Of a stretch of DNA of 56,533 bases, positions 1 through 56,533 are shown piece by piece; positions within the stretch are counted from its first letter, which is position 1, and the number at the start of each line of letters is the position of its first letter. Source of the stretch: an uncultured Spirochaetia bacterium (GTDB lineage Bacteria > Oederibacteriota > PGYV01 > CAYTNY01). Both the position numbers and the translations under genes were made by a program. The notes under the pieces are model-generated. The model saw nothing but the letters and a program-made list of their open reading frames with translations, was not told where the DNA came from and did no database searches. The stretch spans positions 1-56,533 of the forward strand of contig CAYTNY010000002.1 of assembly GCA_964439215.1 (NCBI GenBank). Reading direction: 5' to 3'.

Positions 1-345
1 GCTGTCTCGGTTATTGTTTCGGTAACTGTTTCTGTTGCTGTCTCGGTTATTGTTTCGGTAACTGTTTCTGTTGCTGTCTCAGTTATCGTCTCTGTCACTG
101 TTTCTGTTGCTGTCTCAGTTATCGTTTCCGTAACTGTTTCTGTGATCGTCTCGGTTATTGTTTCGGTAACTGTCTCTGTTATTGTCTCTGTAACTGTTTC
201 AGTTGCAGTCTCAGTAATCGTCTCTGTAACTGTTTCTGTCGTTGTTTCGGTTATTGTCTCTGTTGCAGTTTGCGTTGCGGTTTGTGTTACTGTCTGTGTT
301 GAAGTTCCTGTAACTGTCTCGGTTGCCGTTTCGGTTACTGTTTCA
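1..345 (-). repeat. Coding tandem repeat with a 12-bp unit encoding T-E-T-[V/I/A] and a higher-order 36-bp period
   Basis: Bases 1-36 and 37-72 are identical (gctgtctcggttattgtttcggtaactgtttctgtt). Degenerate 12-bp units continue to about 345 (roughly 28 units). The minus strand reads TETV TETI TETA. Confidence 0.95.
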
Positions 346-3300
346 GTTACCGTCCCTGTTGCAGTCGGCGTAACAGTTTCAGTATCCGCAGGCAGCGGAG
401 TTGATGTCATCGTTACAGTCGGCATAATTGTATTTGTTATGGTCATTGTCGGCGACGGCAATGCGCTCGTAAATGTAACATCCACAGATATATCCCTGTC
501 AGGCGCCGCGCTTGAGCCGGGCAGTCCGGAATCAGGAGTTATTGTATTTGTCTGGGCTGTTTCGTTATAGATTGTCACAGTCCCGTAGCCGTCTGAATCC
601 GTTGTTCCTGATACTGTATTTGTATTTATCCCGGATACGCCCGACAGCGTGGATGCGGTAAATATGGCGGCGCCTGTGGTATTAACGCTTATGCTTTGCG
701 TTTCCGAAACGTTGTTTCCATAGAGATCAGCCACCTGCAGATATATAATTACCGTTGTTCCTATATTTGTATATTCCGCGGATGTCCGGGCTATTATATG
801 ATCCGCTGCTCCGGCCCCCCAGACAAGCGCCGCACTTATATCCCTGTCAGGATCAGCTGTTGATCCCTGAAAAGAACTGTCAGACGTTATTGTTACACTC
901 TCCGCCGTATAGTTAATCAGGCTGACTGTGCCTGTTCCCGAGGCATCGGTTGTGCCTGTTAATGTATCTGTGCCTATGCCGCTTTGGCCGGACATTGATG
1001 CCGCGGTGAAAGTTGCGCTTCCCGAACATACAATTGTTACGGAATGATTCCCCGCCACAGTAACACCATCCGCGTCAACAACCGCAAACCCGAGCGTCTT
1101 CTCATCACCCGCTTCAAGACTGCCCGGTGATGTGTCATAAATTATCACGTGATCAGCCCCTGCCGAGACAAAGGTTATTTCTGCCGATATATCATTCGCG
1201 CTGTCGCCCCAGTAAGAAGAATCAACAGAAACCGTTATTGTCTCCTGCGTATTATTTTTAACCGCAAGATCCGCGTATCCTCCGGAATTTGCGGGCCCAT
1301 AAGCGGTATTTCCGCCAATAGTCCATCCCGCAGGCACTGTGCCCGCGTCAAAATACCCGTCCGATGATGCCGTAACAGTAACCCATAGCGGCGTTTCCAC
1401 AATATTGCCTGCAAGATCCTCTATTACTACTCTTACAGGCTCGCCCGTGCCTGCAGCGCCCGCGGCAGCTATACCGTCATCAGCGTAAACCGCGGCGTGG
1501 TCAGCCCCTGTAAATGTTATATAAGCGTCCGCATCTCTTCCTGATCCGGAACCCGTAAGAGCGCTTGACGCAGATACCGTAACGCTCTCGGCAGTATTAT
1601 TTGCAGCCGAAAAAACAGCTGCTCCGTAAGAATCAGTCTGTCCGTATATCTGGTTTGTCCCTGCTCCTGTCCAGCCGCCGGGCGCGGAATCAAAAACAGC
1701 ATTCCCGTTTATTGACAGGGTTATATCCTGCTGAACATACATTGCATTGCCGTCTGTATCAACAACTTGTGCCTGAAGTTCAACCAAGCTGCCTGCCGGC
1801 GATACTGTATTAAGCGGAGTCACTTCTATATGATCGGGCTCTTTTACTTCAAAAAAGAAGGAACGCGTGCTTAATACTCCGTTATCTTCTTCTGCCTCTA
1901 TTATGACTTCCCATTCCCCGTATTCCGGATTCGCCGGAATATTACTTTCTGTATAATATCTCTTCCATCCCGCGGGATTTGATGTGTCCGCAGACTCGTA
2001 TGTCATTGCCGCGTTGTTTATCAGAACATTTGCCGCCGCGTCTATTACAGTTATCCGGGCCGCCGCAACCGCATGCCCGCCAAAAGGGTCAGAAACCTGA
2101 GCCCCAATCCGTATATATTCTCCGTCAGTAAAAACGTTCCTTGTATTTGCGTCCGAATCAAAAGTCTCTATCCAATCAACACCCACATAATCCGTAACAT
2201 CAAAAGTGAGATTTGACCTCTGATCCGCGTTTGAACTATGATAGACCCTGATGTAACCGTTTCCCACTCCAAGATTCGTAAATATAGCACTTAATTTATA
2301 TCCCGCAGGTATGATAACCGGTTTGGTCAAAGCTATATTAAAAACATAATTTGTATGTTTGTTGTTGTCTTTGTGTCTTCCAAAAGTTCTCTCTTGCTCC
2401 CCTATATAATACGTTTCAATTCCATTTGTATAAAAAAGGGTTATACGTCCATTTGTATTTACAACTCTGTTATTTGTAATAACAATATTTACATCTACAC
2501 TGTTAACAATTCTCAAATCCCTGTACAGCACAGGGGACATACTCCATACGTGTGAATCATACCTGTTTATCTGCGTGTAATCACCCGCGGCGGACGTATC
2601 AGGCAGCGTGGTAAGGCTGCTTTCATGCAGTGCGGGAGACTGCACGGAACCGTGCAGCCACAGCTGCTTTGTTTCGGCATTTTTATACGCAGCACGTGTC
2701 GTCTGCACTGCTGAAGCGCTTATCCCTGAATTGTTTATTCCCGTAATTTTTATTTTTGTGGTTTCTGTTTCACCGCCCTCCGCGGTTTGGGGAACGGTTT
2801 TTCTGAACACAAGATGATGTGATGCATTATTATTAACCTGTATGTCCGGTTCTCCATTTCCATCCGTATCATAAGCAGGATCTACATAATCCCACTGCGC
2901 GTTCCCGGTCGTATCTTCCGCTATAACCGTACTCGTGTCTCCGTCTATAAGATGCAGCGGCCAGCCCTTATTACTCTGTTCAAGCGTTATATTAACCCTG
3001 TCATCACTGCCCGTGGTATTGCTTACTGTCAGGTCAATATCACCCGCTGCTCCTATATTCACTGTCTGTATGCCGTCCGGTTTTACACTGAGCCCGCCCA
3101 CATAAAAAACAACGGTTTTGGAGTCGTTTGATGTTTTTGTGTCATTTACTCCTTTATCATTCGCAAGATCCGTATAAACAACCGCAGTATACATACCCGG
3201 CGGAACCGATGAAACATCAAAACTATAATTGACCTCTGCTGTCTGCGCCAGAGGTATTGTAAGGTCAACCGTATCTATTGTATCGTTAATTTCCGCAAAA

Positions 3301-4919
3301 CCCGCGGGCCCCTGTATGTTTATCTTTACCGGCAGATCATACCAGTCCCTGAGCCCAAAATTCGCCGCAATTGCGTTTATTACAACATCGCCGCCGTCCT
3401 GCTGAAAAACTTCGCCGTCATAAGGCGCGGAAAGCGAAAGAATTCCGGCATCGTGCAGCCTCGTTTTCCCCGCGTCAATTTCATTCTGCATATCAACCTG
3501 CGCCTGCGCATTCAGTGTGTTGCCGTACCCCCAGACAATTTCCATAACACCTGTTTCCCCCGCCTGTATCGCGCCAAGGTTCCATTCCATACCCACGCTG
3601 GCATCACCCGAAGAATTTGCTGCATTATTAAGATTTGCGTTTGTTATTCCCGTCCATAAAGAGGTAAACGTTCCAACGTGATGCGCTTCACTGTCAAGAG
3701 AACCGGAAAAACCACCGTAAGATATGGGATCCCCCGCGGGTTTATATCCAAACACACTGTCATTTGACGCGTCATAAGAACAGTTGTCACCGGTAAAGTT
3801 TCCGTTAAAATTCCAGTCAACACCCTCAAAAAACCTTACATTAATGGCATTGCGCGTCGCGTGATTGTTTGTAATATAATAAATAGTCGCAAACCACTTA
3901 TTATTACCCCGTATTATTGTCTTTTTATTCACCAGAAAAGGTATTTCTGTCCCGCCAGTTGCCGTGGTCTGAAAAACCGTGCTTATTACAGCCTGCGGCT
4001 GCCCTTCCGGCGTTGTATGGAATTTATAATCAGTACTGCCCACATGCGCAAAATCTCTCGTTACGCTTGTTCCGGGATTTCCGTACTGATACGTATTCGC
4101 TCCGCTCGTAAAACGCAGCGCCATTTTCCCGCCCGCGTTTGTGTCAATCTCCTGCCCGATATTATCGCCTGTTCTCCCCAGATGGTCCATTGAAGCTGTA
4201 CCGTCTATAAGCGCTTCACCATTATAAGGATAAGCAATAAGGGAAAGCTGGCCCGCGCCGTTTATGGCTTCGCCCACGAGTATGGAAAAATTCGGCTGCG
4301 GCGGGGACAATACAACAGAATACCCGCTCACAGGGTCATCATAAAAATAAAGCGTATCACCTTCCATATACCACATAACATCGCCGCGTGTTTCCCCTGT
4401 TTCCCTGTCAATATATTCTGTGTTTATGATCTCAACACCGTCATCCCTGACAATCCGCAGAACACGGCGTCCTTCAGGGATCTCCGCTTTAAGCCTGTAC
4501 CACAATCCGTCTTCTTTGTCATTCAGACTTACTCGTATAAGTTTTTCATTTACTTTTTCCGTAAAAGACGAAGCCTTTATATGGGCAGACACGTCCGGTT
4601 TTTTTCCCGTTTCTCCGGCTGCTTTCAGAATCTGCCTCGCAGGAATTTCAAACTCTTTAACCGGCCCTATTTCCCGGTATTTCCCGTAATTCCGAAGATT
4701 TTCATCTGCGTCATTTTTGATTTTTTTACTTTTCTGCCTGTATATAAATACTTTCTCCGCAGGATCATACGCAATAATATCAGTTGATGTTTTTGCCAGC
4801 TCCCTGCTCTTTTCTGTTTTTTCCGACGCATACGCAAATAAAGGCATCAGCCCGATTAATGCAGCTCCGGCACATACCGCCAATCTCTTAAAACTAAATA
4901 CTCCTCTAATCCATTCCAT
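1..4919 (-). CDS. Giant secreted/surface protein (>=1639 aa, 3' end outside the window): signal peptide, beta-rich N-terminal domains, CARDB/NEW3-like Ig domains, four invasin/Big-like Ig repeats, Thr-rich (TETX)n stalk
   Basis: Translated by hand because it is absent from the ORF track. ATG at 4919 (MEWIRGVFSFKRLAVCAGAALIGLMPLFAYA, signal-peptide-like), GGGGG just upstream. I read no stop codon down to base 1, and the frame at 4919 matches the T-E-T-X frame at the window start. Four ~115-aa repeats begin (P/A)DH...(V/A)D..GN...T(D/N)..G (about 465-1838). Confidence 0.9.
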   Translation of the reverse strand, partial: MEWIRGVFSFKRLAVCAGAALIGLMPLFAYASEKTEKSRELAKTSTDIIAYDPAEKVFIYRQKSKKIKNDADENLRNYGKYREIGPVKEFEIPARQILKAAGETGKKPDVSAHIKASSFTEKVNEKLIRVSLNDKEDGLWYRLKAEIPEGRRVLRIVRDDGVEIINTEYIDRETGETRGDVMWYMEGDTLYFYDDPVSGYSVVLSPPQPNFSILVGEAINGAGQLSLIAYPYNGEALIDGTASMDHLGRTGDNIGQEIDTNAGGKMALRFTSGANTYQYGNPGTSVTRDFAHVGSTDYKFHTTPEGQPQAVISTVFQTTATGGTEIPFLVNKKTIIRGNNKWFATIYYITNNHATRNAINVRFFEGVDWNFNGNFTGDNCSYDASNDSVFGYKPAGDPISYGGFSGSLDSEAHHVGTFTSLWTGITNANLNNAANSSGDASVGMEWNLGAIQAGETGVMEIVWGYGNTLNAQAQVDMQNEIDAGKTRLHDAGILSLSAPYDGEVFQQDGGDVVINAIAANFGLRDWYDLPVKINIQGPAGFAEINDTIDTVDLTIPLAQTAEVNYSFDVSSVPPGMYTAVVYTDLANDKGVNDTKTSNDSKTVVFYVGGLSVKPDGIQTVNIGAAGDIDLTVSNTTGSDDRVNITLEQSNKGWPLHLIDGDTSTVIAEDTTGNAQWDYVDPAYDTDGNGEPDIQVNNNASHHLVFRKTVPQTAEGGETETTKIKITGINNSGISASAVQTTRAAYKNAETKQLWLHGSVQSPALHESSLTTLPDTSAAGDYTQINRYDSHVWSMSPVLYRDLRIVNSVDVNIVITNNRVVNTNGRITLFYTNGIETYYIGEQERTFGRHKDNNKHTNYVFNIALTKPVIIPAGYKLSAIFTNLGVGNGYIRVYHSSNADQRSNLTFDVTDYVGVDWIETFDSDANTRNVFTDGEYIRIGAQVSDPFGGHAVAAARITVIDAAANVLINNAAMTYESADTSNPAGWKRYYTESNIPANPEYGEWEVIIEAEEDNGVLSTRSFFFEVKEPDHIEVTPLNTVSPAGSLVELQAQVVDTDGNAMYVQQDITLSINGNAVFDSAPGGWTGAGTNQIYGQTDSYGAAVFSAANNTAESVTVSASSALTGSGSGRDADAYITFTGADHAAVYADDGIAAAGAAGTGEPVRVVIEDLAGNIVETPLWVTVTASSDGYFDAGTVPAGWTIGGNTAYGPANSGGYADLAVKNNTQETITVSVDSSYWGDSANDISAEITFVSAGADHVIIYDTSPGSLEAGDEKTLGFAVVDADGVTVAGNHSVTIVCSGSATFTAASMSGQSGIGTDTLTGTTDASGTGTVSLINYTAESVTITSDSSFQGSTADPDRDISAALVWGAGAADHIIARTSAEYTNIGTTVIIYLQVADLYGNNVSETQSISVNTTGAAIFTASTLSGVSGINTNTVSGTTDSDGYGTVTIYNETAQTNTITPDSGLPGSSAAPDRDISVDVTFTSALPSPTMTITNTIMPTVTMTSTPLPADTETVTPTATGTVTETVTETATETVTGTSTQTVTQTATQTATETITETTTETVTETITETATETVTETITETVTETITETITETVTETITETATETVTETITETATETVTETITETATETVTETITET

Positions 4920-4989
4920 ACGCCCCCGCGTGTAATTTAAAAACACCTTATAAATTATAACTTTCCTTATATTTTTCCCGTGTGTTTCC

Positions 4990-5271
4990 TCACTCGTGCC
5001 TTTTATGTTCTTTTATATATTCTATGGCCCTGTAGACCTCACGGGTCACGTCGGCATTAAACTGAGTTTCCATTTCATTTAATTTAGTAAATACATGCCC
5101 TTTATCTGTCACCACATATTTAGACGGCAGGCTGTTTAGGGCCAGCGCGTAAATATCCAGCTGGCACCTGCCGCATTTGCATATATCATCTCTTTTATCA
5201 ATCTGCTCCTTAAGATTTCTTCTTGCGATATCCTCCATATAATTCTTTATAATAAAATCCTTTTCTTCCAT
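4990..5271 (-). CDS. ComFB (late competence development) family protein, putative Zn-binding cyclic di-nucleotide receptor
   Basis: Motif ICKCGRCQLDIYALALNSLPSKYV matches the ComFB signature C-x-C-x2-C-x2-D-x2-ALALN-x-LP-x2-Y; 93 aa. Confidence 0.85.
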   Translation of the reverse strand: MEEKDFIIKNYMEDIARRNLKEQIDKRDDICKCGRCQLDIYALALNSLPSKYVVTDKGHVFTKLNEMETQFNADVTREVYRAIEYIKEHKRHE

Positions 5272-5284
5272 TTCATCCTCCGCA

Positions 5285-5548
5285 TTATTTGTTATTAAGT
5301 ATCTCTTTTACTCCTTTAAGCTGGATCCCTTTTCCTGAAAATTCTTTTATTTCAGAACATTTCATAACCTGTTCTCCGGTATATATCCGTCTTGTTCCTA
5401 TACGCATGGGTTTAACAAGGCCGTGCTTTTCCCAGTTGCGAAGCGTCTGCTGGTGAACATTGAGCATGAGAGCCGCTTCTTTAATGCTGTAAAATTTTAT
5501 TTCATAATCTATCTGCCGTTTTTTATCAATAACATTTTCCTGTTTCAT
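5285..5548 (-). CDS. Short MerR-family (HspR-like) winged-HTH transcriptional regulator
   Basis: YSIKEAALMLNVHQQTLRNWEKHGLVKPMRIGTRRIY is a MerR HTH; 87 aa with no C-terminal effector domain; RBS AGGCGG upstream. Confidence 0.9.
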   Translation of the reverse strand: MKQENVIDKKRQIDYEIKFYSIKEAALMLNVHQQTLRNWEKHGLVKPMRIGTRRIYTGEQVMKCSEIKEFSGKGIQLKGVKEILNNK

Positions 5549-5650
5549 AAATAACCGCCTTTTTTCTTTTAAATTTTAGATACTGCTATCCCGTCCAAAA
5601 ACCCCGTTGTTTTTGAAAACATAAAAATTCTCTGTAATAATTCCAAACTT

Positions 5651-5680
5651 ATTATATTATCTTTATATTATTATTGTCAA
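5651..5680 (-). promoter_or_regulatory. Sigma70-like promoter for merR-comFB(-surface protein)
   Basis: Minus strand TTGACA (5680-5675), 18-nt spacer, TATAAT (5656-5651). Confidence 0.6.
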
Positions 5681-6112
5681 GCGCCTATATACACCTTTCT
5701 TAATTTTTCTTAAAAATCTCTTAAAAACAAGGTTTTTTATGCAATATGTTATGCTTTATAAAGAACCGGTGCACAATCTAATAATTATAAATATCATACT
5801 TGGTTTTTAAATAAATTAAGATAAAACTGCTGCATTTCTGTTAAATTTTTTATAACCGACAAAGACTGCCTCAGCATCGGGCCCTGCCGTCCGATAATAA
5901 AACTCAAGCACTCTGCTTCAAGAACCTCATAATCAATCCACAACCCCCCGGCGCAGAATTTTTTCAAATTTGAAACAACCTCAGTTTTCAGCAAGTATTA
6001 CTCATAACGAATGTATGAAAAGATTATAATAACGCACCGGCGCTTTATTAAAAAAAACATCAGGTTAAATATTTAATGATTTGCACTATGCTCAAACATC
6101 AAATATACATAG

Positions 6113-7195
6113 TCATATCTTTTTCAGAGCTTCCTCCATATCCATGGTTATTTTATCCCAGTAATATTTTTCAATTTCAAAAGACTCTGCCTGTTTTTTT
6201 AATTCATTTTTATTTTCCCGGGCATATTTTAATTTTCCGCAGAGGTCCTCAAAGTCCGGCTCAGCCAAGACAGCATCGGAAGAAAAATTATCATATTGTA
6301 TTTCATCCGCTTTTCTCATATTAAAATCCACAAGCAGCGAGTTGTTATGATTTAAAAAACATGTATGCGCGCCCCACCCTGTTGCTATTACAGGCGTTTC
6401 GCACGCGAGCGCCTCAATATAACCCAGGCCGAATCCTTCCGCTCTTGACGGAAGCACAAAACAGTCCGCCGCCCGGCAAAGTTCCCCCATGCTTTTTTCA
6501 GAATATTCACCGGTTATTATTTTTATATTAGGCGCTTCCCTTGCGGTTTTAATCATCCCGGCATCAATGTCATATTTTGATTTCCCCGGCATATACGGGA
6601 ATTTCAGGACAAGTTCTGTGGTTTCATCCCTTTCAAAAATTTTTTTAAATGCTTTTATAAGAACATCAATACCTTTTCTTTTCTGCGGCATGGCTATACA
6701 CAGAAAAGAAAACAGCCCCGGGGAAAAACAGTTTTTTTCCCGGGGATAAAAATAAGCGGGATTTATCCCGTAAGGCGCTGTTCTTATTTTATCTTCACAT
6801 ACCCCGGAATCCGCAAATATTTTCCGGTTGAATTCATCGGGAATAAATAATACATCCAGGTGCCTGTTTATGTTTTCAACCCACTTAGCCGGAAGCACGG
6901 TTGTTTCATAGCACAGCATCCCGCATTTCTTCTTTGATCTCATTCTTTCATAATTAAGCGGATATTCAAATCCCAGGGTAATATCATGCTTAAAAGAATC
7001 TCTTATATTCCTTTCAATTTCAGGTTCTATTTCAAAAGCGGAATTGTAATTAAAACCTTTTCTTTCGCACACGCATACATCTGCCCCGTTAAAAAGAAAA
7101 CTTTTTATTATTTCTCTTCCTATTTTCGCCCAGGACATAGGAGCACGCAGAAGCCCGCAGTAGTTTATTCTTAAATTCCCCATGGATGGTTTCAA
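6113..7195 (-). CDS. Glycosyltransferase family 4 (GT-B)
   Basis: KRKGIDVLIKAF and FVLPSRAEGFGLGYIEALACETPVIAT are GT4 C-terminal motifs. Confidence 0.9.
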   Translation of the reverse strand: MKPSMGNLRINYCGLLRAPMSWAKIGREIIKSFLFNGADVCVCERKGFNYNSAFEIEPEIERNIRDSFKHDITLGFEYPLNYERMRSKKKCGMLCYETTVLPAKWVENINRHLDVLFIPDEFNRKIFADSGVCEDKIRTAPYGINPAYFYPREKNCFSPGLFSFLCIAMPQKRKGIDVLIKAFKKIFERDETTELVLKFPYMPGKSKYDIDAGMIKTAREAPNIKIITGEYSEKSMGELCRAADCFVLPSRAEGFGLGYIEALACETPVIATGWGAHTCFLNHNNSLLVDFNMRKADEIQYDNFSSDAVLAEPDFEDLCGKLKYARENKNELKKQAESFEIEKYYWDKITMDMEEALKKI

Positions 7196-7227
7196 ACCGC
7201 CTTTTCAATAAAAAAATATATTTTGGG

Positions 7228-8445
7228 TTATATATGAAGAATATGCCCCAGTTTTATTTTCTTTGTTTTCAGATATCCTTCATTCACGTCATTCGGACAG
7301 ATTTCAATCGGAACCCTTTCCGTTATTTCAAGTCCGTATCCGCTGAGCCCCACTATTTTTTTCGGATTATTTGTCATAAGCTTTATTTTTTCGATACCCA
7401 GGTCCCTTATGATCTGCGCCCCAACGCCATAATCACGCAGATCCGCTTCAAAACCAAGCGCTTCATTTGCTTCAACCGTATCCATTCCCTCTTCGGCCTG
7501 AAGTTTATAAGCCTTGATCTTATTTACCAGCCCTATCCCCCGTCCTTCCTGGCGCATATAAATAAGAACTCCTTTTTCCTCTCTGCTTATCATTTCAAGC
7601 GCCGAATGAAGCTGCTCGCCGCAATCGCACTTTAAAGATCCAAGCAGGTCGCCTGTCAGGCATTCGGAATGCACCCGCAGCAGCACCGGTTCATCGGGGG
7701 ATATATTTCCTTTCACAAGAGCAAGATGTATATTTGACATGTTATCCGTATATACCGTTAATTTAAATGTGCCGTACTTTGTCGGAAGCACTGTTTCCAC
7801 ATCCTTGCTTATAAGCCTTTCTTTTTTGCGTCTGTATTCTATTATCTTTTCTATGGTTATTATTTTCAGCCCGTGTTTTTCCGCAAATTTAACAAGGTTC
7901 GGCATTCTTGCGCAGGTGCCGTCATCACATAATATTTCACATATTACTCCGCCTCCAACACGCGCACCCGCTGTTTTAGAAAGATCCACAGCTGTTTCCG
8001 TGTGCCCGGCGCGCTCCAAAACACCGCCCGGTTTTGCCGCAAGTGGAAAAACATGGCCGGGCTTTATAAAGTCCGAAGGTTTTACATTTTCTGATACTGC
8101 TTTTTTTATGGTAACAGCCCTGTCCGATGCCGAGATTCCTGTGGTGGTTCCTTCTCGTGCGTCAATTGAAACAGTAAAAGCGGTTCTGTTCCTGTCCTCA
8201 TTTCTGCTGACCATCTGTTCAAGGCTCAATTTTCTTATCTGCGCCTCCTCAAGCGCAAGACATATCAATCCGCTTCCCTGTTTGGCCATAAATGTTATTA
8301 TTTCCGGAGTTATCTTTTCCGCCATACAGATAAGATCGCCTTCATTTTCCCTGTCTTCATCATCAACAACAATCACCATTTTTCCCTGCTTTATATCATC
8401 AACAACATCTTCAACAGATGCTATATATTTCTCATATTCAGACAT
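7228..8445 (-). CDS. ribBA: Bifunctional 3,4-dihydroxy-2-butanone-4-phosphate synthase / GTP cyclohydrolase II
   Basis: [63 protein letters not shown]. Confidence 0.98.
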
Positions 8446-8490
8446 ATCACTCTCCGTGTTGTTTTTTTTATTTTCCGGAAAAATTCTGTT

Positions 8491-8973
8491 TCAGGTATAC
8501 ATATCAACAAGCATTCCCTTTATTCTGTCAATAACAGCCAAAAGGTCCATTGTTTCCGCCTGCGAAGTAAGAAACTGAGAGGTGAGTTTTTCAAGCTCCT
8601 CATCAACTTTTTCAACCAGCACAAAAACTTTCTTTCTTTTTACCATATGCTTGGAACTGTCGGAAAAACTTACATTGTACATTTTTTCAATAACGCTTTT
8701 CATGAAATTCTTTACAAGCGCCTTATATTTATCAAGCTCCGTAAATGTTCTTTTTTTTACAAGAACACCCGCCTGTTCGGAAAGTTCTTCCAAAAGTTCA
8801 TCAAGCGATTTCCTTACCTGATCTTCGGCCGCATCATGAAGCTGCTGGGTAAAGCTTGATTCATTAACCTTGTCCCGCGAAACTCCTTTTGATGATTTTT
8901 TTTCAGAGGCCTTTTTATTTCCGGCGGGCCCGACATTTCTGTCAAAACTTCCGGATGCGTCAAATACTCTCAT
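8491..8973 (-). CDS. YaaR/DUF327 family protein
   Basis: LEELSEQAGVLVKKRTFTELDKYKALVKNFM and LVEKVDEELEKLT...IDRIKGMLVDMY match the DUF327 helical pattern; start overlaps the ribE stop. Confidence 0.8.
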   Translation of the reverse strand: MRVFDASGSFDRNVGPAGNKKASEKKSSKGVSRDKVNESSFTQQLHDAAEDQVRKSLDELLEELSEQAGVLVKKRTFTELDKYKALVKNFMKSVIEKMYNVSFSDSSKHMVKRKKVFVLVEKVDEELEKLTSQFLTSQAETMDLLAVIDRIKGMLVDMYT

Positions 8974-9590
8974 TATTCCTTCCCTGTTCTTTTATTTTTT
9001 TCCGTTTCAAAGAAACGCTCCACATATTTTCCTATTATATCAAACTCCAGATTTACCGGAACATCTTTTTTATAGCCTTTTATAATAGTGCTTTCCAGTG
9101 TTTCAGGTATGACCGAAACTTCAAAACTGTCATTTTTTATATTATATGCGGTAAGAGACACTCCGTCAACGGCAACAGACCCTTTTTCCGCCAGATACCT
9201 GCCGAATTCTTCCGGATATTTTATATTAAGTATTGTATTGCCTTCTCTTTTCTCAAGAGCACCCACCCTTCCCCTGCAGTCAACGTGGCCCTGTACAATA
9301 TGCCCGCTTAAATATTTTTCCGCGGTCAAAGGCAGTTCTATATTTACCTTCATTCCCGCCTTTGCTTTTCCGAGGTTTGTTTTCAAAGCTGTTTCAGCAG
9401 TCATATCCGCCTCAAACTCCTTTGAACCTTTTATGACAGAAGCAGTAAGGCATACGCCGTTAACCGCCACACTCATTCCTTTTTCAGGCCGGATTATGGG
9501 TTTTATAAGCGCAATAGCCAGCGAATACATTCCTTTTTTTTGTCTTGCCCCTTTTATTCTGCCTGTATCGTATATGATTCCCGTAAACAC
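8973..9590 (-). CDS. ribE: Riboflavin synthase (alpha-subunit type)
   Basis: Starts MFTGII; SVAVNGVCLT, GHIVQGHVD, KGSVAVDGVSLT, VNLEFD. Confidence 0.97.
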   Translation of the reverse strand: MFTGIIYDTGRIKGARQKKGMYSLAIALIKPIIRPEKGMSVAVNGVCLTASVIKGSKEFEADMTAETALKTNLGKAKAGMKVNIELPLTAEKYLSGHIVQGHVDCRGRVGALEKREGNTILNIKYPEEFGRYLAEKGSVAVDGVSLTAYNIKNDSFEVSVIPETLESTIIKGYKKDVPVNLEFDIIGKYVERFFETEKNKRTGKE

Positions 9591-9604
9591 AAAAACCTCC
9601 GTTA

Positions 9605-10690
9605 TTATCCGTAAATAATTTTACCGTTTATTATTATATCATCTTTTGTGATTTTAATTTCCCTGTTTTCAAGTTTTACCGTCCGGTCAAGACTCAACAG
9701 CCCTCTGCCGCGGTAACAGGGGATCCCGTCTTCTCCTATTAATTTATTTGAAATATGAACATTCATTTCATCCGCCAGCCTTTTATTTATAAAAAAAGTG
9801 AAAACGATTCCTCCTCCTTCCACAAGAATACTGCGCACTCCCGCCCGGTAAAGTTCCTTAAGTATTTTCTTTTCATCCAGAAAAACCGGATCCCCTTTCT
9901 GAAAAATCACATTAACCCCTTTTGCTTTCAGCCTTGCGGCTTTCGCCCTTTTCATTGTTTTTGTAAATATATATATATCCGAAAAACCGCGGTTCTCAAA
10001 AATATGCCCTTTCTCCGGCATCCGCCCCGCAGAATCCAGAATAACTTTCTTTATTCCTTTTTTGTTTTCCGCATCAAGACGCGGATCATCGGCAAGAACC
10101 GTATTTATGCCGACAAGCACAGCATCCGAAATATTTCTCAGGCGCCTGCCTTCCGTCCGGGCGGCTTTTGAGGTTATCCATTTGGCTTCCCCGCTCTTAA
10201 GAGCGATTCTGCCGTCAAGCGATATTGCGGTTTTAAGTCTGACATAAGGCAGATTCATCTTCATATTTTTTATAAATACTTTATTCAGTTCCTTTGCCTC
10301 TTTTTTCATAATACCGTTTTTTACCGTTATGCCCGCTTTTTTCAGTTTCAGGAACCCTCTGCCCGAAACAGCAGGATTCGGATCCTTCATGGCGCAGTAA
10401 ACCTTTTTTATACCGGCTTTTATTACAGCATCCGTACAGGGCGGAGTTTTTCCGTAATGGCTGCATGGTTCCAGATTAAGATATAAGGAAGCCCCCTTTG
10501 CTTTGTTCCCCGCTTTTTTCAGGGCCTCTATTTCAGCATGCGGTTTTCCCGCCTTTTTATGATACCCCTCAGATATTATGACTTTATTCTTAACCACAAC
10601 ACATCCCACCATTGGATTGGGAGATGTTTTTCCTTCCGCAAGCCCTGCAATCTCTAAAGCCCTTTTCATATACAGTTCGTCATTTTTCAT
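9605..10690 (-). CDS. ribD: Bifunctional diaminohydroxyphosphoribosylaminopyrimidine deaminase / reductase
   Basis: TSPNPMVG, HAE, LEPCSHYGKTPPC, SLDG, WIT, ILVEGG. ATG 10690 preferred over the track's TTG at 10711. Confidence 0.97.
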   Translation of the reverse strand: MKNDELYMKRALEIAGLAEGKTSPNPMVGCVVVKNKVIISEGYHKKAGKPHAEIEALKKAGNKAKGASLYLNLEPCSHYGKTPPCTDAVIKAGIKKVYCAMKDPNPAVSGRGFLKLKKAGITVKNGIMKKEAKELNKVFIKNMKMNLPYVRLKTAISLDGRIALKSGEAKWITSKAARTEGRRLRNISDAVLVGINTVLADDPRLDAENKKGIKKVILDSAGRMPEKGHIFENRGFSDIYIFTKTMKRAKAARLKAKGVNVIFQKGDPVFLDEKKILKELYRAGVRSILVEGGGIVFTFFINKRLADEMNVHISNKLIGEDGIPCYRGRGLLSLDRTVKLENREIKITKDDIIINGKIIYG

Positions 10691-10697
10691 AATTGTT

Positions 10698-10725
10698 ATT
10701 ATACCCTTCAATATATGAAAAACAA
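10698..10725 (-). promoter_or_regulatory. Putative sigma70 promoter giving a leaderless ribD transcript
   Basis: TTGTTT (10725-10720), 16 nt, TATAAT (10703-10698), then 7 nt to ATG 10690; no Shine-Dalgarno in between. Confidence 0.45.
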
Positions 10726-10748
10726 GTTTTTTATGCGTTTAATGATAA

Positions 10749-11088
10749 TGCTCAGGTGATTGGATTTACTGTCCCGCCCGCTGCGCAGTCCGGCTCGTTC
10801 GCCGGCGCTCACTCGCTTCAAATCCCATTGTGCATACAACAGAATTTTTCATCCATTCAGTAATCCTGCAATCAGAACTTGTTTTGGTGCGGATGGTGGG
10901 ATTTACTGCTCCGCGGCTTTGCCGCTCGCTCCGCAGTCCGGCTCGTTCGCTGGCGCTTTGCATTATAATGCCGGCTGGCATTTGCAAAGCTTTTCCTCCT
11001 ATTCGTCGGCGCTCACTCGCTTCAAATCCCATTGTGCATACAACAGAATTCTTCATCCATTCAGTAATCCTGCAATCAGAACTTATTT
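10749..11088 (-). repeat. tRNA-linked tandem repeats (one 204-bp unit plus a 136-bp deleted unit), each ending in a copy of the tRNA 3' end
   Basis: 10801-10904 vs 11005-11108: 104 bp with 3 mismatches, offset 204. Includes an exact 20-mer AAATCCCACCATCCGCACCA (10904-10885). A degenerate third end, AAATCCAATCACCTGAGCA, lies at 10767-10749. Confidence 0.9.
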
Positions 11089-11174
11089 TGGTGCGGATGG
11101 TGGGATTTGAACCCACACACCCTTGCGGGTACTAGTCCCTGAAACTAGCGCGTCTGCCATTCCGCCACATCCGC
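11089..11174 (-). tRNA. tRNA-Leu (anticodon CAG), 86 nt, CCA encoded
   Basis: GCGGATGTGGCGGAATGGCAGACGCGCTAGT-TTCAGGG-ACTAGTACCCGCAAGGGTGTGTGGGTTCAAATCCCACCATCCGCACCA: D-arm, anticodon arm, long variable arm and T-loop are all intact. Confidence 0.97.
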
Positions 11175-11283
11175 ATTTAACAAGTAATAATTTTACACCA
11201 TATAAATTTAAAATCAATAAAATTCTGCCGGGCTGCCTGTTAAAGCACCAAAAAACTTTTTATGTTTAAAACCTCTTCATTTA

Positions 11284-11919
11284 TTATTTCAGTATCCTCG
11301 CAAAAACCGGCCTGCCGTATCTTTCTATGTTTCTCCTGTAAAGTTCATCCCTGTGAGTTCTGAGCGTTACAATTCTTTTTCCCGCAGATTCTATAACCGT
11401 AAAGCCATCCTCATCCACGGTATCAACAAGAGCAATATGCCCCGTTCCAAAAATAACAATATCAGCCGGCCGCAGTTTTTTCTCATCATAAAAAATAAAT
11501 CCCTTCGCTCTGCAATAAGCTCTGAAATTCCTGACCCTGCGGGCAAAATTCCGGTCCCATGGATTGTTCCAGGAACGGTTTGAAAAATACCGCGGTGTAT
11601 CCCAATAAACAGACCGAAGTTCCTTTTCAAAACAGATGCCCGCTTTTTTATAAGCCATATTAACCACATCAATACATACTATCCCCCCGAATTTCTTTCC
11701 CAGATTATTTTTGCGCCCCATAAGCTGATCATAGGGCCTGCCTATAAGACTGCGGGCATTTGAAACCACTGTTTTTGCGTCAGCTTTTAATTCAGGCGGC
11801 GGAGCCTCCCGCTCCTGTTCCTCAATAAGATAAAAATAATGCAGCGAAACCGGAACAGGCGCGAAAAACACCGCCGCAAAAAACAATATCACAAAAAACG
11901 ATTTTGTTTTTTTCATCAC
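11284..11919 (-). CDS. Membrane-anchored NlpC/P60-like protein (DUF1287-like), putative cell-wall cysteine hydrolase
   Basis: N-terminal hydrophobic segment; ARSLIGRPY...VCIDVV (Cys), ARRVRNF, PADIVIF...GHIALV (His). Confidence 0.65.
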   Translation of the reverse strand: MMKKTKSFFVILFFAAVFFAPVPVSLHYFYLIEEQEREAPPPELKADAKTVVSNARSLIGRPYDQLMGRKNNLGKKFGGIVCIDVVNMAYKKAGICFEKELRSVYWDTPRYFSNRSWNNPWDRNFARRVRNFRAYCRAKGFIFYDEKKLRPADIVIFGTGHIALVDTVDEDGFTVIESAGKRIVTLRTHRDELYRRNIERYGRPVFARILK

Positions 11920-11986
11920 ATCCGCTCACAGCCTCTCTTTTAAAATCATTACGCTCCGCATTGCATGCCGGTTTCAAAAAAAATAT

Positions 11987-12181
11987 TTATTTATTGCATT
12001 CAATAAATTTTTTTATTGACCTGTCATACGTTTTTTCAACATTATCGGGAAAGAAACACGCGGGAAGTTCACCGGCCCGCCGGTGATAATGAATACATTC
12101 ACAGCATTTGCCTTTGCGTACACACGAACTATAGCTGCAATTGCAGTTTTTCATGTTTTTCTCAAAGTTTTCACACGACAT
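11987..12181 (-). CDS. Small Cys-rich protein, DUF6485-like
   Basis: [43 protein letters not shown]; RBS AGGAGGCGG. Confidence 0.75.
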
Positions 12182-12197
12182 GCTCCGCCTCCTAAAG

Positions 12198-12629
12198 TTA
12201 TTTCAAAAGAATAACGCCGCTTATAACAAGCAGCACACCTATAACCTTTTGAACTGTTACGGCTTCGCCAAGCAAAAGAACTCCCAGCACAAATGTTACC
12301 AGCGGGAACGCTCCCGCCACAGGCGCCGCAACAGAGGCATGGCCCGACTGAAGCGCGTTATAAAAAAAGATCTGTCCTACAACACTCGCAATTATTCCTG
12401 CCGCAATAAGTATCAGGCCGGTTTTATAAGTTATGTTCTTAAAATAAACAGCTGTATTTTCATTGCTCATTAAAAAAGCAAAAAGAACAAGCCCGCCAAG
12501 AGCGGATCCTATAGTTCTGTAAACGACACCTGCCGCGGGATAAATTTTTGAATCCAGCGCGATCTTTTCGATTATGGGCACGATCCCCCAGAAAAACGCT
12601 GTTATAACTGCCAGAAAAAAAGCTTTCAT
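12198..12629 (-). CDS. Half-size EamA/DMT family transporter
   Basis: Five hydrophobic helices; AFFWG...[19 protein letters not shown]...LLLGEAVT. Confidence 0.85.
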
Positions 12630-12823
12630 TTTTTCACGCCTTTCCTTTTTTTATAATATCCGGCCCGTTCATAAGCTCCAGGCTTCATGGGTGCTTTTAC
12701 AAATCTTTTATCTGCCGGTATTTTTTTAAAAACTCTGCCGGAATTTCCTTTCTCCGAAAATCCGCGCCGCTCGGCCGGCTGCCGCGGGAACGCAAATGCC
12801 GGCCAAACACACGGAAACGCCTG

Positions 12824-13384
12824 CTATCGTTTTAATATTTTTGCGTTCGTTATCTTTTTCTGCGCCTGATACTTTCCTTTTTTATCTTTATAACTGACCC
12901 TGCATACCTCGGCGCTCTTTAAGAAAACAACCTGGGCTATCCCTTCCCCCGCATAAAGTTTCGCGGGAAGAGGCGTAAGGTTTGCTATGGAAATAGTAAC
13001 ATACCCTTCCCATTCCGGTTCAAAAGGAGTTACGTTTACTATTATACCGCTTCTGGCATATGTTGATTTCCCAAAAGTTATGGTTAAAATATCTCTGGGG
13101 ATTTTAAAATATTCCAGGCTTCTTGCAAGAACATAGGAATTCGGCGGTATAACGCACACTTTCCCTTTAAAATCCAGGAATTGTTTTTTTTCAAATTTTT
13201 TCGGATCCACCACAGTTCCGGAATTCGGATTAAATATTCTGAATTCATCCGAAATCCTCATATCATATCCATAAGCGGATACACCATAGGATATTTTTCC
13301 TTTTGAAACCTGTCTTCCCGCGAAAGGTTTTATCATTCCTTTTTTTGCGGTTTTTATTATCCAGCTGTCGCTCATTACGCTCAT
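12824..13384 (-). CDS. dcd: dCTP deaminase
   Basis: [43 protein letters not shown]. Start moved to ATG 13384, which has a GGAGGA RBS. Confidence 0.96.
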
Positions 13385-13601
13385 ATCAAAATCCTCCCTG
13401 CATTTCTTGAAATATATTAATAAAAAGTATACCATACCTCAGCTTAATGTATAATACAGAATTTTAAATAGATACTGTACAATATCCGGTGGACTTTTCA
13501 AAAAAGGGTCGCCCCGGATTATTTAAGGTTTTTTTCAGACAGTATAACAAAAAGTTTTGGGTTTTCGCCGGTGAATTTCAGAAATTGTTTTTGGGCGGCA
13601 A

Positions 13602-13676
13602 ATTGCGGGTTTTATCGCAGCGCCTGATAGAATCGCAGTCATTTCTTTTTGCGCATACCGGAGCACTTAATTCATA
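13602..13676. repeat. Dispersed intergenic repeat, copy A (copy B at 56460-56533)
   Basis: 75-bp alignment with about 10 substitutions and one 1-nt indel; the 31-nt core tttttgcgcataccgga(g/a)cacttaattcata has 1 mismatch. Confidence 0.85.
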
Positions 13677-13830
13677 CTGTTCTTTATGTTTCCCGCAGGA
13701 CGCCATACTCTGCCCTGTTCCGTCAAGGAAGATAAGGTGTATTTTGATATATTCATGAGTGTTTTAGGTGCTGCGATTCATTAGACAAAATAGTAAAAAC
13801 GCAGATAACAATTCCCGGTTTTGTCTTCGC

Positions 13831-13853
13831 TTTGAACTCTTGAACTTTGAACT
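13831..13853. repeat. Short heptamer tandem (TTTGAAC-type)
   Basis: tttgaac-tcttgaac-tttgaac-t; same unit as the array at 49098-49125. Confidence 0.6.
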
Positions 13854-13896
13854 GCCGGAAGCACAAAATCTCCGGGTTTCCGGCATCCCCCCTGCC

Positions 13897-13924
13897 TTGA
13901 CAAATTTTTATAAGATGTTAGATT
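13897..13924 (+). promoter_or_regulatory. Sigma70-like promoter of the ablA operon
   Basis: TTGACA (13897-13902), 16 nt, extended -10 TG-N-TAGATT (13919-13924); AGGAG RBS before ATG 13958. Confidence 0.6.
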
Positions 13925-13957
13925 AAATAAACATAATTAAATCCAAGGAGCATACCA

Positions 13958-15277
13958 ATGAAAGGAAGACAAAAAGAAGTCGCAAACATTTTAAGCAGCG
14001 ATGTTACCGCCGCAAACTGGCGCGACTGGAATTGGCAGTTAAAACATTCCATAAAGGATCTCGAAACACTGGAAAAAATCCTTGATGTAAAACTCCCCGA
14101 AAAAGACCGGGGAAATATAAAAAAAACAATACAAAAGTTCCCGATGTCAGTAACGCCTTATTACGCTTCATTGATAGATACCGAAAACCTTGATACTGAC
14201 CCTGTTTATAAACAGTCCGTGCCAATGCCCAGTGAACTTATATTAAATGTCAATGAAATGGCGGATCCGCTTGCCGAGGACAAAGACAGGCCGGTTGAAC
14301 TGATAACACACAGATATCCGGACAGAGTTCTTTTTCTGGTCAGCAACACCTGCTCAATGTACTGCAGGCACTGCACAAGAAAAAGAAAAGTCGGGGACAG
14401 AGATTACATACCTACAAAAAAAGCACTAAAAGAAGGAATTAATTATATAAAGAAGAATCCCAATATAAGGGATGTTCTGCTGTCCGGCGGCGACCCTTTT
14501 CTGCTGTCTGATGATTACCTTGACTGGCTTTTAAAGGAACTCTCAGCCATAAAACATCTTCAGATAATACGCATAGGCACAAGAACCCCCGTGGTTCTTC
14601 CCTACAGAATAACCGACTCGCTTATAAACATGCTTAAAAAATACGCATCGCGGCCCCTGTGGATAAACACGCATTTCAATCATCCGCGCGAAATAACCAC
14701 TTCGGCCCGTGAAGCGCTTGCAAAACTCGCGGACGCCGGTTTTCCTCTCGGCAACCAGACCGTCCTGCTGGCCGGAATCAATGACTGCCCGCGTATAATG
14801 AAAACCCTTGTACATAAACTCACCGCAAACAGGGTAAGGCCCTATTATCTTTACCAGTGCGACCTCTCGGAAGGACTTGCGCATTTCAGGACACCGGTGG
14901 GAAAAGGCATAGAAATAATAGAAAGCCTCATCGGACATACAAGCGGGCTGGCCGTACCCACGTATGTAATAGACGCGCCGGGCGGCGGCGGAAAAATACC
15001 TATTATGCCGAATTATCTTATTTCCTGGTCAACAAACAAAGTAATACTCCGCAACTATGAAGGAGTCATAACTACATACAAAGAGCCTGATTCCTATGAA
15101 CCTATTTTCTGCGACAGAAAATGCGGCGACTGTAAACTGCAGCTGAAACTTGAAGGGGCCGATGAAATGCGCTCCTACGGAATAGCAAGACTTCTCGCGG
15201 ATTACGATGATACGATTTCACTCACCCCCGAAAAAAACGAGAGAGCATCAAGGAGGAAAAAAAATGCACCCGATTGA
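13958..15277 (+). CDS. ablA: Lysine 2,3-aminomutase (radical SAM, PLP), KamA/AblA
   Basis: [11 protein letters not shown] motif, [35 protein letters not shown] (PLP Lys), C-terminal Cys cluster CDRKCGDC; ablB lies two genes downstream. Confidence 0.95.
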
Positions 15278-16712
15278 TTATATTATTTTTGGTATTTATA
15301 TGGCAGGAGTTATGGGGGTCGGACTTTATCACTTCAAGAAAAACAAAAACAACGAGGACTATTATGTAGGGTCAAGGTCCATGAAAGCATCCCACGTCGG
15401 ACTTTCAATCGCCGCTACGGATGTAGGCGGCGGATTTTCAATAGGCCTGGGCGGCCTAGGTTTTTTAATGGGCCTTTCGGGAACCTGGCTCCTTTTTACC
15501 GGATTGGTAGGCGCATGGCTGGCTGCGGTTCTTATAATACCCCGTATAAAAAAAATAGATGCCGATATGTTTACCTATCCTGATTTTCTAAGAACAAAAT
15601 TTGACGAAAAAACAGCATTGCTGGCAGCACTCATATCCGGAATCGGTTATCTCGGATTTACAGGCGCTCAGGTTTTAGCCGGCGCGAAACTGGCTTCCGC
15701 AACCATACTGACATCAGCTCCCTGGGATATTTCTCCCCTTATTTTTTCGGTTATTGTAATTGCTGTAATAACAATATTATATACGGTGGTCGGAGGAATA
15801 AAAGCCGTTATTTACACCGATACCATTCAGTGGATAATACTTATCTTCGGCCTTCTTTTCATTGCTGTCCCCGCGGCTGTAATTAAAATAGGCGGTTTTG
15901 CGGTTCTTGCCGAAGCGCTGCCCGCTGAATTCTTCACGCTTTCAAACATAAAACCCGTTACGTTCATAAACTGGATGATAACCATAATACCCATCTGGTT
16001 TGTTGCCATGACGCTTTACCAGAGAATGTTTGCCTGCAAGACCAAAAAAGAAGCGCAGAAAGCCTGGTTTATTGCGGGCCTTTTTGAATATCCGGTAATG
16101 GCCTTCACGGGTGTTTTTCTGGGCATGTGCGCCAGAGTGCTTTTTCCCGGAGTTGAGTCGGAAATGGGGCTCCCCATGGTAATAAAAACCGTTCTTCCGC
16201 TTGGCATTGCGGGTCTTGTTGTTGCGGCCTACTTTTCCGCGATAATGTCAACCGCTGACAGCTGCCTAATGGCGTCTTCCGGCAATTTTGTAAATGATAT
16301 AATTCAAAAACATATTTTAAATAAAAACCATCCGGAAAAAACACTTATACAGCTTTCTCAGATCTTTACTTTTTTAATAGGAGCCGCGGCGATAATAATC
16401 GCGATAAGTTTTGAAACCGTATTAAGCGCAATACTTTATGCTTACGCATTTATGGTTTCAGGACTTTTCATTCCCACCCTCGGCGCCCTTTTCTGGAAAA
16501 GATCAAGCTCTGCGGGGGCTTTTTCAGGAATGCTCAGCGGCGGGCTTTTTACTATACTTGCTCAGGCCGGCGCGCTGAAACTTCCGCTTTTTATACAGGA
16601 AACCGGACTTGATGCTACGCTTTTCGGCATACTGATCTCAGCCCTGTTCTTCATAACATTCTCACTTATAATGCCCGGCAATACCGCCGGAAAGGAGAAA
16701 ACAAATGGATAA
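15264..16712 (+). CDS. Sodium:solute symporter (SSS/PutP-like) family protein
   Basis: About 13 hydrophobic helices; [42 protein letters not shown]. Start moved to ATG 15264 (AGGAGG RBS), overlapping the ablA end. Confidence 0.95.
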
Positions 16713-17532
16713 AATAGAAACCCTCGGAAGCTCAACAATCCAGCACGGCCCTGACAGCAGCAGAATATATCTTATGAAACTCTCGCGCATTGACATGCCC
16801 GGTATACTAAGGGATCTTAACAGCGTTGCGTTTGAAAACAAATACACAAAAATCTTCGCAAAAATACCTTCTATGTATGAAGCTTTCTTTCTTGACGACG
16901 GATATGTAAAAGAAGCGGGGATAAAAGGCTTTTACAACGATCTCACGGACGTTTCTTTTGTCTCGAAATTCCTTTCCGACCAAAGACAGGACAACAGGGA
17001 CCGCGCCGAAACAGAAAAAAACCTTGAAATAGCTTTAAAAAAAGAAGTTTCTTCGGATTTAATTCCTCTTGAAAACTATACCATATCAAGAGCCGCACCC
17101 GAAGACTGCGCGGAAATCGCGGATGTTTTCAGACAGGTTTTTGAGACATATCCGTTCCCCATACACGATGAAAACTACATAAAACAGACGATGAAAGAAA
17201 ATATTGTGTATTTCAAAGCAGTCAACAATAAAAAAATAGCCGCGGTTTCTTCCGCGGAAACCTATTCAAGCTGGCAGGCGGTTGAAATGACTGATTTCGC
17301 CACTCTGCCCGATCATCTCGGCAAAGGCCTTGCATTTGCGCTGCTGAAAACAATGGAAGAAGAAATGAAGCAGGAAAATTATAAAACCTCTTATACTATC
17401 GCACGCTCTCTTTCTCCGGGAATGAACATTACTTTTGCCAAAGCAGGCTATAAATTCTGCGGAACTCTTATAAACAACACAAACATTTCAGGAAGCATCC
17501 AGAATATGAATGTCTGGAGCCGGAAACTTTAA
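16705..17532 (+). CDS. ablB: Putative beta-lysine N6-acetyltransferase (GNAT)
   Basis: [45 protein letters not shown]...[31 protein letters not shown]; overlaps the SSS stop. Confidence 0.92.
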
Positions 17533-17550
17533 ACCATTTTCTCCGGAGGC

Positions 17551-18225
17551 ATGATGGAACAATTCTACCTGACGGAAATTTTATCCATTGAATTGGAATT
17601 AAACAACCGTGAAAAAGAGCTGCTGAATAGCCTGCTTGAGCTTAACTTCGGAAACAGTGCGCCCGGAGAAAATGACCCGGATTCTTTTAAAAAAGACTTT
17701 ACCGGACTTTTCGGCAATGTAAAATACGAAGCTTTCAGACGGTGGTATGACAGCAAAGGCATAATATACTCCCGGCCCGAAAAAAAATGGCTGGTAAACG
17801 ATTATAATCACGAAATTGCCTTTACAGATCATATGAAAGAATTGATAAAAAAGATCACAAAGAAAAAACTCACATCCGGTGCGCCTTACCTTGCTTACAA
17901 AAACGCGGCAGAAAAAAAACTTTTCCCCCTGTTCGCAAATAAAAAAAACAGCGGCTCCAAATACACCAAAACACTTGCGGTTTTATGCCGCTGCCGGGTG
18001 AATTCTTCAAAAATAGAAAACCAGATATTTTACATTGCCGACGCGCCGCAGTCTTTAAAAAACAGATATCAGCAGGAATTCAGGCTTTTCTTTGCCGAAA
18101 AAAAATCCGCTTATAAAAAAAACCACGACCGCACCAAGTCCAAACTGAAAAACATACTAACCCCTGAACAGCAGATTTTATTTTCCCGTCTTTTTGGCTG
18201 GGACCTGCATTCGTTTCAACGTTGA
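17551..18225 (+). CDS. Hypothetical protein (helical, Lys-rich; LTPEQ near the C-terminus)
   Basis: 224-aa ORF with GGAGG RBS 18 bp after ablB; no family recognised. Confidence 0.6.
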   Translation: MMEQFYLTEILSIELELNNREKELLNSLLELNFGNSAPGENDPDSFKKDFTGLFGNVKYEAFRRWYDSKGIIYSRPEKKWLVNDYNHEIAFTDHMKELIKKITKKKLTSGAPYLAYKNAAEKKLFPLFANKKNSGSKYTKTLAVLCRCRVNSSKIENQIFYIADAPQSLKNRYQQEFRLFFAEKKSAYKKNHDRTKSKLKNILTPEQQILFSRLFGWDLHSFQR

Positions 18226-18234
18226 AACAAATGC

Positions 18235-18262
18235 TTGACTTTTGATTTTCATGCGTTACAAT
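18235..18262 (+). promoter_or_regulatory. Putative sigma70 promoter of the SDR gene
   Basis: TTGACT (18235-18240), 16 nt, TACAAT (18257-18262). Confidence 0.45.
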
Positions 18263-18296
18263 ACTTCCCGTAATTACAAAAAAATGAGGTGCTGGC

Positions 18297-19013
18297 ATGA
18301 CAATGAAAGAAAAGATTGTTTTAATCACAGGTGCAAATAAGGGCATTGGCCTGGGCATGGCTGAAAAACTCGGCAAAATGGGAGCGCATATCATTATGGT
18401 ATGCAGAAACGAAGAAAAAGGCAAAAAAGCCCTTGAACATATCAAAAAAGAGAATATAAACGCATCTCTTTACATTGCGGATATAGGATCAACAGACTCA
18501 ATAGAAAAACTTCATGATGAAGTTTCAAAAGATTATGACAAAATAGACGTTCTTGTGAACAATGCGGGTGTAAGCCTCGGCGAAGGCCCGGCTACAACAG
18601 AAACAACGGATCTTGAAAAACTCAGAAAAACAATGGACATAAATTTCATCGGAACATTCTGGATGTGTAAAAAGTTCACGCATATGGTGAAAAAATCAGA
18701 CTCCGGCAGAATTATAAATTTCTCCTCCGGCCTGGGCCAGTTAACGGTTCCGAGAATGGGCGGCATGCCCGCATACAGCAGTTCCAAAACCGCGGTTAAC
18801 GCAATAACAAAAATACTTGCGGATGAATTAAAAGACACACCGGTTATAGTTGCATCTGTTGATCCGGGCTGGGTAAGAACAGACCTTGGAAGCGACGCCG
18901 CTCCTCTTTCCATAGAGGAAGGCATTGATACCCCGGTATGGCTGGCATCAGCCGATGCATCAGAAATAACAACCGGTGAAATGTACAAAGAAAGAAAGAT
19001 AATCGGCTGGTAA
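18297..19013 (+). CDS. Short-chain dehydrogenase/reductase (carbonyl reductase-like)
   Basis: TGANKGIG, DVLVNNAG, YSSSK catalytic YxxxK, VDPGWVRTDLG. Confidence 0.95.
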   Translation: MTMKEKIVLITGANKGIGLGMAEKLGKMGAHIIMVCRNEEKGKKALEHIKKENINASLYIADIGSTDSIEKLHDEVSKDYDKIDVLVNNAGVSLGEGPATTETTDLEKLRKTMDINFIGTFWMCKKFTHMVKKSDSGRIINFSSGLGQLTVPRMGGMPAYSSSKTAVNAITKILADELKDTPVIVASVDPGWVRTDLGSDAAPLSIEEGIDTPVWLASADASEITTGEMYKERKIIGW

Positions 19014-19044
19014 GAACCGCCGGCTTGTCAGGAACACAGGATCT

Positions 19045-20652
19045 TTAAAGCATTTCCTCTAAAGCGTACTCCGACACCGCAAGTCCTATCTGGCTGCGCC
19101 CCGGTCCGTATTCTTTTTCATGTGATTCAGGCCCGCCGCCCCAGCCCTCATACCACATATATGTCTTTCCTTCATACTCCATAATTTCACCGTACCATAT
19201 ACCGCCGTCATCCCATAAACCTTTTTCAGATCTTGAAAACAGCGGATTCAGAGAACTTTTATACCAGTTTACCATATCATAAGAGAACGCCAGTCCAAAA
19301 TACGGCGGATAATCTCTGTATTTATTATCCCCCGCATACATCATATAGTAAACGCCGCCTTTTTCATAAATCCTGGGAGTTGTCACGGACATTCCGTCCC
19401 ATTCTCCGCGGTCTTCGGAATAATCAAGAACAGGCTTATCTGAATAAACAGCAAAATCACTGCCGTTATCAGAAGTGGCAAGAAATACGGAATAACCGTT
19501 CCTGTTATTGGGCCTGACAAAATAAAGATATATTATACCGTCCTTTAAAACCGCCTCCGGGGCTCTGCCCGTAAGCACAGGATTGTTTTTTATTTTCTCA
19601 AATTCATAATATCCCGCGGAAACAGCCGCACCAATAGAATCATTTCCGGCACCCAGCCCGCTGTAGTAAAGAAATGTCTGTTCTTTAAATCTTACCGCGG
19701 CAGGATCCAGAACGGCGCCGTCATCAAAACACCCTTTTTCGCCTGTATCAATTATTGGATTTCCCGCGTAATCGGCAAATGAGGAAAAATCAAACAGGAA
19801 ATCAGGCGACACCGCCATACAGATGCGGTCGGTGCCGTCTCCGCACCTGTAGTAAAAATAAATCATATGTTCTCCCATAACTATATCCGGATTCGCCGTA
19901 TGCATGCTTTTATAAGTGCCGCCCTTCACGGGAAAAACCGGATTTTTTTCTGATTTTTTCCAATACGGATTACGGAGTATCACTCTTTCACTCCGCACTG
20001 ATTCCGGCTTTTCGCGTGGAGCCACCCGGTTTTTTGCATAATTATAAAACGGTTTCATTTCGGTTATGTTCCCGATTTTTTCCGCGGCTTTAAGCCCTTC
20101 GGCAGATCCTGATTTGCCCGTAAAAATAAGGATCTCTTTCTTGACCGCAGGCATCAGTTCCCGGTGATTTTTTTCCAGAAGCAAATACATTTTTTCCGCG
20201 TACATATCATTGTTTTCAGCGGCCGCAAGCGTCATATATGCGGATATTTTTTCAGCACCGGATCCCTGCTCTGAAATCTTTTTCAGTGTTTCAAACACAG
20301 AGCCGGCGGGCCTTCTTTTTTTTGATATAAGATAAAAATACAGCAAATGCGCTTCTTTATTCCGCGCATTTTTCATTAAACTCAGGACAATTTTATCAAC
20401 ACTTTCAGAATTCATAAAAGCAAGAGCAAAAGCCGCTGTTTCTTTAAATTCTGCATTTTCCAAAAATGCCGCGGCCCCTGCCGCATTTGCAGCATCACCC
20501 AGCCGCCAGGCATCGGCAAACGCTTTTTTAACAGTATTAACATTTTTTGATTTTAAACGGTCCGCCGTGCTTTGAGTTTCTTTCACGCACCCTGCTGCCG
20601 CGGCGGCGCATAATAAAATCAGAATTATTTTTTTTCTGATTCCATAAAACAT
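19045..20652 (-). CDS. Lipoprotein with a helical (HEAT-like) N-domain and a five-bladed beta-propeller glycosidase-like C-domain (GH32/43/130 clan)
   Basis: Lipobox-like AAAAAGC. Repeated blades KSEKNPV, YAGNPII...FDDGAVLDPA, YSDKPVL...WDGMSVTTPRI, SSLNPLF...WDDGGI, QIGLA. Confidence 0.75.
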   Translation of the reverse strand: MFYGIRKKIILILLCAAAAAGCVKETQSTADRLKSKNVNTVKKAFADAWRLGDAANAAGAAAFLENAEFKETAAFALAFMNSESVDKIVLSLMKNARNKEAHLLYFYLISKKRRPAGSVFETLKKISEQGSGAEKISAYMTLAAAENNDMYAEKMYLLLEKNHRELMPAVKKEILIFTGKSGSAEGLKAAEKIGNITEMKPFYNYAKNRVAPREKPESVRSERVILRNPYWKKSEKNPVFPVKGGTYKSMHTANPDIVMGEHMIYFYYRCGDGTDRICMAVSPDFLFDFSSFADYAGNPIIDTGEKGCFDDGAVLDPAAVRFKEQTFLYYSGLGAGNDSIGAAVSAGYYEFEKIKNNPVLTGRAPEAVLKDGIIYLYFVRPNNRNGYSVFLATSDNGSDFAVYSDKPVLDYSEDRGEWDGMSVTTPRIYEKGGVYYMMYAGDNKYRDYPPYFGLAFSYDMVNWYKSSLNPLFSRSEKGLWDDGGIWYGEIMEYEGKTYMWYEGWGGGPESHEKEYGPGRSQIGLAVSEYALEEML

Positions 20653-21014
20653 TTTGAATCAATTCCTCCGCGGGTATTATAAATGGTTTCCACATAAAGA
20701 TATTCGGGTTCAAGCAGTTTTTCTATATCCTTAAACATCCGGTCAGTTGCCTTTTCCTGATAAATACCCACATTTCTGAAGCTTACAAAATAATATTTAA
20801 GTGATTTAAGTTCCACTATCTTTTCGCAGGGAACATAGCGGATAACCACACGCGCCGTATCCGGCAGTCCGGAAAAGGGACATACCGCTGAAAATTCCCG
20901 GGTTTTATACTCTATGGTCTGTTTCCCTCCCGTATATTTAATGGTTTCCAGCACCTTTGTATCTATGGCTCCTTCAGATTCAAATGTATATTTTCGTCCT
21001 TCCGCTTCAGGCAT
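20625..21014 (-). CDS. queF: 7-cyano-7-deazaguanine (preQ0) reductase, type I
   Basis: EFSAVCPFSGLPD (catalytic Cys/Asp), QueF motif ELKSLKYY, C-terminal RGG. Confidence 0.92.
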   Translation of the reverse strand: MPEAEGRKYTFESEGAIDTKVLETIKYTGGKQTIEYKTREFSAVCPFSGLPDTARVVIRYVPCEKIVELKSLKYYFVSFRNVGIYQEKATDRMFKDIEKLLEPEYLYVETIYNTRGGIDSKCFMESEKK

Positions 21015-21178
21015 CGCATCCTCCTTGTCCGTTTTTTTTATGATATAACAATCCGCGTCATTTTCATAGATAATTTTTCATTTGCAGTCTATATTCATCT
21101 GTAAAACTTCAGGCTTTTCTTGATTATTTTGGATTCTTATGTTATAAGGTTACCTGTTAAATTTAATTTTTTTTTTAG

Positions 21179-21892
21179 GTGGTGGGCATTTTGAAAGTAC
21201 TTGTACTATCAGACGTACACGCAAATCTGGAAGCGCTGCTGGCTGTGCTTCAGATAGAATACGACAGGCTTATATTTCTCGGAGATTTTATAGATTTCGG
21301 CCCCAATCCCGCGGAATGCATACGGCTTATAAGAGAACACAGTGACATAGCCTTAAAAGGCAACCACGACCATGCCCTGGCTTATAACATGAGCTGCAAG
21401 AGTTCGGAAGAACTACGGTCCCTGTCACAGCTTATAAGAGAGGATTTCACTTCAAAAAAAGTGAATAAAGATCAGGTTAAATACCTTACATCCCTTTCCC
21501 ACAGCCGGGCCACATTCTTTAATAATTTTCATTTTTTTGCCGCGCATTCAGGCGCCAATGATATGTATTCGTATATCAACAAAGACCTTCCCGACGATGA
21601 ATTTTCAGCCTCATTTAATGATATCAAAGAGAACTTTATTTTTACGGGCCATACACACATACCTTATATACGCAAAAACAAAGACATCACTGTAATCAAC
21701 CCCGGAAGCGTGGGGCAGCCAAGGGACGGGGATCCAAGGGCATCTGCCGCAATTATAGAAAACAATGAAGCAAAAATCATCCGTATAGAATATGATGTTG
21801 AAAAAACCATTGAAAAAATAAATGAACTTATGAATATCGCAGAAGGGCCCAAAGAAAGGCTTGTCTCAATACTAAGGACCGGTAAAGTTTAA
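21179..21892 (+). CDS. Calcineurin-like metallophosphoesterase (YfcE/MJ0936-like)
   Basis: SDVHAN, LGD, GNHD, GHTH, NPGSVGQPRDGDPRAS; start uncertain (GTG 21179 or TTG about 21191). Confidence 0.92.
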   Translation: MVGILKVLVLSDVHANLEALLAVLQIEYDRLIFLGDFIDFGPNPAECIRLIREHSDIALKGNHDHALAYNMSCKSSEELRSLSQLIREDFTSKKVNKDQVKYLTSLSHSRATFFNNFHFFAAHSGANDMYSYINKDLPDDEFSASFNDIKENFIFTGHTHIPYIRKNKDITVINPGSVGQPRDGDPRASAAIIENNEAKIIRIEYDVEKTIEKINELMNIAEGPKERLVSILRTGKV

Positions 21893-21973
21893 ACGCTTAA
21901 AACCCGGGTATGATTTTCGCCCGAATCTCCAAAAGCATTATCTCTGCCTGATTATTATCATTTTTCTCTCCGA

Positions 21974-24172
21974 TTACAGAGTATTAACCGGATCCACAAT
22001 TACCGCCATATTGATGTTTCTGTGAACAGATCTTGCTTCAATAACGGTATTTCTGAGAACTGTTCTGTTTTTTCCCTTTAAAAGTATGCTGTACCTGTAA
22101 AGACCGCGCAGTTTTGCAATAGCCGCCTCGGCAGGCCCCAGCATATGAATGGAAGAAATATGATTTTTCTTTATTATATTTTTTATTGTTTCTCCTGCTG
22201 CTTCGGCGTTTTTCTGCGCTGTTTTATTATCTTTTCCGCTTATTATAAGCTGAATAAGATATGCGTAAGGCGGATAACCGGCTTCCTTCCTTATCTCGAG
22301 CTGATTTTTGTAAAAAGACTTTGAATCATACGACGATATGTATTTTATTCCTTCCGCCTCAGGATTATAAGTCTGCAGGACAACAATACCTTTTTTATCC
22401 CCCCTTCCCGTTCTGCCCGCAACCTGGAGCAGCAGCTGCAACACTCTTTCATCCGATCTGAAATCAGGAAGATTCAGAACAGAATCAATACCTATAACCC
22501 CCACAAATGTAACCTCGGGAAAATCAAAACCTTTGGCAATCATCTGTGTCCCGACCAGAATATCCACTTCCCTGTTTTTTACCGCATTATATGTATCAAA
22601 ATAATCCGCCCCTTTTCTCATTGAATCCATATCTATACGCTTTATTCTTTTGCCGGGAAAAAACTTTTCAACCGTTTCCTGCGCCCGCTGGGTGCCTGTA
22701 CCCTTATATGCCACGGCTCCACCGCATTCCGAACATACTTTCACGGGCTCTTTTTCATTGTCGCAATAGTGGCATATCAATTTCTGTTTTGTTTTATGAA
22801 AAACCATCGGTATATCACAGCTTTCACATTTTTCAACATATCCGCATTTTTTACATAGGACAAAATTGGAAAAACCTCTTCTGTTTATAAAAAGTATCGC
22901 CTGTTCATTGTTTTCAACCGTATTATTCAGTTCCGCGGCCATTGTCCCCGAAATAAACAAATTCCCTTTTCCCCAGTCCCGGATCATATCAACAACTCTT
23001 ATTTCCGGAAGCGGTCTGTTATTTACCCGCCGGGCAAGATGCAGAATTTCATATTTACCGTTTAAAGCATTATAATAAGTCTCCACACCCGGAGTTGCGC
23101 TGCCCAGAATAATTGTACAGTTCTCCAGTTTCGCCCTGTAAACAGCCACATCCCTCGCATGATACCGCGGTGTATTTTCCTGTTTATAGGAACTGTCAAA
23201 CTCCTCATCCACGACTATAAGTCCGGTATTTTCAAAAGGCGCAAAAACAGCCGAACGGGTTCCCACAACAACATCAACACTGCCGTTCTTCATCTTCATC
23301 CATTCTCCGCGTCTTTCTGCTTTTGATAAACCGCTGTGATATACCGCGGTTTTTCCGCCAAACACGCTTTTAAACCTTTCCAGAACCTGAGGAGTAAGAA
23401 ATATCTCCGGCACAAGTATAATTGATTTTTTTCCCGCGGCGGCAACTTTTTGTGCGGCTCTTAAATATATTTCAGTTTTTCCCGATCCCGTAATTCCATA
23501 CAGCAAAAACGGAAAAAAAACTCCTTTTTCTATTTCTGTATTTATCCGTTCAAGCGCCTTTTCCTGTTCATTGTTTAATCTGATATTTTCAGCCCCGGCA
23601 GTTCTGCCTGTATATGCCTGTTTTTCCTGGGATTTTTTCCCTATTTCCCGGGCATACTGCCGAATCGATACAATGCCGCAGGCTTCAAGCGCTTCAACGA
23701 TTCTTGCGCCGCCTGATATTCCTGTTTCTTTTATAATGTCGCTCAAAAAAGCTTTTTTTCCCCGCCTTTTATTAAGATAATCCACGACTTTTCTCCGGGA
23801 ATCTGTCAGTTTCATACCGGATAAATCATCCGTTAATCTTATTATTTTTTTTTCTTCAAATTTATTTAAAGCCGCAAGCATTGTCAGAAAAACAACACCG
23901 GGCGGGGCTATATAATATTCCGCGGTCCACATTCCCAGTTCTATGAGTTTTTCATTCAGAACAGGCAGAGGGTCTATCACCGAGCCAATCTGTTTTGCTT
24001 TAAATTTCATTTCGGGTTTTTCCGCATGAACCTTTACAACAAGTCCGGCCACAAGTTTTCGTCCCAGCGGCACAGTCACCCTTGAACCGCTCGCCACATT
24101 TACGGCATCATCAAAATAATATGTCAACGTTGTATTTACCGCGGAAAAAACCGCCACATCAGCGTATTTCAT
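21974..24172 (-). CDS. priA: Primosomal protein N' (replication-restart helicase)
   Basis: GITGSGKT, LVPEI, DEE, GSATP, NRRGF, CKKCG/CESC/CHYC/CSECG Zn motifs, GTQMIAKG, QVAGRTGR. Confidence 0.98.
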   Translation of the reverse strand: MKYADVAVFSAVNTTLTYYFDDAVNVASGSRVTVPLGRKLVAGLVVKVHAEKPEMKFKAKQIGSVIDPLPVLNEKLIELGMWTAEYYIAPPGVVFLTMLAALNKFEEKKIIRLTDDLSGMKLTDSRRKVVDYLNKRRGKKAFLSDIIKETGISGGARIVEALEACGIVSIRQYAREIGKKSQEKQAYTGRTAGAENIRLNNEQEKALERINTEIEKGVFFPFLLYGITGSGKTEIYLRAAQKVAAAGKKSIILVPEIFLTPQVLERFKSVFGGKTAVYHSGLSKAERRGEWMKMKNGSVDVVVGTRSAVFAPFENTGLIVVDEEFDSSYKQENTPRYHARDVAVYRAKLENCTIILGSATPGVETYYNALNGKYEILHLARRVNNRPLPEIRVVDMIRDWGKGNLFISGTMAAELNNTVENNEQAILFINRRGFSNFVLCKKCGYVEKCESCDIPMVFHKTKQKLICHYCDNEKEPVKVCSECGGAVAYKGTGTQRAQETVEKFFPGKRIKRIDMDSMRKGADYFDTYNAVKNREVDILVGTQMIAKGFDFPEVTFVGVIGIDSVLNLPDFRSDERVLQLLLQVAGRTGRGDKKGIVVLQTYNPEAEGIKYISSYDSKSFYKNQLEIRKEAGYPPYAYLIQLIISGKDNKTAQKNAEAAGETIKNIIKKNHISSIHMLGPAEAAIAKLRGLYRYSILLKGKNRTVLRNTVIEARSVHRNINMAVIVDPVNTL

Positions 24173-24918
24173 GGTTTTATTTCCACTTTCATTTCATTTT
24201 CTTTAATTCCGCCGATGCCGCGTTTTTTCATTTCCCGGCGGTATGCTTTTGTCATGTTGATTATTTTCATATCCGCGGGGATATCAAACAAGTCTTTGCG
24301 GGGAAAAAACCTTCTTTTTATTTTTATCATCCGGTATTCTTCCTTTATGCGCGGAGTGATTGCCTTTTTCCCTTTATTCATAACTTCTGCCGCATGTATA
24401 ACCGTACGAATATTCACAAGCATATCTGTTTTTTTATCACGCAGTTCCGTTACTTTTGTCTTAATATAAAAATCTTTTTTGCGTTTCAGAATATCATAGG
24501 ACCGCGTATTGCATCTGTATTTTCCGTACATTTCATCTCTGCCTTTTTCTGCCTTTTTACCGGCACTCATGCCCATATGTATAAAAATATCCTGTATAAA
24601 ACCTGCTGTTTTTTCATTTATGCTGTCGTACATGAAAACCATCCGGTTATTTTTATTTATAAGATAAATCTTTCCGTCTTTTATCATAAAATCATGAATC
24701 TCACTGCCTTTAACCCTGTAGTCCCCATTTTCATATTCTATTTCTGCTTTAACAACTTCGGTTTCACCTTCATGTTTTCTTATTATTTCCGCCTCAATAT
24801 ATGCGCGTTTATAGGGTATGCCCATATTCAAAGGATCATATACCGTATCCTTTTTACCGCATCCGGATAATACTATCAGAAAAAACACCGCCGTGAAAAT
24901 TCTTTTCATATTTTCCAC
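24169..24918 (-). CDS. Hypothetical lipoprotein (LolA/DUF4412-like fold possible)
   Basis: MKRIFTAVFFLIVLSGC lipobox; beta-rich; C-terminal DLFDIPAD; overlaps both neighbours. Confidence 0.7.
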   Translation of the reverse strand: MENMKRIFTAVFFLIVLSGCGKKDTVYDPLNMGIPYKRAYIEAEIIRKHEGETEVVKAEIEYENGDYRVKGSEIHDFMIKDGKIYLINKNNRMVFMYDSINEKTAGFIQDIFIHMGMSAGKKAEKGRDEMYGKYRCNTRSYDILKRKKDFYIKTKVTELRDKKTDMLVNIRTVIHAAEVMNKGKKAITPRIKEEYRMIKIKRRFFPRKDLFDIPADMKIINMTKAYRREMKKRGIGGIKENEMKVEIKP

Positions 24919-25823
24919 TTTTTTCCTTCAAAAACATTCCGGTAATCAAACCCGCCCGTTGTTTCCCTGAAATAACTTTGTGCCGCCGCCTCAAGTTTAT
25001 CCTTGTAGACAAGATAAAAATACATGTATACAGGAATATTAAATCCCGAAAAAAGCAGCACTATACCGGAATATACGGGATAAAGCGTTTTTAATTTTGC
25101 CAGCACAGCCAGCAGCACGGTTATCATAAGCGTTATCCATAAAAAATTCATGAACTTAAAGAATCTGTGCCCGGAAATAGTTCCTATTGTTCGCACCATT
25201 ATAAAGTGCATCACAAAAGGAAAAAATATTATAAATGTGATCGGTTCAAGAAAGAATAATCTTACAGCTCCGGATATTCCGGGCAAAAAAGAAATACTGT
25301 ATAAAGGATCGTCCACAGGTATAATAAAAGCGTAATTGTCTTTTATTTTTTTCTTTGTTATCGTATCTTTTTCAAGCAGGTATACAAATGCGCCCAGTAC
25401 TTTTGCAAGAACATCCTTGTCCGAAGTATACCACCTGGAAATGAGCCTGTTCAATATGTCTTTTTCTATGCGGGAGACATATTTGGCGCCTGCCTTTTCG
25501 CGGGTCATCTTATCCGTGAATATTATCCCGGTTTTTTCCGGCGGACTGAACCATATAACAATATGCTTTCCTTCCGGATCAAGTTTTTCATAATATTCAG
25601 CCGCCCTTTTACCCGCTTCATAAGAACGCTCATCTCTGTCCGCGTATATATAAACATCTGTATCATGGTCATCTTCCAGCATTTTAGCCGCAAAAGGCAG
25701 ATAATTTATTCCTCCGGTATCCTTTGACCACCCGTAATATGAGCCGGGCAGATTTTCTATTGTCATCGCTGAAAATACCGCAAAAACCGCGGCAGCCGCA
25801 AGAATTTTTACTGTTTTATCCAT
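24906..25823 (-). CDS. Hypothetical membrane protein (signal peptide, TPM-like periplasmic domain, about 4 C-terminal TMs)
   Basis: 305-aa ORF, AGGAAGAG RBS, hydrophobic N- and C-terminal segments. Confidence 0.65.
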   Translation of the reverse strand: MDKTVKILAAAAVFAVFSAMTIENLPGSYYGWSKDTGGINYLPFAAKMLEDDHDTDVYIYADRDERSYEAGKRAAEYYEKLDPEGKHIVIWFSPPEKTGIIFTDKMTREKAGAKYVSRIEKDILNRLISRWYTSDKDVLAKVLGAFVYLLEKDTITKKKIKDNYAFIIPVDDPLYSISFLPGISGAVRLFFLEPITFIIFFPFVMHFIMVRTIGTISGHRFFKFMNFLWITLMITVLLAVLAKLKTLYPVYSGIVLLFSGFNIPVYMYFYLVYKDKLEAAAQSYFRETTGGFDYRNVFEGKKWKI

Positions 25824-25964
25824 TTCCTCTTCCTTTTACATTTTCTGCATTATATCAGATTTTTTTTTATTTGTAATTTTCTTTTCTCCGGACATCCGGA
25901 ATTTCGAACCTTGAATTTTATTTATTATGCTATATAATAAATAAAATTCAAAATGGAGGCTTTT

Positions 25965-26564
25965 ATGTTTTCCGCAATACTGACACTCTTGATAATGATG
26001 AACCCGTTTGCTTTATTCATATATCTTTCTCCTCTTATGAAAGATCTTTCTTCCAGAGGCTTCATTCTTGTTCTTTTCAAGGCGTCAACTATTTCACTTA
26101 TTCTGCTGCTGTTTTTCTTTTTTTCCGGAGAATATCTTTTTGATGAAATACTTGACATGGCGTTTTCATCTTTCAAAATATTCGGCGGCATCGTTATTTT
26201 TTCCTTTGCCTATCTTTATATAGTAAGCGGGCGGAAAGCAATAATAATGATAAAAGAAAACCTTGATGATCTTGCATCCGAAATAGCCCTGCCGTTCATA
26301 GCCGGCGTGGGAAGTATTTCTCTGGCGGTCCTGCTCAAACATAAATTTTCCATTATTGCCGGGGTATCAATTCTTACTGCTGTAATAGTCTTGAATTTTC
26401 TTATTATAATCGGTTTAAAAACAATGAAAGACAAGGTTCCGAACAAAAAACTTAAGGTCGCATTTGATAAAAACATGCAGATATTGATGCGTCTTATGGG
26501 TTTTATAATCGGCGCCATCGGAATAGACCTTATAATAAAAGGCATAAAAGAATCATTTTTCTGA
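25965..26564 (+). CDS. MarC family integral membrane protein
   Basis: LLIMMNPF, FKIFGGIVIF, ALPFIAGVGSIS, RLMGFIIGAIG; GGAGG RBS places the start at 25965. Confidence 0.9.
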   Translation: MFSAILTLLIMMNPFALFIYLSPLMKDLSSRGFILVLFKASTISLILLLFFFFSGEYLFDEILDMAFSSFKIFGGIVIFSFAYLYIVSGRKAIIMIKENLDDLASEIALPFIAGVGSISLAVLLKHKFSIIAGVSILTAVIVLNFLIIIGLKTMKDKVPNKKLKVAFDKNMQILMRLMGFIIGAIGIDLIIKGIKESFF

Positions 26565-26597
26565 TCTAAAAGCAGGTTTAACCGGTGTACTTAAGAA

Positions 26598-27395
26598 TCA
26601 TTCTGCCTTTATCAGAAATTTTACCGCCTTTTCAAGATCATCTGCATCTATGCGTGTGTTTTTACAGGGCCCTTCCGGCCTTGTGTTCGGTATTCCGATA
26701 ACCGTTATATTATGAGGCACATCCGCCATTCCTGATATAAGATCCCTTTCACATGCAACGCCTATTATGGCGTCCGGCGCTGTTTTTTTCACCATCTGCC
26801 GGGCTGATGACCCCCCTGTTGCCGTGAATGTTCTGCATCCGTATTTCTCCGCGATTTCCGCGGCCGCTGTTCTGGTTTCTCTGTCAAGACACCGAGGCAA
26901 AAGCACCAGAATATTTTCTGTTTTATATTTTTTTCTTGCTGCATATACAAGTGTATTATTGCATACAATCAGCGAATTCCAAAGTCTGTCCTTTGAAATG
27001 CCGAACATATCTCCTATTTTTAATATAAAAGGATACATCCACTCCAGATGGATCCCCGATTTTCTGCGCAGGGGGAAGAAATTCTTCCCTGTACCAAGCG
27101 CCGCGGCAAGAAAAACCGACCATATCAGAACTGACCCGAAAATAATTATAATGACCCATAACACGATAACATCCAGATAAGGGTGCCATTGATAAAGCCT
27201 TGGAGATATCAGATAATAAATAAACACCGCTCCTGCGGCAATAAAAACAAACGCGGCAGAATAAAAAGCAAGAAAAAGCCTTTTCCCTTCTTTTATCTCT
27301 TTGTTATGCGCGGACAGATTCCCGGCCCAATCCTGCCATTCATCTCCGAGATTTCTGCTTATTATATCCTTTTCGCTGTCCTTTTCCCCGCTCAT
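26598..27395 (-). CDS. DUF116 domain membrane protein
   Basis: Two N-terminal TMs; LLPRCL, ATGGSSAR, IIGVACERDLISG, RPEGPCKNT. Start moved to ATG 27395 (AGGAG RBS). Confidence 0.85.
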   Translation of the reverse strand: MSGEKDSEKDIISRNLGDEWQDWAGNLSAHNKEIKEGKRLFLAFYSAAFVFIAAGAVFIYYLISPRLYQWHPYLDVIVLWVIIIIFGSVLIWSVFLAAALGTGKNFFPLRRKSGIHLEWMYPFILKIGDMFGISKDRLWNSLIVCNNTLVYAARKKYKTENILVLLPRCLDRETRTAAAEIAEKYGCRTFTATGGSSARQMVKKTAPDAIIGVACERDLISGMADVPHNITVIGIPNTRPEGPCKNTRIDADDLEKAVKFLIKAE

Positions 27396-27433
27396 CGCAA
27401 TCTCCTTGCGCTTTGTATTTTTATGCGGCTGTA

Positions 27434-28225
27434 TTATTTTATCATAACACACGCCATCATCCTGCCTGTTTTTACGCCGTCCCGCCGGTACGAATAAAAA
27501 AGTTTCTTATGTTTATACGTATCCATATCATTTATATATATGTTTCCTTCTTTGACGCCGGCCTCCAGCAGCAGATTTTTATTCCCCTGCCACATATTCA
27601 TTGTAATTCCCCCTTTTTTTTCCTTGAATATACCCGCGAACGGTTTCTCTTTTCTCATGGGTTCATATACTTCCGGCCCCACAAAATAAGAAGCCGGCCC
27701 GATCGCCGGTGACATTGAAACAATAAGATCTGAAGGATCCGAACCGAATTCTTTTTTCATCAGCTCCACGGTTTTTTGTATTATGCGGTTTTCCACTCCC
27801 CTGCGTCCTGCATGTACAGCAGCTGCGGTTCTGTGTTTCGGATCAACAATTATATTGCCGGTACAGTCAGCGGTTTTCACCGCAATTCCCGCGTTTCTTT
27901 CGGCTGTTATTATTGCATCCGCTTCGGTTTCTTTTATATAATTAAATGTTTCTTCGCAGGCAACGGCTATTTTGTCTGAATGGATCTGCACCGGCGAATA
28001 TATTTTTTTTATCCTAAAATCTCTTTTCACTTTTTCCATGTTCTTTTTCACATCCTTTATCCTGTCACCTGTATTAAAACCCAGATTCAGGCTTTCATAA
28101 GGGCCCTTGCTCCCTCCTCCTGTTTTTGATGTGAAAAACTCCAGAAATAAACCGGTGGATTTTATCGCCTTATTCTGAAAAACACTCAGTCCGCGGTGCT
28201 CCAGCAGTGAATAAAACCTGTTCAC
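27434..28225 (-). CDS. pgeF: Peptidoglycan editing factor / YfiH-type purine nucleoside phosphorylase
   Basis: SLNLG, QIHS, ADAIIT, TADC, AVHAGRRG, PAIGP, FYSYRR...GRM; GTG start overlaps the amidase stop. Confidence 0.93.
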   Translation of the reverse strand: MNRFYSLLEHRGLSVFQNKAIKSTGLFLEFFTSKTGGGSKGPYESLNLGFNTGDRIKDVKKNMEKVKRDFRIKKIYSPVQIHSDKIAVACEETFNYIKETEADAIITAERNAGIAVKTADCTGNIIVDPKHRTAAAVHAGRRGVENRIIQKTVELMKKEFGSDPSDLIVSMSPAIGPASYFVGPEVYEPMRKEKPFAGIFKEKKGGITMNMWQGNKNLLLEAGVKEGNIYINDMDTYKHKKLFYSYRRDGVKTGRMMACVMIK

Positions 28226-29340
28226 TGCAGTTTCTCCATATATTCTTTTATTCCCTCAACAACGCCTTTCGCGATTTTATCCCGGAAATTGGTATCGCTT
28301 AACTTCTGTTCTTCGCGGAGATTTGTGATAAAAGCCGCTTCAACAAGAACAGAAGGCATATCTGTATTTGCAAGAACATAAAAAGGCGCTCTTTCGGTGG
28401 GCGACCATCTGAGACCAAGACGCTGAACAAGTCTATGCTGTATGTATCCAGCGGCCTCTATGCTCAGATATTCAGTCGCGCCCTTCTTAAGATCATTTAA
28501 AAGGAACTCCACCATACCGACTTCTTTGTTTTCCAGTTTCGCGGCAGCGGCAGCTTCTTTTGACGAGGCTATCCTGGAAAAAATATAAGTTCTGGTTCCT
28601 CTGGCCTGTCTGCTCGGCGATGCGTTGCAGTGTATGCTTACAAACAGATCCGCTTTTTTTTCATTGGCAAATACAGCGCGTTTTTTCAGGCTTATAAATC
28701 TGTCTTTGGACCTTGTTATATAAACTTTCACCCCCGGATATTTATCAAGATACCATTTTGCCCTGAGTGCGATCCCCAACACCACATCCTTTTCCAGCAG
28801 CCCTCCGGCTCCCACGGCTCCGGGATCCTTTCCTCCGTGTCCGGGATCCAGAACTATGATCCGCTTGTTATTTTTCCTGCGCGTTTCGGTTCGTACGGCA
28901 TCAGGTTCTTTTGCCGGCGCGGGTTCAGGCTTTTTTTCCGCGGAAACAGCCTGCTTTTTTTTCTTTTCGGCTGTCCGTTTTTTTTCCTCCTTTTCTTTTT
29001 CCGGCGCCGCAATGTTTCCGGCGCCGCGCCTTTTGCCCTTAACAATATCCAATACCGTATCGTATGTATATTTACTTACAAATATATTTTCGCCGTTGGC
29101 AAAAGGAGATTCATCAATCCTTATATGCTCTCTCATACCCAGCACATACGGATAATTAAGATAAATTTTTGCTTTTATCCCGTTTTTCTCAATTGTGATC
29201 CTGCCCGTAATCCAGTCACAGGATACAGATGCTTTATTCTCAATCTCAAAAAACTTAAGATTGACCAGTTCGCTGCCCGTTACCGCCGATGCGGATACCG
29301 CAAGCATGATCAACATCGGCAGAAATACTGTTTTTTTCAT
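28222..29340 (-). CDS. N-acetylmuramoyl-L-alanine amidase (Amidase_3), secreted
   Basis: Signal peptide; K/E-rich linker; IVLDPGHGGKDPGA, EKD, SIHCNA, PSVLVE Zn-ligand motifs. Confidence 0.95.
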   Translation of the reverse strand: MKKTVFLPMLIMLAVSASAVTGSELVNLKFFEIENKASVSCDWITGRITIEKNGIKAKIYLNYPYVLGMREHIRIDESPFANGENIFVSKYTYDTVLDIVKGKRRGAGNIAAPEKEKEEKKRTAEKKKKQAVSAEKKPEPAPAKEPDAVRTETRRKNNKRIIVLDPGHGGKDPGAVGAGGLLEKDVVLGIALRAKWYLDKYPGVKVYITRSKDRFISLKKRAVFANEKKADLFVSIHCNASPSRQARGTRTYIFSRIASSKEAAAAAKLENKEVGMVEFLLNDLKKGATEYLSIEAAGYIQHRLVQRLGLRWSPTERAPFYVLANTDMPSVLVEAAFITNLREEQKLSDTNFRDKIAKGVVEGIKEYMEKLQ

Positions 29341-29343
29341 GTT

Positions 29344-30483
29344 CTACTGTATACTCCTCGGTTTCTCATTATCTTCATCTTCCAGTTCAATCCTCTGCCA
29401 TGTAGGACGGTCAACATCATTGTAATCATCATCCACATTTTTTCTTATCCAGCTGGTCATGTCTTTTGCTTTTTTAACGGTTCGTTCTTCTTGTGTCTTT
29501 GTCTCTTTTTCATTACCGGCATTCATCCCGGACATTAAAACAACAACCTCAATATCTTCGCCGAGTTCGGGGCTGCTGGCCATGCCGAATTTCACGCTCG
29601 CATCCCCGCCCACAAGGTCCTTAACATTCTTTATTTCACGCAGTTCTTCAATATTAATGTTGCCGACAAAATTAATCAATATGTTTCTCGCCCCATTAAG
29701 TTCAATTTTTCCGGTATATGGATCATTTATGGCTTTTTCAAAAGCTTTACGGACCTTTTCGGTCCCTGACTCTCGTCCGATACCCAAGAACGCATCGCCG
29801 TCGGCCTGAAGAGTTGTTTTAACATCTTCAAAATCTATATTCTGGATCCCTGTCATTGTAATCATCTGAACAAGCCCGTTTATTACCCTTATCAGGGCTT
29901 TATTTATTTCTCTATAGGCTTCTATAACATTCATCTGTTTATCACAGGCTTCATATATTCTGTCATTGGGTATTTCTATGACATTTTTCACTTTATCCTT
30001 CAGCTTCTTCATGGAATCTTTTACATATCCTTCTTTCCTGGAGTCAAGCTCCATTTCAAAAGGTGTTATAACCACCGCAACGGTGAGAATATCCATTTCC
30101 CTTGCAATTTCGGCTATAACCGGCGCAGCGCCGGATCCCGTGCCTCCTCCCAGACCCGCGGTAATAAAAAGAAGATCCGTTCCCCTGAGCATATTTTCAA
30201 TATACTCCCGGTCTTCTTCCGCTGCTTTTTCTCCCACACCGGGATTATTGCCCGAACCTCTTCCTCCTCTGAGTTTTTTCCCGATATGAACTTTTTCAGC
30301 CAGATCAACACGCTGCAGAGACTGAACATCTGTATTAACCGCTATCAACTCCGCTTCATTTATGCCGATTTCACACATATCATTCACGATATTGCATCCG
30401 CATCCTCCTACTCCCACTATTTTGATAATAGCGCCCACCGACTCTTCCGCTTCTTTCTCTACCAGTTCAAATTTCATTTCCAT
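29344..30483 (-). CDS. ftsZ: Cell division GTPase FtsZ (divergent)
   Basis: GLGGGTGSGAAPVIA tubulin signature, AVNTD, IPND, T7 loop NIDFED; directly after ftsA. Confidence 0.93.
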   Translation of the reverse strand: MEMKFELVEKEAEESVGAIIKIVGVGGCGCNIVNDMCEIGINEAELIAVNTDVQSLQRVDLAEKVHIGKKLRGGRGSGNNPGVGEKAAEEDREYIENMLRGTDLLFITAGLGGGTGSGAAPVIAEIAREMDILTVAVVITPFEMELDSRKEGYVKDSMKKLKDKVKNVIEIPNDRIYEACDKQMNVIEAYREINKALIRVINGLVQMITMTGIQNIDFEDVKTTLQADGDAFLGIGRESGTEKVRKAFEKAINDPYTGKIELNGARNILINFVGNINIEELREIKNVKDLVGGDASVKFGMASSPELGEDIEVVVLMSGMNAGNEKETKTQEERTVKKAKDMTSWIRKNVDDDYNDVDRPTWQRIELEDEDNEKPRSIQ

Positions 30484-30494
30484 AAAACACCTCC

Positions 30495-31745
30495 TTAAAT
30501 ATATTCACTTATTATTTTTTTTATAGACAGCCATATTCTGTCAAAGAAGCCTTTTCTTTTAAGAAAATAATTATTCACACCCTGTTCATGCATATAATAA
30601 TCAATCAAACCTATCGCTGTTGAGTATTCCGGAGTGCTCACTATATCGTACAGCCCTATTACTTTCTCTTTCAGCGGCGCTCCCACACGGACGCGCATAT
30701 TTGTTTCTTCTTTTATCAGTCTTTCAACCCCGTTCAAAAGCGATGACCCGCCTGTAATAACTATTCCTCCCGCATACATTGTTTTATCTATATTTTCTTT
30801 TTCAAGCTCCGCCTGTATAAATCTTACAAGCTCCTGAATACGCGGCCTTATATAACGGGTCAGTTCCCTTCTTAAAACATTCTCCACTTTGCTTGAACCC
30901 ATATCCGGCACTTCCACATATTCATCATCTCCCGCATCCTCCCCGTAAACCACTCCGTATTTCCTTTTTATTTCTTCCGCTGTAATCTTCGGCGTCTGCA
31001 GACCCTGCACAAGATCATTTGTGATAAGATTTCCTCCCACGGGTATAACCTTTACAAACCTCAGCGAATCTTTATAATACAGGGCCAGATCCGTTGTTCC
31101 GCCGCCTATGTCAACCAGCAGCACTCCGATATCTTTTTCATCCTGATAAAGAACCGCTTCCGCAGAACCCAAAGGCTGAAGTATTATATCTTCCGCTTTA
31201 TATCCTGCCTTATCAATAACCTTTCTCACGTTGTCTATCGCGGTAGTTGCGCCTGTTATAATATATGCATCCACTTCAAGTTTCATACCCGTCATACCCA
31301 GGGGATTTCTTATCTCATCCTGCGAATCAACAATATACTGCATGGGAAGAACGTGAAGTGTTTCCCTGTCATTTGACATCGGCAGGGACGTGGCGCCTTC
31401 AACAGCCCGGTCAATATCCGCTTCTGATATTTCTTTTTGTTTTGAATGGGACAGTGATGACATCCCGTGCCCTTTTATTCCCATTATATGTTTTCCCGAA
31501 ATAGAAGCTATCACGGCATCCACTCCAACATTTGCCATTTCCTCGGCTTTTTCGATTGAGCGTTTTATCGCCTTTGATGTATCGGCAATATTTACCACAG
31601 AACCTTTTGAAACCCCGTTGTTCTCCTGCCAGCCGACTCCTATCACATTTATTTCCTCACCTCTTATTTCCGCTATAACCGTACAAACCTTGGTTGTTCC
31701 AATATCCACTGCCGCTATTATGTTCTCCATGTCAGAATTTACCAT
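30495..31745 (-). CDS. ftsA: Cell division protein FtsA
   Basis: DIGTTKV, NPLGMTG, VDIGGGTTD, PVGGNLIT, VITGGSS. Confidence 0.97.
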   Translation of the reverse strand: MVNSDMENIIAAVDIGTTKVCTVIAEIRGEEINVIGVGWQENNGVSKGSVVNIADTSKAIKRSIEKAEEMANVGVDAVIASISGKHIMGIKGHGMSSLSHSKQKEISEADIDRAVEGATSLPMSNDRETLHVLPMQYIVDSQDEIRNPLGMTGMKLEVDAYIITGATTAIDNVRKVIDKAGYKAEDIILQPLGSAEAVLYQDEKDIGVLLVDIGGGTTDLALYYKDSLRFVKVIPVGGNLITNDLVQGLQTPKITAEEIKRKYGVVYGEDAGDDEYVEVPDMGSSKVENVLRRELTRYIRPRIQELVRFIQAELEKENIDKTMYAGGIVITGGSSLLNGVERLIKEETNMRVRVGAPLKEKVIGLYDIVSTPEYSTAIGLIDYYMHEQGVNNYFLKRKGFFDRIWLSIKKIISEYI

Positions 31746-31761
31746 TTTTCATCACATCCTT

Positions 31762-32346
31762 TCATTTTATTATCACCCTGTTTTTATATCTCATATCTAT
31801 CGCACTGTATCTCTTCCCCAGTTCCCCGGCCTTATCTGATACAAGTTTATATCTTTTCATTTTATCGTTATCAATCCGGTCGCCCGCGTATATTTTTTTC
31901 CCGTCCAGCGTAATAAGTATTATATTATCCGGATCATTAATAATAATTTCCGAAATCCCCGCAAGATAGCGCGGTTTTATTTTCAGCGCCTGCTTAAGGG
32001 CTTTTTTATGTTCTTCTCTTTTTTCATTGACATTTACGCCTGATATTACCGGGAACGATGACAATCCCATTTCATCAGGAATTATTTCAGCCCTGCCGTC
32101 CGTATAAATAACACGCACATCCTCCTTTATCATTATATAAGCCGGCCTTGAAAAAATATCAGGCATTCTGAATTCAATACCGTTTTTCTCAACAAAATAT
32201 TTAATAATAACACCGGCCGCCGCCAAAAACACCGCCGCAACCAAAAGACTGATCAAAGCGTTTCTCAAAACTTCCGCAATATTATTTAAACCTATCGCGG
32301 GGCTGTATGCTCTGTGGCGCCTGACAAAAAATTTCTTTTTTCTCAT
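31762..32346 (-). CDS. ftsQ: FtsQ/DivIB-like protein, short (no apparent POTRA domain)
   Basis: Located between ddl and ftsA; basic N-tail, one TM, FPVISG, C-terminal IDMRY..RVII. Confidence 0.7.
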   Translation of the reverse strand: MRKKKFFVRRHRAYSPAIGLNNIAEVLRNALISLLVAAVFLAAAGVIIKYFVEKNGIEFRMPDIFSRPAYIMIKEDVRVIYTDGRAEIIPDEMGLSSFPVISGVNVNEKREEHKKALKQALKIKPRYLAGISEIIINDPDNIILITLDGKKIYAGDRIDNDKMKRYKLVSDKAGELGKRYSAIDMRYKNRVIIK

Positions 32347-33272
32347 TCTTTCCTCTTTATTGCTTCTTTTATAAGAATACTTATAAGTTCATAAAAAGAA
32401 ATACCTGCGGCCCGCGCCGCTTCCGGAAAAAGGCTCGTACCTGTCATTCCGGGAAGTGTATTGGCCTCAAGAACGTAGCATTTATCTTTTCTTACAATCA
32501 TATCTATCCTGGAATAATCCCGGCATCCTAATTCCGCATGCAGTTTTACCGCCAGTTCCCGCGCTTTTTTTTCTGTTTTCCTTTTTATACGGGCGGGTAT
32601 TATATGTGTTGACCCGCCTTCGGTATACTTTGCGTCATAATCATAAAAATCGTTATGCGGCACTATTTCTATCACAGGCAGCACTCTGTCCAAAAGAACC
32701 GGAACGGTTATTTCCGTTCCTTTTATATATTCTTCAGCCAATACAAGCCGTCCGGAATCCTTGATCTTGCTCACTGCCGCGGCTGCTTCTTCTGCGTTTT
32801 TTGCAATAAATACATCCACCGCCGAACCTCCGGATTCAGGCTTTAAAACAACCGGATATTTTAATCCTTTTTTCCGTATTCCGTTTATATTTTCTATTAT
32901 TCCGCCTTCGGGCGTCGGAATTCCCGCCATATTCATTATATGCTTTGTACCAGCCTTGTTCATGGCCAGCGCGGACGCTAAAACTCCGGAACCCGTATAA
33001 GGTATTTTCATAAATTCCAGAATGCCCTGTATTATTCCGTCTTCTCCGTATTTTCCATGAAGCGCCAGGAAAGCGGCATCAATTCCGGCATTTTTTATTT
33101 TATCAATGCCGTTTCCTTTTATGTCTATCAGTTTCACTTTATGTCCGTTTTTCTTTAATTCTCCGGCAACAGCTTTCCCGGAAGCAAGAGAAACCATGCG
33201 TTCTTCAGAATCGCCTCCCATAAGAACACCTACTGTAAGCGCCTTAAATTTTTTATCCGGCATTCTCTTCAC
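32343..33272 (-). CDS. ddl: D-alanine--D-alanine ligase
   Basis: GGDSEER, LHGKYGEDG, GGSA, FYDYDAKY (Tyr-type omega loop), RIDM, EANTLPG. Confidence 0.97.
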   Translation of the reverse strand: MKRMPDKKFKALTVGVLMGGDSEERMVSLASGKAVAGELKKNGHKVKLIDIKGNGIDKIKNAGIDAAFLALHGKYGEDGIIQGILEFMKIPYTGSGVLASALAMNKAGTKHIMNMAGIPTPEGGIIENINGIRKKGLKYPVVLKPESGGSAVDVFIAKNAEEAAAAVSKIKDSGRLVLAEEYIKGTEITVPVLLDRVLPVIEIVPHNDFYDYDAKYTEGGSTHIIPARIKRKTEKKARELAVKLHAELGCRDYSRIDMIVRKDKCYVLEANTLPGMTGTSLFPEAARAAGISFYELISILIKEAIKRKE

Positions 33273-33297
33273 TCTGTACTCCTCCCGTCCGCGTTCA

Positions 33298-34203
33298 TCA
33301 TTTAATTATCCTCACTTCTTCTTTTAACTTTATTCCGTGTTTTTTATAAACCTGCCTCTTGACCTTATTTATAAGCCCTGTGACATCTTTAAAAGAAGCA
33401 TTTTCTTTATTTACTATAAAATTCGCATGTTTTCGCGAAACTTCCGCGCCGCCCAGGGAAACACCCTTCATACCCGCTTCTTCAATAAGACGGCCCGCCG
33501 AATAACGCGGAAATTTATTCTTAAAAACACTCCCTGCGGAATTTTCCTTCCAGGGATGTTTCATATGCCGTGATTTTATTATTCCCTTTATTTCTTCATT
33601 TATAAGGGCGCTGTCTCCTCTTTGGAGTCTGATTTCCACACCTGTTATAATCCATGTTTTTTTCTGAAAAACACTTCCCCTGTATAAAAAAACTCCTTTT
33701 TTATTTTCAATTGTCTTCATTTTCCCTTTCCTGTCCATTACATTTATCCTTTTTATTATATCCTCCATACATTTTCCGTATGCGCCCGCGTTCATGTAAA
33801 CAGCTCCTCCCATGCTTCCTGGAATACCCGCCATAAATTCAGCGCCCTTGAGCCCTTTTTCCGCAAGCCGCTTAAGAAAAACACTGTTTTTCACTCCTGC
33901 TCCCGCATAAACATGTGTTTTCCTGAAATCTATCTTTTCAAAACCGCCTTTAAGCCTGATAAATACCTTTCTTATAGCCCCCTCTCTTATAAGTACATTT
34001 GAAAAACATCCAAATACCATAAAATCAGATTTTTCAGCACTGCATATTTTTAATGCGGCTTCAAGCTGCTTCTCGTTCCCAACCTCAGCATAAACAGCTG
34101 CTCTGCCTCCTATTTTATATGTGGTGAGGCTCTTTACGCAGTAGTCTTTTTCTGTCTTTATTCCCTCAGCTTTGAAAAGTTTTACGATGTTCTCTGTTTT
34201 CAC
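33298..34203 (-). CDS. murB: UDP-N-acetylenolpyruvoylglucosamine reductase
   Basis: IGGRA, GIPGSMGGAVYMNAGAYG, YRGS, SAGSVFKN, HANF. Confidence 0.97.
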   Translation of the reverse strand: MKTENIVKLFKAEGIKTEKDYCVKSLTTYKIGGRAAVYAEVGNEKQLEAALKICSAEKSDFMVFGCFSNVLIREGAIRKVFIRLKGGFEKIDFRKTHVYAGAGVKNSVFLKRLAEKGLKGAEFMAGIPGSMGGAVYMNAGAYGKCMEDIIKRINVMDRKGKMKTIENKKGVFLYRGSVFQKKTWIITGVEIRLQRGDSALINEEIKGIIKSRHMKHPWKENSAGSVFKNKFPRYSAGRLIEEAGMKGVSLGGAEVSRKHANFIVNKENASFKDVTGLINKVKRQVYKKHGIKLKEEVRIIK

Positions 34204-35564
34204 AAAAGCTCCTTTTCAATTATTTTTCTCATTTCATTTATATTTCCAGCTCCAAGAAGAAAGATAAAATCGCCTTTATTCACTGTTTTTTTCAGTCTGT
34301 CTGTTATTTTCTTTCCGCCTTTGTCATAATATACTTTTTTAAATCCTTTTGCCTTCATCAGGTCCGATATGAGCGATGAAGATACTCCCGGCATGGGTTT
34401 TTCTCTGGCCGGATAAATATCATCAAGAATAACACAATCTGCCGCTGAAAGAGCTTCGGCAAATTCTTTATACATCTGTTTTGTCCGTGAAAAAAGATGC
34501 GGCTGAAAAACGGCAATAACTTTCCCGCCGGCAACTTCTCTGCCCGCCTCAAGAACTTTTCTTATTTCCACCGGATGATGGGCATAATCATCAACTATTG
34601 TAAAATTCCGGTTTTTATAAACATTAAACCGTCTCTGCACATTTCTGAAATTTTTAAGTGCTTTTTTTATGACGTCCGGCTTTATTCCCGCGCCGTGTGC
34701 GATCGCGATCGCGCATAATGCGTTCATAACATTGTATTTCCCCGGGATATCAAGTTCAAAGGATCCAAACTTTGAACCTTTTTCATATATGTCAAATGTC
34801 TGCGTAAGGCCTGACATCTTCAAATCCGCGGCATACATGTCGTTTTTCTTTGAAAAACCATAAAGATAATGTCTTACAAAAACATCATCAAGTATGGAGC
34901 GGATATTTCTGTCATCGCCGTTCAGATATGCCATCCCATAAAAAGGTATTTTATTTATGAAATTAACAAAAGCCTCTTTAAGCGCGTCCATTTTTTTATA
35001 AAAATCCATATGGTCATTGTCAATATTTGTGACTCCCGCAATAACGGGATTCAGATGCAGAAACGAACCATAAGCTTCGCAGGCTTCCGCTATCACATAC
35101 CTGCCTTTCCCCGCCTTCGCGTGGACTCCTTTTGCTTTCACCACGCCTCCGACTATATATGTAGGGTCTTTTTTTGCCTCTTCAAAAATATTCGCCAGCA
35201 TTGATGTCGTTGTTGTTTTACCGTGAGAGCCGGCTATTGCTATTCCCGTTTTCAGCCTGAGAATCTCATCCAGCATAACAGCTCTGGGCAGAACCGGTAT
35301 TTTCATTTTTTTCGCTTCCAGTATTTCCGGATTTGTATCCGGTACCGCATTGGAATAAACAACAACATCGGCTTTCTTTACATTTTTTCCATTGTGTCCG
35401 TTATAAACGATTCCGCCGAGTCTTTTTATACGTCTTGTATTGGAACTGTTTTTTATGTCCGAACCTGATACCTTATAGCCCATATTTATAAATATTTCCG
35501 CAATACCGTTCATGCCGGCTCCGCCTATCCCTATAAAATGGATTCTTTTTATTTTCTCAGTCAT
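34200..35564 (-). CDS. murC: UDP-N-acetylmuramate--L-alanine ligase
   Basis: IHFIGIGGAGM, GSHGKTTT, DNDHMD, RRF, DDYAHHP, VFQPH. Confidence 0.98.
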   Translation of the reverse strand: MTEKIKRIHFIGIGGAGMNGIAEIFINMGYKVSGSDIKNSSNTRRIKRLGGIVYNGHNGKNVKKADVVVYSNAVPDTNPEILEAKKMKIPVLPRAVMLDEILRLKTGIAIAGSHGKTTTTSMLANIFEEAKKDPTYIVGGVVKAKGVHAKAGKGRYVIAEACEAYGSFLHLNPVIAGVTNIDNDHMDFYKKMDALKEAFVNFINKIPFYGMAYLNGDDRNIRSILDDVFVRHYLYGFSKKNDMYAADLKMSGLTQTFDIYEKGSKFGSFELDIPGKYNVMNALCAIAIAHGAGIKPDVIKKALKNFRNVQRRFNVYKNRNFTIVDDYAHHPVEIRKVLEAGREVAGGKVIAVFQPHLFSRTKQMYKEFAEALSAADCVILDDIYPAREKPMPGVSSSLISDLMKAKGFKKVYYDKGGKKITDRLKKTVNKGDFIFLLGAGNINEMRKIIEKELL

Positions 35565-36648
35565 TTATTCTCTCCGTTATGATCCGGGCTATATTTTCCG
35601 CGCCGCCGGCTTTATATACCGCCCGTATGTTTTTTTTTATTTCTGAACCGGTTCTGCTGTTTAATATTTTTTTTAAAGCCTTCACAAATACTTCAGGCTC
35701 AAACTCGCTGTCTTTTACAACAACCGCGGCATTTGCGGCCCTGAATACATCCGCGTTTTTTTCCTGATGATTTCCGGCCGCATAAGGGTAGGGCACAAGT
35801 ATGGACGGAAGCTGCACCGCGGCAATCTCTGATAGCGTGGCGGCGCCTGCCCTCATGACACCCGCATCAGCGCACGAATATGCCTCTTCAGCATTCATAA
35901 TAAAGTCTTTCAGCTTAACCTTAACCCTTTTATTTTTTCCAAGGGCTTTCTTCAGACTTTCGTATTCCGCCTTTCCGCACATCCATAAAAGCTGGATATC
36001 CTTTATTTTTTCCAAAAGCGGCATTGAAGCGAGAACAGTTTTGTTTATATTAACGGCCGCTCTTGAACCCGGCATTATAAGCACTGTTTTCTTTGATAAA
36101 GAGAGCCCGAATTTTCCGCAGCTTTTTTTTCTGTTTCCTGTCCCTATGCCTTTTCTCACCGGATTCCCCGCCGCAAATGTTTTTCCGGCCGGAAACCATT
36201 TTTTTGTTTCTTCAAATCCCGTTGTAATAACAGAAGCCCTCTTTCCCAGGACTCTGTTAGCGAGCCCCGGATGCATATTAGGTTCATGTATCAGCGTTTT
36301 CTTTCCCATAAACTGCGCAGCCAAAACCACAGGAAAAGAAACAAAACCTCCCGTACCCGCCACAAAATCAGGATCAAAATCTTTTATATACGAACGCGCC
36401 CTGATAAATGCCTTTATATTGCCGGAGAAATTAATGATATTCCGAAAACTTATCTTTCTCACAAACGGATACGCCGCAATTCCTTTAAAAACATATCCAC
36501 GGTCCTTTATTATTCTCTTTTCCATACCATTTTCATTTCCTATAAAAAGCACCTCTGTCTTTTTGTTGTTTTTTTTCAGTTTCTCCGCAACAGCAACCGC
36601 GGGATATATATGTCCGCCTGTTCCGCCGCATGCAAAAATTATCTTCAT
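35557..36648 (-). CDS. murG: Undecaprenyl-PP-MurNAc-pentapeptide GlcNAc transferase
   Basis: GGTGGHIYPA, GTGGFVS, HEPN, GNPVR, RAGA, HQEKNA; true ATG at 36648 overlaps the ftsW stop (ATGA). Confidence 0.97.
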   Translation of the reverse strand: MKIIFACGGTGGHIYPAVAVAEKLKKNNKKTEVLFIGNENGMEKRIIKDRGYVFKGIAAYPFVRKISFRNIINFSGNIKAFIRARSYIKDFDPDFVAGTGGFVSFPVVLAAQFMGKKTLIHEPNMHPGLANRVLGKRASVITTGFEETKKWFPAGKTFAAGNPVRKGIGTGNRKKSCGKFGLSLSKKTVLIMPGSRAAVNINKTVLASMPLLEKIKDIQLLWMCGKAEYESLKKALGKNKRVKVKLKDFIMNAEEAYSCADAGVMRAGAATLSEIAAVQLPSILVPYPYAAGNHQEKNADVFRAANAAVVVKDSEFEPEVFVKALKKILNSRTGSEIKKNIRAVYKAGGAENIARIITERIND

Positions 36649-37748
36649 CGTCTTTCTCCAAATACCCGTTTCGCGGCTGACAGTAGTATTGCCGCGGCGC
36701 AAATGGAAACAACCAGCGAAGAACCTCCCGCACTGATAAAGGGAAGAGTTGTTCCCTTGGGAGGCAGGAGGGATGTTGCAACACCTATATTGACAAAAGC
36801 CTGAATAATAAACATCATGGTCACAGAACAGGCCAGAAATTTCAGAAATCTGTCAGACGCCGCATGAGCAATAGCAAATCCCCGCCACAAAATCACAAAA
36901 AACGCCGCCAGAATAAAAAACGCTCCAATTATGCCTGTTTCCTCGCCGATTATTGAAAAAATATAATCGGTGTGAGGCGTGGGGAGATAAAGAAATTTCT
37001 GCTGGCTGTGGGATATCCCAAGCCCGAATATCCCGCCGGACCCTATTGCAGTTAATGACTGGGCAGACTGCCATCCCGCGCCAAAATAATCCTTCCATGG
37101 ATCCAGATAAACAAATATTCTTTTAAGTCTATACGGCTGGCTTACAATAAGCCATGTAAAAATCCCAAGAAAAGCAGGTATGGAAATCAGCAGAAACTTT
37201 ACCGAAATACCCGATATAAAAAGCATAACAATAAAAAGCGCTGAAATTATGGCCATACCTCCAAAATCTCTCTGCAGTATAAGGCCCGCGCATAAAACAG
37301 CCGTAAAACCCGCGGCTCTTATAATTTTTTTCTGATCCTCCAGATTTTCGTCGGAAAAAACATACGCCAGCCATACAACATAAACAAGCTTTGCTATTTC
37401 AAAAGGCTGAAACGCAGGAAGAGCCCCCAATGTCAGCCACCTTGTTGCTCCTCCGGCTGTATTTCCCAGGCCCGGAAAATGCACCGCATATATCATAACA
37501 ATACTCACCGCAAGAGCTGCTGTCGCATACGGTTTTATCTTTTCCGGCCCGGTTTTAAAAAGTATTATTCCGAATATAATTCCTATAACCGCCCACATTA
37601 TCTGTTTTTTGAAAAAATAACCGGAATCGCCGTACCTGTCATACGCAATAACCGAACTGCTTGAATAAACCATTATCAATCCAAAAAGCAGCATCACAAC
37701 AAATACAAATAAAAGTTTATAATCAGTATTATCAAGATGTCTGTTCAT
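36645..37748 (-). CDS. ftsW: SEDS peptidoglycan polymerase FtsW
   Basis: MVYSSS, RWL, FQPFEIAK, QRDFG, HTDYIFSIIGEE, LPFISAGGSS. Confidence 0.96.
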   Translation of the reverse strand: MNRHLDNTDYKLLFVFVVMLLFGLIMVYSSSSVIAYDRYGDSGYFFKKQIMWAVIGIIFGIILFKTGPEKIKPYATAALAVSIVMIYAVHFPGLGNTAGGATRWLTLGALPAFQPFEIAKLVYVVWLAYVFSDENLEDQKKIIRAAGFTAVLCAGLILQRDFGGMAIISALFIVMLFISGISVKFLLISIPAFLGIFTWLIVSQPYRLKRIFVYLDPWKDYFGAGWQSAQSLTAIGSGGIFGLGISHSQQKFLYLPTPHTDYIFSIIGEETGIIGAFFILAAFFVILWRGFAIAHAASDRFLKFLACSVTMMFIIQAFVNIGVATSLLPPKGTTLPFISAGGSSLVVSICAAAILLSAAKRVFGERR

Positions 37749-39105
37749 TTTTTACCGCCTTAAGAACATTTTTTTTGAAAACATCGCCCCTGTGGCTGTA
37801 ATTTTTAAACATATCAAAACTGGCGCAGGCCGGCGAAAGAACAACTGATTCAACATCCGCATCAAGCCCGGCGTCCACTGCTTCAGCCATGGAAGAAACC
37901 CTGACAACCGGAATTTTATCAGAAAAAATATTTTCTATTTTAACCGCGTTTTCTCCAAGCGCTATAATAAGTTTTATATTTTCTCCGGCCGCGTCATAAA
38001 GGGGTCTGAAATCCGTTCCCTTTTCTCTGCCTCCCAGAATCAGCGCGGTATTCTTTCCGAATGAACTTACTGCTTTTACCGCCGCGTCTATATTTGTCGC
38101 CTTGGAATCATTATAAAAAGTTTTCCCTCCGGCAGTCCCTGCATATTCCATGCGGTGAGGCAGCCCGTTAAAATTCTTGATGGTTTTTTCCGTCATTTTA
38201 AGATCAAACTTCATTATGTCTGATATAATCAGACACGCTGTTATGTTCTCATAATTATGAGGCCCGCGGAGTTTAATATTTTCTGCTCCGAAAATTTCTT
38301 TTTCTTCGCCAAAAACATTTTTATAGAAAAAATTATTTTTCATATAATACCCGTCAGGAATTATATCCGATACCGAAAATAAAACTTTATTTGATTTTGA
38401 CATGGAAGACATTATATTTGTAAACCTGTCATTTGCATTAAGAATGAGATAATCATTGTCATTCTGATTGCGGAATATCCTGGCTTTTGCTTCGGCATAT
38501 TCCTGTATGCCCGCATACCTGTCAAGATGATCCTCTGTTATATTAAGTATAACCGCGATATAAGGTTTAAACTTCTTTATTGTTTCCAGCTGAAAACTTG
38601 ACACTTCAAGAATAATATATTCATATGTGCGGTCTTTCATCAATACATCACATAAGGGCGTTCCTATATTTCCGGCAAGCGCAGTTTTTTCACCGGTTTG
38701 CTGTGCTTTAAATATTTCATACATCAATGTTGCGGTTGTTGTTTTTCCGTTTGTTCCGGTAACCGCTATTATTTTCGCGTCCGTATAACCGCAGGCAAAT
38801 TCTATTTCTCCCACGATCTCTTTGCTGTGCCTTGCCGCCATGTCATACCAATCGCCGGCGGCGGGAATTCCCGGACTCATAATTATCACATCTGATTCCA
38901 GTATTGTTTCATTTGAATGCACACCGGTCTCAAGCACCACTCCGCGCCCTTCAAGCAAAAGCGCTTCTTCACTCAGTTTCTCTTTGGGCTTTATATCACT
39001 CAACGTTACCCCCGACGCTCCCAGCGCCAGGGCAAACTTTGCCGCAGAAACACCGCTCTTTCCCGCGCCGAGCACGAGCACTTTTTTTCCTTTTACCTGC
39101 GTCAT
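37732..39105 (-). CDS. murD: UDP-N-acetylmuramoyl-L-alanine--D-glutamate ligase
   Basis: GAGKSG, TGTNGKTT, EVSSFQL, DHLDRY, NDSKATN, LSPACASFD. Confidence 0.98.
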   Translation of the reverse strand: MTQVKGKKVLVLGAGKSGVSAAKFALALGASGVTLSDIKPKEKLSEEALLLEGRGVVLETGVHSNETILESDVIIMSPGIPAAGDWYDMAARHSKEIVGEIEFACGYTDAKIIAVTGTNGKTTTATLMYEIFKAQQTGEKTALAGNIGTPLCDVLMKDRTYEYIILEVSSFQLETIKKFKPYIAVILNITEDHLDRYAGIQEYAEAKARIFRNQNDNDYLILNANDRFTNIMSSMSKSNKVLFSVSDIIPDGYYMKNNFFYKNVFGEEKEIFGAENIKLRGPHNYENITACLIISDIMKFDLKMTEKTIKNFNGLPHRMEYAGTAGGKTFYNDSKATNIDAAVKAVSSFGKNTALILGGREKGTDFRPLYDAAGENIKLIIALGENAVKIENIFSDKIPVVRVSSMAEAVDAGLDADVESVVLSPACASFDMFKNYSHRGDVFKKNVLKAVKNEQTS

Positions 39106-39109
39106 TTCT

Positions 39110-40198
39110 TCACCTCAATTTTAAAGTACTGAGTGTAAACAGCAGAACTATTATCGCAACTATCCAGAAACGCATTATTATCTTCGGCTCCGATATCCCT
39201 TTCAGCTGATAATGATGATGAAGCGGCGCCATTTTAAAAATTCTTTTTTTGGTCATTTTATATGACGTAACCTGCAGAATAACCGATAATACCTCCACCA
39301 CAAATATCATTCCGACAATTAAAAGCAAAATTTCCTGCTTTATAAGTATGGCGATCGTTCCTATAACTCCTCCAAGCATAAGCGCACCCACATCACCCAT
39401 AAAAACCTGTGCGGGATAGGAATTAAACCATAAAAAACCAAGAAGCGCGCCCACAAAAGCGGCGCATACAACCGTCAGTTCACTGCTCTGCAGAATATGG
39501 GTTATAAGCAGATATTCGCTCATATTAACATTTCCTATTATATACGCCATTATGACAAGAGTTACAAAAACAAACAGCGATAAACCCGTAGCAAGACCGT
39601 CAAGGCCATCCGTAAGATTAACGGCATTTGACCATCCTGCTATGACCAATGCGGTAAAGATCACATACAGCCACATGGGAAGATAAAAAGGATCCTTTAT
39701 AAACGGTATATCAACATTTGTTATCCCTTCAATCTTTGTTCCTGAAAAATAAATAAAAACACCTATAACCGCAAAAGCCGACAAGAACTGCAGAGTGAGC
39801 TTTATTTTACCGGGCATCCCCCGCGTCCCCACTTTCAGTTTCATATAATCATCAATAAAACCTATTCCCGCAAACAGAACCGCCGCCATTATTACGATCC
39901 ATACATATGAATTATCAAATCTTCCCCAAAGCGCAATTGATATAATAAATGAAAAAAGAATCATTATTCCGCCCATTGTCGGCGTTCCCTGCTTTATCCT
40001 GTGTTTTTTCGGCCCCTCTTTTCTGATTACCTGATTGATCTTCATTTTTTTCAGTTTTTTTATCACAAAATCACCTATAATAAGAGTCAGTACAAAAGCT
40101 GTTATTGCCGCAAAAGCCGACCGCACGGTAATATACCTGAAAACATTTAAAACCGACATATATTCATACAACGGATAAATAACATGATAAAACATCAA
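39110..40198 (-). CDS. mraY: Phospho-MurNAc-pentapeptide transferase
   Basis: KQGTPTMGG, GFIDD, NAVNLTDGLDG, FMGDVG, MAPLHHH. Confidence 0.98.
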   Translation of the reverse strand: MMFYHVIYPLYEYMSVLNVFRYITVRSAFAAITAFVLTLIIGDFVIKKLKKMKINQVIRKEGPKKHRIKQGTPTMGGIMILFSFIISIALWGRFDNSYVWIVIMAAVLFAGIGFIDDYMKLKVGTRGMPGKIKLTLQFLSAFAVIGVFIYFSGTKIEGITNVDIPFIKDPFYLPMWLYVIFTALVIAGWSNAVNLTDGLDGLATGLSLFVFVTLVIMAYIIGNVNMSEYLLITHILQSSELTVVCAAFVGALLGFLWFNSYPAQVFMGDVGALMLGGVIGTIAILIKQEILLLIVGMIFVVEVLSVILQVTSYKMTKKRIFKMAPLHHHYQLKGISEPKIIMRFWIVAIIVLLFTLSTLKLR

Positions 40199-40213
40199 AC
40201 ACCTCTTCTTCTT

Positions 40214-41557
40214 TTATATTATTTCGTCCAGCTTATTTGCTCTGCTTGCTTTCAGAAACAGGGTATCGCCTTTTTTCATTTCATTCTTCAGTATTTTCTT
40301 TAACTTCATTTTGCTTGCAAATATCCGCACATCGCGGTTATCCGCTCCGGCGGTCTCTGCCAGAAAACCTTTCTTCACATAAAGCGCGTACTTCCCGAAA
40401 ATAAAAACTTTTTTCGGATTCAAAGACGCAAGCATCCGCCCCGCTTCAATATGAGCCTTTTCTGATCCTTTTCCCAGTTCAAGCATATCGCCCGTAACCG
40501 TTATTATATTTTTATATCCTTCATCCTTGATTGTTTCCACGGACGCTCTGAAAGAATCCGGATTTGCGTTGTAGGAATCATTTATGACTCTGATTCCGTC
40601 CGAAACTTTTTCATCAAACCGCATTGATCCCTTCATGCTGAATTTCTTCATTGCTTCTGCCGCGTCATTTAATCCGCATCCCAGTACTGAAGCGGCCGCC
40701 GCTGCCGCGGTTATGTTATAAACATTATGTATCCCTTTAAGCTTTGTTCTTATTTTCTTTTTTCTGCCTTTAAAGCATATATCAAACACCGTGTAACTTT
40801 TTTCTCTGCGTATATTTTTCGCGCGGAATATTCCTTTTTTTATTCCAAAACTTATGATTTTTCTGCCGGCGGTTTTTTCCGCGAAATAATCATAATATCT
40901 GTCATCTTTATTCAGCACCACAGCTCCGTTCTTTTTTATTCCGCTTATTATTTCCGCTTTTGCCGCAGCAATACCTTTTACGCCTCTAAAAAAACCCGCA
41001 TGAGCCCTTCCTACATTTGTTATAGCGGCTGTATCGGGTTTTATTATTCTGACCAGACGCGCAATCTCTCCTTTTCTGTTCATCCCGATCTCCGCAACAA
41101 ACACCTGATGCTTCCTTCTTAATCCGAATATTGTAAGAGGAAGCCCTGTATGATTGTTATAACTTCTTATATTTTTATGCACATAATATTTTTCCGCCAT
41201 TATAGCCGCCAGGATTTCCTTGGTGGTTGTCTTGCCGTTGCTTCCTGTTATTGCGGCTGTCTTCAGTTCCGGAAACTTGGAATAATAATATCCCGCCAGT
41301 TCCAGCAGTGCTTTTTTTGTATCCTTTACTTTCAGCATTCCCGGTGCGTCATACATTTCATTGATAATCACCGCTGCTTTTTTTTTCACGGCATTCTTAA
41401 TAAACTTGTGTCCGTCTGTGCTTTCGCCTTTAAGAGCAAAAAACACGCTTCCTTTAACCAGACTTCTGGTATCAATAGATATACCTTTCACACGGCTGTT
41501 CTTTCCTTTATACACTTTTGAAAAAAACTCATAAATTTCTTTAACAGTAAGCTCCAC
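40214..41557 (-). CDS. murF: UDP-MurNAc-tripeptide--D-Ala-D-Ala ligase
   Basis: SIDTR, TGSNGKTT, EIGMN, NDSYNANP, GDMLELG, KASR. Confidence 0.96.
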   Translation of the reverse strand: MELTVKEIYEFFSKVYKGKNSRVKGISIDTRSLVKGSVFFALKGESTDGHKFIKNAVKKKAAVIINEMYDAPGMLKVKDTKKALLELAGYYYSKFPELKTAAITGSNGKTTTKEILAAIMAEKYYVHKNIRSYNNHTGLPLTIFGLRRKHQVFVAEIGMNRKGEIARLVRIIKPDTAAITNVGRAHAGFFRGVKGIAAAKAEIISGIKKNGAVVLNKDDRYYDYFAEKTAGRKIISFGIKKGIFRAKNIRREKSYTVFDICFKGRKKKIRTKLKGIHNVYNITAAAAAASVLGCGLNDAAEAMKKFSMKGSMRFDEKVSDGIRVINDSYNANPDSFRASVETIKDEGYKNIITVTGDMLELGKGSEKAHIEAGRMLASLNPKKVFIFGKYALYVKKGFLAETAGADNRDVRIFASKMKLKKILKNEMKKGDTLFLKASRANKLDEII

Positions 41558-44516
41558 TTTTTCCCTTTCCGGTTCTTTTATTTTTACCGCTGTTTATCCT
41601 CTGTATGGTTCTCATGATTACCGGCCTTTCATCCAATCTTACATACTTTCCCTTTATTTCCTGATAATTGCTGTGCCCTTTTCCTGTAATCAGTACGATA
41701 CCGCCTTTATCCGCGGTTACTATCCCTTTTTCAACAGCTTTTTTCCGGTCATATTCTATCTCTGCTTTTTCGGGGTGTTTCATTCCCGACAGGATCCCTT
41801 TTATAATTGCACTTGGCTCTTCAAACCTCGGATTATCTGTGGTTAAAATAATTCTATCGGCAAGTTTCTCCGCAATCCTTCCCATAATGGGCCTTTTCCC
41901 TTTATCTCTGTTCCCGGACACTCCCAGAACAAGCGTAATATTATTTTCTTTTATCTGGTTGAGCGTCTGAAGCACTTTTTCCAGACCGTCCGGAGTATGC
42001 GCAAAATCCATAAATACCTTCATATCTCCGGAATATACTTTTTCCATGCGCCCTTTAACCCCTTGGAACTTCATGAGTGCTGTTTTTATTTCTTTAAGGT
42101 CCATAAAGCCTTCTAGCGCACCGGCTGCGGCAAGAATATTGTATATATTATGTTCTCCTATAAGCTGTGTTTTAATCTTTATTTTTCTTTTCCCCGATAA
42201 AATCATAAACTCAGAACCTTGCCCGCAAACCCTGCATTCCGCCGCTTTAATATCGTTTTTCCGGCTCTTTATTCCGTACCTGACAATCTCTATATCAGCA
42301 GACCTTATTTTCGAAAATTTTCCGGCGCTGTTCTTGTCATCCGCATTCAGCACCAGTCTGCCGCCGGGCTCTACGGCTTCAGCGATACTCATCTTTACAT
42401 TTATATACTTCCCTATATCCGCATGATAATCCAGATGCTCCCTTGTAATATTTGTTATCACTGCGGTATCAAATTTCAGATTTTCCACACGCCCCTGGTC
42501 CAGGGCATGGGAAGAAACCTCCATAACCAGATATTTCACCCCTGCCCTCAGAGCCTTTTCAGCTATCCTGCAGATTTGAAGTTTTGAAGGCGTTGTATTT
42601 ACCGCCTTATAATTTTTTCTGCCGTCCGAATAATTTATAGTGCCTATGAATGCCGGATTTTTTTTTGTTTTTTCCTTTATTAAAAAGGCGATCAAAGAGG
42701 AAACTGTTGTCTTCCCGTTTGTCCCCGTCACTCCTATTATTTTTATTTTTTCAAGCACCTCTTTGTAATATATATCAATCATACCGGAAAAAGCTTTTTT
42801 TGTATCACTGACCTGTATGACCGTCATTCCTTTCGGCGCCTTTACTTTTTCCTGCACAACTGCGGCGCAGGCTCCGTTTTCAAAAGCTTCGCGTATATAT
42901 TTATGTCCGTTTGTTTTTATGCCTTTCACACATACAAAAACACTCCCTTTTTTCGCGCCGCCCGAAAACTCCTCTATTGAAGATATTTCCGCCATATCAC
43001 TGCCCTGAATAACTTTATAAGAATTCTCATTCCCCAAAATATCAATAAGCCTGGTCCGTCTGTCCTTTACTGCCTTTTCCGCTTCAAAAATGTCATCAAA
43101 CGGATACCGCTTTCCTTTAATCTCCTGATATGTTTCATGCCCTTTGCCCAGTATCACAACGATGTCTTTTTCTCCGGCGTTTTTAACACCGAGACGTATG
43201 GCTTTCCTCCTGTTTGATTCTATTTTAAACTTTTCTTTTTGTTTTATTCCGGAAACAATATCTTTTATTATATTCTCCGGCTTCTCGTCTCTTGGATTAT
43301 CAGAAGTAACTATTATGCGATCGCTGAAATCCCCGGCAATTTTCCCCATGATCATTCTTTTGCCCTTATCCCTGTTTCCGCCGGCGCCAAAGACCGTTAT
43401 TATTTTACCGCTGCCCAGCGCTCTTAATTTCTGCAGGACTTTTTTCATTGAATCCGGGGTATGCGCAAAATCAACGATCACCCTGCATTTTTCTGTTTCA
43501 ATCGTCTCCATCCGTCCTTTTACAGCCTCGAATTTTTTTACTGCCTTCTGCATATCTTTAATATTAACCTTATCGCACACAACACCTGCAGCCGCCATTA
43601 TATTGCTTATGTTATGCTCCCCTATAAGTCTTGTTTTAAATGGATATTGTTTCCCTTCTGTTTCCAGTATAAATTCAGAACCATTCAGGCCTGACTTATG
43701 TTTCAAAACTCTTATATCCGCCTTTTTTCCAAACGAAAAAGTAATTACCTTCACGCCTTTTTTTTCCGCTTCTTTCATAGCCGGAACAAAAGAACTATCG
43801 TCGCGGTTCAGTACAAGAATCCCGCCGTCTTTTATTTTGGATATTATCTTAAGTTTTGATCTTATATAATTATTCCGCGTTCTGTGATAGTCAATATGAT
43901 CCCTGGTGATATTGGTTATCACTGCCGCGTCAAACTTTATGTTTTCAACTCTTCCCTGTGAAAGCGCATGCGAAGAAACCTCCATTATAATATTTTTTAT
44001 TTTTTTCTCCGCGGATCTTCTTATAATCTTATTTACAACAAGATTTGACGGTGTTGTTGTTGCTGCCGGATATTTTTTATTCCCTATTTTATATCCCACT
44101 GTTCCTATTACTGTATTTTCTCCGTGCGTTTTGCTTTTAATCATTGCGTCCGCAATATAGGAAACTGTTGTTTTCCCGTTTGTTCCCGTTATGCCTATGA
44201 CCGATACTTTTCTCCTGTCATCGGCGTATATTTTCTCAACTGCTTTCAAAAGAGCCTTTTTTGTATTTGCTACCCGTATTATATTTATATTTTTATCCCT
44301 GACTGCTGTCTTTTTTTCAACGATTACCGCCCCGGCTTTTTTCCGGGCCGCTTCAGCGGCAAAAATATGCCCGTCTGTTTTAAACCCGCGTATACAGAAA
44401 AAGGCCGAACCTTTTTTTATCTGCTCTGAAGATTCTTCTATTCCGGACACAAACGCTTCATCGGTTCCCTGTTCAACTTTATATTTTATCCCTTCAAGTA
44501 TATCTTTTATTTTCAC
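41541..44516 (-). CDS. murE: Tandem double MurE (two complete UDP-MurNAc-dipeptide--diamino-acid ligase modules in one 991-aa ORF)
   Basis: Two copies each of TGTNGKTT, TTP, MEVSSHAL, HxDYH, GRME, DFAHTPD, GNRDKGKR, DNPR and GKGH. GTG start at 44516 with GGAGG RBS, overlapping the ftsI stop. Junction near 43055. Confidence 0.95.
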   Translation of the reverse strand: MKIKDILEGIKYKVEQGTDEAFVSGIEESSEQIKKGSAFFCIRGFKTDGHIFAAEAARKKAGAVIVEKKTAVRDKNINIIRVANTKKALLKAVEKIYADDRRKVSVIGITGTNGKTTVSYIADAMIKSKTHGENTVIGTVGYKIGNKKYPAATTTPSNLVVNKIIRRSAEKKIKNIIMEVSSHALSQGRVENIKFDAAVITNITRDHIDYHRTRNNYIRSKLKIISKIKDGGILVLNRDDSSFVPAMKEAEKKGVKVITFSFGKKADIRVLKHKSGLNGSEFILETEGKQYPFKTRLIGEHNISNIMAAAGVVCDKVNIKDMQKAVKKFEAVKGRMETIETEKCRVIVDFAHTPDSMKKVLQKLRALGSGKIITVFGAGGNRDKGKRMIMGKIAGDFSDRIIVTSDNPRDEKPENIIKDIVSGIKQKEKFKIESNRRKAIRLGVKNAGEKDIVVILGKGHETYQEIKGKRYPFDDIFEAEKAVKDRRTRLIDILGNENSYKVIQGSDMAEISSIEEFSGGAKKGSVFVCVKGIKTNGHKYIREAFENGACAAVVQEKVKAPKGMTVIQVSDTKKAFSGMIDIYYKEVLEKIKIIGVTGTNGKTTVSSLIAFLIKEKTKKNPAFIGTINYSDGRKNYKAVNTTPSKLQICRIAEKALRAGVKYLVMEVSSHALDQGRVENLKFDTAVITNITREHLDYHADIGKYINVKMSIAEAVEPGGRLVLNADDKNSAGKFSKIRSADIEIVRYGIKSRKNDIKAAECRVCGQGSEFMILSGKRKIKIKTQLIGEHNIYNILAAAGALEGFMDLKEIKTALMKFQGVKGRMEKVYSGDMKVFMDFAHTPDGLEKVLQTLNQIKENNITLVLGVSGNRDKGKRPIMGRIAEKLADRIILTTDNPRFEEPSAIIKGILSGMKHPEKAEIEYDRKKAVEKGIVTADKGGIVLITGKGHSNYQEIKGKYVRLDERPVIMRTIQRINSGKNKRTGKGKSGAYC

Positions 44517-46624
44517 AGGTCCTCCTTCAGCCCAAAACTTACGCTGCATTCGCTTCCTTTTGCGACGGCAACACCCGGTCCGGGTTTCTGCCGCACGGCA
44601 AAGCCGCTGCCCTGCACTTTCACTTTCAATCCCATTTCTTCCATGATCCGGAGTGTCTTTCTTATACTCATGCCTTTTAAATCAGGCATATAAACCCTTA
44701 ATCTGTTTTCATCCAGTTTATCGCCCAGATAAAGATTTATTCTTTCCCCCGGCTCCAATTTAACACCGGGTTCCGGACTCTGTCTTATGACAAAATGCCC
44801 GTATCCATACCGTGAAAAACTTACTTTTTTTTCATTCAGATGATCCCGTACTTCTATATATCTTTTCATTCTCATTTCAGGCACTTGAAAACTGACATAT
44901 GGTTTTTCCTCCGGCGTATCTGCCGATTCAATTTTTCTGCCTGATGTTATTTTCATATATGATATTATATTCTCGCTTATTTTCTTAAAAACAGGGGCAG
45001 CGGCATCGCCGCCGTAATAAACAGGTTTCGGCTCGTCAAGAACCACAAGCGCAAGAACCTTCGCTTTTTCCGCGGGCAGAAACCCCGCAAACGAAGCAAC
45101 ATAGGAGCCTTTCATATATCCCCTCCCGTTTTTTCTGTGCTTTTGAGCGGTTCCTGTTTTCCCCGCGACATTATATCCCGTTATGGCCGCCTTCCTGCCC
45201 GTGCCGTCCTCTTTAACCGCTTCCGAAAGCATATATATAAGACGTTCGTTTATATCTCCGGGAATCAGCCTTTTGCTTCTTCTGTTCCTGCTTTTAAATA
45301 TAACTTTATTATTTCTTTCAATTCTATCTACAATATGCGGATTAATATCATATCCGCCGTTCGCGATTACAGCATAAGCCTTCGCGAGCTGAACGGCTGT
45401 TACCGCAACTTCCTGTCCATACGGAATAGATGTAAGCGTCGTATTGTCCCAATCTCTGTAATGCCTTAAAATCCCCCGGGCCTCTCCGGGTATTTCTATG
45501 CCTGTTTTTTTTCCAAATCCAAATCCGGCATATTCTTTATACAAATTGGACTGCTTCAATCTTAATGCAATATTTACCATGCCTATATTTGAGGAATACT
45601 TTATTACCTCCGGAAGCGTAAGCCATTCGTATTCTTCGTGGTCATTTACATTTCGGTCAAAAAACATCTGCCTGCCGGAGCCGCAATGTACCTTATAATC
45701 CTTTACGTCCTTAAATTCCCTCAGAAACGCCGACATAGTAAATATTTTAAAAGTGGAACCCGGTTCAAATATATCCACTACAGCCGTATTTCTTCTTGCG
45801 GCATTGGAATAATCGCCGAAATTATTCAGATCAAAAGCAGGGTAATTCGCCAGCGCAAGTATGGCCCCTGTATCCGGTTCCATAATTATAACACTCCCTT
45901 TTTCGGCGTTATATTTTTCCGCTATTTTATTTAATTCTTTCTCCGCAAAACGCTGGATAGTTGCATCGAGAGTAAGATAAACATCCGCGCCTTTTTCCGC
46001 TTTCTTTATATTTACAGGTTTAAGATTTATCGCCCTTCTTCTTGCATCCCTTCTGATAACCGTTCTGCCTGTTTTTCCGCGCAGATATTTTTCCATTTCT
46101 CGTTCTATCCCTTCAAGACCTTTATTATCCATGCCCGCAAATCCTATTACATGCGCAGCCGTATCTCCCAGCGGATAGAATCTTTTTTCTTCACTTTGAG
46201 AAAAAATACCCTTTATTCCCGCATTCAGAATCTCATCCGCGGTTTCAGGATTTACTTTTCTCTTGATATAAGAAAAACTTCTGTATCCGGATATCTTCCT
46301 GTATGCCGCTCCATAAGATATACCCAGTTTATGAGCAAGCAGATTTGCCGCCTTTTTTTTATTTTTTATAAGCATTGGCGCGGCGCATATGGATTCTGTT
46401 CTTACGCTCATTGCCAGTGTTCTTCCGTTTCGGTCAAATATATTCCCTCTTCCATACTGCTTCTTTTCAGTTGAAAGATGCATTGCGCGGGCTTTCCTTT
46501 TAAAAAAGTCATGTTTTATGACCTGCAGCCAGATAAGCCTTGCCGCAACCAGAGCCATAATGATCACAAAAAAACCGAATACAAACTCTATTCTTCTGTT
46601 GCAGCTTTTCTGCGTATCTTTCAT
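44513..46624 (-). CDS. ftsI: Class B penicillin-binding protein FtsI with two C-terminal PASTA-like domains
   Basis: RGNIFDRNG, RFYP, EPGSTFK (SxxK), SSN, GKTGTAQ, VPEM.../MPDLKG...QKPGPG. Confidence 0.96.
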   Translation of the reverse strand: MKDTQKSCNRRIEFVFGFFVIIMALVAARLIWLQVIKHDFFKRKARAMHLSTEKKQYGRGNIFDRNGRTLAMSVRTESICAAPMLIKNKKKAANLLAHKLGISYGAAYRKISGYRSFSYIKRKVNPETADEILNAGIKGIFSQSEEKRFYPLGDTAAHVIGFAGMDNKGLEGIEREMEKYLRGKTGRTVIRRDARRRAINLKPVNIKKAEKGADVYLTLDATIQRFAEKELNKIAEKYNAEKGSVIIMEPDTGAILALANYPAFDLNNFGDYSNAARRNTAVVDIFEPGSTFKIFTMSAFLREFKDVKDYKVHCGSGRQMFFDRNVNDHEEYEWLTLPEVIKYSSNIGMVNIALRLKQSNLYKEYAGFGFGKKTGIEIPGEARGILRHYRDWDNTTLTSIPYGQEVAVTAVQLAKAYAVIANGGYDINPHIVDRIERNNKVIFKSRNRRSKRLIPGDINERLIYMLSEAVKEDGTGRKAAITGYNVAGKTGTAQKHRKNGRGYMKGSYVASFAGFLPAEKAKVLALVVLDEPKPVYYGGDAAAPVFKKISENIISYMKITSGRKIESADTPEEKPYVSFQVPEMRMKRYIEVRDHLNEKKVSFSRYGYGHFVIRQSPEPGVKLEPGERINLYLGDKLDENRLRVYMPDLKGMSIRKTLRIMEEMGLKVKVQGSGFAVRQKPGPGVAVAKGSECSVSFGLKEDL

Positions 46625-46651
46625 TTTTCGCCCTTTTCAGGCTTCAAGCCT

Positions 46652-47023
46652 CTATCCCCGGCTTATGAAGCCCTTGATTTTTTCCAGCAAACTTTTTTCT
46701 TTTTGTATTACATAAATATCGCCCGTTCCTGCTCTTTTAAATCCGTATCTTTCTATAGCCACTTTTTCCATGGCTTCTCCTGATATAAGAGTTTCCATCC
46801 GCCAGTTTAAACGGCGGTTTTCAGCCAAAAGCTCTTCCTTTTTTCCAATAAGTTCATTTATGTCATAATTCATTTTTACACTTTTTATCTGCAGCCATAC
46901 ATAAAAAAATACAGGTATAAACAACAGAATCACCAGCCAGAGCACTGTATTCCCCTGCCTGCGCGAACTATATGTATGTTTTGAAGCCGTGCCTCTGAAA
47001 AACTTTTTTGAAAACTCAGCCAT
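46652..47023 (-). CDS. ftsL: Cell division protein FtsL-like
   Basis: Between rsmH and ftsI; one TM followed by a coiled coil (INELIGKKEELLAENRRLNWRMETL...MEKVAIERYG); ATG 47023 with GGAGA RBS. Confidence 0.8.
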   Translation of the reverse strand: MAEFSKKFFRGTASKHTYSSRRQGNTVLWLVILLFIPVFFYVWLQIKSVKMNYDINELIGKKEELLAENRRLNWRMETLISGEAMEKVAIERYGFKRAGTGDIYVIQKEKSLLEKIKGFISRG

Positions 47024-47036
47024 TTCTCCGGATCCT

Positions 47037-47918
47037 TTATGTTTTTTCGGCCGCGCGGAGTTTTGCGCTTCTGGACCTTGGATTAACCCGTTTTTCATCA
47101 TCAGCCGGGCGCACCGGCTTCTTTGTCAATACCAGAAGTTCTCCGCCGTTTTTATTCATATTTTTTTTAAAAAAATTCTTCACAATTCTGTCTTCCAGGG
47201 AATGGAACGATATAACGCATATCCTCGCGCCTTTCCCCAGATACGGCAAAACAGCAGCAAGGCTGTTTTCAATCTCATTAAGTTCATCATTAACTTCAAT
47301 CCTTATCCCCTGAAAAACTTTTGTCGCCGGGTGTATCTTTTCCATGCCTTTTTTTGCGTCTGCAATTATTTCCGCAAGTTCTCCCGTTGTTTTAACGGGC
47401 CTGCGCCTCATTATCGCGGATACAATTCTTTCATACTGCCATTCTTCTCCGTAATCACGCAGCACCCTTTCAAGATCCGCTCTATTATATGAGTTCACAA
47501 CATCATACGCCGTGAGCCCGGATTTCCTGTTCATTCTCATATCAAGCGGTGCGTCAGCGGAAAACGAAAATCCTCTTTTTGCACTGTCAAAATGCAGGCT
47601 GGATACTCCAAGATCATATATTATTCCGTTTATCTGCTCTATCCCTCTTTTGCTTAAAACTCCGGCAATTTCCGAGAACTCCGAATGAATTACTTCGGCG
47701 TTTGTATGTTTTTTAAGCCTTTCCCGGGTTATTTCAAGAGCCTGTTCGTCCCTGTCCATACTTAGCAAAACGGCTTCGTCCGACATATTTTCCAGTATTT
47801 TCTCACTATGTCCTCCGAAGCCCGCTGTTGCATCTACCCAGACGCCTTTTTTTTCTTTTACAACATCCAGATATTGTATTGTTTCTCCGAGCAATACACT
47901 TTTATGCTCTATTGTCAT
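47037..47918 (-). CDS. rsmH: 16S rRNA m4C1402 methyltransferase
   Basis: HKSVLL, DATAGFGGHS, DLGVSS, PLDMRM, HPATKVFQGIRI, SFHSLEDR, NPRSRSAKLR. Confidence 0.98.
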   Translation of the reverse strand: MTIEHKSVLLGETIQYLDVVKEKKGVWVDATAGFGGHSEKILENMSDEAVLLSMDRDEQALEITRERLKKHTNAEVIHSEFSEIAGVLSKRGIEQINGIIYDLGVSSLHFDSAKRGFSFSADAPLDMRMNRKSGLTAYDVVNSYNRADLERVLRDYGEEWQYERIVSAIMRRRPVKTTGELAEIIADAKKGMEKIHPATKVFQGIRIEVNDELNEIENSLAAVLPYLGKGARICVISFHSLEDRIVKNFFKKNMNKNGGELLVLTKKPVRPADDEKRVNPRSRSAKLRAAEKT

Positions 47919-48256
47919 ATAAGGCTTGAAAAAGCCATTATTGCCTCTTCTTCGTTGTTGTAGAATTCAAATTCACCCCAGTAACCCGCATATATAAACA
48001 GGTTTCTGACGTATTCGCTGCTTCCGATTATTTTTATGTCGCCTCCGAGGTTTCTGGCTCTTTCTTTCCTTTCATTAAGATATTCAATTCCGCTTACATT
48101 CAGATGGGTGACCCCGGAAAAATCCAGGACAAAGAAAAACTGTTCCTGTTCTATACATGAACTGATTATGCCTTTCAGCGCCAGTATATCTTCTATGTCA
48201 ATTTCCCCTTTTAGTATAAGAAGCACCGCTTTTTTACTTGAAGTCTTTACGCTCAT
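47915..48256 (-). CDS. STAS-domain protein (anti-sigma-factor antagonist-like)
   Basis: LKGEIDI...VLDFSGVTHLNVSGIEYL...GGDIKII...VRNLF...EEEAI; AGGAG RBS; stop overlaps the rsmH start. Confidence 0.9.
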   Translation of the reverse strand: MSVKTSSKKAVLLILKGEIDIEDILALKGIISSCIEQEQFFFVLDFSGVTHLNVSGIEYLNERKERARNLGGDIKIIGSSEYVRNLFIYAGYWGEFEFYNNEEEAIMAFSSLI

Positions 48257-48268
48257 TTAAATCTCCTT

Positions 48269-48694
48269 TCATTCTTTGTAGTATTTTTCATATTCATTCT
48301 CGTCCCATATATAAAATCTGTTTCCGCCGCCTACAAATACCGCTTTCTTTGATATGCCGGCATACTCTCTGAGTTTTGCCGGAACAAGGATCCTTCCGCT
48401 TTTATCTATTTTCTGATCCGAAGCATCCGATAATTTAATGTTTACATACTTTAAATCCTCAGAAGAATCATCAAGCTTGAGATTCTTTGAATATTCCTCC
48501 ATCATCCTTGCCCATTCTTCCGCGGGTATAGCCTCTATACATTTTTCTTTTGACTTTACAAGCACAATAACATTTCTGTATTCGGGATCAGACGCAGTCT
48601 GTTCAATATTTTTCTTATACTTAGAAGGTATTGACACCCTGCCTTTTTCATCCAGACTGTGCTCAAAAGTACCTAAAAAACCAAGTTTTAACAA
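48269..48694 (-). CDS. mraZ: Division/cell wall cluster transcriptional repressor MraZ
   Basis: Two DxxGR motifs (DEKGRVSIP, DKSGRILVP); FVGGGNRFYIWD; TTG start with AGGAG RBS. Confidence 0.95.
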   Translation of the reverse strand: MLKLGFLGTFEHSLDEKGRVSIPSKYKKNIEQTASDPEYRNVIVLVKSKEKCIEAIPAEEWARMMEEYSKNLKLDDSSEDLKYVNIKLSDASDQKIDKSGRILVPAKLREYAGISKKAVFVGGGNRFYIWDENEYEKYYKE

Positions 48695-48711
48695 ATTTCA
48701 ACAACTCCTTT

Positions 48712-48764
48712 CCCACTTCGTCCCACTTTCTGCCTTATTATACCTCAGCCATGCCTTTTGTCAA
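48712..48764 (-). promoter_or_regulatory. dcw promoter with MraZ-binding repeats
   Basis: TTGACA (48764-48759), 16 nt, TATAAT (48742-48737), followed by GTGGG repeats at 10-nt pitch (48726-48722, 48716-48712), as in known MraZ operators. Confidence 0.8.
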
Positions 48765-48906
48765 TAACATTTTAAAGTTTTTTTACCTTTTTTCATAGTT
48801 TTTTTCCTTTAAAAATAAGGCGTTTTTCAGGTTTTCCCCATTTTTTCAACTTCATAAAATAAAACTTTATCATTTATTAAAATAATACTCCGTAATAATA
48901 AAAATG

Positions 48907-49125
48907 GGTTTGTGGTTTGTGGTTTGTGGTTTGTGGAAACATTGAGTTTTGAGTTTGGAGTTTTGAGAAGATCCAAACATCCAAACTTCCGATATGGGTT
49001 TTGAGTTTTGGGAAGAACGGTTCAAAGTTCAAAAAAAAAATACAATTCAAAAACGAAAAAAATAAAAATTCAAACAGTACTTTTTGGTTTTTTTCACTTT
49101 GAACTTTGAACTTTGAACTTTGAAC
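48907..49125. repeat. Cluster of heptamer short tandem repeats, partly inverted
   Basis: (GGTTTGT)4 at 48907-48934; TTTTGAG-type x3-4 at 48942-48967; (GTTCAAA)2 at 49020-49033, complementary to (TTTGAAC)4 at 49098-49125. Confidence 0.9.
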
Positions 49126-49856
49126 TAAATCACTTCCCTCCCCGCCAATTCATGAAATATTATTGCAGCGGCGGCAGCTACGTTCAGTGACTCAACTTTA
49201 CCCGGATATGATATCTTTATTTTTGCATCCGCATTTTTTCTCAAGAACGCGCTTACTCCTTTTGATTCATTCCCCAAAACCACTGCTAATTTATCTTTCT
49301 TTGGTTTATATTTTTTTATATCCGTGCCTTCTTTAACATCCGTTATTACTATTTCAAAACGCTCCGCTATAAGTTTTATCTCTGTTTCTGAGCCTTCCGC
49401 CCAGTTCGTGCGGAATATATTTCCCGCAGATGCTCTTATGGCTCTTTCATTCAGGAGATTCACACTGTTTATGCATATAAAATTATTTATTCCATAAGCT
49501 GCCGCGCTTCTTACTATAGCCCCCGCGTTTAAAGGATCCCGCACTCCGTCCAGTATTACCAGCCTCTCTTCTTCAAACATATCTTCAATGCTGTATTTCG
49601 GGGCCTGAAAGACAGCAATAAAACCGCTGTTTGATTTCACCGCAGCAAACCTGTCAATAAAACTGCGTCTGGTTTTTTCCTTTTCGATTTCTGCACAAAC
49701 AACAGGTATTTCTTTTTCATCCGAATATATAAAATGTTTTAATTTCATTCCCGCATCCGATGCTTCTTCAAAGACTTTTTCCGTATCAACAACAAACAAT
49801 CTGTTCTCTTTCATACCTTTCACGTCTTTCAGCAGTTCAAGTGTTGCTTTTTTCAT
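49125..49856 (-). CDS. TrmH/SpoU family RNA methyltransferase
   Basis: LDGVRDPLNAGAIVRSA, RASAG, VLGNESKGVS, ESLNVAAAAAI. Confidence 0.93.
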   Translation of the reverse strand: MKKATLELLKDVKGMKENRLFVVDTEKVFEEASDAGMKLKHFIYSDEKEIPVVCAEIEKEKTRRSFIDRFAAVKSNSGFIAVFQAPKYSIEDMFEEERLVILDGVRDPLNAGAIVRSAAAYGINNFICINSVNLLNERAIRASAGNIFRTNWAEGSETEIKLIAERFEIVITDVKEGTDIKKYKPKKDKLAVVLGNESKGVSAFLRKNADAKIKISYPGKVESLNVAAAAAIIFHELAGREVI

Positions 49857-49871
49857 TGCCGCACCCCCGCT

Positions 49872-52016
49872 TTATTTTCCGTCATCCGTATATTTCTCAA
49901 CCCGGACAGCAATGTCTTTTTCAAACGCAGGCAGCTCCACTTTCAGAACCCCTGTATCCACTATTTCCTGTTTTTCATCGATGTACTCCCCTTTATGCGT
50001 GTCATATATCCTGATCATATATCTCGCGGATGCCAGCCCTTTTATCTTGAATTCAGATTCCGAAACCATACCCGGCTCGGAATTATCCCATAAATAGCGG
50101 TTATTTTTAATCCACACATAAGCAGATACATCAGACTGCATGCCGCTTATAAAAACATCCGCATAAGAAGGATCCCTGTAATTTTCAAATTCAACCTGTC
50201 TGAGAATTATATTGCCGTCCTCTCTGTTTGCGATTGAAATTTCATTGTTCCCTCTTCCCAGATCCGCATAAAAAACCTTATCTGTTTCCGCTTCATGCCT
50301 GTCCTGATGTTTATTCAATTTCCCGCCTTCTTTTTCCGCCGAGAGTTTTTCCTCCAGCACTGTCTGTTCGTTCACCTTAACCTCAAGAAGATTTTCACCG
50401 TGAAGCCCGCTTATCCTGATCACTGCTCTGCCCGGATACATGTTTGTGACAGAAAATATCTGCGTATTATCCGCACCCGAAAGATGGGAAAAAAAGTTCT
50501 CTCTGTTTATCACTTTCCCGTCCGGCCTGACAAAATATTTCCGGGGTTCCGGTGCCACCCACCTGTTCTTTGCGGCAACAATAAGCCGTCCGTATTCATC
50601 GGCCGGGGATTTTATTCTTATTTCTATATCTTCCATTTCATAAAAATCACCTCTGCTCCATCTTATGCCTTCAATAAACCCGGTAAAATTTTTATATATA
50701 CCGTAAAGATCCAGTTCATCAACATATACGTCCCACCACCAGGTCATCGGGCTGCCCGCCGAAAGAGAAAACGCTCCTGCCCATACCGCATTATGAAGAT
50801 GGATACCCCCGGGATCTTTTCCTTTTTTTGCAAAATCATCATATATGTCAATGCCGAATTCAGATACAATATGCGGTTTTGAAAACTCCCTTATCTTCTT
50901 TTTTGATACATCGTATATTTCAGCGGCGGCATCCCGCAAAAAGTATATATGCGTCTGGGTAAAATCAATGTCTTTCATTCTCCATATGGACTCTTCTTTC
51001 AAATCCCCGGAAAATGAAGTTGTCAGAAGTTTTCCGTAAATGTCATATTTTTTTATCTCATCAAATACATTTTTGTGCCAGGATTTCATTGTACGCGCGG
51101 AATAATCATGAGTAAGCTCCGCCTCATTTATCGCTTCGTAAGCCATAACATTGGGTGAGTATCCCCAGCGCGCGCAGATATACCTTATTCTGTTTCTATA
51201 CGTTTCAAACGCCTCTTTTGACACAAAAAATTCCCCGGGCAGTTCAAGCATTCCTCCGTTTTCTCTGTTATAAGGGTTGTTTTTCCACTCGCTGTTATAA
51301 TCAAGAGAAAATTCACCGTGCGCGAGAAAGCATAACATTATGTATATTCCTTTTTCCTCCCCCATTTTTATTATTTCATCCAGCATCTTCATTTGGCTTT
51401 CGCGGTGTCCGTAATCCTTTAAGGCTCCTGTTTCAAGCCCAAAACTCCAGGGCGCCATCCAGATCCTTATGAAATTAACTCCGTTTTCAGAGAGCCTTTG
51501 CATCCACCGCTCATAATCCTCCATAACATTGCCGGTTGACCAGCATAAACTCTGGCCCACGGCAAAAAACGGTTCTTTTGAATCCTTAAACTCAAAAAAC
51601 AGCGGATCCCTTGCGCTCACACCTATAAAATCCGGCCCCTGTTTTTCTTCAGTACATTCAAATGTTCTAACAGGCGATTGAAAAACTACTTTTCCTTCAC
51701 TGTAAAGTTCCGCCCTGTATTTCCATTTTCCCGCTGTCCGCGGAGTGAACCTTGAAACAAAAAAACCTTCCCCGTCTTTTTTTCTGAAAAAACCGTCTGT
51801 CTTGATTTTTTCACCTTCCGGCGTCCAGTAATAGACAGTCATCCCGTTAACAGAATAATCATAAGGATTTTCAAACCCAAAATTTCCTTTCAAGAGCAAT
51901 TCAAAGATCCCATAAGTTTTTATTCTTGTGTTTTCTGCGCTTAAATCAATATCCATGCCTTTCGCGAACGGCGCCAGCCCCAGCATTGATAAAATCACTG
52001 TAATTATTTTTTTCAT
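49872..52016 (-). CDS. Secreted DUF5060-domain / GH5-like (clan A) glycoside hydrolase
   Basis: Signal peptide; NPYD...RFTP..AGKWKY; GVNFIRIW; ARWGYSPNVMAYEAINE (acid/base) and HIVSEFG (nucleophile). Confidence 0.8.
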   Translation of the reverse strand: MKKIITVILSMLGLAPFAKGMDIDLSAENTRIKTYGIFELLLKGNFGFENPYDYSVNGMTVYYWTPEGEKIKTDGFFRKKDGEGFFVSRFTPRTAGKWKYRAELYSEGKVVFQSPVRTFECTEEKQGPDFIGVSARDPLFFEFKDSKEPFFAVGQSLCWSTGNVMEDYERWMQRLSENGVNFIRIWMAPWSFGLETGALKDYGHRESQMKMLDEIIKMGEEKGIYIMLCFLAHGEFSLDYNSEWKNNPYNRENGGMLELPGEFFVSKEAFETYRNRIRYICARWGYSPNVMAYEAINEAELTHDYSARTMKSWHKNVFDEIKKYDIYGKLLTTSFSGDLKEESIWRMKDIDFTQTHIYFLRDAAAEIYDVSKKKIREFSKPHIVSEFGIDIYDDFAKKGKDPGGIHLHNAVWAGAFSLSAGSPMTWWWDVYVDELDLYGIYKNFTGFIEGIRWSRGDFYEMEDIEIRIKSPADEYGRLIVAAKNRWVAPEPRKYFVRPDGKVINRENFFSHLSGADNTQIFSVTNMYPGRAVIRISGLHGENLLEVKVNEQTVLEEKLSAEKEGGKLNKHQDRHEAETDKVFYADLGRGNNEISIANREDGNIILRQVEFENYRDPSYADVFISGMQSDVSAYVWIKNNRYLWDNSEPGMVSESEFKIKGLASARYMIRIYDTHKGEYIDEKQEIVDTGVLKVELPAFEKDIAVRVEKYTDDGK

Positions 52017-52211
52017 TTTCCGCTCCTGCTGTTTTATGGTATTATAACCTGAAGTTTTATTTTTTTAAAGAATTATATTAAAAGCGGGGATTTATGAAAA
52101 ATAATCTTTTTGAAGCGGCTGTAACCGGCGCCGGGCCTGACGGTTTTTTTCCGCCGCCCTTAACCGCCCACAAAACAGCTTTTGATATGTTCCGGAATGA
52201 TATGTGGTGAT

Positions 52212-52679
52212 TTACGGCCAGAATCTTATGCCCACACCCCCGTTTGGAGCAAAATGCATATCAGGTATCACCTGTATTCCCGGTTCAATCTGAACAAAAA
52301 TATCTATGGGTGCGTCCCTGAGTATCCAGCTTATGCCGAGGGGAACCTGCACCCCGGCTCTTGCTCCGCCCGAATCAAAATTCGCCCAGCCCTTGATGCC
52401 GAAATAAACAGGCAGCCTGGATCCTTCTGCTTTTAAAATTTCATAATTATGCACAAGATAAGCGGCTCCCACACCGATTGAACCCCAGTTAAAGTTCCAG
52501 TTTACATCCACCTGCAGGGCATTGTCCCTGTTCATCCAGGATTTAAAATTCAACCCCGCGTCATAACCCATATAAATTCCCACACCAAAATTTTTTGAAC
52601 CATTATACTTCGCGCTTGCGCTTAAAACACCCGCAAAACAGACAAAAACCAAGACATAAACAACAGTAATTTTCCTCAT
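52212..52679 (-). CDS. Putative small outer-membrane beta-barrel protein (DUF3996-like)
   Basis: Signal peptide; FGVGIYMG..AGLNFK; alternating amphipathic strands; ends GVGIRFWP. Confidence 0.7.
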   Translation of the reverse strand: MRKITVVYVLVFVCFAGVLSASAKYNGSKNFGVGIYMGYDAGLNFKSWMNRDNALQVDVNWNFNWGSIGVGAAYLVHNYEILKAEGSRLPVYFGIKGWANFDSGGARAGVQVPLGISWILRDAPIDIFVQIEPGIQVIPDMHFAPNGGVGIRFWP

Positions 52680-52692
52680 CTTCAGCCTCCGT

Positions 52693-52728
52693 AAAAAAAA
52701 GGGACGCCTTGAAAGCGCCCCCTTTTTT
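52693..52728 (-). terminator. Intrinsic terminator (possibly bidirectional)
   Basis: Minus strand GGGGCGC-TTTCAAG-GCGTCCC followed by T8; an A-tract precedes the stem. Confidence 0.75.
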
Positions 52729-52756
52729 GCAAATATTTGTTTAAACTATTTTAAAA

Positions 52757-53245
52757 TTAAAATGCGTATCCGAGATTAAACTCAAGTGAAGGCCAGGCAG
52801 GCATAACATCCGCCATAACTTCATCGAGTGTCGCGAGTATATGTGCGCCAAAAACTATATCCATTCCAAAATTCCCATTTATCCATCTATACCCGATAGA
52901 CGCCTTCGGAATATAATTCGGTCCTTCTATAACACTTACTCCCGGTCCCATGAAAAAACCACGTAACGCCTCACCCTCGGGATAAAAATAAAGTTCAGCA
53001 AAGCCGCCTCCTAAAACAACATCCGATGACGGCTGAAGAGCCCAGTAAGCACCGCCTATCCTCAGGCCTACAACATCACCAAAAGACCGTTCATAAGAAC
53101 AATTGAAGAAAAGCCCCAGAAAACTAAGCGCATTCATACTTATGTAGTTATCAGGAGTTTTCTCATTCCCCTCATCCGGATAAGCATAAACAGATACGAA
53201 ACTCAAAAACAACACAACAACAAAAACAACGAAAATTTTCTTCAT
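52757..53245 (-). CDS. Putative outer-membrane beta-barrel protein (DUF3575-like)
   Basis: Signal peptide; YERSF, LYFYP..EALRGFFMGP, IGYRW; C-terminal NLGYAF (BAM-type terminal Phe). Confidence 0.7.
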   Translation of the reverse strand: MKKIFVVFVVVLFLSFVSVYAYPDEGNEKTPDNYISMNALSFLGLFFNCSYERSFGDVVGLRIGGAYWALQPSSDVVLGGGFAELYFYPEGEALRGFFMGPGVSVIEGPNYIPKASIGYRWINGNFGMDIVFGAHILATLDEVMADVMPAWPSLEFNLGYAF

Positions 53246-53341
53246 AATAATCCTCCCTTTTTTATTTCAGAATACTATGTTATTATTATATTATTGCATA
53301 AATTTTTTTTTGTCAATAACTATTAACACTCAGGAGGAATT

Positions 53342-54244
53342 ATGCGTATTTACATTACAGGCGGTACAGGTTTTATCGGAAGTTATGTCACGGCGCGGCT
53401 CGCGGAGCTTAGAAAACACGAACTGATAATTCTGGCGCGGAACCCGGAAAAGACCCCTGCCCTGAAAACGCTCCACAACACAAAAATAGTCAAAGCGCCT
53501 TTTGACGATTACACAGCCCTGAAAAAGCACATCATAAAACCCGATGCCCTGATACACATAGCTTTGTGCTGGGGAGATACGGGCCCGGATATGCTGGCTA
53601 ATGAAACCCTCTCATCAGTAAAACTCATTGACCTTGCCGTAAAAAGAGGCGCGAAAAAAATAGTATTCACCTCCTCAACCGCTGCTTCCGGGTATTCGCA
53701 CAAATGCCCAAGCGAGGAAACAATGCTTAAACCTTCGGATTTTTACGGGGCAGGAAAAGGCGCGACAGAGCTTTTTATAAGCGCATACCGGAATTATCAT
53801 CCTAAAATAAAATTCAACATAGTGCGGCCCGGCTATACCTTCGGGAATCCGGTAATACCCGGCGCCGACACTCAGCCCGATACACGCTTTAAAGATATCT
53901 GCCTGAAAGCAAAAAACGGCAGAAAAATAACAGTAACCGAAAACGACGGCACCCAGTTTATCTGGGCCGGGGACCTCGCGGAAATATACAAGAACATAAT
54001 TGAAAAAAATGTGAAATCAGAAATATTTTACGGACTTTCAAAAAACTTTACAACCTGGAAACAAATCGCAAAATGGGCGGTAAAATACGCGGCAAGCAAA
54101 AGCAAAATAACCTCAGTAGACAGAGGATTCTCTCCCCATCCTGTTCTTTTTGACGTATCAAAAATAGACCGATATTTCGGACTGTCATTTAATCCGTCAG
54201 AAAAGATCAAAGAACATATAAAATATTTCATCGAAAACTCATAG
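53342..54244 (+). CDS. NAD-dependent epimerase/dehydratase (extended SDR)
   Basis: ITGGTGFIG, FTSS, YGAGK (YxxxK), RPGYTFG; AGGAGG RBS. Confidence 0.92.
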   Translation: MRIYITGGTGFIGSYVTARLAELRKHELIILARNPEKTPALKTLHNTKIVKAPFDDYTALKKHIIKPDALIHIALCWGDTGPDMLANETLSSVKLIDLAVKRGAKKIVFTSSTAASGYSHKCPSEETMLKPSDFYGAGKGATELFISAYRNYHPKIKFNIVRPGYTFGNPVIPGADTQPDTRFKDICLKAKNGRKITVTENDGTQFIWAGDLAEIYKNIIEKNVKSEIFYGLSKNFTTWKQIAKWAVKYAASKSKITSVDRGFSPHPVLFDVSKIDRYFGLSFNPSEKIKEHIKYFIENS

Positions 54245-54443
54245 ACTTTAACGAAACTTCTTTCGGGCCGGGCTGTTTCTCCGGAATTTATTTTTATTTC
54301 CGGGTTTTTCAGACACGCGGAAATTCCCCTTTATAAGCACACAGCCTTTTTTAGCGGGAATACATTCCCCGCCAAGAAATAAACAGGCTCCTGCTTTTTC
54401 ATATTTGCATACAGATACGGACATATCTGCCCCGCCTGTGTTT

Positions 54444-54674
54444 TTATTCTGCGTTCACAACGCTTTTAACTCCCGGAACAACTTCTTTAAGCCTTGCCTC
54501 AACACCCTGCTGCAGCGTAACAGACGCCATCGGACATCCGCGGCACGCCCCCGTAAGTTTAACCTTTACTTCACCTGTATTTTCATCAACGTCAATCAGC
54601 TCTATATCGCCCCCGTCATTCTGGAGCATGGGCCTTATTTCCTCAAGCGCTTTGATAACATCTTCTTTCATCAT
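54444..54674 (-). CDS. NifU/Nfu C-terminal domain Fe-S scaffold protein
   Basis: [14 protein letters not shown]...[18 protein letters not shown]. Confidence 0.95.
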
Positions 54675-54890
54675 TATTCTCCTTTTCTTTCATGGTTTAT
54701 TTTTTTCCTGCGTCATAATCATACGAATTATACTAAACATTTTGTATACGGGCAATAAAAAAAGAGATGAATACGGGTTTTATATCATAAAAGGTGAGGG
54801 AGCTTTTATTTTTTTACCCGTAATTCATCTCTTACTATTAAGACAATAAAACGGATAAAAAGTTTCGTTTATTTTGAGATTTAAAGCTTC

Positions 54891-55781
54891 TTAATACACG
54901 CTTTTTTTAAGACGCTCTATCCTTTTTTCAAGAGGCGGATGAGTTGAAAAAACTATATTTTTCCTGAGAAAGGACGGACTTGTAAAATACATATGCTCTG
55001 CGGAGGAACTGTAATCTTCCTGTTTATAGCTGCCGCTGTCTTCTCTTATTTTTTCAAGGGCCGCTATAAGCCCCTGCGGCCATCTGGTAAGAAGCACTGC
55101 CTGAGCATCAGCCATATACTCGCGCTGGCGTGAAACCGCAAAATTTATCATCATTGCGGCAAAAGGAGCCGCAATGGATACAAATATAGCGGCAATAATA
55201 AGGGCGATGCCGCCTTTTCCTCCGGAAGAGCGCCTCATTCCGGGCCTGAAAAACAGGCTTCTTCTCATTATATCCGAAAGTATTATAATCGTACCCAGAA
55301 GAACCGCGGCTATTGAACTGACAAGAATATCATAATTCTTTATATGACTCATCTCGTGGGCGATCACTGCTTCTGTCTCTTCTTTATTCAGTTTTTTCAA
55401 AAGCCCCGCAGTAACCGCAATTGCGGCTTTCTGCGGATTTCTTCCCGTGGCAAAAGCGTTTATGGAATCACTGTTTATTATATACACTTTCGGTTTAGGC
55501 ATACCTGCCGCAAGCGCCATCCCCTCTACATGGTCGTGCAGCCCTTTATAATGCTTCAGGCTTGCGGGTTTTGCCCTTGCGGCCCTTATAACTATTTTAT
55601 CGCTGTTATAATATGAAGACCATATTGATATAAAAGCCACAAAACCGCCTATTATAACACCGGTATAGGGATCGCCGTACATAAGCCCCAGAAAATAACC
55701 CAGAAAAGTTATAACCGCGGCAAATACCGCAAAAAGAAAAAATGTATTCCGCTTATTCGCGGCAATATCCTCATAAACCAT
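54891..55781 (-). CDS. htpX: M48 family membrane zinc metalloprotease HtpX
   Basis: INAFATG, HEMSH (HExxH), SRQREYMAD, STHPPLEKRI. Confidence 0.95.
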   Translation of the reverse strand: MVYEDIAANKRNTFFLFAVFAAVITFLGYFLGLMYGDPYTGVIIGGFVAFISIWSSYYNSDKIVIRAARAKPASLKHYKGLHDHVEGMALAAGMPKPKVYIINSDSINAFATGRNPQKAAIAVTAGLLKKLNKEETEAVIAHEMSHIKNYDILVSSIAAVLLGTIIILSDIMRRSLFFRPGMRRSSGGKGGIALIIAAIFVSIAAPFAAMMINFAVSRQREYMADAQAVLLTRWPQGLIAALEKIREDSGSYKQEDYSSSAEHMYFTSPSFLRKNIVFSTHPPLEKRIERLKKSVY

Positions 55782-55803
55782 CTAATACCTCGTTATTCTC
55801 TTT

Positions 55804-56370
55804 TCAGAATTTTACCTGCGGCGCTTTTCTGTCTGCCTCTTCTATCTCAAAATAAGTTCTCTTTGAATGGCCGAAAATTCCGGCAAAAAATACCGCGGGT
55901 ATTTTCTGCTGATATTCATTATAAAGCCTTACCGTCTCGTTATAAAACTGCCTTGCGTAGCTAAGCTTGGATTCCACCGCGGAAAGTTCATTCTGAAGAT
56001 TCAGAAAATTTTCATTTGCCTTCAGTTCCGGGTAGTTTTCAACCACGGCAAAAAGAGATTTAAGAGCGCCTGTGAGCATATTTGAAGCATCCTGCGCCTT
56101 GCCCACATCATTGCCCGCACCCTGCACCGCTGCTCTTGCCTCGGTTACTCTTGTAAGAACTTCTTTTTCATGCGCTGCATAGCCTTTAACTGCCTCAACA
56201 AGATTCGGTATAAGATCCGCCCTCTTTTTCAGCTGCACGTCAATCTGCGCCCACGCCTCGTTCCCCCTCGCCCTCAGCGCCACAAGCCTGTTGTAAATCG
56301 CGATTATAGTAATAAAAAGAACAGCCAAAACAACGATCAACACGGTCATTCCCACACTCATTCCGAACAT
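55804..56370 (-). CDS. lemA: LemA family protein
   Basis: YNRLV, IDVQLKKRADLIPNLV, ENYPELKANENF, RQFYN; typical pairing with htpX. Confidence 0.97.
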   Translation of the reverse strand: MFGMSVGMTVLIVVLAVLFITIIAIYNRLVALRARGNEAWAQIDVQLKKRADLIPNLVEAVKGYAAHEKEVLTRVTEARAAVQGAGNDVGKAQDASNMLTGALKSLFAVVENYPELKANENFLNLQNELSAVESKLSYARQFYNETVRLYNEYQQKIPAVFFAGIFGHSKRTYFEIEEADRKAPQVKF

Positions 56371-56459
56371 ATAGATCCCTCCTGAATTTTATTTAATATA
56401 GATTATCATATTTTAATCCGTAAGAAAAGCAGGAAAAAGGAAATAGGGATAAGGTATAG

Positions 56460-56533
56460 ATTGCAAGTTTTATTGCAACACCTCATAGAATCAAAGTCTT
56501 TTTTTTTGCGCATACCGGAACACTTAATTCATA
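56460..56533. repeat. Dispersed intergenic repeat, copy B (truncated by the window end)
   Basis: Homologous to 13602-13676. Confidence 0.85.

Follow-up and report, generated by a model that had tools for sequence, protein, structure and literature searches.

A tandem MurE-MurE fusion in the dcw cluster of Goldbacteria with an altered amino-acid pocket in its second module

MurE decides the chemotype of peptidoglycan, and position 3 of the stem peptide is the cross-linking residue. This residue is a classical taxonomic marker. Receptors of innate immunity bind it as a ligand, and which transpeptidases and antibiotics can act on the wall depends on it. MurE of Thermotoga maritima (PDB 4BUB), which adds L-Lys as well as D-Lys, carries DDPR and sets a precedent for two different position-3 residues in one organism, is the closest match of known structure by sequence for both modules of the protein described here (298 and 277 bits). 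It has a single bispecific active site, whereas our fusion has two separate sites in one chain.

In MurE, the Asn and Arg of the DNPR motif bind the distal carboxylate of meso-diaminopimelate (mDAP), its Asp binds the distal amine together with Glu468, and absence of the Arg discriminates against mDAP (PMC3829189). In the Lys-type MurE of Staphylococcus aureus (PDB 4C12/4C13), which has DNPA, changes of the DNPR Arg and the pocket Glu govern the amino acid that is loaded; an E460A exchange in this enzyme raises the Km for L-Lys above 20 mM and leaves very weak turnover (PMC3829189).

Mur ligases also occur as chimeras. The MurE-MurF chimera of Bordetella pertussis (PDB 8F5D; model NF008896; PMC10214165) resembles the protein reported here in that two Mur-ligase modules are arranged head to tail, joined by a short linker and encoded in the dcw cluster in the place of murE. 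It differs in that its second module is MurF, while ours is another MurE and a separate murF follows. For the known Mur chimeras, a role in stoichiometry or in the assembly of complexes has been proposed, and the MurE-MurF chimera shows that Mur modules are able to act as platforms for interactions (PMC10214165). The two modules of a MurE-MurE protein are paralogues for one and the same step, which leaves no successive steps between which substrate could be channelled. A 2023 survey of Mur chimeras contains no MurE-MurE protein, and our literature searches for such an enzyme or for a tandem or duplicated murE returned only false matches (murein, the mitochondrial MURE2 element).

The window, i.e., the whole stretch of 56,533 nucleotides that was analysed (contig CAYTNY010000002.1 of a metagenome-assembled genome), contains an uninterrupted open frame of 1002 codons on the minus strand (41541..44549), the features of which are collected in Table 1. 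The GTG at 44516 is likely the start codon. It overlaps the stop codon of the upstream gene for a penicillin-binding protein (PBP) as GTGA and is preceded by a ribosome-binding site, AGGAGG, about 6 nt upstream; the resulting 991-aa form is identical to an NCBI record (P0002). The gene sits at the murE position of the dcw cluster in Goldbacteria, a candidate phylum. A look for RNA runs turned up none.

Table 1. Features of the murE-murE locus in window coordinates.
Feature	Position	Strand	Remarks
Class B PBP (FtsI-like) with PASTA domains, directly upstream	44513..46624	minus	translationally coupled to the fusion
murE-murE fusion gene	41541..44516	minus	991 aa from GTG 44516; 1002 aa if ATG 44549
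N-module, canonical mDAP-type MurE	43056..44516	minus	NF001126 507 bits; DNPR and GKGHE
P-loop GTNGKTT, N-module	44166..44186	minus	
DNPR, N-module	43290..43301	minus	contacts mDAP distal carboxylate and amine (role per PMC3829189)
GKGHE, N-module	43134..43148	minus	Glu equivalent to E. coli Glu468
Short basic inter-module linker/junction, about KDRRTRLIDILGNEN	43020..43064	minus	junction alignment
C-module, complete MurE-type ligase, altered amino-acid pocket	41541..43055	minus	NF001126 488 bits
P-loop GTNGKTT, C-module	42705..42725	minus	
GVSGNRDKGKR, C-module	41892..41924	minus	Ser for Gly, two positions N-terminal of the E. coli Arg389 equivalent
DNPR, C-module	41826..41837	minus	DN(T/A)E in sister subgroup
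GKGHS, C-module	41670..41684	minus	pocket Glu to Ser, codon 41670-41672
Standalone murF, directly downstream	40214..41557	minus	TIGR01143 388 bits, cutoff 289

The single polypeptide was confirmed to consist of two full three-domain MurE modules arranged head to tail. Each half alone exceeds the curated cutoffs of the MurE models, i.e., 373 bits for the mDAP equivalog NF001126 (scores in Table 1) and 257 bits for TIGR01085 (475 bits for the N-module and 456 bits for the C-module), while both remain below the cutoff of the murF model TIGR01143, with 146 and 134 bits, respectively. The whole chain reaches 922 bits with the model for bifunctional MurE-MurF ligases, NF008896, the cutoff of which is 1023 bits. 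Pfam finds two sets of Mur_ligase_M and Mur_ligase_C domains, and both modules contain GTNGKTT, MEVSSH, TR(D/E)H(I/L)DYH, a Lys aligned with the carbamylated Lys, DFAHTPD, GNRDKGKR and DNPR. They share with standalone MurE the three Mur-ligase domains, the P-loop, metal ligands of the E182/H210 type, the Lys and DNPR; the N-module has GKGHE in common with it as well. What sets the protein apart from standalone MurE is the presence of two modules per chain and, in the C-module, Ser at the Glu468 equivalent and Ser for a Gly near the Arg389 equivalent. In an AlphaFold2 model (pLDDT 82.6, pTM 0.55), each module superimposes on solved MurE structures with TM scores of 0.85-0.92, S. aureus 4C13 giving 0.92. 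The best whole-chain match is 8F5D, albeit with a poor rmsd of 15 Å, and the geometry between the modules is uncertain at this pTM.

Since the sequence stems from a metagenome-assembled genome, the fusion could in principle be spurious, if the assembly were chimeric or had collapsed, or if a sequencing frameshift masked a stop codon separating two neighbouring murE genes. Against this, the junction at 43055 lies within a 32-kb contig at 33x coverage and is also spanned by a second contig of 770 bp that another study produced (42544-43313), each with 0 differences and without indels or joints. Eight further full-length fusions, all from independent samples, show the same open junction. We regard the probability of an artefact as negligible.

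The fusion is common to nine related metagenome proteins encoded in the same Goldbacteria dcw cluster, while other Goldbacteria with identical synteny have a single murE. Outside this group it was found in one unrelated, Rickettsiales-like clade of alphaproteobacteria, and everywhere it is simply annotated as MurE. A scan with generic Mur-ligase motifs was uninformative on distribution: the matches listed came from many phyla, Goldbacteria not among them, and were ordinary neighbourhoods of murE+murF or murE..murD. The Rickettsiales-like proteins (P0277, P0376-P0403) are likewise tandems of about 980 aa; both of their modules keep the catalytic residues, and the two are asymmetric in domain 3 in a conserved manner. 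They differ in sharing only about 30% identity, in matching best another MurE equivalog model, NF001124, and in being encoded outside a dcw cluster, next to a gene of the alanine racemase family and without adjacent murF; moreover, their N-module has lost GKGHE and their C-module has DSPR. This clade is of independent origin, and the MurE-MurE fusion arose at least twice independently.

Within Goldbacteria, the N-module groups as sister to a standalone MurE (P0122, support 96) and is by its placement the orthologue of the predicted mDAP-type MurE of related Goldbacteria. None of the 25 closest standalone MurEs is of the C-module type, and all 23 of them that were scored for both motifs have SDNPR and GKGHE. 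P0122 was also considered as a recombinant hybrid of N- and C-modules and was found to be closer to the N-module along its whole length. The two halves of the window protein share 46% identity over 465 aa, and a clade formed by them was rejected by the AU test (p 0.00044), which rules out a recent private duplication; a single origin of all Goldbacteria C-modules is compatible with this test (p-AU 0.19). The original prediction, which had been made from the window alone, is partly supported. It holds in its structural points, namely that two full MurE modules are present, that they are diverged and neither freshly duplicated nor a collapsed assembly repeat, and that the protein is not a MurE-MurF fusion, as a normal murF follows. 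Its statement that it knew of no described MurE-MurE enzyme agrees with our literature searches. Nothing was found of what it had named beforehand as speaking against it: no stop or mis-join lies at the junction, no clustering with MurF was seen for either half, and the fusion is confined to part of Goldbacteria and one alphaproteobacterial clade.

The same prediction had stated that both modules keep the characteristic motifs. The P-loop, MEVSSH, Lys, DFAH and DNPR that it listed are present in both, but the modules are not equivalent: the C-module of the window reads GKGHS where the N-module has GKGHE, so that the pocket Glu, E472 in the N-module, is replaced by S960 in the numbering of the 1002-aa form. 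In the C-modules of its nearest relatives, this position is occupied by Gln. A sister subgroup of Goldbacteria fusions (P0003, P0005-P0009) agrees in dcw synteny, in the fusion itself, in a canonical N-module and in a pocket-altered C-module; there, however, the C-module keeps GKGHE and has Glu for the Arg of DNPR, i.e., DN(T/A)E, and the P-loop of the N-module reads GTKGKT. When columns conserved in at least 90% of 50 reference MurEs were inspected, the departures of the C-modules were located almost only in domain 3: Glu to Ser or Gln in the first subgroup, Pro-Arg to Thr/Ala-Glu in the second, and, in both, replacement of a Gly of a GG pair by Ser/Ala or Pro. Among 449 other MurE modules, an alignment-based count gives Glu at the GKGHE position in 445, Arg at the DNPR Arg position in 426 with Glu in none, and Gly at the conserved Gly position near the Arg389 equivalent in 422. 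The combination found in the window, Arg kept and Glu lost, occurs in none of these 449 modules, and it is the reverse of the situation in S. aureus MurE, which keeps the Glu and loses the Arg.

The C-module retains all ATP-binding, UDP-MurNAc-dipeptide-binding and catalytic residues. Across eight fusion proteins (about 45% identity), the P-loop Lys (K126/K613, numbering of the 1002-aa form), the metal ligands E190/E677 and H218/H705, K232/K719 (aligned with the carbamylated Lys), the dipeptide-binding motif TTPS and AHT(P)D are invariant in both modules. Purifying selection on the C-module equals that on the N-module (omega about 0.17), as measured for the neighbouring pair of fusions P0004 and P0010 and not for the window's own protein (dN/dS of 0.176 in the N part as against 0.174 in the C-module; dS 0.31-0.37). 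The C-module of the window has a longer branch than the N-module (0.92 vs 0.46), which could reflect relaxed constraint in its particular lineage.

Of the readings considered, we favour that the chain contains two active ligases, the second of which probably has an altered selectivity for the position-3 amino acid, and we give this about an even chance. The C-module would be an old duplicate in which binding of ATP and of the same UDP-MurNAc-dipeptide is preserved, as is the acyl-phosphate chemistry. Its pocket for the incoming amino acid would have been rebuilt: Ser takes the place of the Glu that contacts the distal amine of mDAP or Lys, Ser likewise replaces the Gly next to the Arg389 equivalent, and the carboxylate-binding DNPR is retained. 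A pocket rebuilt in this way would most likely load a different amino acid at position 3, or the same one with very different kinetics. One protein would then deliver two kinds of UDP-MurNAc-tripeptide, both of which would pass on to the downstream MurF. Three functions had originally been suggested, i.e., different position-3 residues, sequential extension of the stem or a new substrate for one module. With changes restricted to the amino-acid pocket, a different position-3 residue or new amino-acid substrate would fit best, while sequential extension appears disfavoured by the unchanged residues for UDP-MurNAc-dipeptide binding. In the window, a pocket with Arg and Asn and without Glu would point to a residue that has a distal carboxylate and no distal amine, or to a modified residue; the Glu-for-Arg pocket of the sister subgroup would point to a residue with a positive charge, such as Lys or Orn. 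As the two subgroups altered different pocket residues, no single new substrate is obvious.

A competing reading is that both modules add meso-DAP and that the fusion serves dosage, isozyme function or scaffolding, for example by combining high- and low-affinity sites or by stabilising a Mur complex, with unchanged wall chemistry. The C-module of the window retains DNPR, the mDAP signature, the mDAP equivalog is the best-scoring model for both halves, and stoichiometry or complex assembly is what other Mur chimeras are thought to serve (PMC10214165); besides, Ser or Gln may still form a hydrogen bond to the distal amine, so that mDAP may remain a substrate. However, the Glu lost here is nearly universal in other MurEs (445 of 449) and the equivalent E460A variant of S. 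aureus is nearly inactive, the sister subgroup has Glu in place of the Arg that binds the mDAP carboxylate, and pure redundancy leaves changes confined to the pocket unexplained. We consider this reading rather unlikely, although it is the strongest competitor.

Loss of a residue critical in another MurE, the long branch of the window C-module and the precedent of Mur modules acting as interaction platforms in the MurE-MurF chimera would also suit a non-catalytic or regulatory pseudo-ligase, e.g., a scaffold for MurF, MurD or MurG, with all turnover by the N-module. Yet the C-modules show no variation at any catalytic or ATP/Mg-binding residue despite a sequence divergence of about 45%, and omega is the same as for the N-module in the P0004/P0010 pair. 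In pseudoenzymes, the P-loop or metal ligands are usually the first to be lost. We consider a pseudo-ligase improbable. Slightly more improbable still is that the C-module acts after the N-module on another acceptor carboxylate, for instance that at the alpha position of D-Glu or the distal one of mDAP, and thereby extends or branches the stem. Such a function would follow the MurE-MurF logic of fusing consecutive steps head to tail and has a precedent in MurT, a Mur-ligase fold able to target the D-Glu alpha-carboxyl, but one would expect domains 1 and 2 to be remodelled if the acceptor had changed, and only the pocket for the incoming amino acid is changed.

If the C-module is indeed a ligase with altered selectivity, part of Goldbacteria may build a peptidoglycan that has not been described, the fusion making two UDP-MurNAc-tripeptides, one with meso-DAP through the N-module and one with a second residue through the C-module; we put this forward as a tentative possibility. 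The changed pocket hints at an unusual or mixed cell wall without proving it. In the Mur chimeras known so far, the joined modules belong to different pathway steps, and a conserved fusion of paralogues for the same step that differ only in the amino-acid pocket follows a different logic. With changes of the Glu468 type and of the Arg416 type on the same scaffold, these proteins amount to a natural experiment on the encoding of MurE specificity, and the fusion offers a directly testable entry to the cell-wall chemistry of an uncultured phylum.

The murE-position gene of the contig is a single open frame that runs from 44549 to 41541 on the minus strand and encodes 1002 aa. The likely translation start, which would give a protein of 991 aa, is the GTG at 44516. 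It shares a GTGA with the TGA stop codon of the PBP gene upstream, and AGGAGG precedes it by about 6 nt. This form corresponds to an existing NCBI record (P0002) from a Candidatus Goldiibacteriota MAG, and the phylum was confirmed. Pfam finds Mur_ligase_M and Mur_ligase_C twice each. When the protein was cut at 43055, the junction proposed in the original prediction, and the halves were scored separately, the N- and C-halves each exceeded the cutoffs of the MurE mDAP equivalog NF001126 (507 and 488 bits, cutoff 373) and of murE TIGR01085 (475 and 456 bits, cutoff 257), while both stayed below that of murF TIGR01143 (146 and 134 bits, cutoff 289). As predicted, one gene holds two complete MurE modules, and both carry the P-loop, MEVSSH, TR(D/E)HxDYH, the lysine aligned with the carbamylated one, DFAHTPD, GNRDKGKR and DNPR. 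HMM scores, fold and catalytic residues all place each of the two modules in the MurE family. Identity with the MurE-MurF chimeras was ruled out, again in line with the original prediction: the protein scores 922 bits against NF008896 (cutoff 1023), its second half is a MurE, and a standalone murF follows downstream (TIGR01143, 388 bits).

That the fusion is an assembly artefact is next to inconceivable. A 32-kb Logan contig at 33x and a separate 770-bp Logan contig from another study (42544-43313) cross the junction at 43055 with 0 differences, and neither indels nor joints are reported there in the contigs of the two studies. In addition, the identical open junction is present in seven more full-length Goldbacteria proteins (P0003-P0009; 979-985 aa, 44-48% identical) and in two fragments (P0010 and P0011), all from independent samples. 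The P0008 and P0003 fusions lie in the same syntenic dcw cluster, diagnostic STAS gene included, and each was recovered independently in JGI and Logan assemblies. Other mat samples contain strain variants of the fusion gene (C>T at 42958 in sequencing run X3; G>A at 43908 and A>G at 43989 in runs X2 and X3), with no indels seen among them. On the contig of P0010 (L093:1-417), no frame ahead of the annotated start encodes the missing part of the N-module. Either chimerism of this contig or truncation of the gene is the probable cause, and P0010 should therefore not be taken as a natural 664-aa form.

The surrounding dcw cluster is complete, with the order mraZ, STAS gene, mraW, ftsL-like, PBP with PASTA domains, murE-murE, murF, mraY, murD, ftsW, murG, murC, murB, ddl, ftsQ, ftsA and ftsZ. 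The STAS insertion is found in all Goldbacteria dcw clusters examined (contigs L001, L003, L005, L007 and L008); the interval between mraZ and mraW is an unusual location for a STAS-type regulator. The GH5 cellulase/DUF5060 and SpoU pair also flanks the cluster in L003, L006 and L007, so that synteny is conserved in the phylum. PASTA domains are typical of monoderm PBP2x/PknB-type proteins. A secretin encoded on the related contig L001 (L001:3332-4636) suggests a diderm envelope.

Location of the murE-murE gene and other features in the window
Feature	Position	Strand	Remarks
murE-murE fusion gene	41541-44516	-	
N-module	43056-44516	-	
C-module	41541-43055	-	
Division PBP	44513-46624	-	C-terminal PASTA domains
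STAS-domain gene	47915-48256	-	113 aa, anti-sigma-antagonist-like; between mraZ and mraW
GH5 cellulase/DUF5060 protein and SpoU methylase	49125-52016	-	just upstream of mraZ
Very long ORF	3-4946	-	1648 aa or more, incomplete at the left end of the window

Word-indexed searching revealed a sharp drop from the Goldbacteria fusions (880-1000 bits) to MurE-MurF chimeras (at most 509 bits). An exhaustive HMMER search over 1.84 billion 50%-identity representatives, in which every long match was classified by its halves, returned MurE-MurE only for Goldbacteria clusters (P0005, P0010) and for P0277. Related genomes do share the fusion (P0003-P0011); other Goldbacteria have one murE of about 490-500 aa, directly followed by murF in identical synteny (P0122, P0133 from GCA_018000835.1, and P0124). 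P0277 (L089:8001-10931) heads about 25 clusters of MurE-MurE proteins of about 980 aa, including P0376-P0403, that are labelled Rickettsiales or Alphaproteobacteria. Their locus lies outside any dcw cluster, beside an alanine-racemase-family gene and with murF not adjacent, and their modules have a conserved asymmetry of their own: in the N-module DNPR is retained and GKGHE is gone (ICGTMYEKD), and the C-module combines DSPR and GKGHE with a remodelled FSTCGDxYE region. As this family is unrelated to the Goldbacteria fusions, the architecture has two or more origins; it is rare and everywhere annotated simply as MurE. A 2023 survey of Mur chimeras, which left out sequences from unidentified species, lists MurE-MurF, MurC-Ddl, MurC-MurB, MurG-MurC, MurD-FtsW and MraY-MurG and not MurE-MurE (PMC10214165), and a full-text literature search on MurE-MurE, on murE in tandem or duplicate, and on peptidoglycan in Goldbacteria gave nothing relevant, in keeping with the earlier statement that no such enzyme had been described. 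In P0374 (959 aa), MurE (equivalog 577 bits, residues 7-491) is fused to MurC (TIGR01082 510 bits, residues 502-958), a combination likewise not among the chimeras of that survey.

Maximum-likelihood analysis placed all modules and standalone MurEs of Goldbacteria in a single clade (support 100). Within it the C-modules fall into two clades, one comprising the window, P0004 and P0010 (subgroup A; 93) and the other P0003, P0005-P0009 and P0011 (subgroup B; 100), and none of the standalone proteins in the tree clusters with them. The standalone MurE P0122 is the sister of the window's N-module (96), and standalone P0139 that of the subgroup B N-modules (99). A private duplication, with both window modules as a clade, was rejected (AU test, p 0.00044), which together with their identity of 46% bears out that the duplication is not fresh; a single origin of all C-modules is compatible with the data (AU test, p 0.19). 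P0122 is not a recombinant hybrid, being closer to the N-module over its full length. Taken together, tree placement, AU tests and the P0122 comparison identify the N-module as the vertically inherited orthologue of MurE in this lineage. The C-module is an old paralogue that survives solely within fusions; single-murE relatives lost it or never acquired it. N-modules of P0005-P0009 have a GTKGKT P-loop and (I/L)E(A/T)SS(Q/E/H) for MEVSSH, and several have GNKD for GNRD; in subgroup B the 'ordinary' module has thus drifted too.

By sequence, both modules are predicted to be functional, and the original view that neither is decayed stands. Invariant in both modules of eight fusion proteins (N-/C-module, numbering of the 1002-aa form) are the P-loop lysine K126/K613, the metal ligands E190/E677 and H218/H705, K232/K719 at the position of the carbamylated lysine, TTPS, the Arg192 equivalent R200/R687 and AHT(P)D. 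P0004 and P0010 are the closest pair within the window's subgroup; with dS unsaturated at 0.31-0.37, their C-modules give a dN/dS of 0.174, and the N part that both share gives 0.176. An AlphaFold2 model is confident inside each module (pLDDT 82.6), and each aligns structurally with solved MurEs (TM 0.92 for S. aureus 4C13); the inter-module orientation is unreliable (pTM 0.55; rmsd 15 Å to the MurE-MurF chimera 8F5D).

As reference, we took 50 MurEs that comprise N-modules, standalone Goldbacteria proteins and outgroups. From the columns conserved to 90% or more among these, the C-modules depart at only a handful of positions, almost all of them in domain 3 around the amino-acid pocket. In subgroup A, SDNPR is also changed to TDNPR. 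Residue counts on an alignment to E. coli MurE equate the GKGHE glutamate with Glu468 and the DNPR arginine with Arg416. In mDAP, the distal carboxylate is bound by Asn and Arg of DNPR and the distal amine by Asp together with Glu468; in S. aureus, exchange of the equivalent glutamate (E460A) leaves very weak turnover and a Km for L-Lys of more than 20 mM, and enzymes without the DNPR arginine discriminate against mDAP (Ruane et al. 2013, PMC3829189). The original prediction was right about two real, diverged MurE modules, and its interpretation holds in part; the modules are not alike: the C-module of the window lacks the pocket glutamate, one of the features that define mDAP-type MurE. The C-module pocket of subgroup B is more acidic, with Glu for Arg, and in this resembles Lys-type enzymes.

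Pocket positions at which C-modules depart from other MurEs (background, 449 other MurE modules)
Position	N-modules and standalone MurEs	Subgroup A C-modules	Subgroup B C-modules	Background
Glu of GKGHE	Glu	Ser (window), Gln (P0004, P0010)	Glu	Glu 445/449
Gly in GAGGNRD	Gly	Ser (window), Ala (P0004, P0010)	Pro	Gly 422/449
Pro-Arg of DNPR	Pro-Arg	Pro-Arg	Thr/Ala-Glu	Arg 426/449, His 23/449, Glu 0/449

We consider it an even bet that the C-module differs in amino-acid selectivity, or has strongly shifted kinetics, and yields a second tripeptide species. Its main rival, that both modules still add mDAP and that the fusion serves dosage or complex assembly, draws on the retained DNPR and on the ability of Ser or Gln to hydrogen-bond the amine, and strikes us as distinctly less probable. 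A pseudo-ligase or scaffold role of the C-module is improbable, because its catalytic residues are all conserved and selection is equal on both modules, and slightly less credit still is due to a branch-adding or extending enzyme, since the acceptor-binding side is unchanged. Most likely, one chain comprises two active ligases: the N-module would make the normal mDAP tripeptide, and the C-module offers the incoming amino acid a different pocket, which in the window retains Asn and Arg of DNPR for the carboxylate and lacks the acidic residue that binds the amine. MurE-MurE is a homotypic chimera of Mur ligases in which the amino-acid pocket has diverged, an architecture that recurs in two lineages and lends itself to biochemical tests.

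Follow-up and report, generated by a model that had tools for sequence, protein, structure and literature searches.

The murE-murE fusion gene and its two modules

Within the analysed window, a stretch of 56,533 nucleotides from an uncultured bacterium, the dcw cluster contains a gene that encodes two consecutive MurE modules in one polypeptide of 1002 amino acids (P0001). The same protein is held at NCBI as a 991-aa call in a Candidatus Goldiibacteriota MAG. The relevant features, all on the minus strand, are as follows.

41541..44549 (-): murE-murE fusion gene, 1002 aa, in the dcw cluster with ftsI on one side and murF on the other
43056..44549 (-): module 1, residues 1-498, canonical mDAP-type MurE (NF001126, 505.6 bits)
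43290..43301 (-): DNPR of module 1, residues 417-420
43134..43148 (-): GKGHE of module 1, residues 468-472 (GKGHET, 468-473)
41544..43055 (-): module 2, residues 499-1002, complete MurE with a predicted altered side-chain pocket (NF001126, 488.3 bits)
42705..42725 (-): ATP-binding P-loop GTNGKTT of module 2, residues 609-615, intact
41904..41927 (-): LGVSGNRD of module 2, residues 875-882; Ser878 lies at the Gly386 position, and Arg881, the Arg389 equivalent, is kept
41826..41837 (-): DNPR of module 2 (GAT AAT CCG AGG), residues 905-908, retained
41667..41687 (-): T-GKGHSN loop of module 2, residues 955-961, with Thr955 in place of the usual Ala463
41684-41667 (-): GKGHSN of module 2 (GGA AAA GGG CAC AGC AAT), residues 956-961
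41670..41672 (-): codon AGC of Ser960, which aligns with E. coli Glu468
40214..41557 (-): murF, which shares 17 nt with the end of the fusion gene

The Pfam domains PF01225, PF08245 and PF02875 (N, M and C domains of Mur ligases) each occur twice in P0001, and the two modules are 46% identical. Both pass the NF001126 equivalog test (cutoff 373 bits), the match of module 2 spanning profile positions 9-483 of 486, and both exceed the TIGR01085 cutoff of 257.3 bits (474.5 for module 1, 455.9 for module 2). In the AF2 model both modules were folded confidently (mean pLDDT 82.6), with TM values of 0.85-0.91 against solved MurE structures. Module 1 carries the P-loop GTNGKTT, EVSSHAL.QGR, DH.DYH, the Lys224 equivalent, FGAGGNRD (residues 387-394), DNPR and GKGHE. 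Module 2 keeps GTNGKTT, NTTP, EVSSHALDQGR, EH.DYH, the Lys224 equivalent (VKMS), DFAHTPD and Arg389; the equivalents of the P-loop, Glu182, His210/His214, Lys224 and His359 are all present and are invariant across the comparison set.

A preceding sequence-only reading had described module 2 as having DNPR but GKGHSN, with AGC at 41672-41670 and LGVSGNRD for FGAGGNRD, and module 1 as having DNPR plus GKGHET. The 1002-aa translation agrees exactly on every point. The reading had also assigned DNPR and Glu468 to the binding of the free end of meso-DAP, in line with the published roles: Asp413 and Glu468 of the E. coli enzyme hold the distal amine of the incoming amino acid, while Asn414 and Arg416 hold the D-centre carboxylate (PMC3829189).

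Because the sequence comes from a metagenome-assembled genome, we considered errors of sequencing or assembly and a chimera of the murE genes of two strains. A single-base error is excluded for Ser960, because the change from AGC to a Glu codon (GAA or GAG) requires three base changes. One further assembly (X1), from microbial-mat biomass in which the population is abundant, covers the entire fusion gene with 0 differences on a 32-kb contig (depth about 33); X2 belongs to another study and shows 0 differences over 41541-41860 and over the junction-spanning segment 42544-43313, and X3 shows 0 differences over 41541-41737. Since the Ser codon and the module junction recur unchanged in independently assembled metagenomes, neither is an error, to the extent that assemblies can tell. 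Nine other fusion clusters also have this architecture and synteny, and we give the notion of an artefact practically no credence.

Conservation of the amino-acid pocket

Residues were aligned by HMM and are numbered as in the E. coli enzyme. The Glu468 position is Glu in 465/465 other, ordinary MurE modules sampled, and GKGHS does not occur among them (0/465); the motif is thus not a frequent variant of mDAP-adding enzymes, whereas a high frequency would have undermined the sequence-only reading. Ser at this position is private to the present genome. We found just two close relatives, both with Gln, so that the three second modules of this group (group A) read S, Q and Q, while A463T is common to all three. 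Group A represents two independent sequences only (P0010 is 88% identical to P0004), and a database search that started from the second module of P0004 returned no further group-A fusions. A contig scan with the fusion alignment, which relies on generic MurE patterns, gave no Goldbacteria; its matches lay in other phyla, at loci with an ordinary MurE or with MurE and MurF. In six further fusion clusters (group B) the second modules keep Glu468 and have DNTE or DNAE instead of DNPR, together with Pro at Gly386. At the Gly386 position 454/466 other modules have Gly, whereas all second modules have S, A or P. Conservation of the Ser in orthologous fusions was thus not found, and the suspicion of a private change or an error, or of orthologues with Glu, was borne out in part: the Ser is private and group B retains Glu, but the assemblies exclude an error and the nearest relatives have Gln. 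From these alignments, the common feature of group A is the loss of the acidic residue, not the Ser. The occurrence of Ser in one species and Gln in its relatives could also mean relaxed constraint at 468, which would speak against retuning.

We compared the modules over the 94 columns whose conservation in ordinary MurE is 80% or more. Module 2 deviates in 15 of these and module 1 in 10, and Glu468 is the one column at which the two group-A second modules deviate while their first modules conform. For group B, the columns that deviate specifically in module 2 are Gly386, Pro415 and Arg416 only. All four positions belong to the amino-acid pocket. An altered pocket in module 2 is common to the fusions of groups A and B. 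The sequence-only reading had predicted altered specificity in module 2 only: the confinement of the Glu loss to module 2, as the single such column of 94, holds and fits a divergence aimed at the specificity pocket, while the shift itself remains a prediction.

Module 2 is under purifying selection. Between P0001 and P0004 its identity is 47.9%, compared to 48.4% for module 1, and between genomes of group B the identity of module 2 equals or exceeds that of module 1.

Origin of the second module

Related genomes with identical synteny carry a single canonical MurE with MurF directly after it, and the second module is therefore an add-on rather than the essential copy. In the module tree, second modules were never monophyletic in 200 bootstraps, and modules 1 and 2 of group A pair with 87/95 support. 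Monophyly of the second modules gave p = 0.074 in the AU test, so that either one duplication or two would fit. The single-MurE genome of P0124 is sister to the fusion-bearing P0008 genome (100/100 support). The second module looks like an accessory element that was gained and lost, and its origin may lie in an in-place tandem duplication of murE followed by fusion, within a Goldbacteria-like lineage.

Comparison with known Mur ligases

With E. coli MurE (PDB 1E8C; NF001126) the modules share the three-domain ligase, the P-loop, the carbamyl-Lys position, Arg389 and DNPR, and with meso-DAP-adding MurE in general the dcw position between ftsI and murF and the fold (TM 0.85-0.87). They differ from the latter in that the fusion has two copies per chain, and module 2 has Ser at Glu468 as well as Gly386Ser and Ala463Thr. 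The best fold match was the L-Lys-adding MurE of S. aureus (PDB 4C12, TM 0.91), and the best PDB sequence match was the L-Lys-adding enzyme of T. maritima (4BUB). L-Lys-adding MurE provides a precedent for changes in the DNPR/Glu pocket that go along with a changed amino acid at position 3. Lys-type enzymes drop Arg416 (DNPA) and keep Glu460, which is essential for Lys binding (PMC3829189), whereas module 2 shows the opposite combination, with Arg kept and Glu lost; the second modules of group B (DNTE plus Glu) are closer to the Lys-type logic. Compared with the features of these classes, module 2 has the DNPR of the meso-DAP type (residues 905-908) and lacks its Glu468 (Ser960), it deviates from the L-Lys type, D(D/N)P(N/A) with Glu460 retained, as Arg is kept and Glu is gone, and it shows no loss of catalytic or ATP-site residues as in a pseudoenzyme of the plant PAP11 type.

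MurE-MurF fusions (PDB 8F5D; NF008896), of which database searches returned hundreds, likewise combine two Mur ligases per chain in the dcw cluster, and 8F5D was the top Foldseek match for the whole P0001 model. Those proteins, however, join consecutive steps, while the murE-murE fusion joins paralogues of the same step and is followed by a separate murF. A second family of double MurE-like proteins (P0257, P0407, P0409, P0412, P0414) is similar in length (about 980 aa) and in having two MurE-like modules, and one member lies near murG-murC-murB and alr. This family is unrelated to the Goldbacteria clade (27-31% identity) and has degenerate catalytic motifs, with DYY for DYH and GTMYE for GKGHE; Glu468 is kept. 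A 'second murE' of Streptomycetaceae was set aside as a DUF1727 protein, taken to be of the MurT type. A literature search on MurE-MurE fusions, a second MurE and Goldbacteria peptidoglycan yielded nothing relevant.

Function of module 2

What does a second MurE contribute to a protein that already has a canonical one? It could be a weaker, redundant meso-DAP ligase that serves dosage, with position 468 drifting since module 1 covers the essential function. The retained DNPR, Asp413 and Arg389, the lack of fixation at 468 within group A (Ser in one species, Gln in the others) and the renewed loss of module 2 in at least one lineage (P0124, sister to P0008) would agree with this. Drift, however, should hit many sites, while Glu468 is the sole conserved column altered specifically in module 2, and module 2 evolves as slowly as module 1. 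In addition, the equivalent exchange E460A leaves S. aureus MurE nearly inactive (Km > 20 mM, turnover 3.2 per min; PMC3829189), and group B has fixed different, equally pocket-specific changes in all six clusters and their members. We thus regard mere redundancy as unlikely.

The loss of an otherwise invariant substrate-binding residue would also suit a scaffold or sensor that binds the nucleotide precursor or partner proteins without ligation. Non-enzymatic roles are known for some proteins of the MurE fold: PDB 8r5o and 8w9z were among the structure-database matches, and PAP11 is a non-ligating, MurE-like plant protein in the plastid RNA polymerase. In pseudoenzymes the P-loop or the metal ligands are normally the first to go, yet each catalytic and ATP-binding residue that we checked in module 2 is intact, and just 15/94 conserved columns deviate compared to 10 in module 1, which makes a non-catalytic or regulatory role very improbable. 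Somewhat less remote, but still improbable, is a different acceptor or product, module 2 acting after module 1 or on another carboxylate; it could, for example, decorate the D-Glu alpha-carboxyl or the free DAP carboxyl, or form a non-peptidoglycan product. There are precedents for Mur-ligase folds in reactions of this kind (MurT, cyanophycin synthetase and CfbE were among the weaker family matches), and a fusion would suit consecutive steps. Against this, module 2 is a full MurE equivalog (488 bits, cutoff 373), the contacts of the central domain to UDP-MurNAc-dipeptide (TTP, SSHAL.QGR) are unchanged, and the specific changes are confined to the pocket for the incoming amino acid.

Hence, we lean towards module 2 as an active ligase with a retuned side-chain pocket and a specificity unlike that of module 1; it probably adds, or prefers, an amino acid different from meso-DAP. 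While the sequence features, the conservation statistics, the purifying selection on module 2 and the synteny are direct results, its activity, the difference in specificity and the candidate substrates are inferred. Module 1 would act as the housekeeping meso-DAP-adding MurE. In module 2 the ATP site, the acyl-phosphate chemistry and the nucleotide-dipeptide site would be unchanged, and the changes fall in the pocket for the distal end of the incoming amino acid (Ser for Glu468 and for Gly386, Thr for Ala463, with Asp413, Asn414 and Arg416 kept). Since the carboxylate partner of the distal ammonium is missing, meso-DAP and Lys should bind less well. A favoured substrate may offer a distal carboxylate to Asn414 and Arg416 and no ammonium at position 468; candidates are another stereoisomer or a derivative of DAP, or an amino-dicarboxylate. 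Residual meso-DAP activity is plausible because DNPR, Asp413 and Arg389 remain, and the S. aureus study shows that MurE pockets can discriminate less than the motifs suggest (PMC3829189). A single polypeptide with retuned specificity in module 2 would supply MurF with two kinds of tripeptide precursor at a fixed 1:1 enzyme ratio, and the murF product would need to accept the products of both modules.

Tentatively, and with more doubt than confidence, we extend this idea to the lineage: Goldbacteria-like bacteria may incorporate two different position-3 residues by means of one two-site MurE polypeptide, and the second specificity may have been invented twice, by opposite electrostatic routes (E468S/Q on the one hand, DNPR to DNTE with Gly386 to Pro on the other). 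In the group of the present genome the Glu that holds the distal amine would have been removed, and in the other group the Arg that holds the distal carboxylate would have been replaced by Glu. If true, the two routes would call for a separate non-DAP substrate each, and duplication with fusion may have happened twice, independently.

Implications

MurE sets the amino acid at position 3 of the peptidoglycan stem peptide, the residue that forms cross-links and that is read by innate immune receptors and many cell-wall enzymes. To our knowledge, a bacterium normally has a single MurE, and where the chemistry is mixed, this is due to an enzyme of loose specificity. A fixed tandem pair with change confined to the side-chain pocket of its second copy would be a natural experiment on the determinants of MurE specificity, in which the role of Glu468 is separated from that of Arg416. 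A retuned module 2 would predict an unreported dual-chemistry cell wall in an uncultured phylum.

A tandem MurE protein in the dcw cluster

On the minus strand of the window lies a standard dcw cluster, ordered rsmH, ftsL-like, ftsI, murE-murE fusion, murF, mraY, murD, ftsW, murG, murC, murB and ddl. The product of the fusion gene, P0001 (1002 aa; module 1, residues 1-498; module 2, residues 499-1002), contains two full sets of the three Mur-ligase domains (Pfam). Both halves match the meso-DAP MurE equivalog NF001126 (NCBIfam) end to end, with 505.6 bits for module 1 and 488.3 for module 2 (cutoff 373), and are 46% identical to each other. NCBI lists the same protein, as a 991-aa call, from a Candidatus Goldiibacteriota MAG. 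In an AlphaFold2 model built from ten input sequences both modules are folded (mean pLDDT 82.6) and resemble solved MurE structures (TM 0.85-0.91), while the best whole-chain match is the MurE-MurF fusion 8F5D; disorder is confined to residues 1-8 and to a Lys/Gly-rich tail.

Features of the fusion locus
44513-46624, minus strand: ftsI, with two PASTA domains at the C-terminus of this division transpeptidase
41541-44549, minus strand: murE-murE fusion gene
41927-41904, minus strand: LGVSGNRD of module 2 (residues 875-882)
41837-41826, minus strand: DNPR of module 2 (residues 905-908)
41672-41670, minus strand: AGC codon of Ser960 in GKGHSN of module 2 (residues 956-961)
41541-41582, minus strand: disordered C-terminal tail NSGKNKRTGKGKSGAYC (residues 990-1002), without counterpart in any orthologue; the codons of the tail and the beginning of murF (41557) overlap by 17 nt
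40214-41557, minus strand: murF

The motif letters described in the sequence-only reading, including FGAGGNRD, DNPR and GKGHET in module 1, were all found at their positions. Ser960 corresponds to position 468 of E. coli MurE, whose numbering is used hereafter for pocket residues. A sequencing or assembly artefact behind the fusion or the serine is of practically negligible probability. Changing AGC to GAA or GAG takes three base changes, and the fusion sequence recurs in Logan contigs of two studies, assembled from four runs of microbial-mat metagenomes. One 32-kb contig (depth about 33) holds the whole gene without differences, and contigs of the other study cover 41541-41860 (Ser codon and DNPR) and 42544-43313 (module junction) with 0 differences. 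Thus, the fusion and the Ser960 codon are real.

Position 468 in ordinary and fused MurE

MurE-grade modules from three database searches were aligned to one HMM, and columns were mapped to E. coli 1E8C numbering via the 7B6O chain (offset 2, verified at Lys119, Glu182, Lys224, Asp413 and Glu468). Outside the fusion family this gave 466 modules from 462 proteins, all DNPR-type relatives.

Pocket residues in modules outside the fusion family
Position 386: Gly, 454/466
Position 389: Arg, 460/466
Position 415: Pro, 459/466
Position 416: Arg, 464/466
Position 468: Glu, 465/465 (one further module gapped)

Hence no ordinary meso-DAP-type MurE in this sample, which covers the nearest few hundred cluster representatives rather than the whole family, has GKGHS. 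Glu is also kept in solved Lys-type MurE (Glu460 in S. aureus, GRGHE in T. maritima). In published structures the distal amine of meso-DAP is held by Asp413 and Glu468 and the D-centre carboxylate by Asn414 and Arg416 (PMC3829189), in agreement with the roles initially assigned to DNPR and Glu468.

A search of a 5.8-billion-protein collection returned only nine other MurE-MurE fusion clusters of this clade. DNPR and GKGHE are present in module 1 of every fusion, and module 2 divides them into two groups.

Module 2 motifs
Group A, window genome (P0001): LGVSGNRD, DNPR, TGKGHS
Group A, P0004 and P0010: FGAAGNRD, DNPR, TGKGHQ
Group B, every member (P0003, P0005-P0009, P0011 cluster): FGAPGNRD, DNTE or DNAE, GKGHE

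Since P0010 and P0004 are 88% identical, group A amounts to two independent sequences only; group-B members lie on many contigs from several sources. The serine itself is private to the window genome, but loss of the acidic residue is common to group-A second modules. Loss of Glu468 is confined to module 2 in group A, and group-B second modules keep Glu. Judged by alignment, the amino-acid pocket is altered in every second module.

In group B the divergence is reciprocal between modules (fusions P0003, P0005-P0009; e.g. 10001-12940 of L001, the P0008 locus). The P-loop of all first modules has N117K (GTKGKTT), and all first modules except those of P0003 and P0006 also have H186Q/E and R389K; second modules have consensus residues at 117, 186 and 389, but DNTE/DNAE and Gly386Pro.

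Is module 2 a working enzyme?

By architecture, curated score and catalytic residues module 2 is a MurE family member. It retains the P-loop, TTP, EVSSHAL.QGR, EH.DYH, the Lys224 equivalent, DFAHTPD and Arg389. Ordinary MurE has 94 columns with conservation of 80% or more; of these, Glu468 alone deviates in both group-A second modules with consensus in both group-A first modules, and in group B only Gly386, Pro415 and Arg416 deviate module-2-specifically. P0001 is off consensus at 15/94 of these columns in module 2 and at 10/94 in module 1. Second modules of P0001 and P0004 share 47.9% identity versus 48.4% for first modules, and between group-B genomes second-module identity equals or exceeds that of first modules. 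Retained catalytic motifs, module-1-like divergence and pocket-specific changes together point to a working enzyme with a changed specificity pocket rather than to decay, and a non-catalytic module 2 is accordingly very improbable. It is unlikely that module 2 is merely a weakened, redundant meso-DAP ligase in which position 468 has drifted; for comparison, the S. aureus MurE mutant E460A turns over 3.2 times per min, with a Km above 20 mM (PMC3829189). That module 2 uses another acceptor or makes another product appears rather improbable.

Which amino acid would a working module 2 then ligate? With pocket geometry derived solely by alignment to solved structures, we propose that module 1 would be the housekeeping meso-DAP ligase, while in module 2 Asn414 and Arg416 could still hold a distal carboxylate and position 468 would offer no partner for a distal ammonium. 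Tentative candidate substrates are a stereoisomer or derivative of DAP and an amino-dicarboxylate. Module 2 lacks one defining meso-DAP-subtype feature, Glu468, and also the Lys-type motif. As is well established, Lys-type pockets differ from DAP-type ones by removal of Arg416 with Glu kept; module 2 of P0001 shows the opposite, Arg416 being kept and Glu468 gone. The group-B pocket (Arg416 to Glu, Glu468 kept) is shifted in the opposite electrostatic direction and resembles Lys- or Orn-type logic, which suggests that the new substrate is not the same in groups A and B. As a single chain, the fusion holds its active sites in a fixed 1:1 ratio; both products would have to be accepted by the MurF encoded downstream.

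Our literature search found no paper on a tandem MurE-MurE protein or on Goldbacteria peptidoglycan chemistry. Fusions of MurE to MurF are common, and the structure of one has been solved (8F5D). An unrelated double-MurE-like family of about 980 aa (P0257, P0407, P0409, P0412, P0414; locus L089 7001-9955; 27-31% identity to P0001) has degenerate motifs (DYY for DYH; GTMYE for GKGHE in module 1), and P0414 adjoins an alanine racemase gene and lies near murG-murC-murB.

History of the second module

Fusions P0008 and P0003 and the single-MurE relatives P0130, P0127, P0124 and P0125 have a common gene order, and in the single-MurE genomes murF follows murE directly. This order includes an unusual STAS-domain gene (113-115 aa) between mraZ and rsmH, present in every related locus fetched, single-MurE or fusion (window 47915-48256; L001 5861-6202; L003 3843-4184; L004 4195-4536; L086 2197-2544; L087, the P0124 locus, 1487-1828). 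Rather than a private insertion, the mraZ-STAS-rsmH arrangement is a conserved lineage signature of the dcw cluster in this clade. Upstream of the cluster the P0008 genome carries an array of five small genes (L001 1-2153), four with weak DUF1540 matches.

In module trees all first and second modules fall into one clade together with twelve or thirteen single MurEs (100% support). Group-A first and second modules pair (87/95), group-B second modules constitute a separate clade (100/100), and group-B first modules, except that of P0003, group with the singles P0124 and P0126. Second-module monophyly appeared in 0/200 bootstraps, and its rejection was narrowly missed in the AU test (p = 0.074). 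In a tree of FtsI, MurF and MraY the fusion genome of P0008 is sister to that of P0124 (100/100). This sisterhood and the module trees indicate that the presence of the second module has probably changed more than once, through gain, loss or both. The position of P0124, with its MurE among group-B first modules, implies secondary loss in that lineage, which would have left a clean ftsI-murE-murF. The second module thus appears to behave as an accessory rather than an essential copy.
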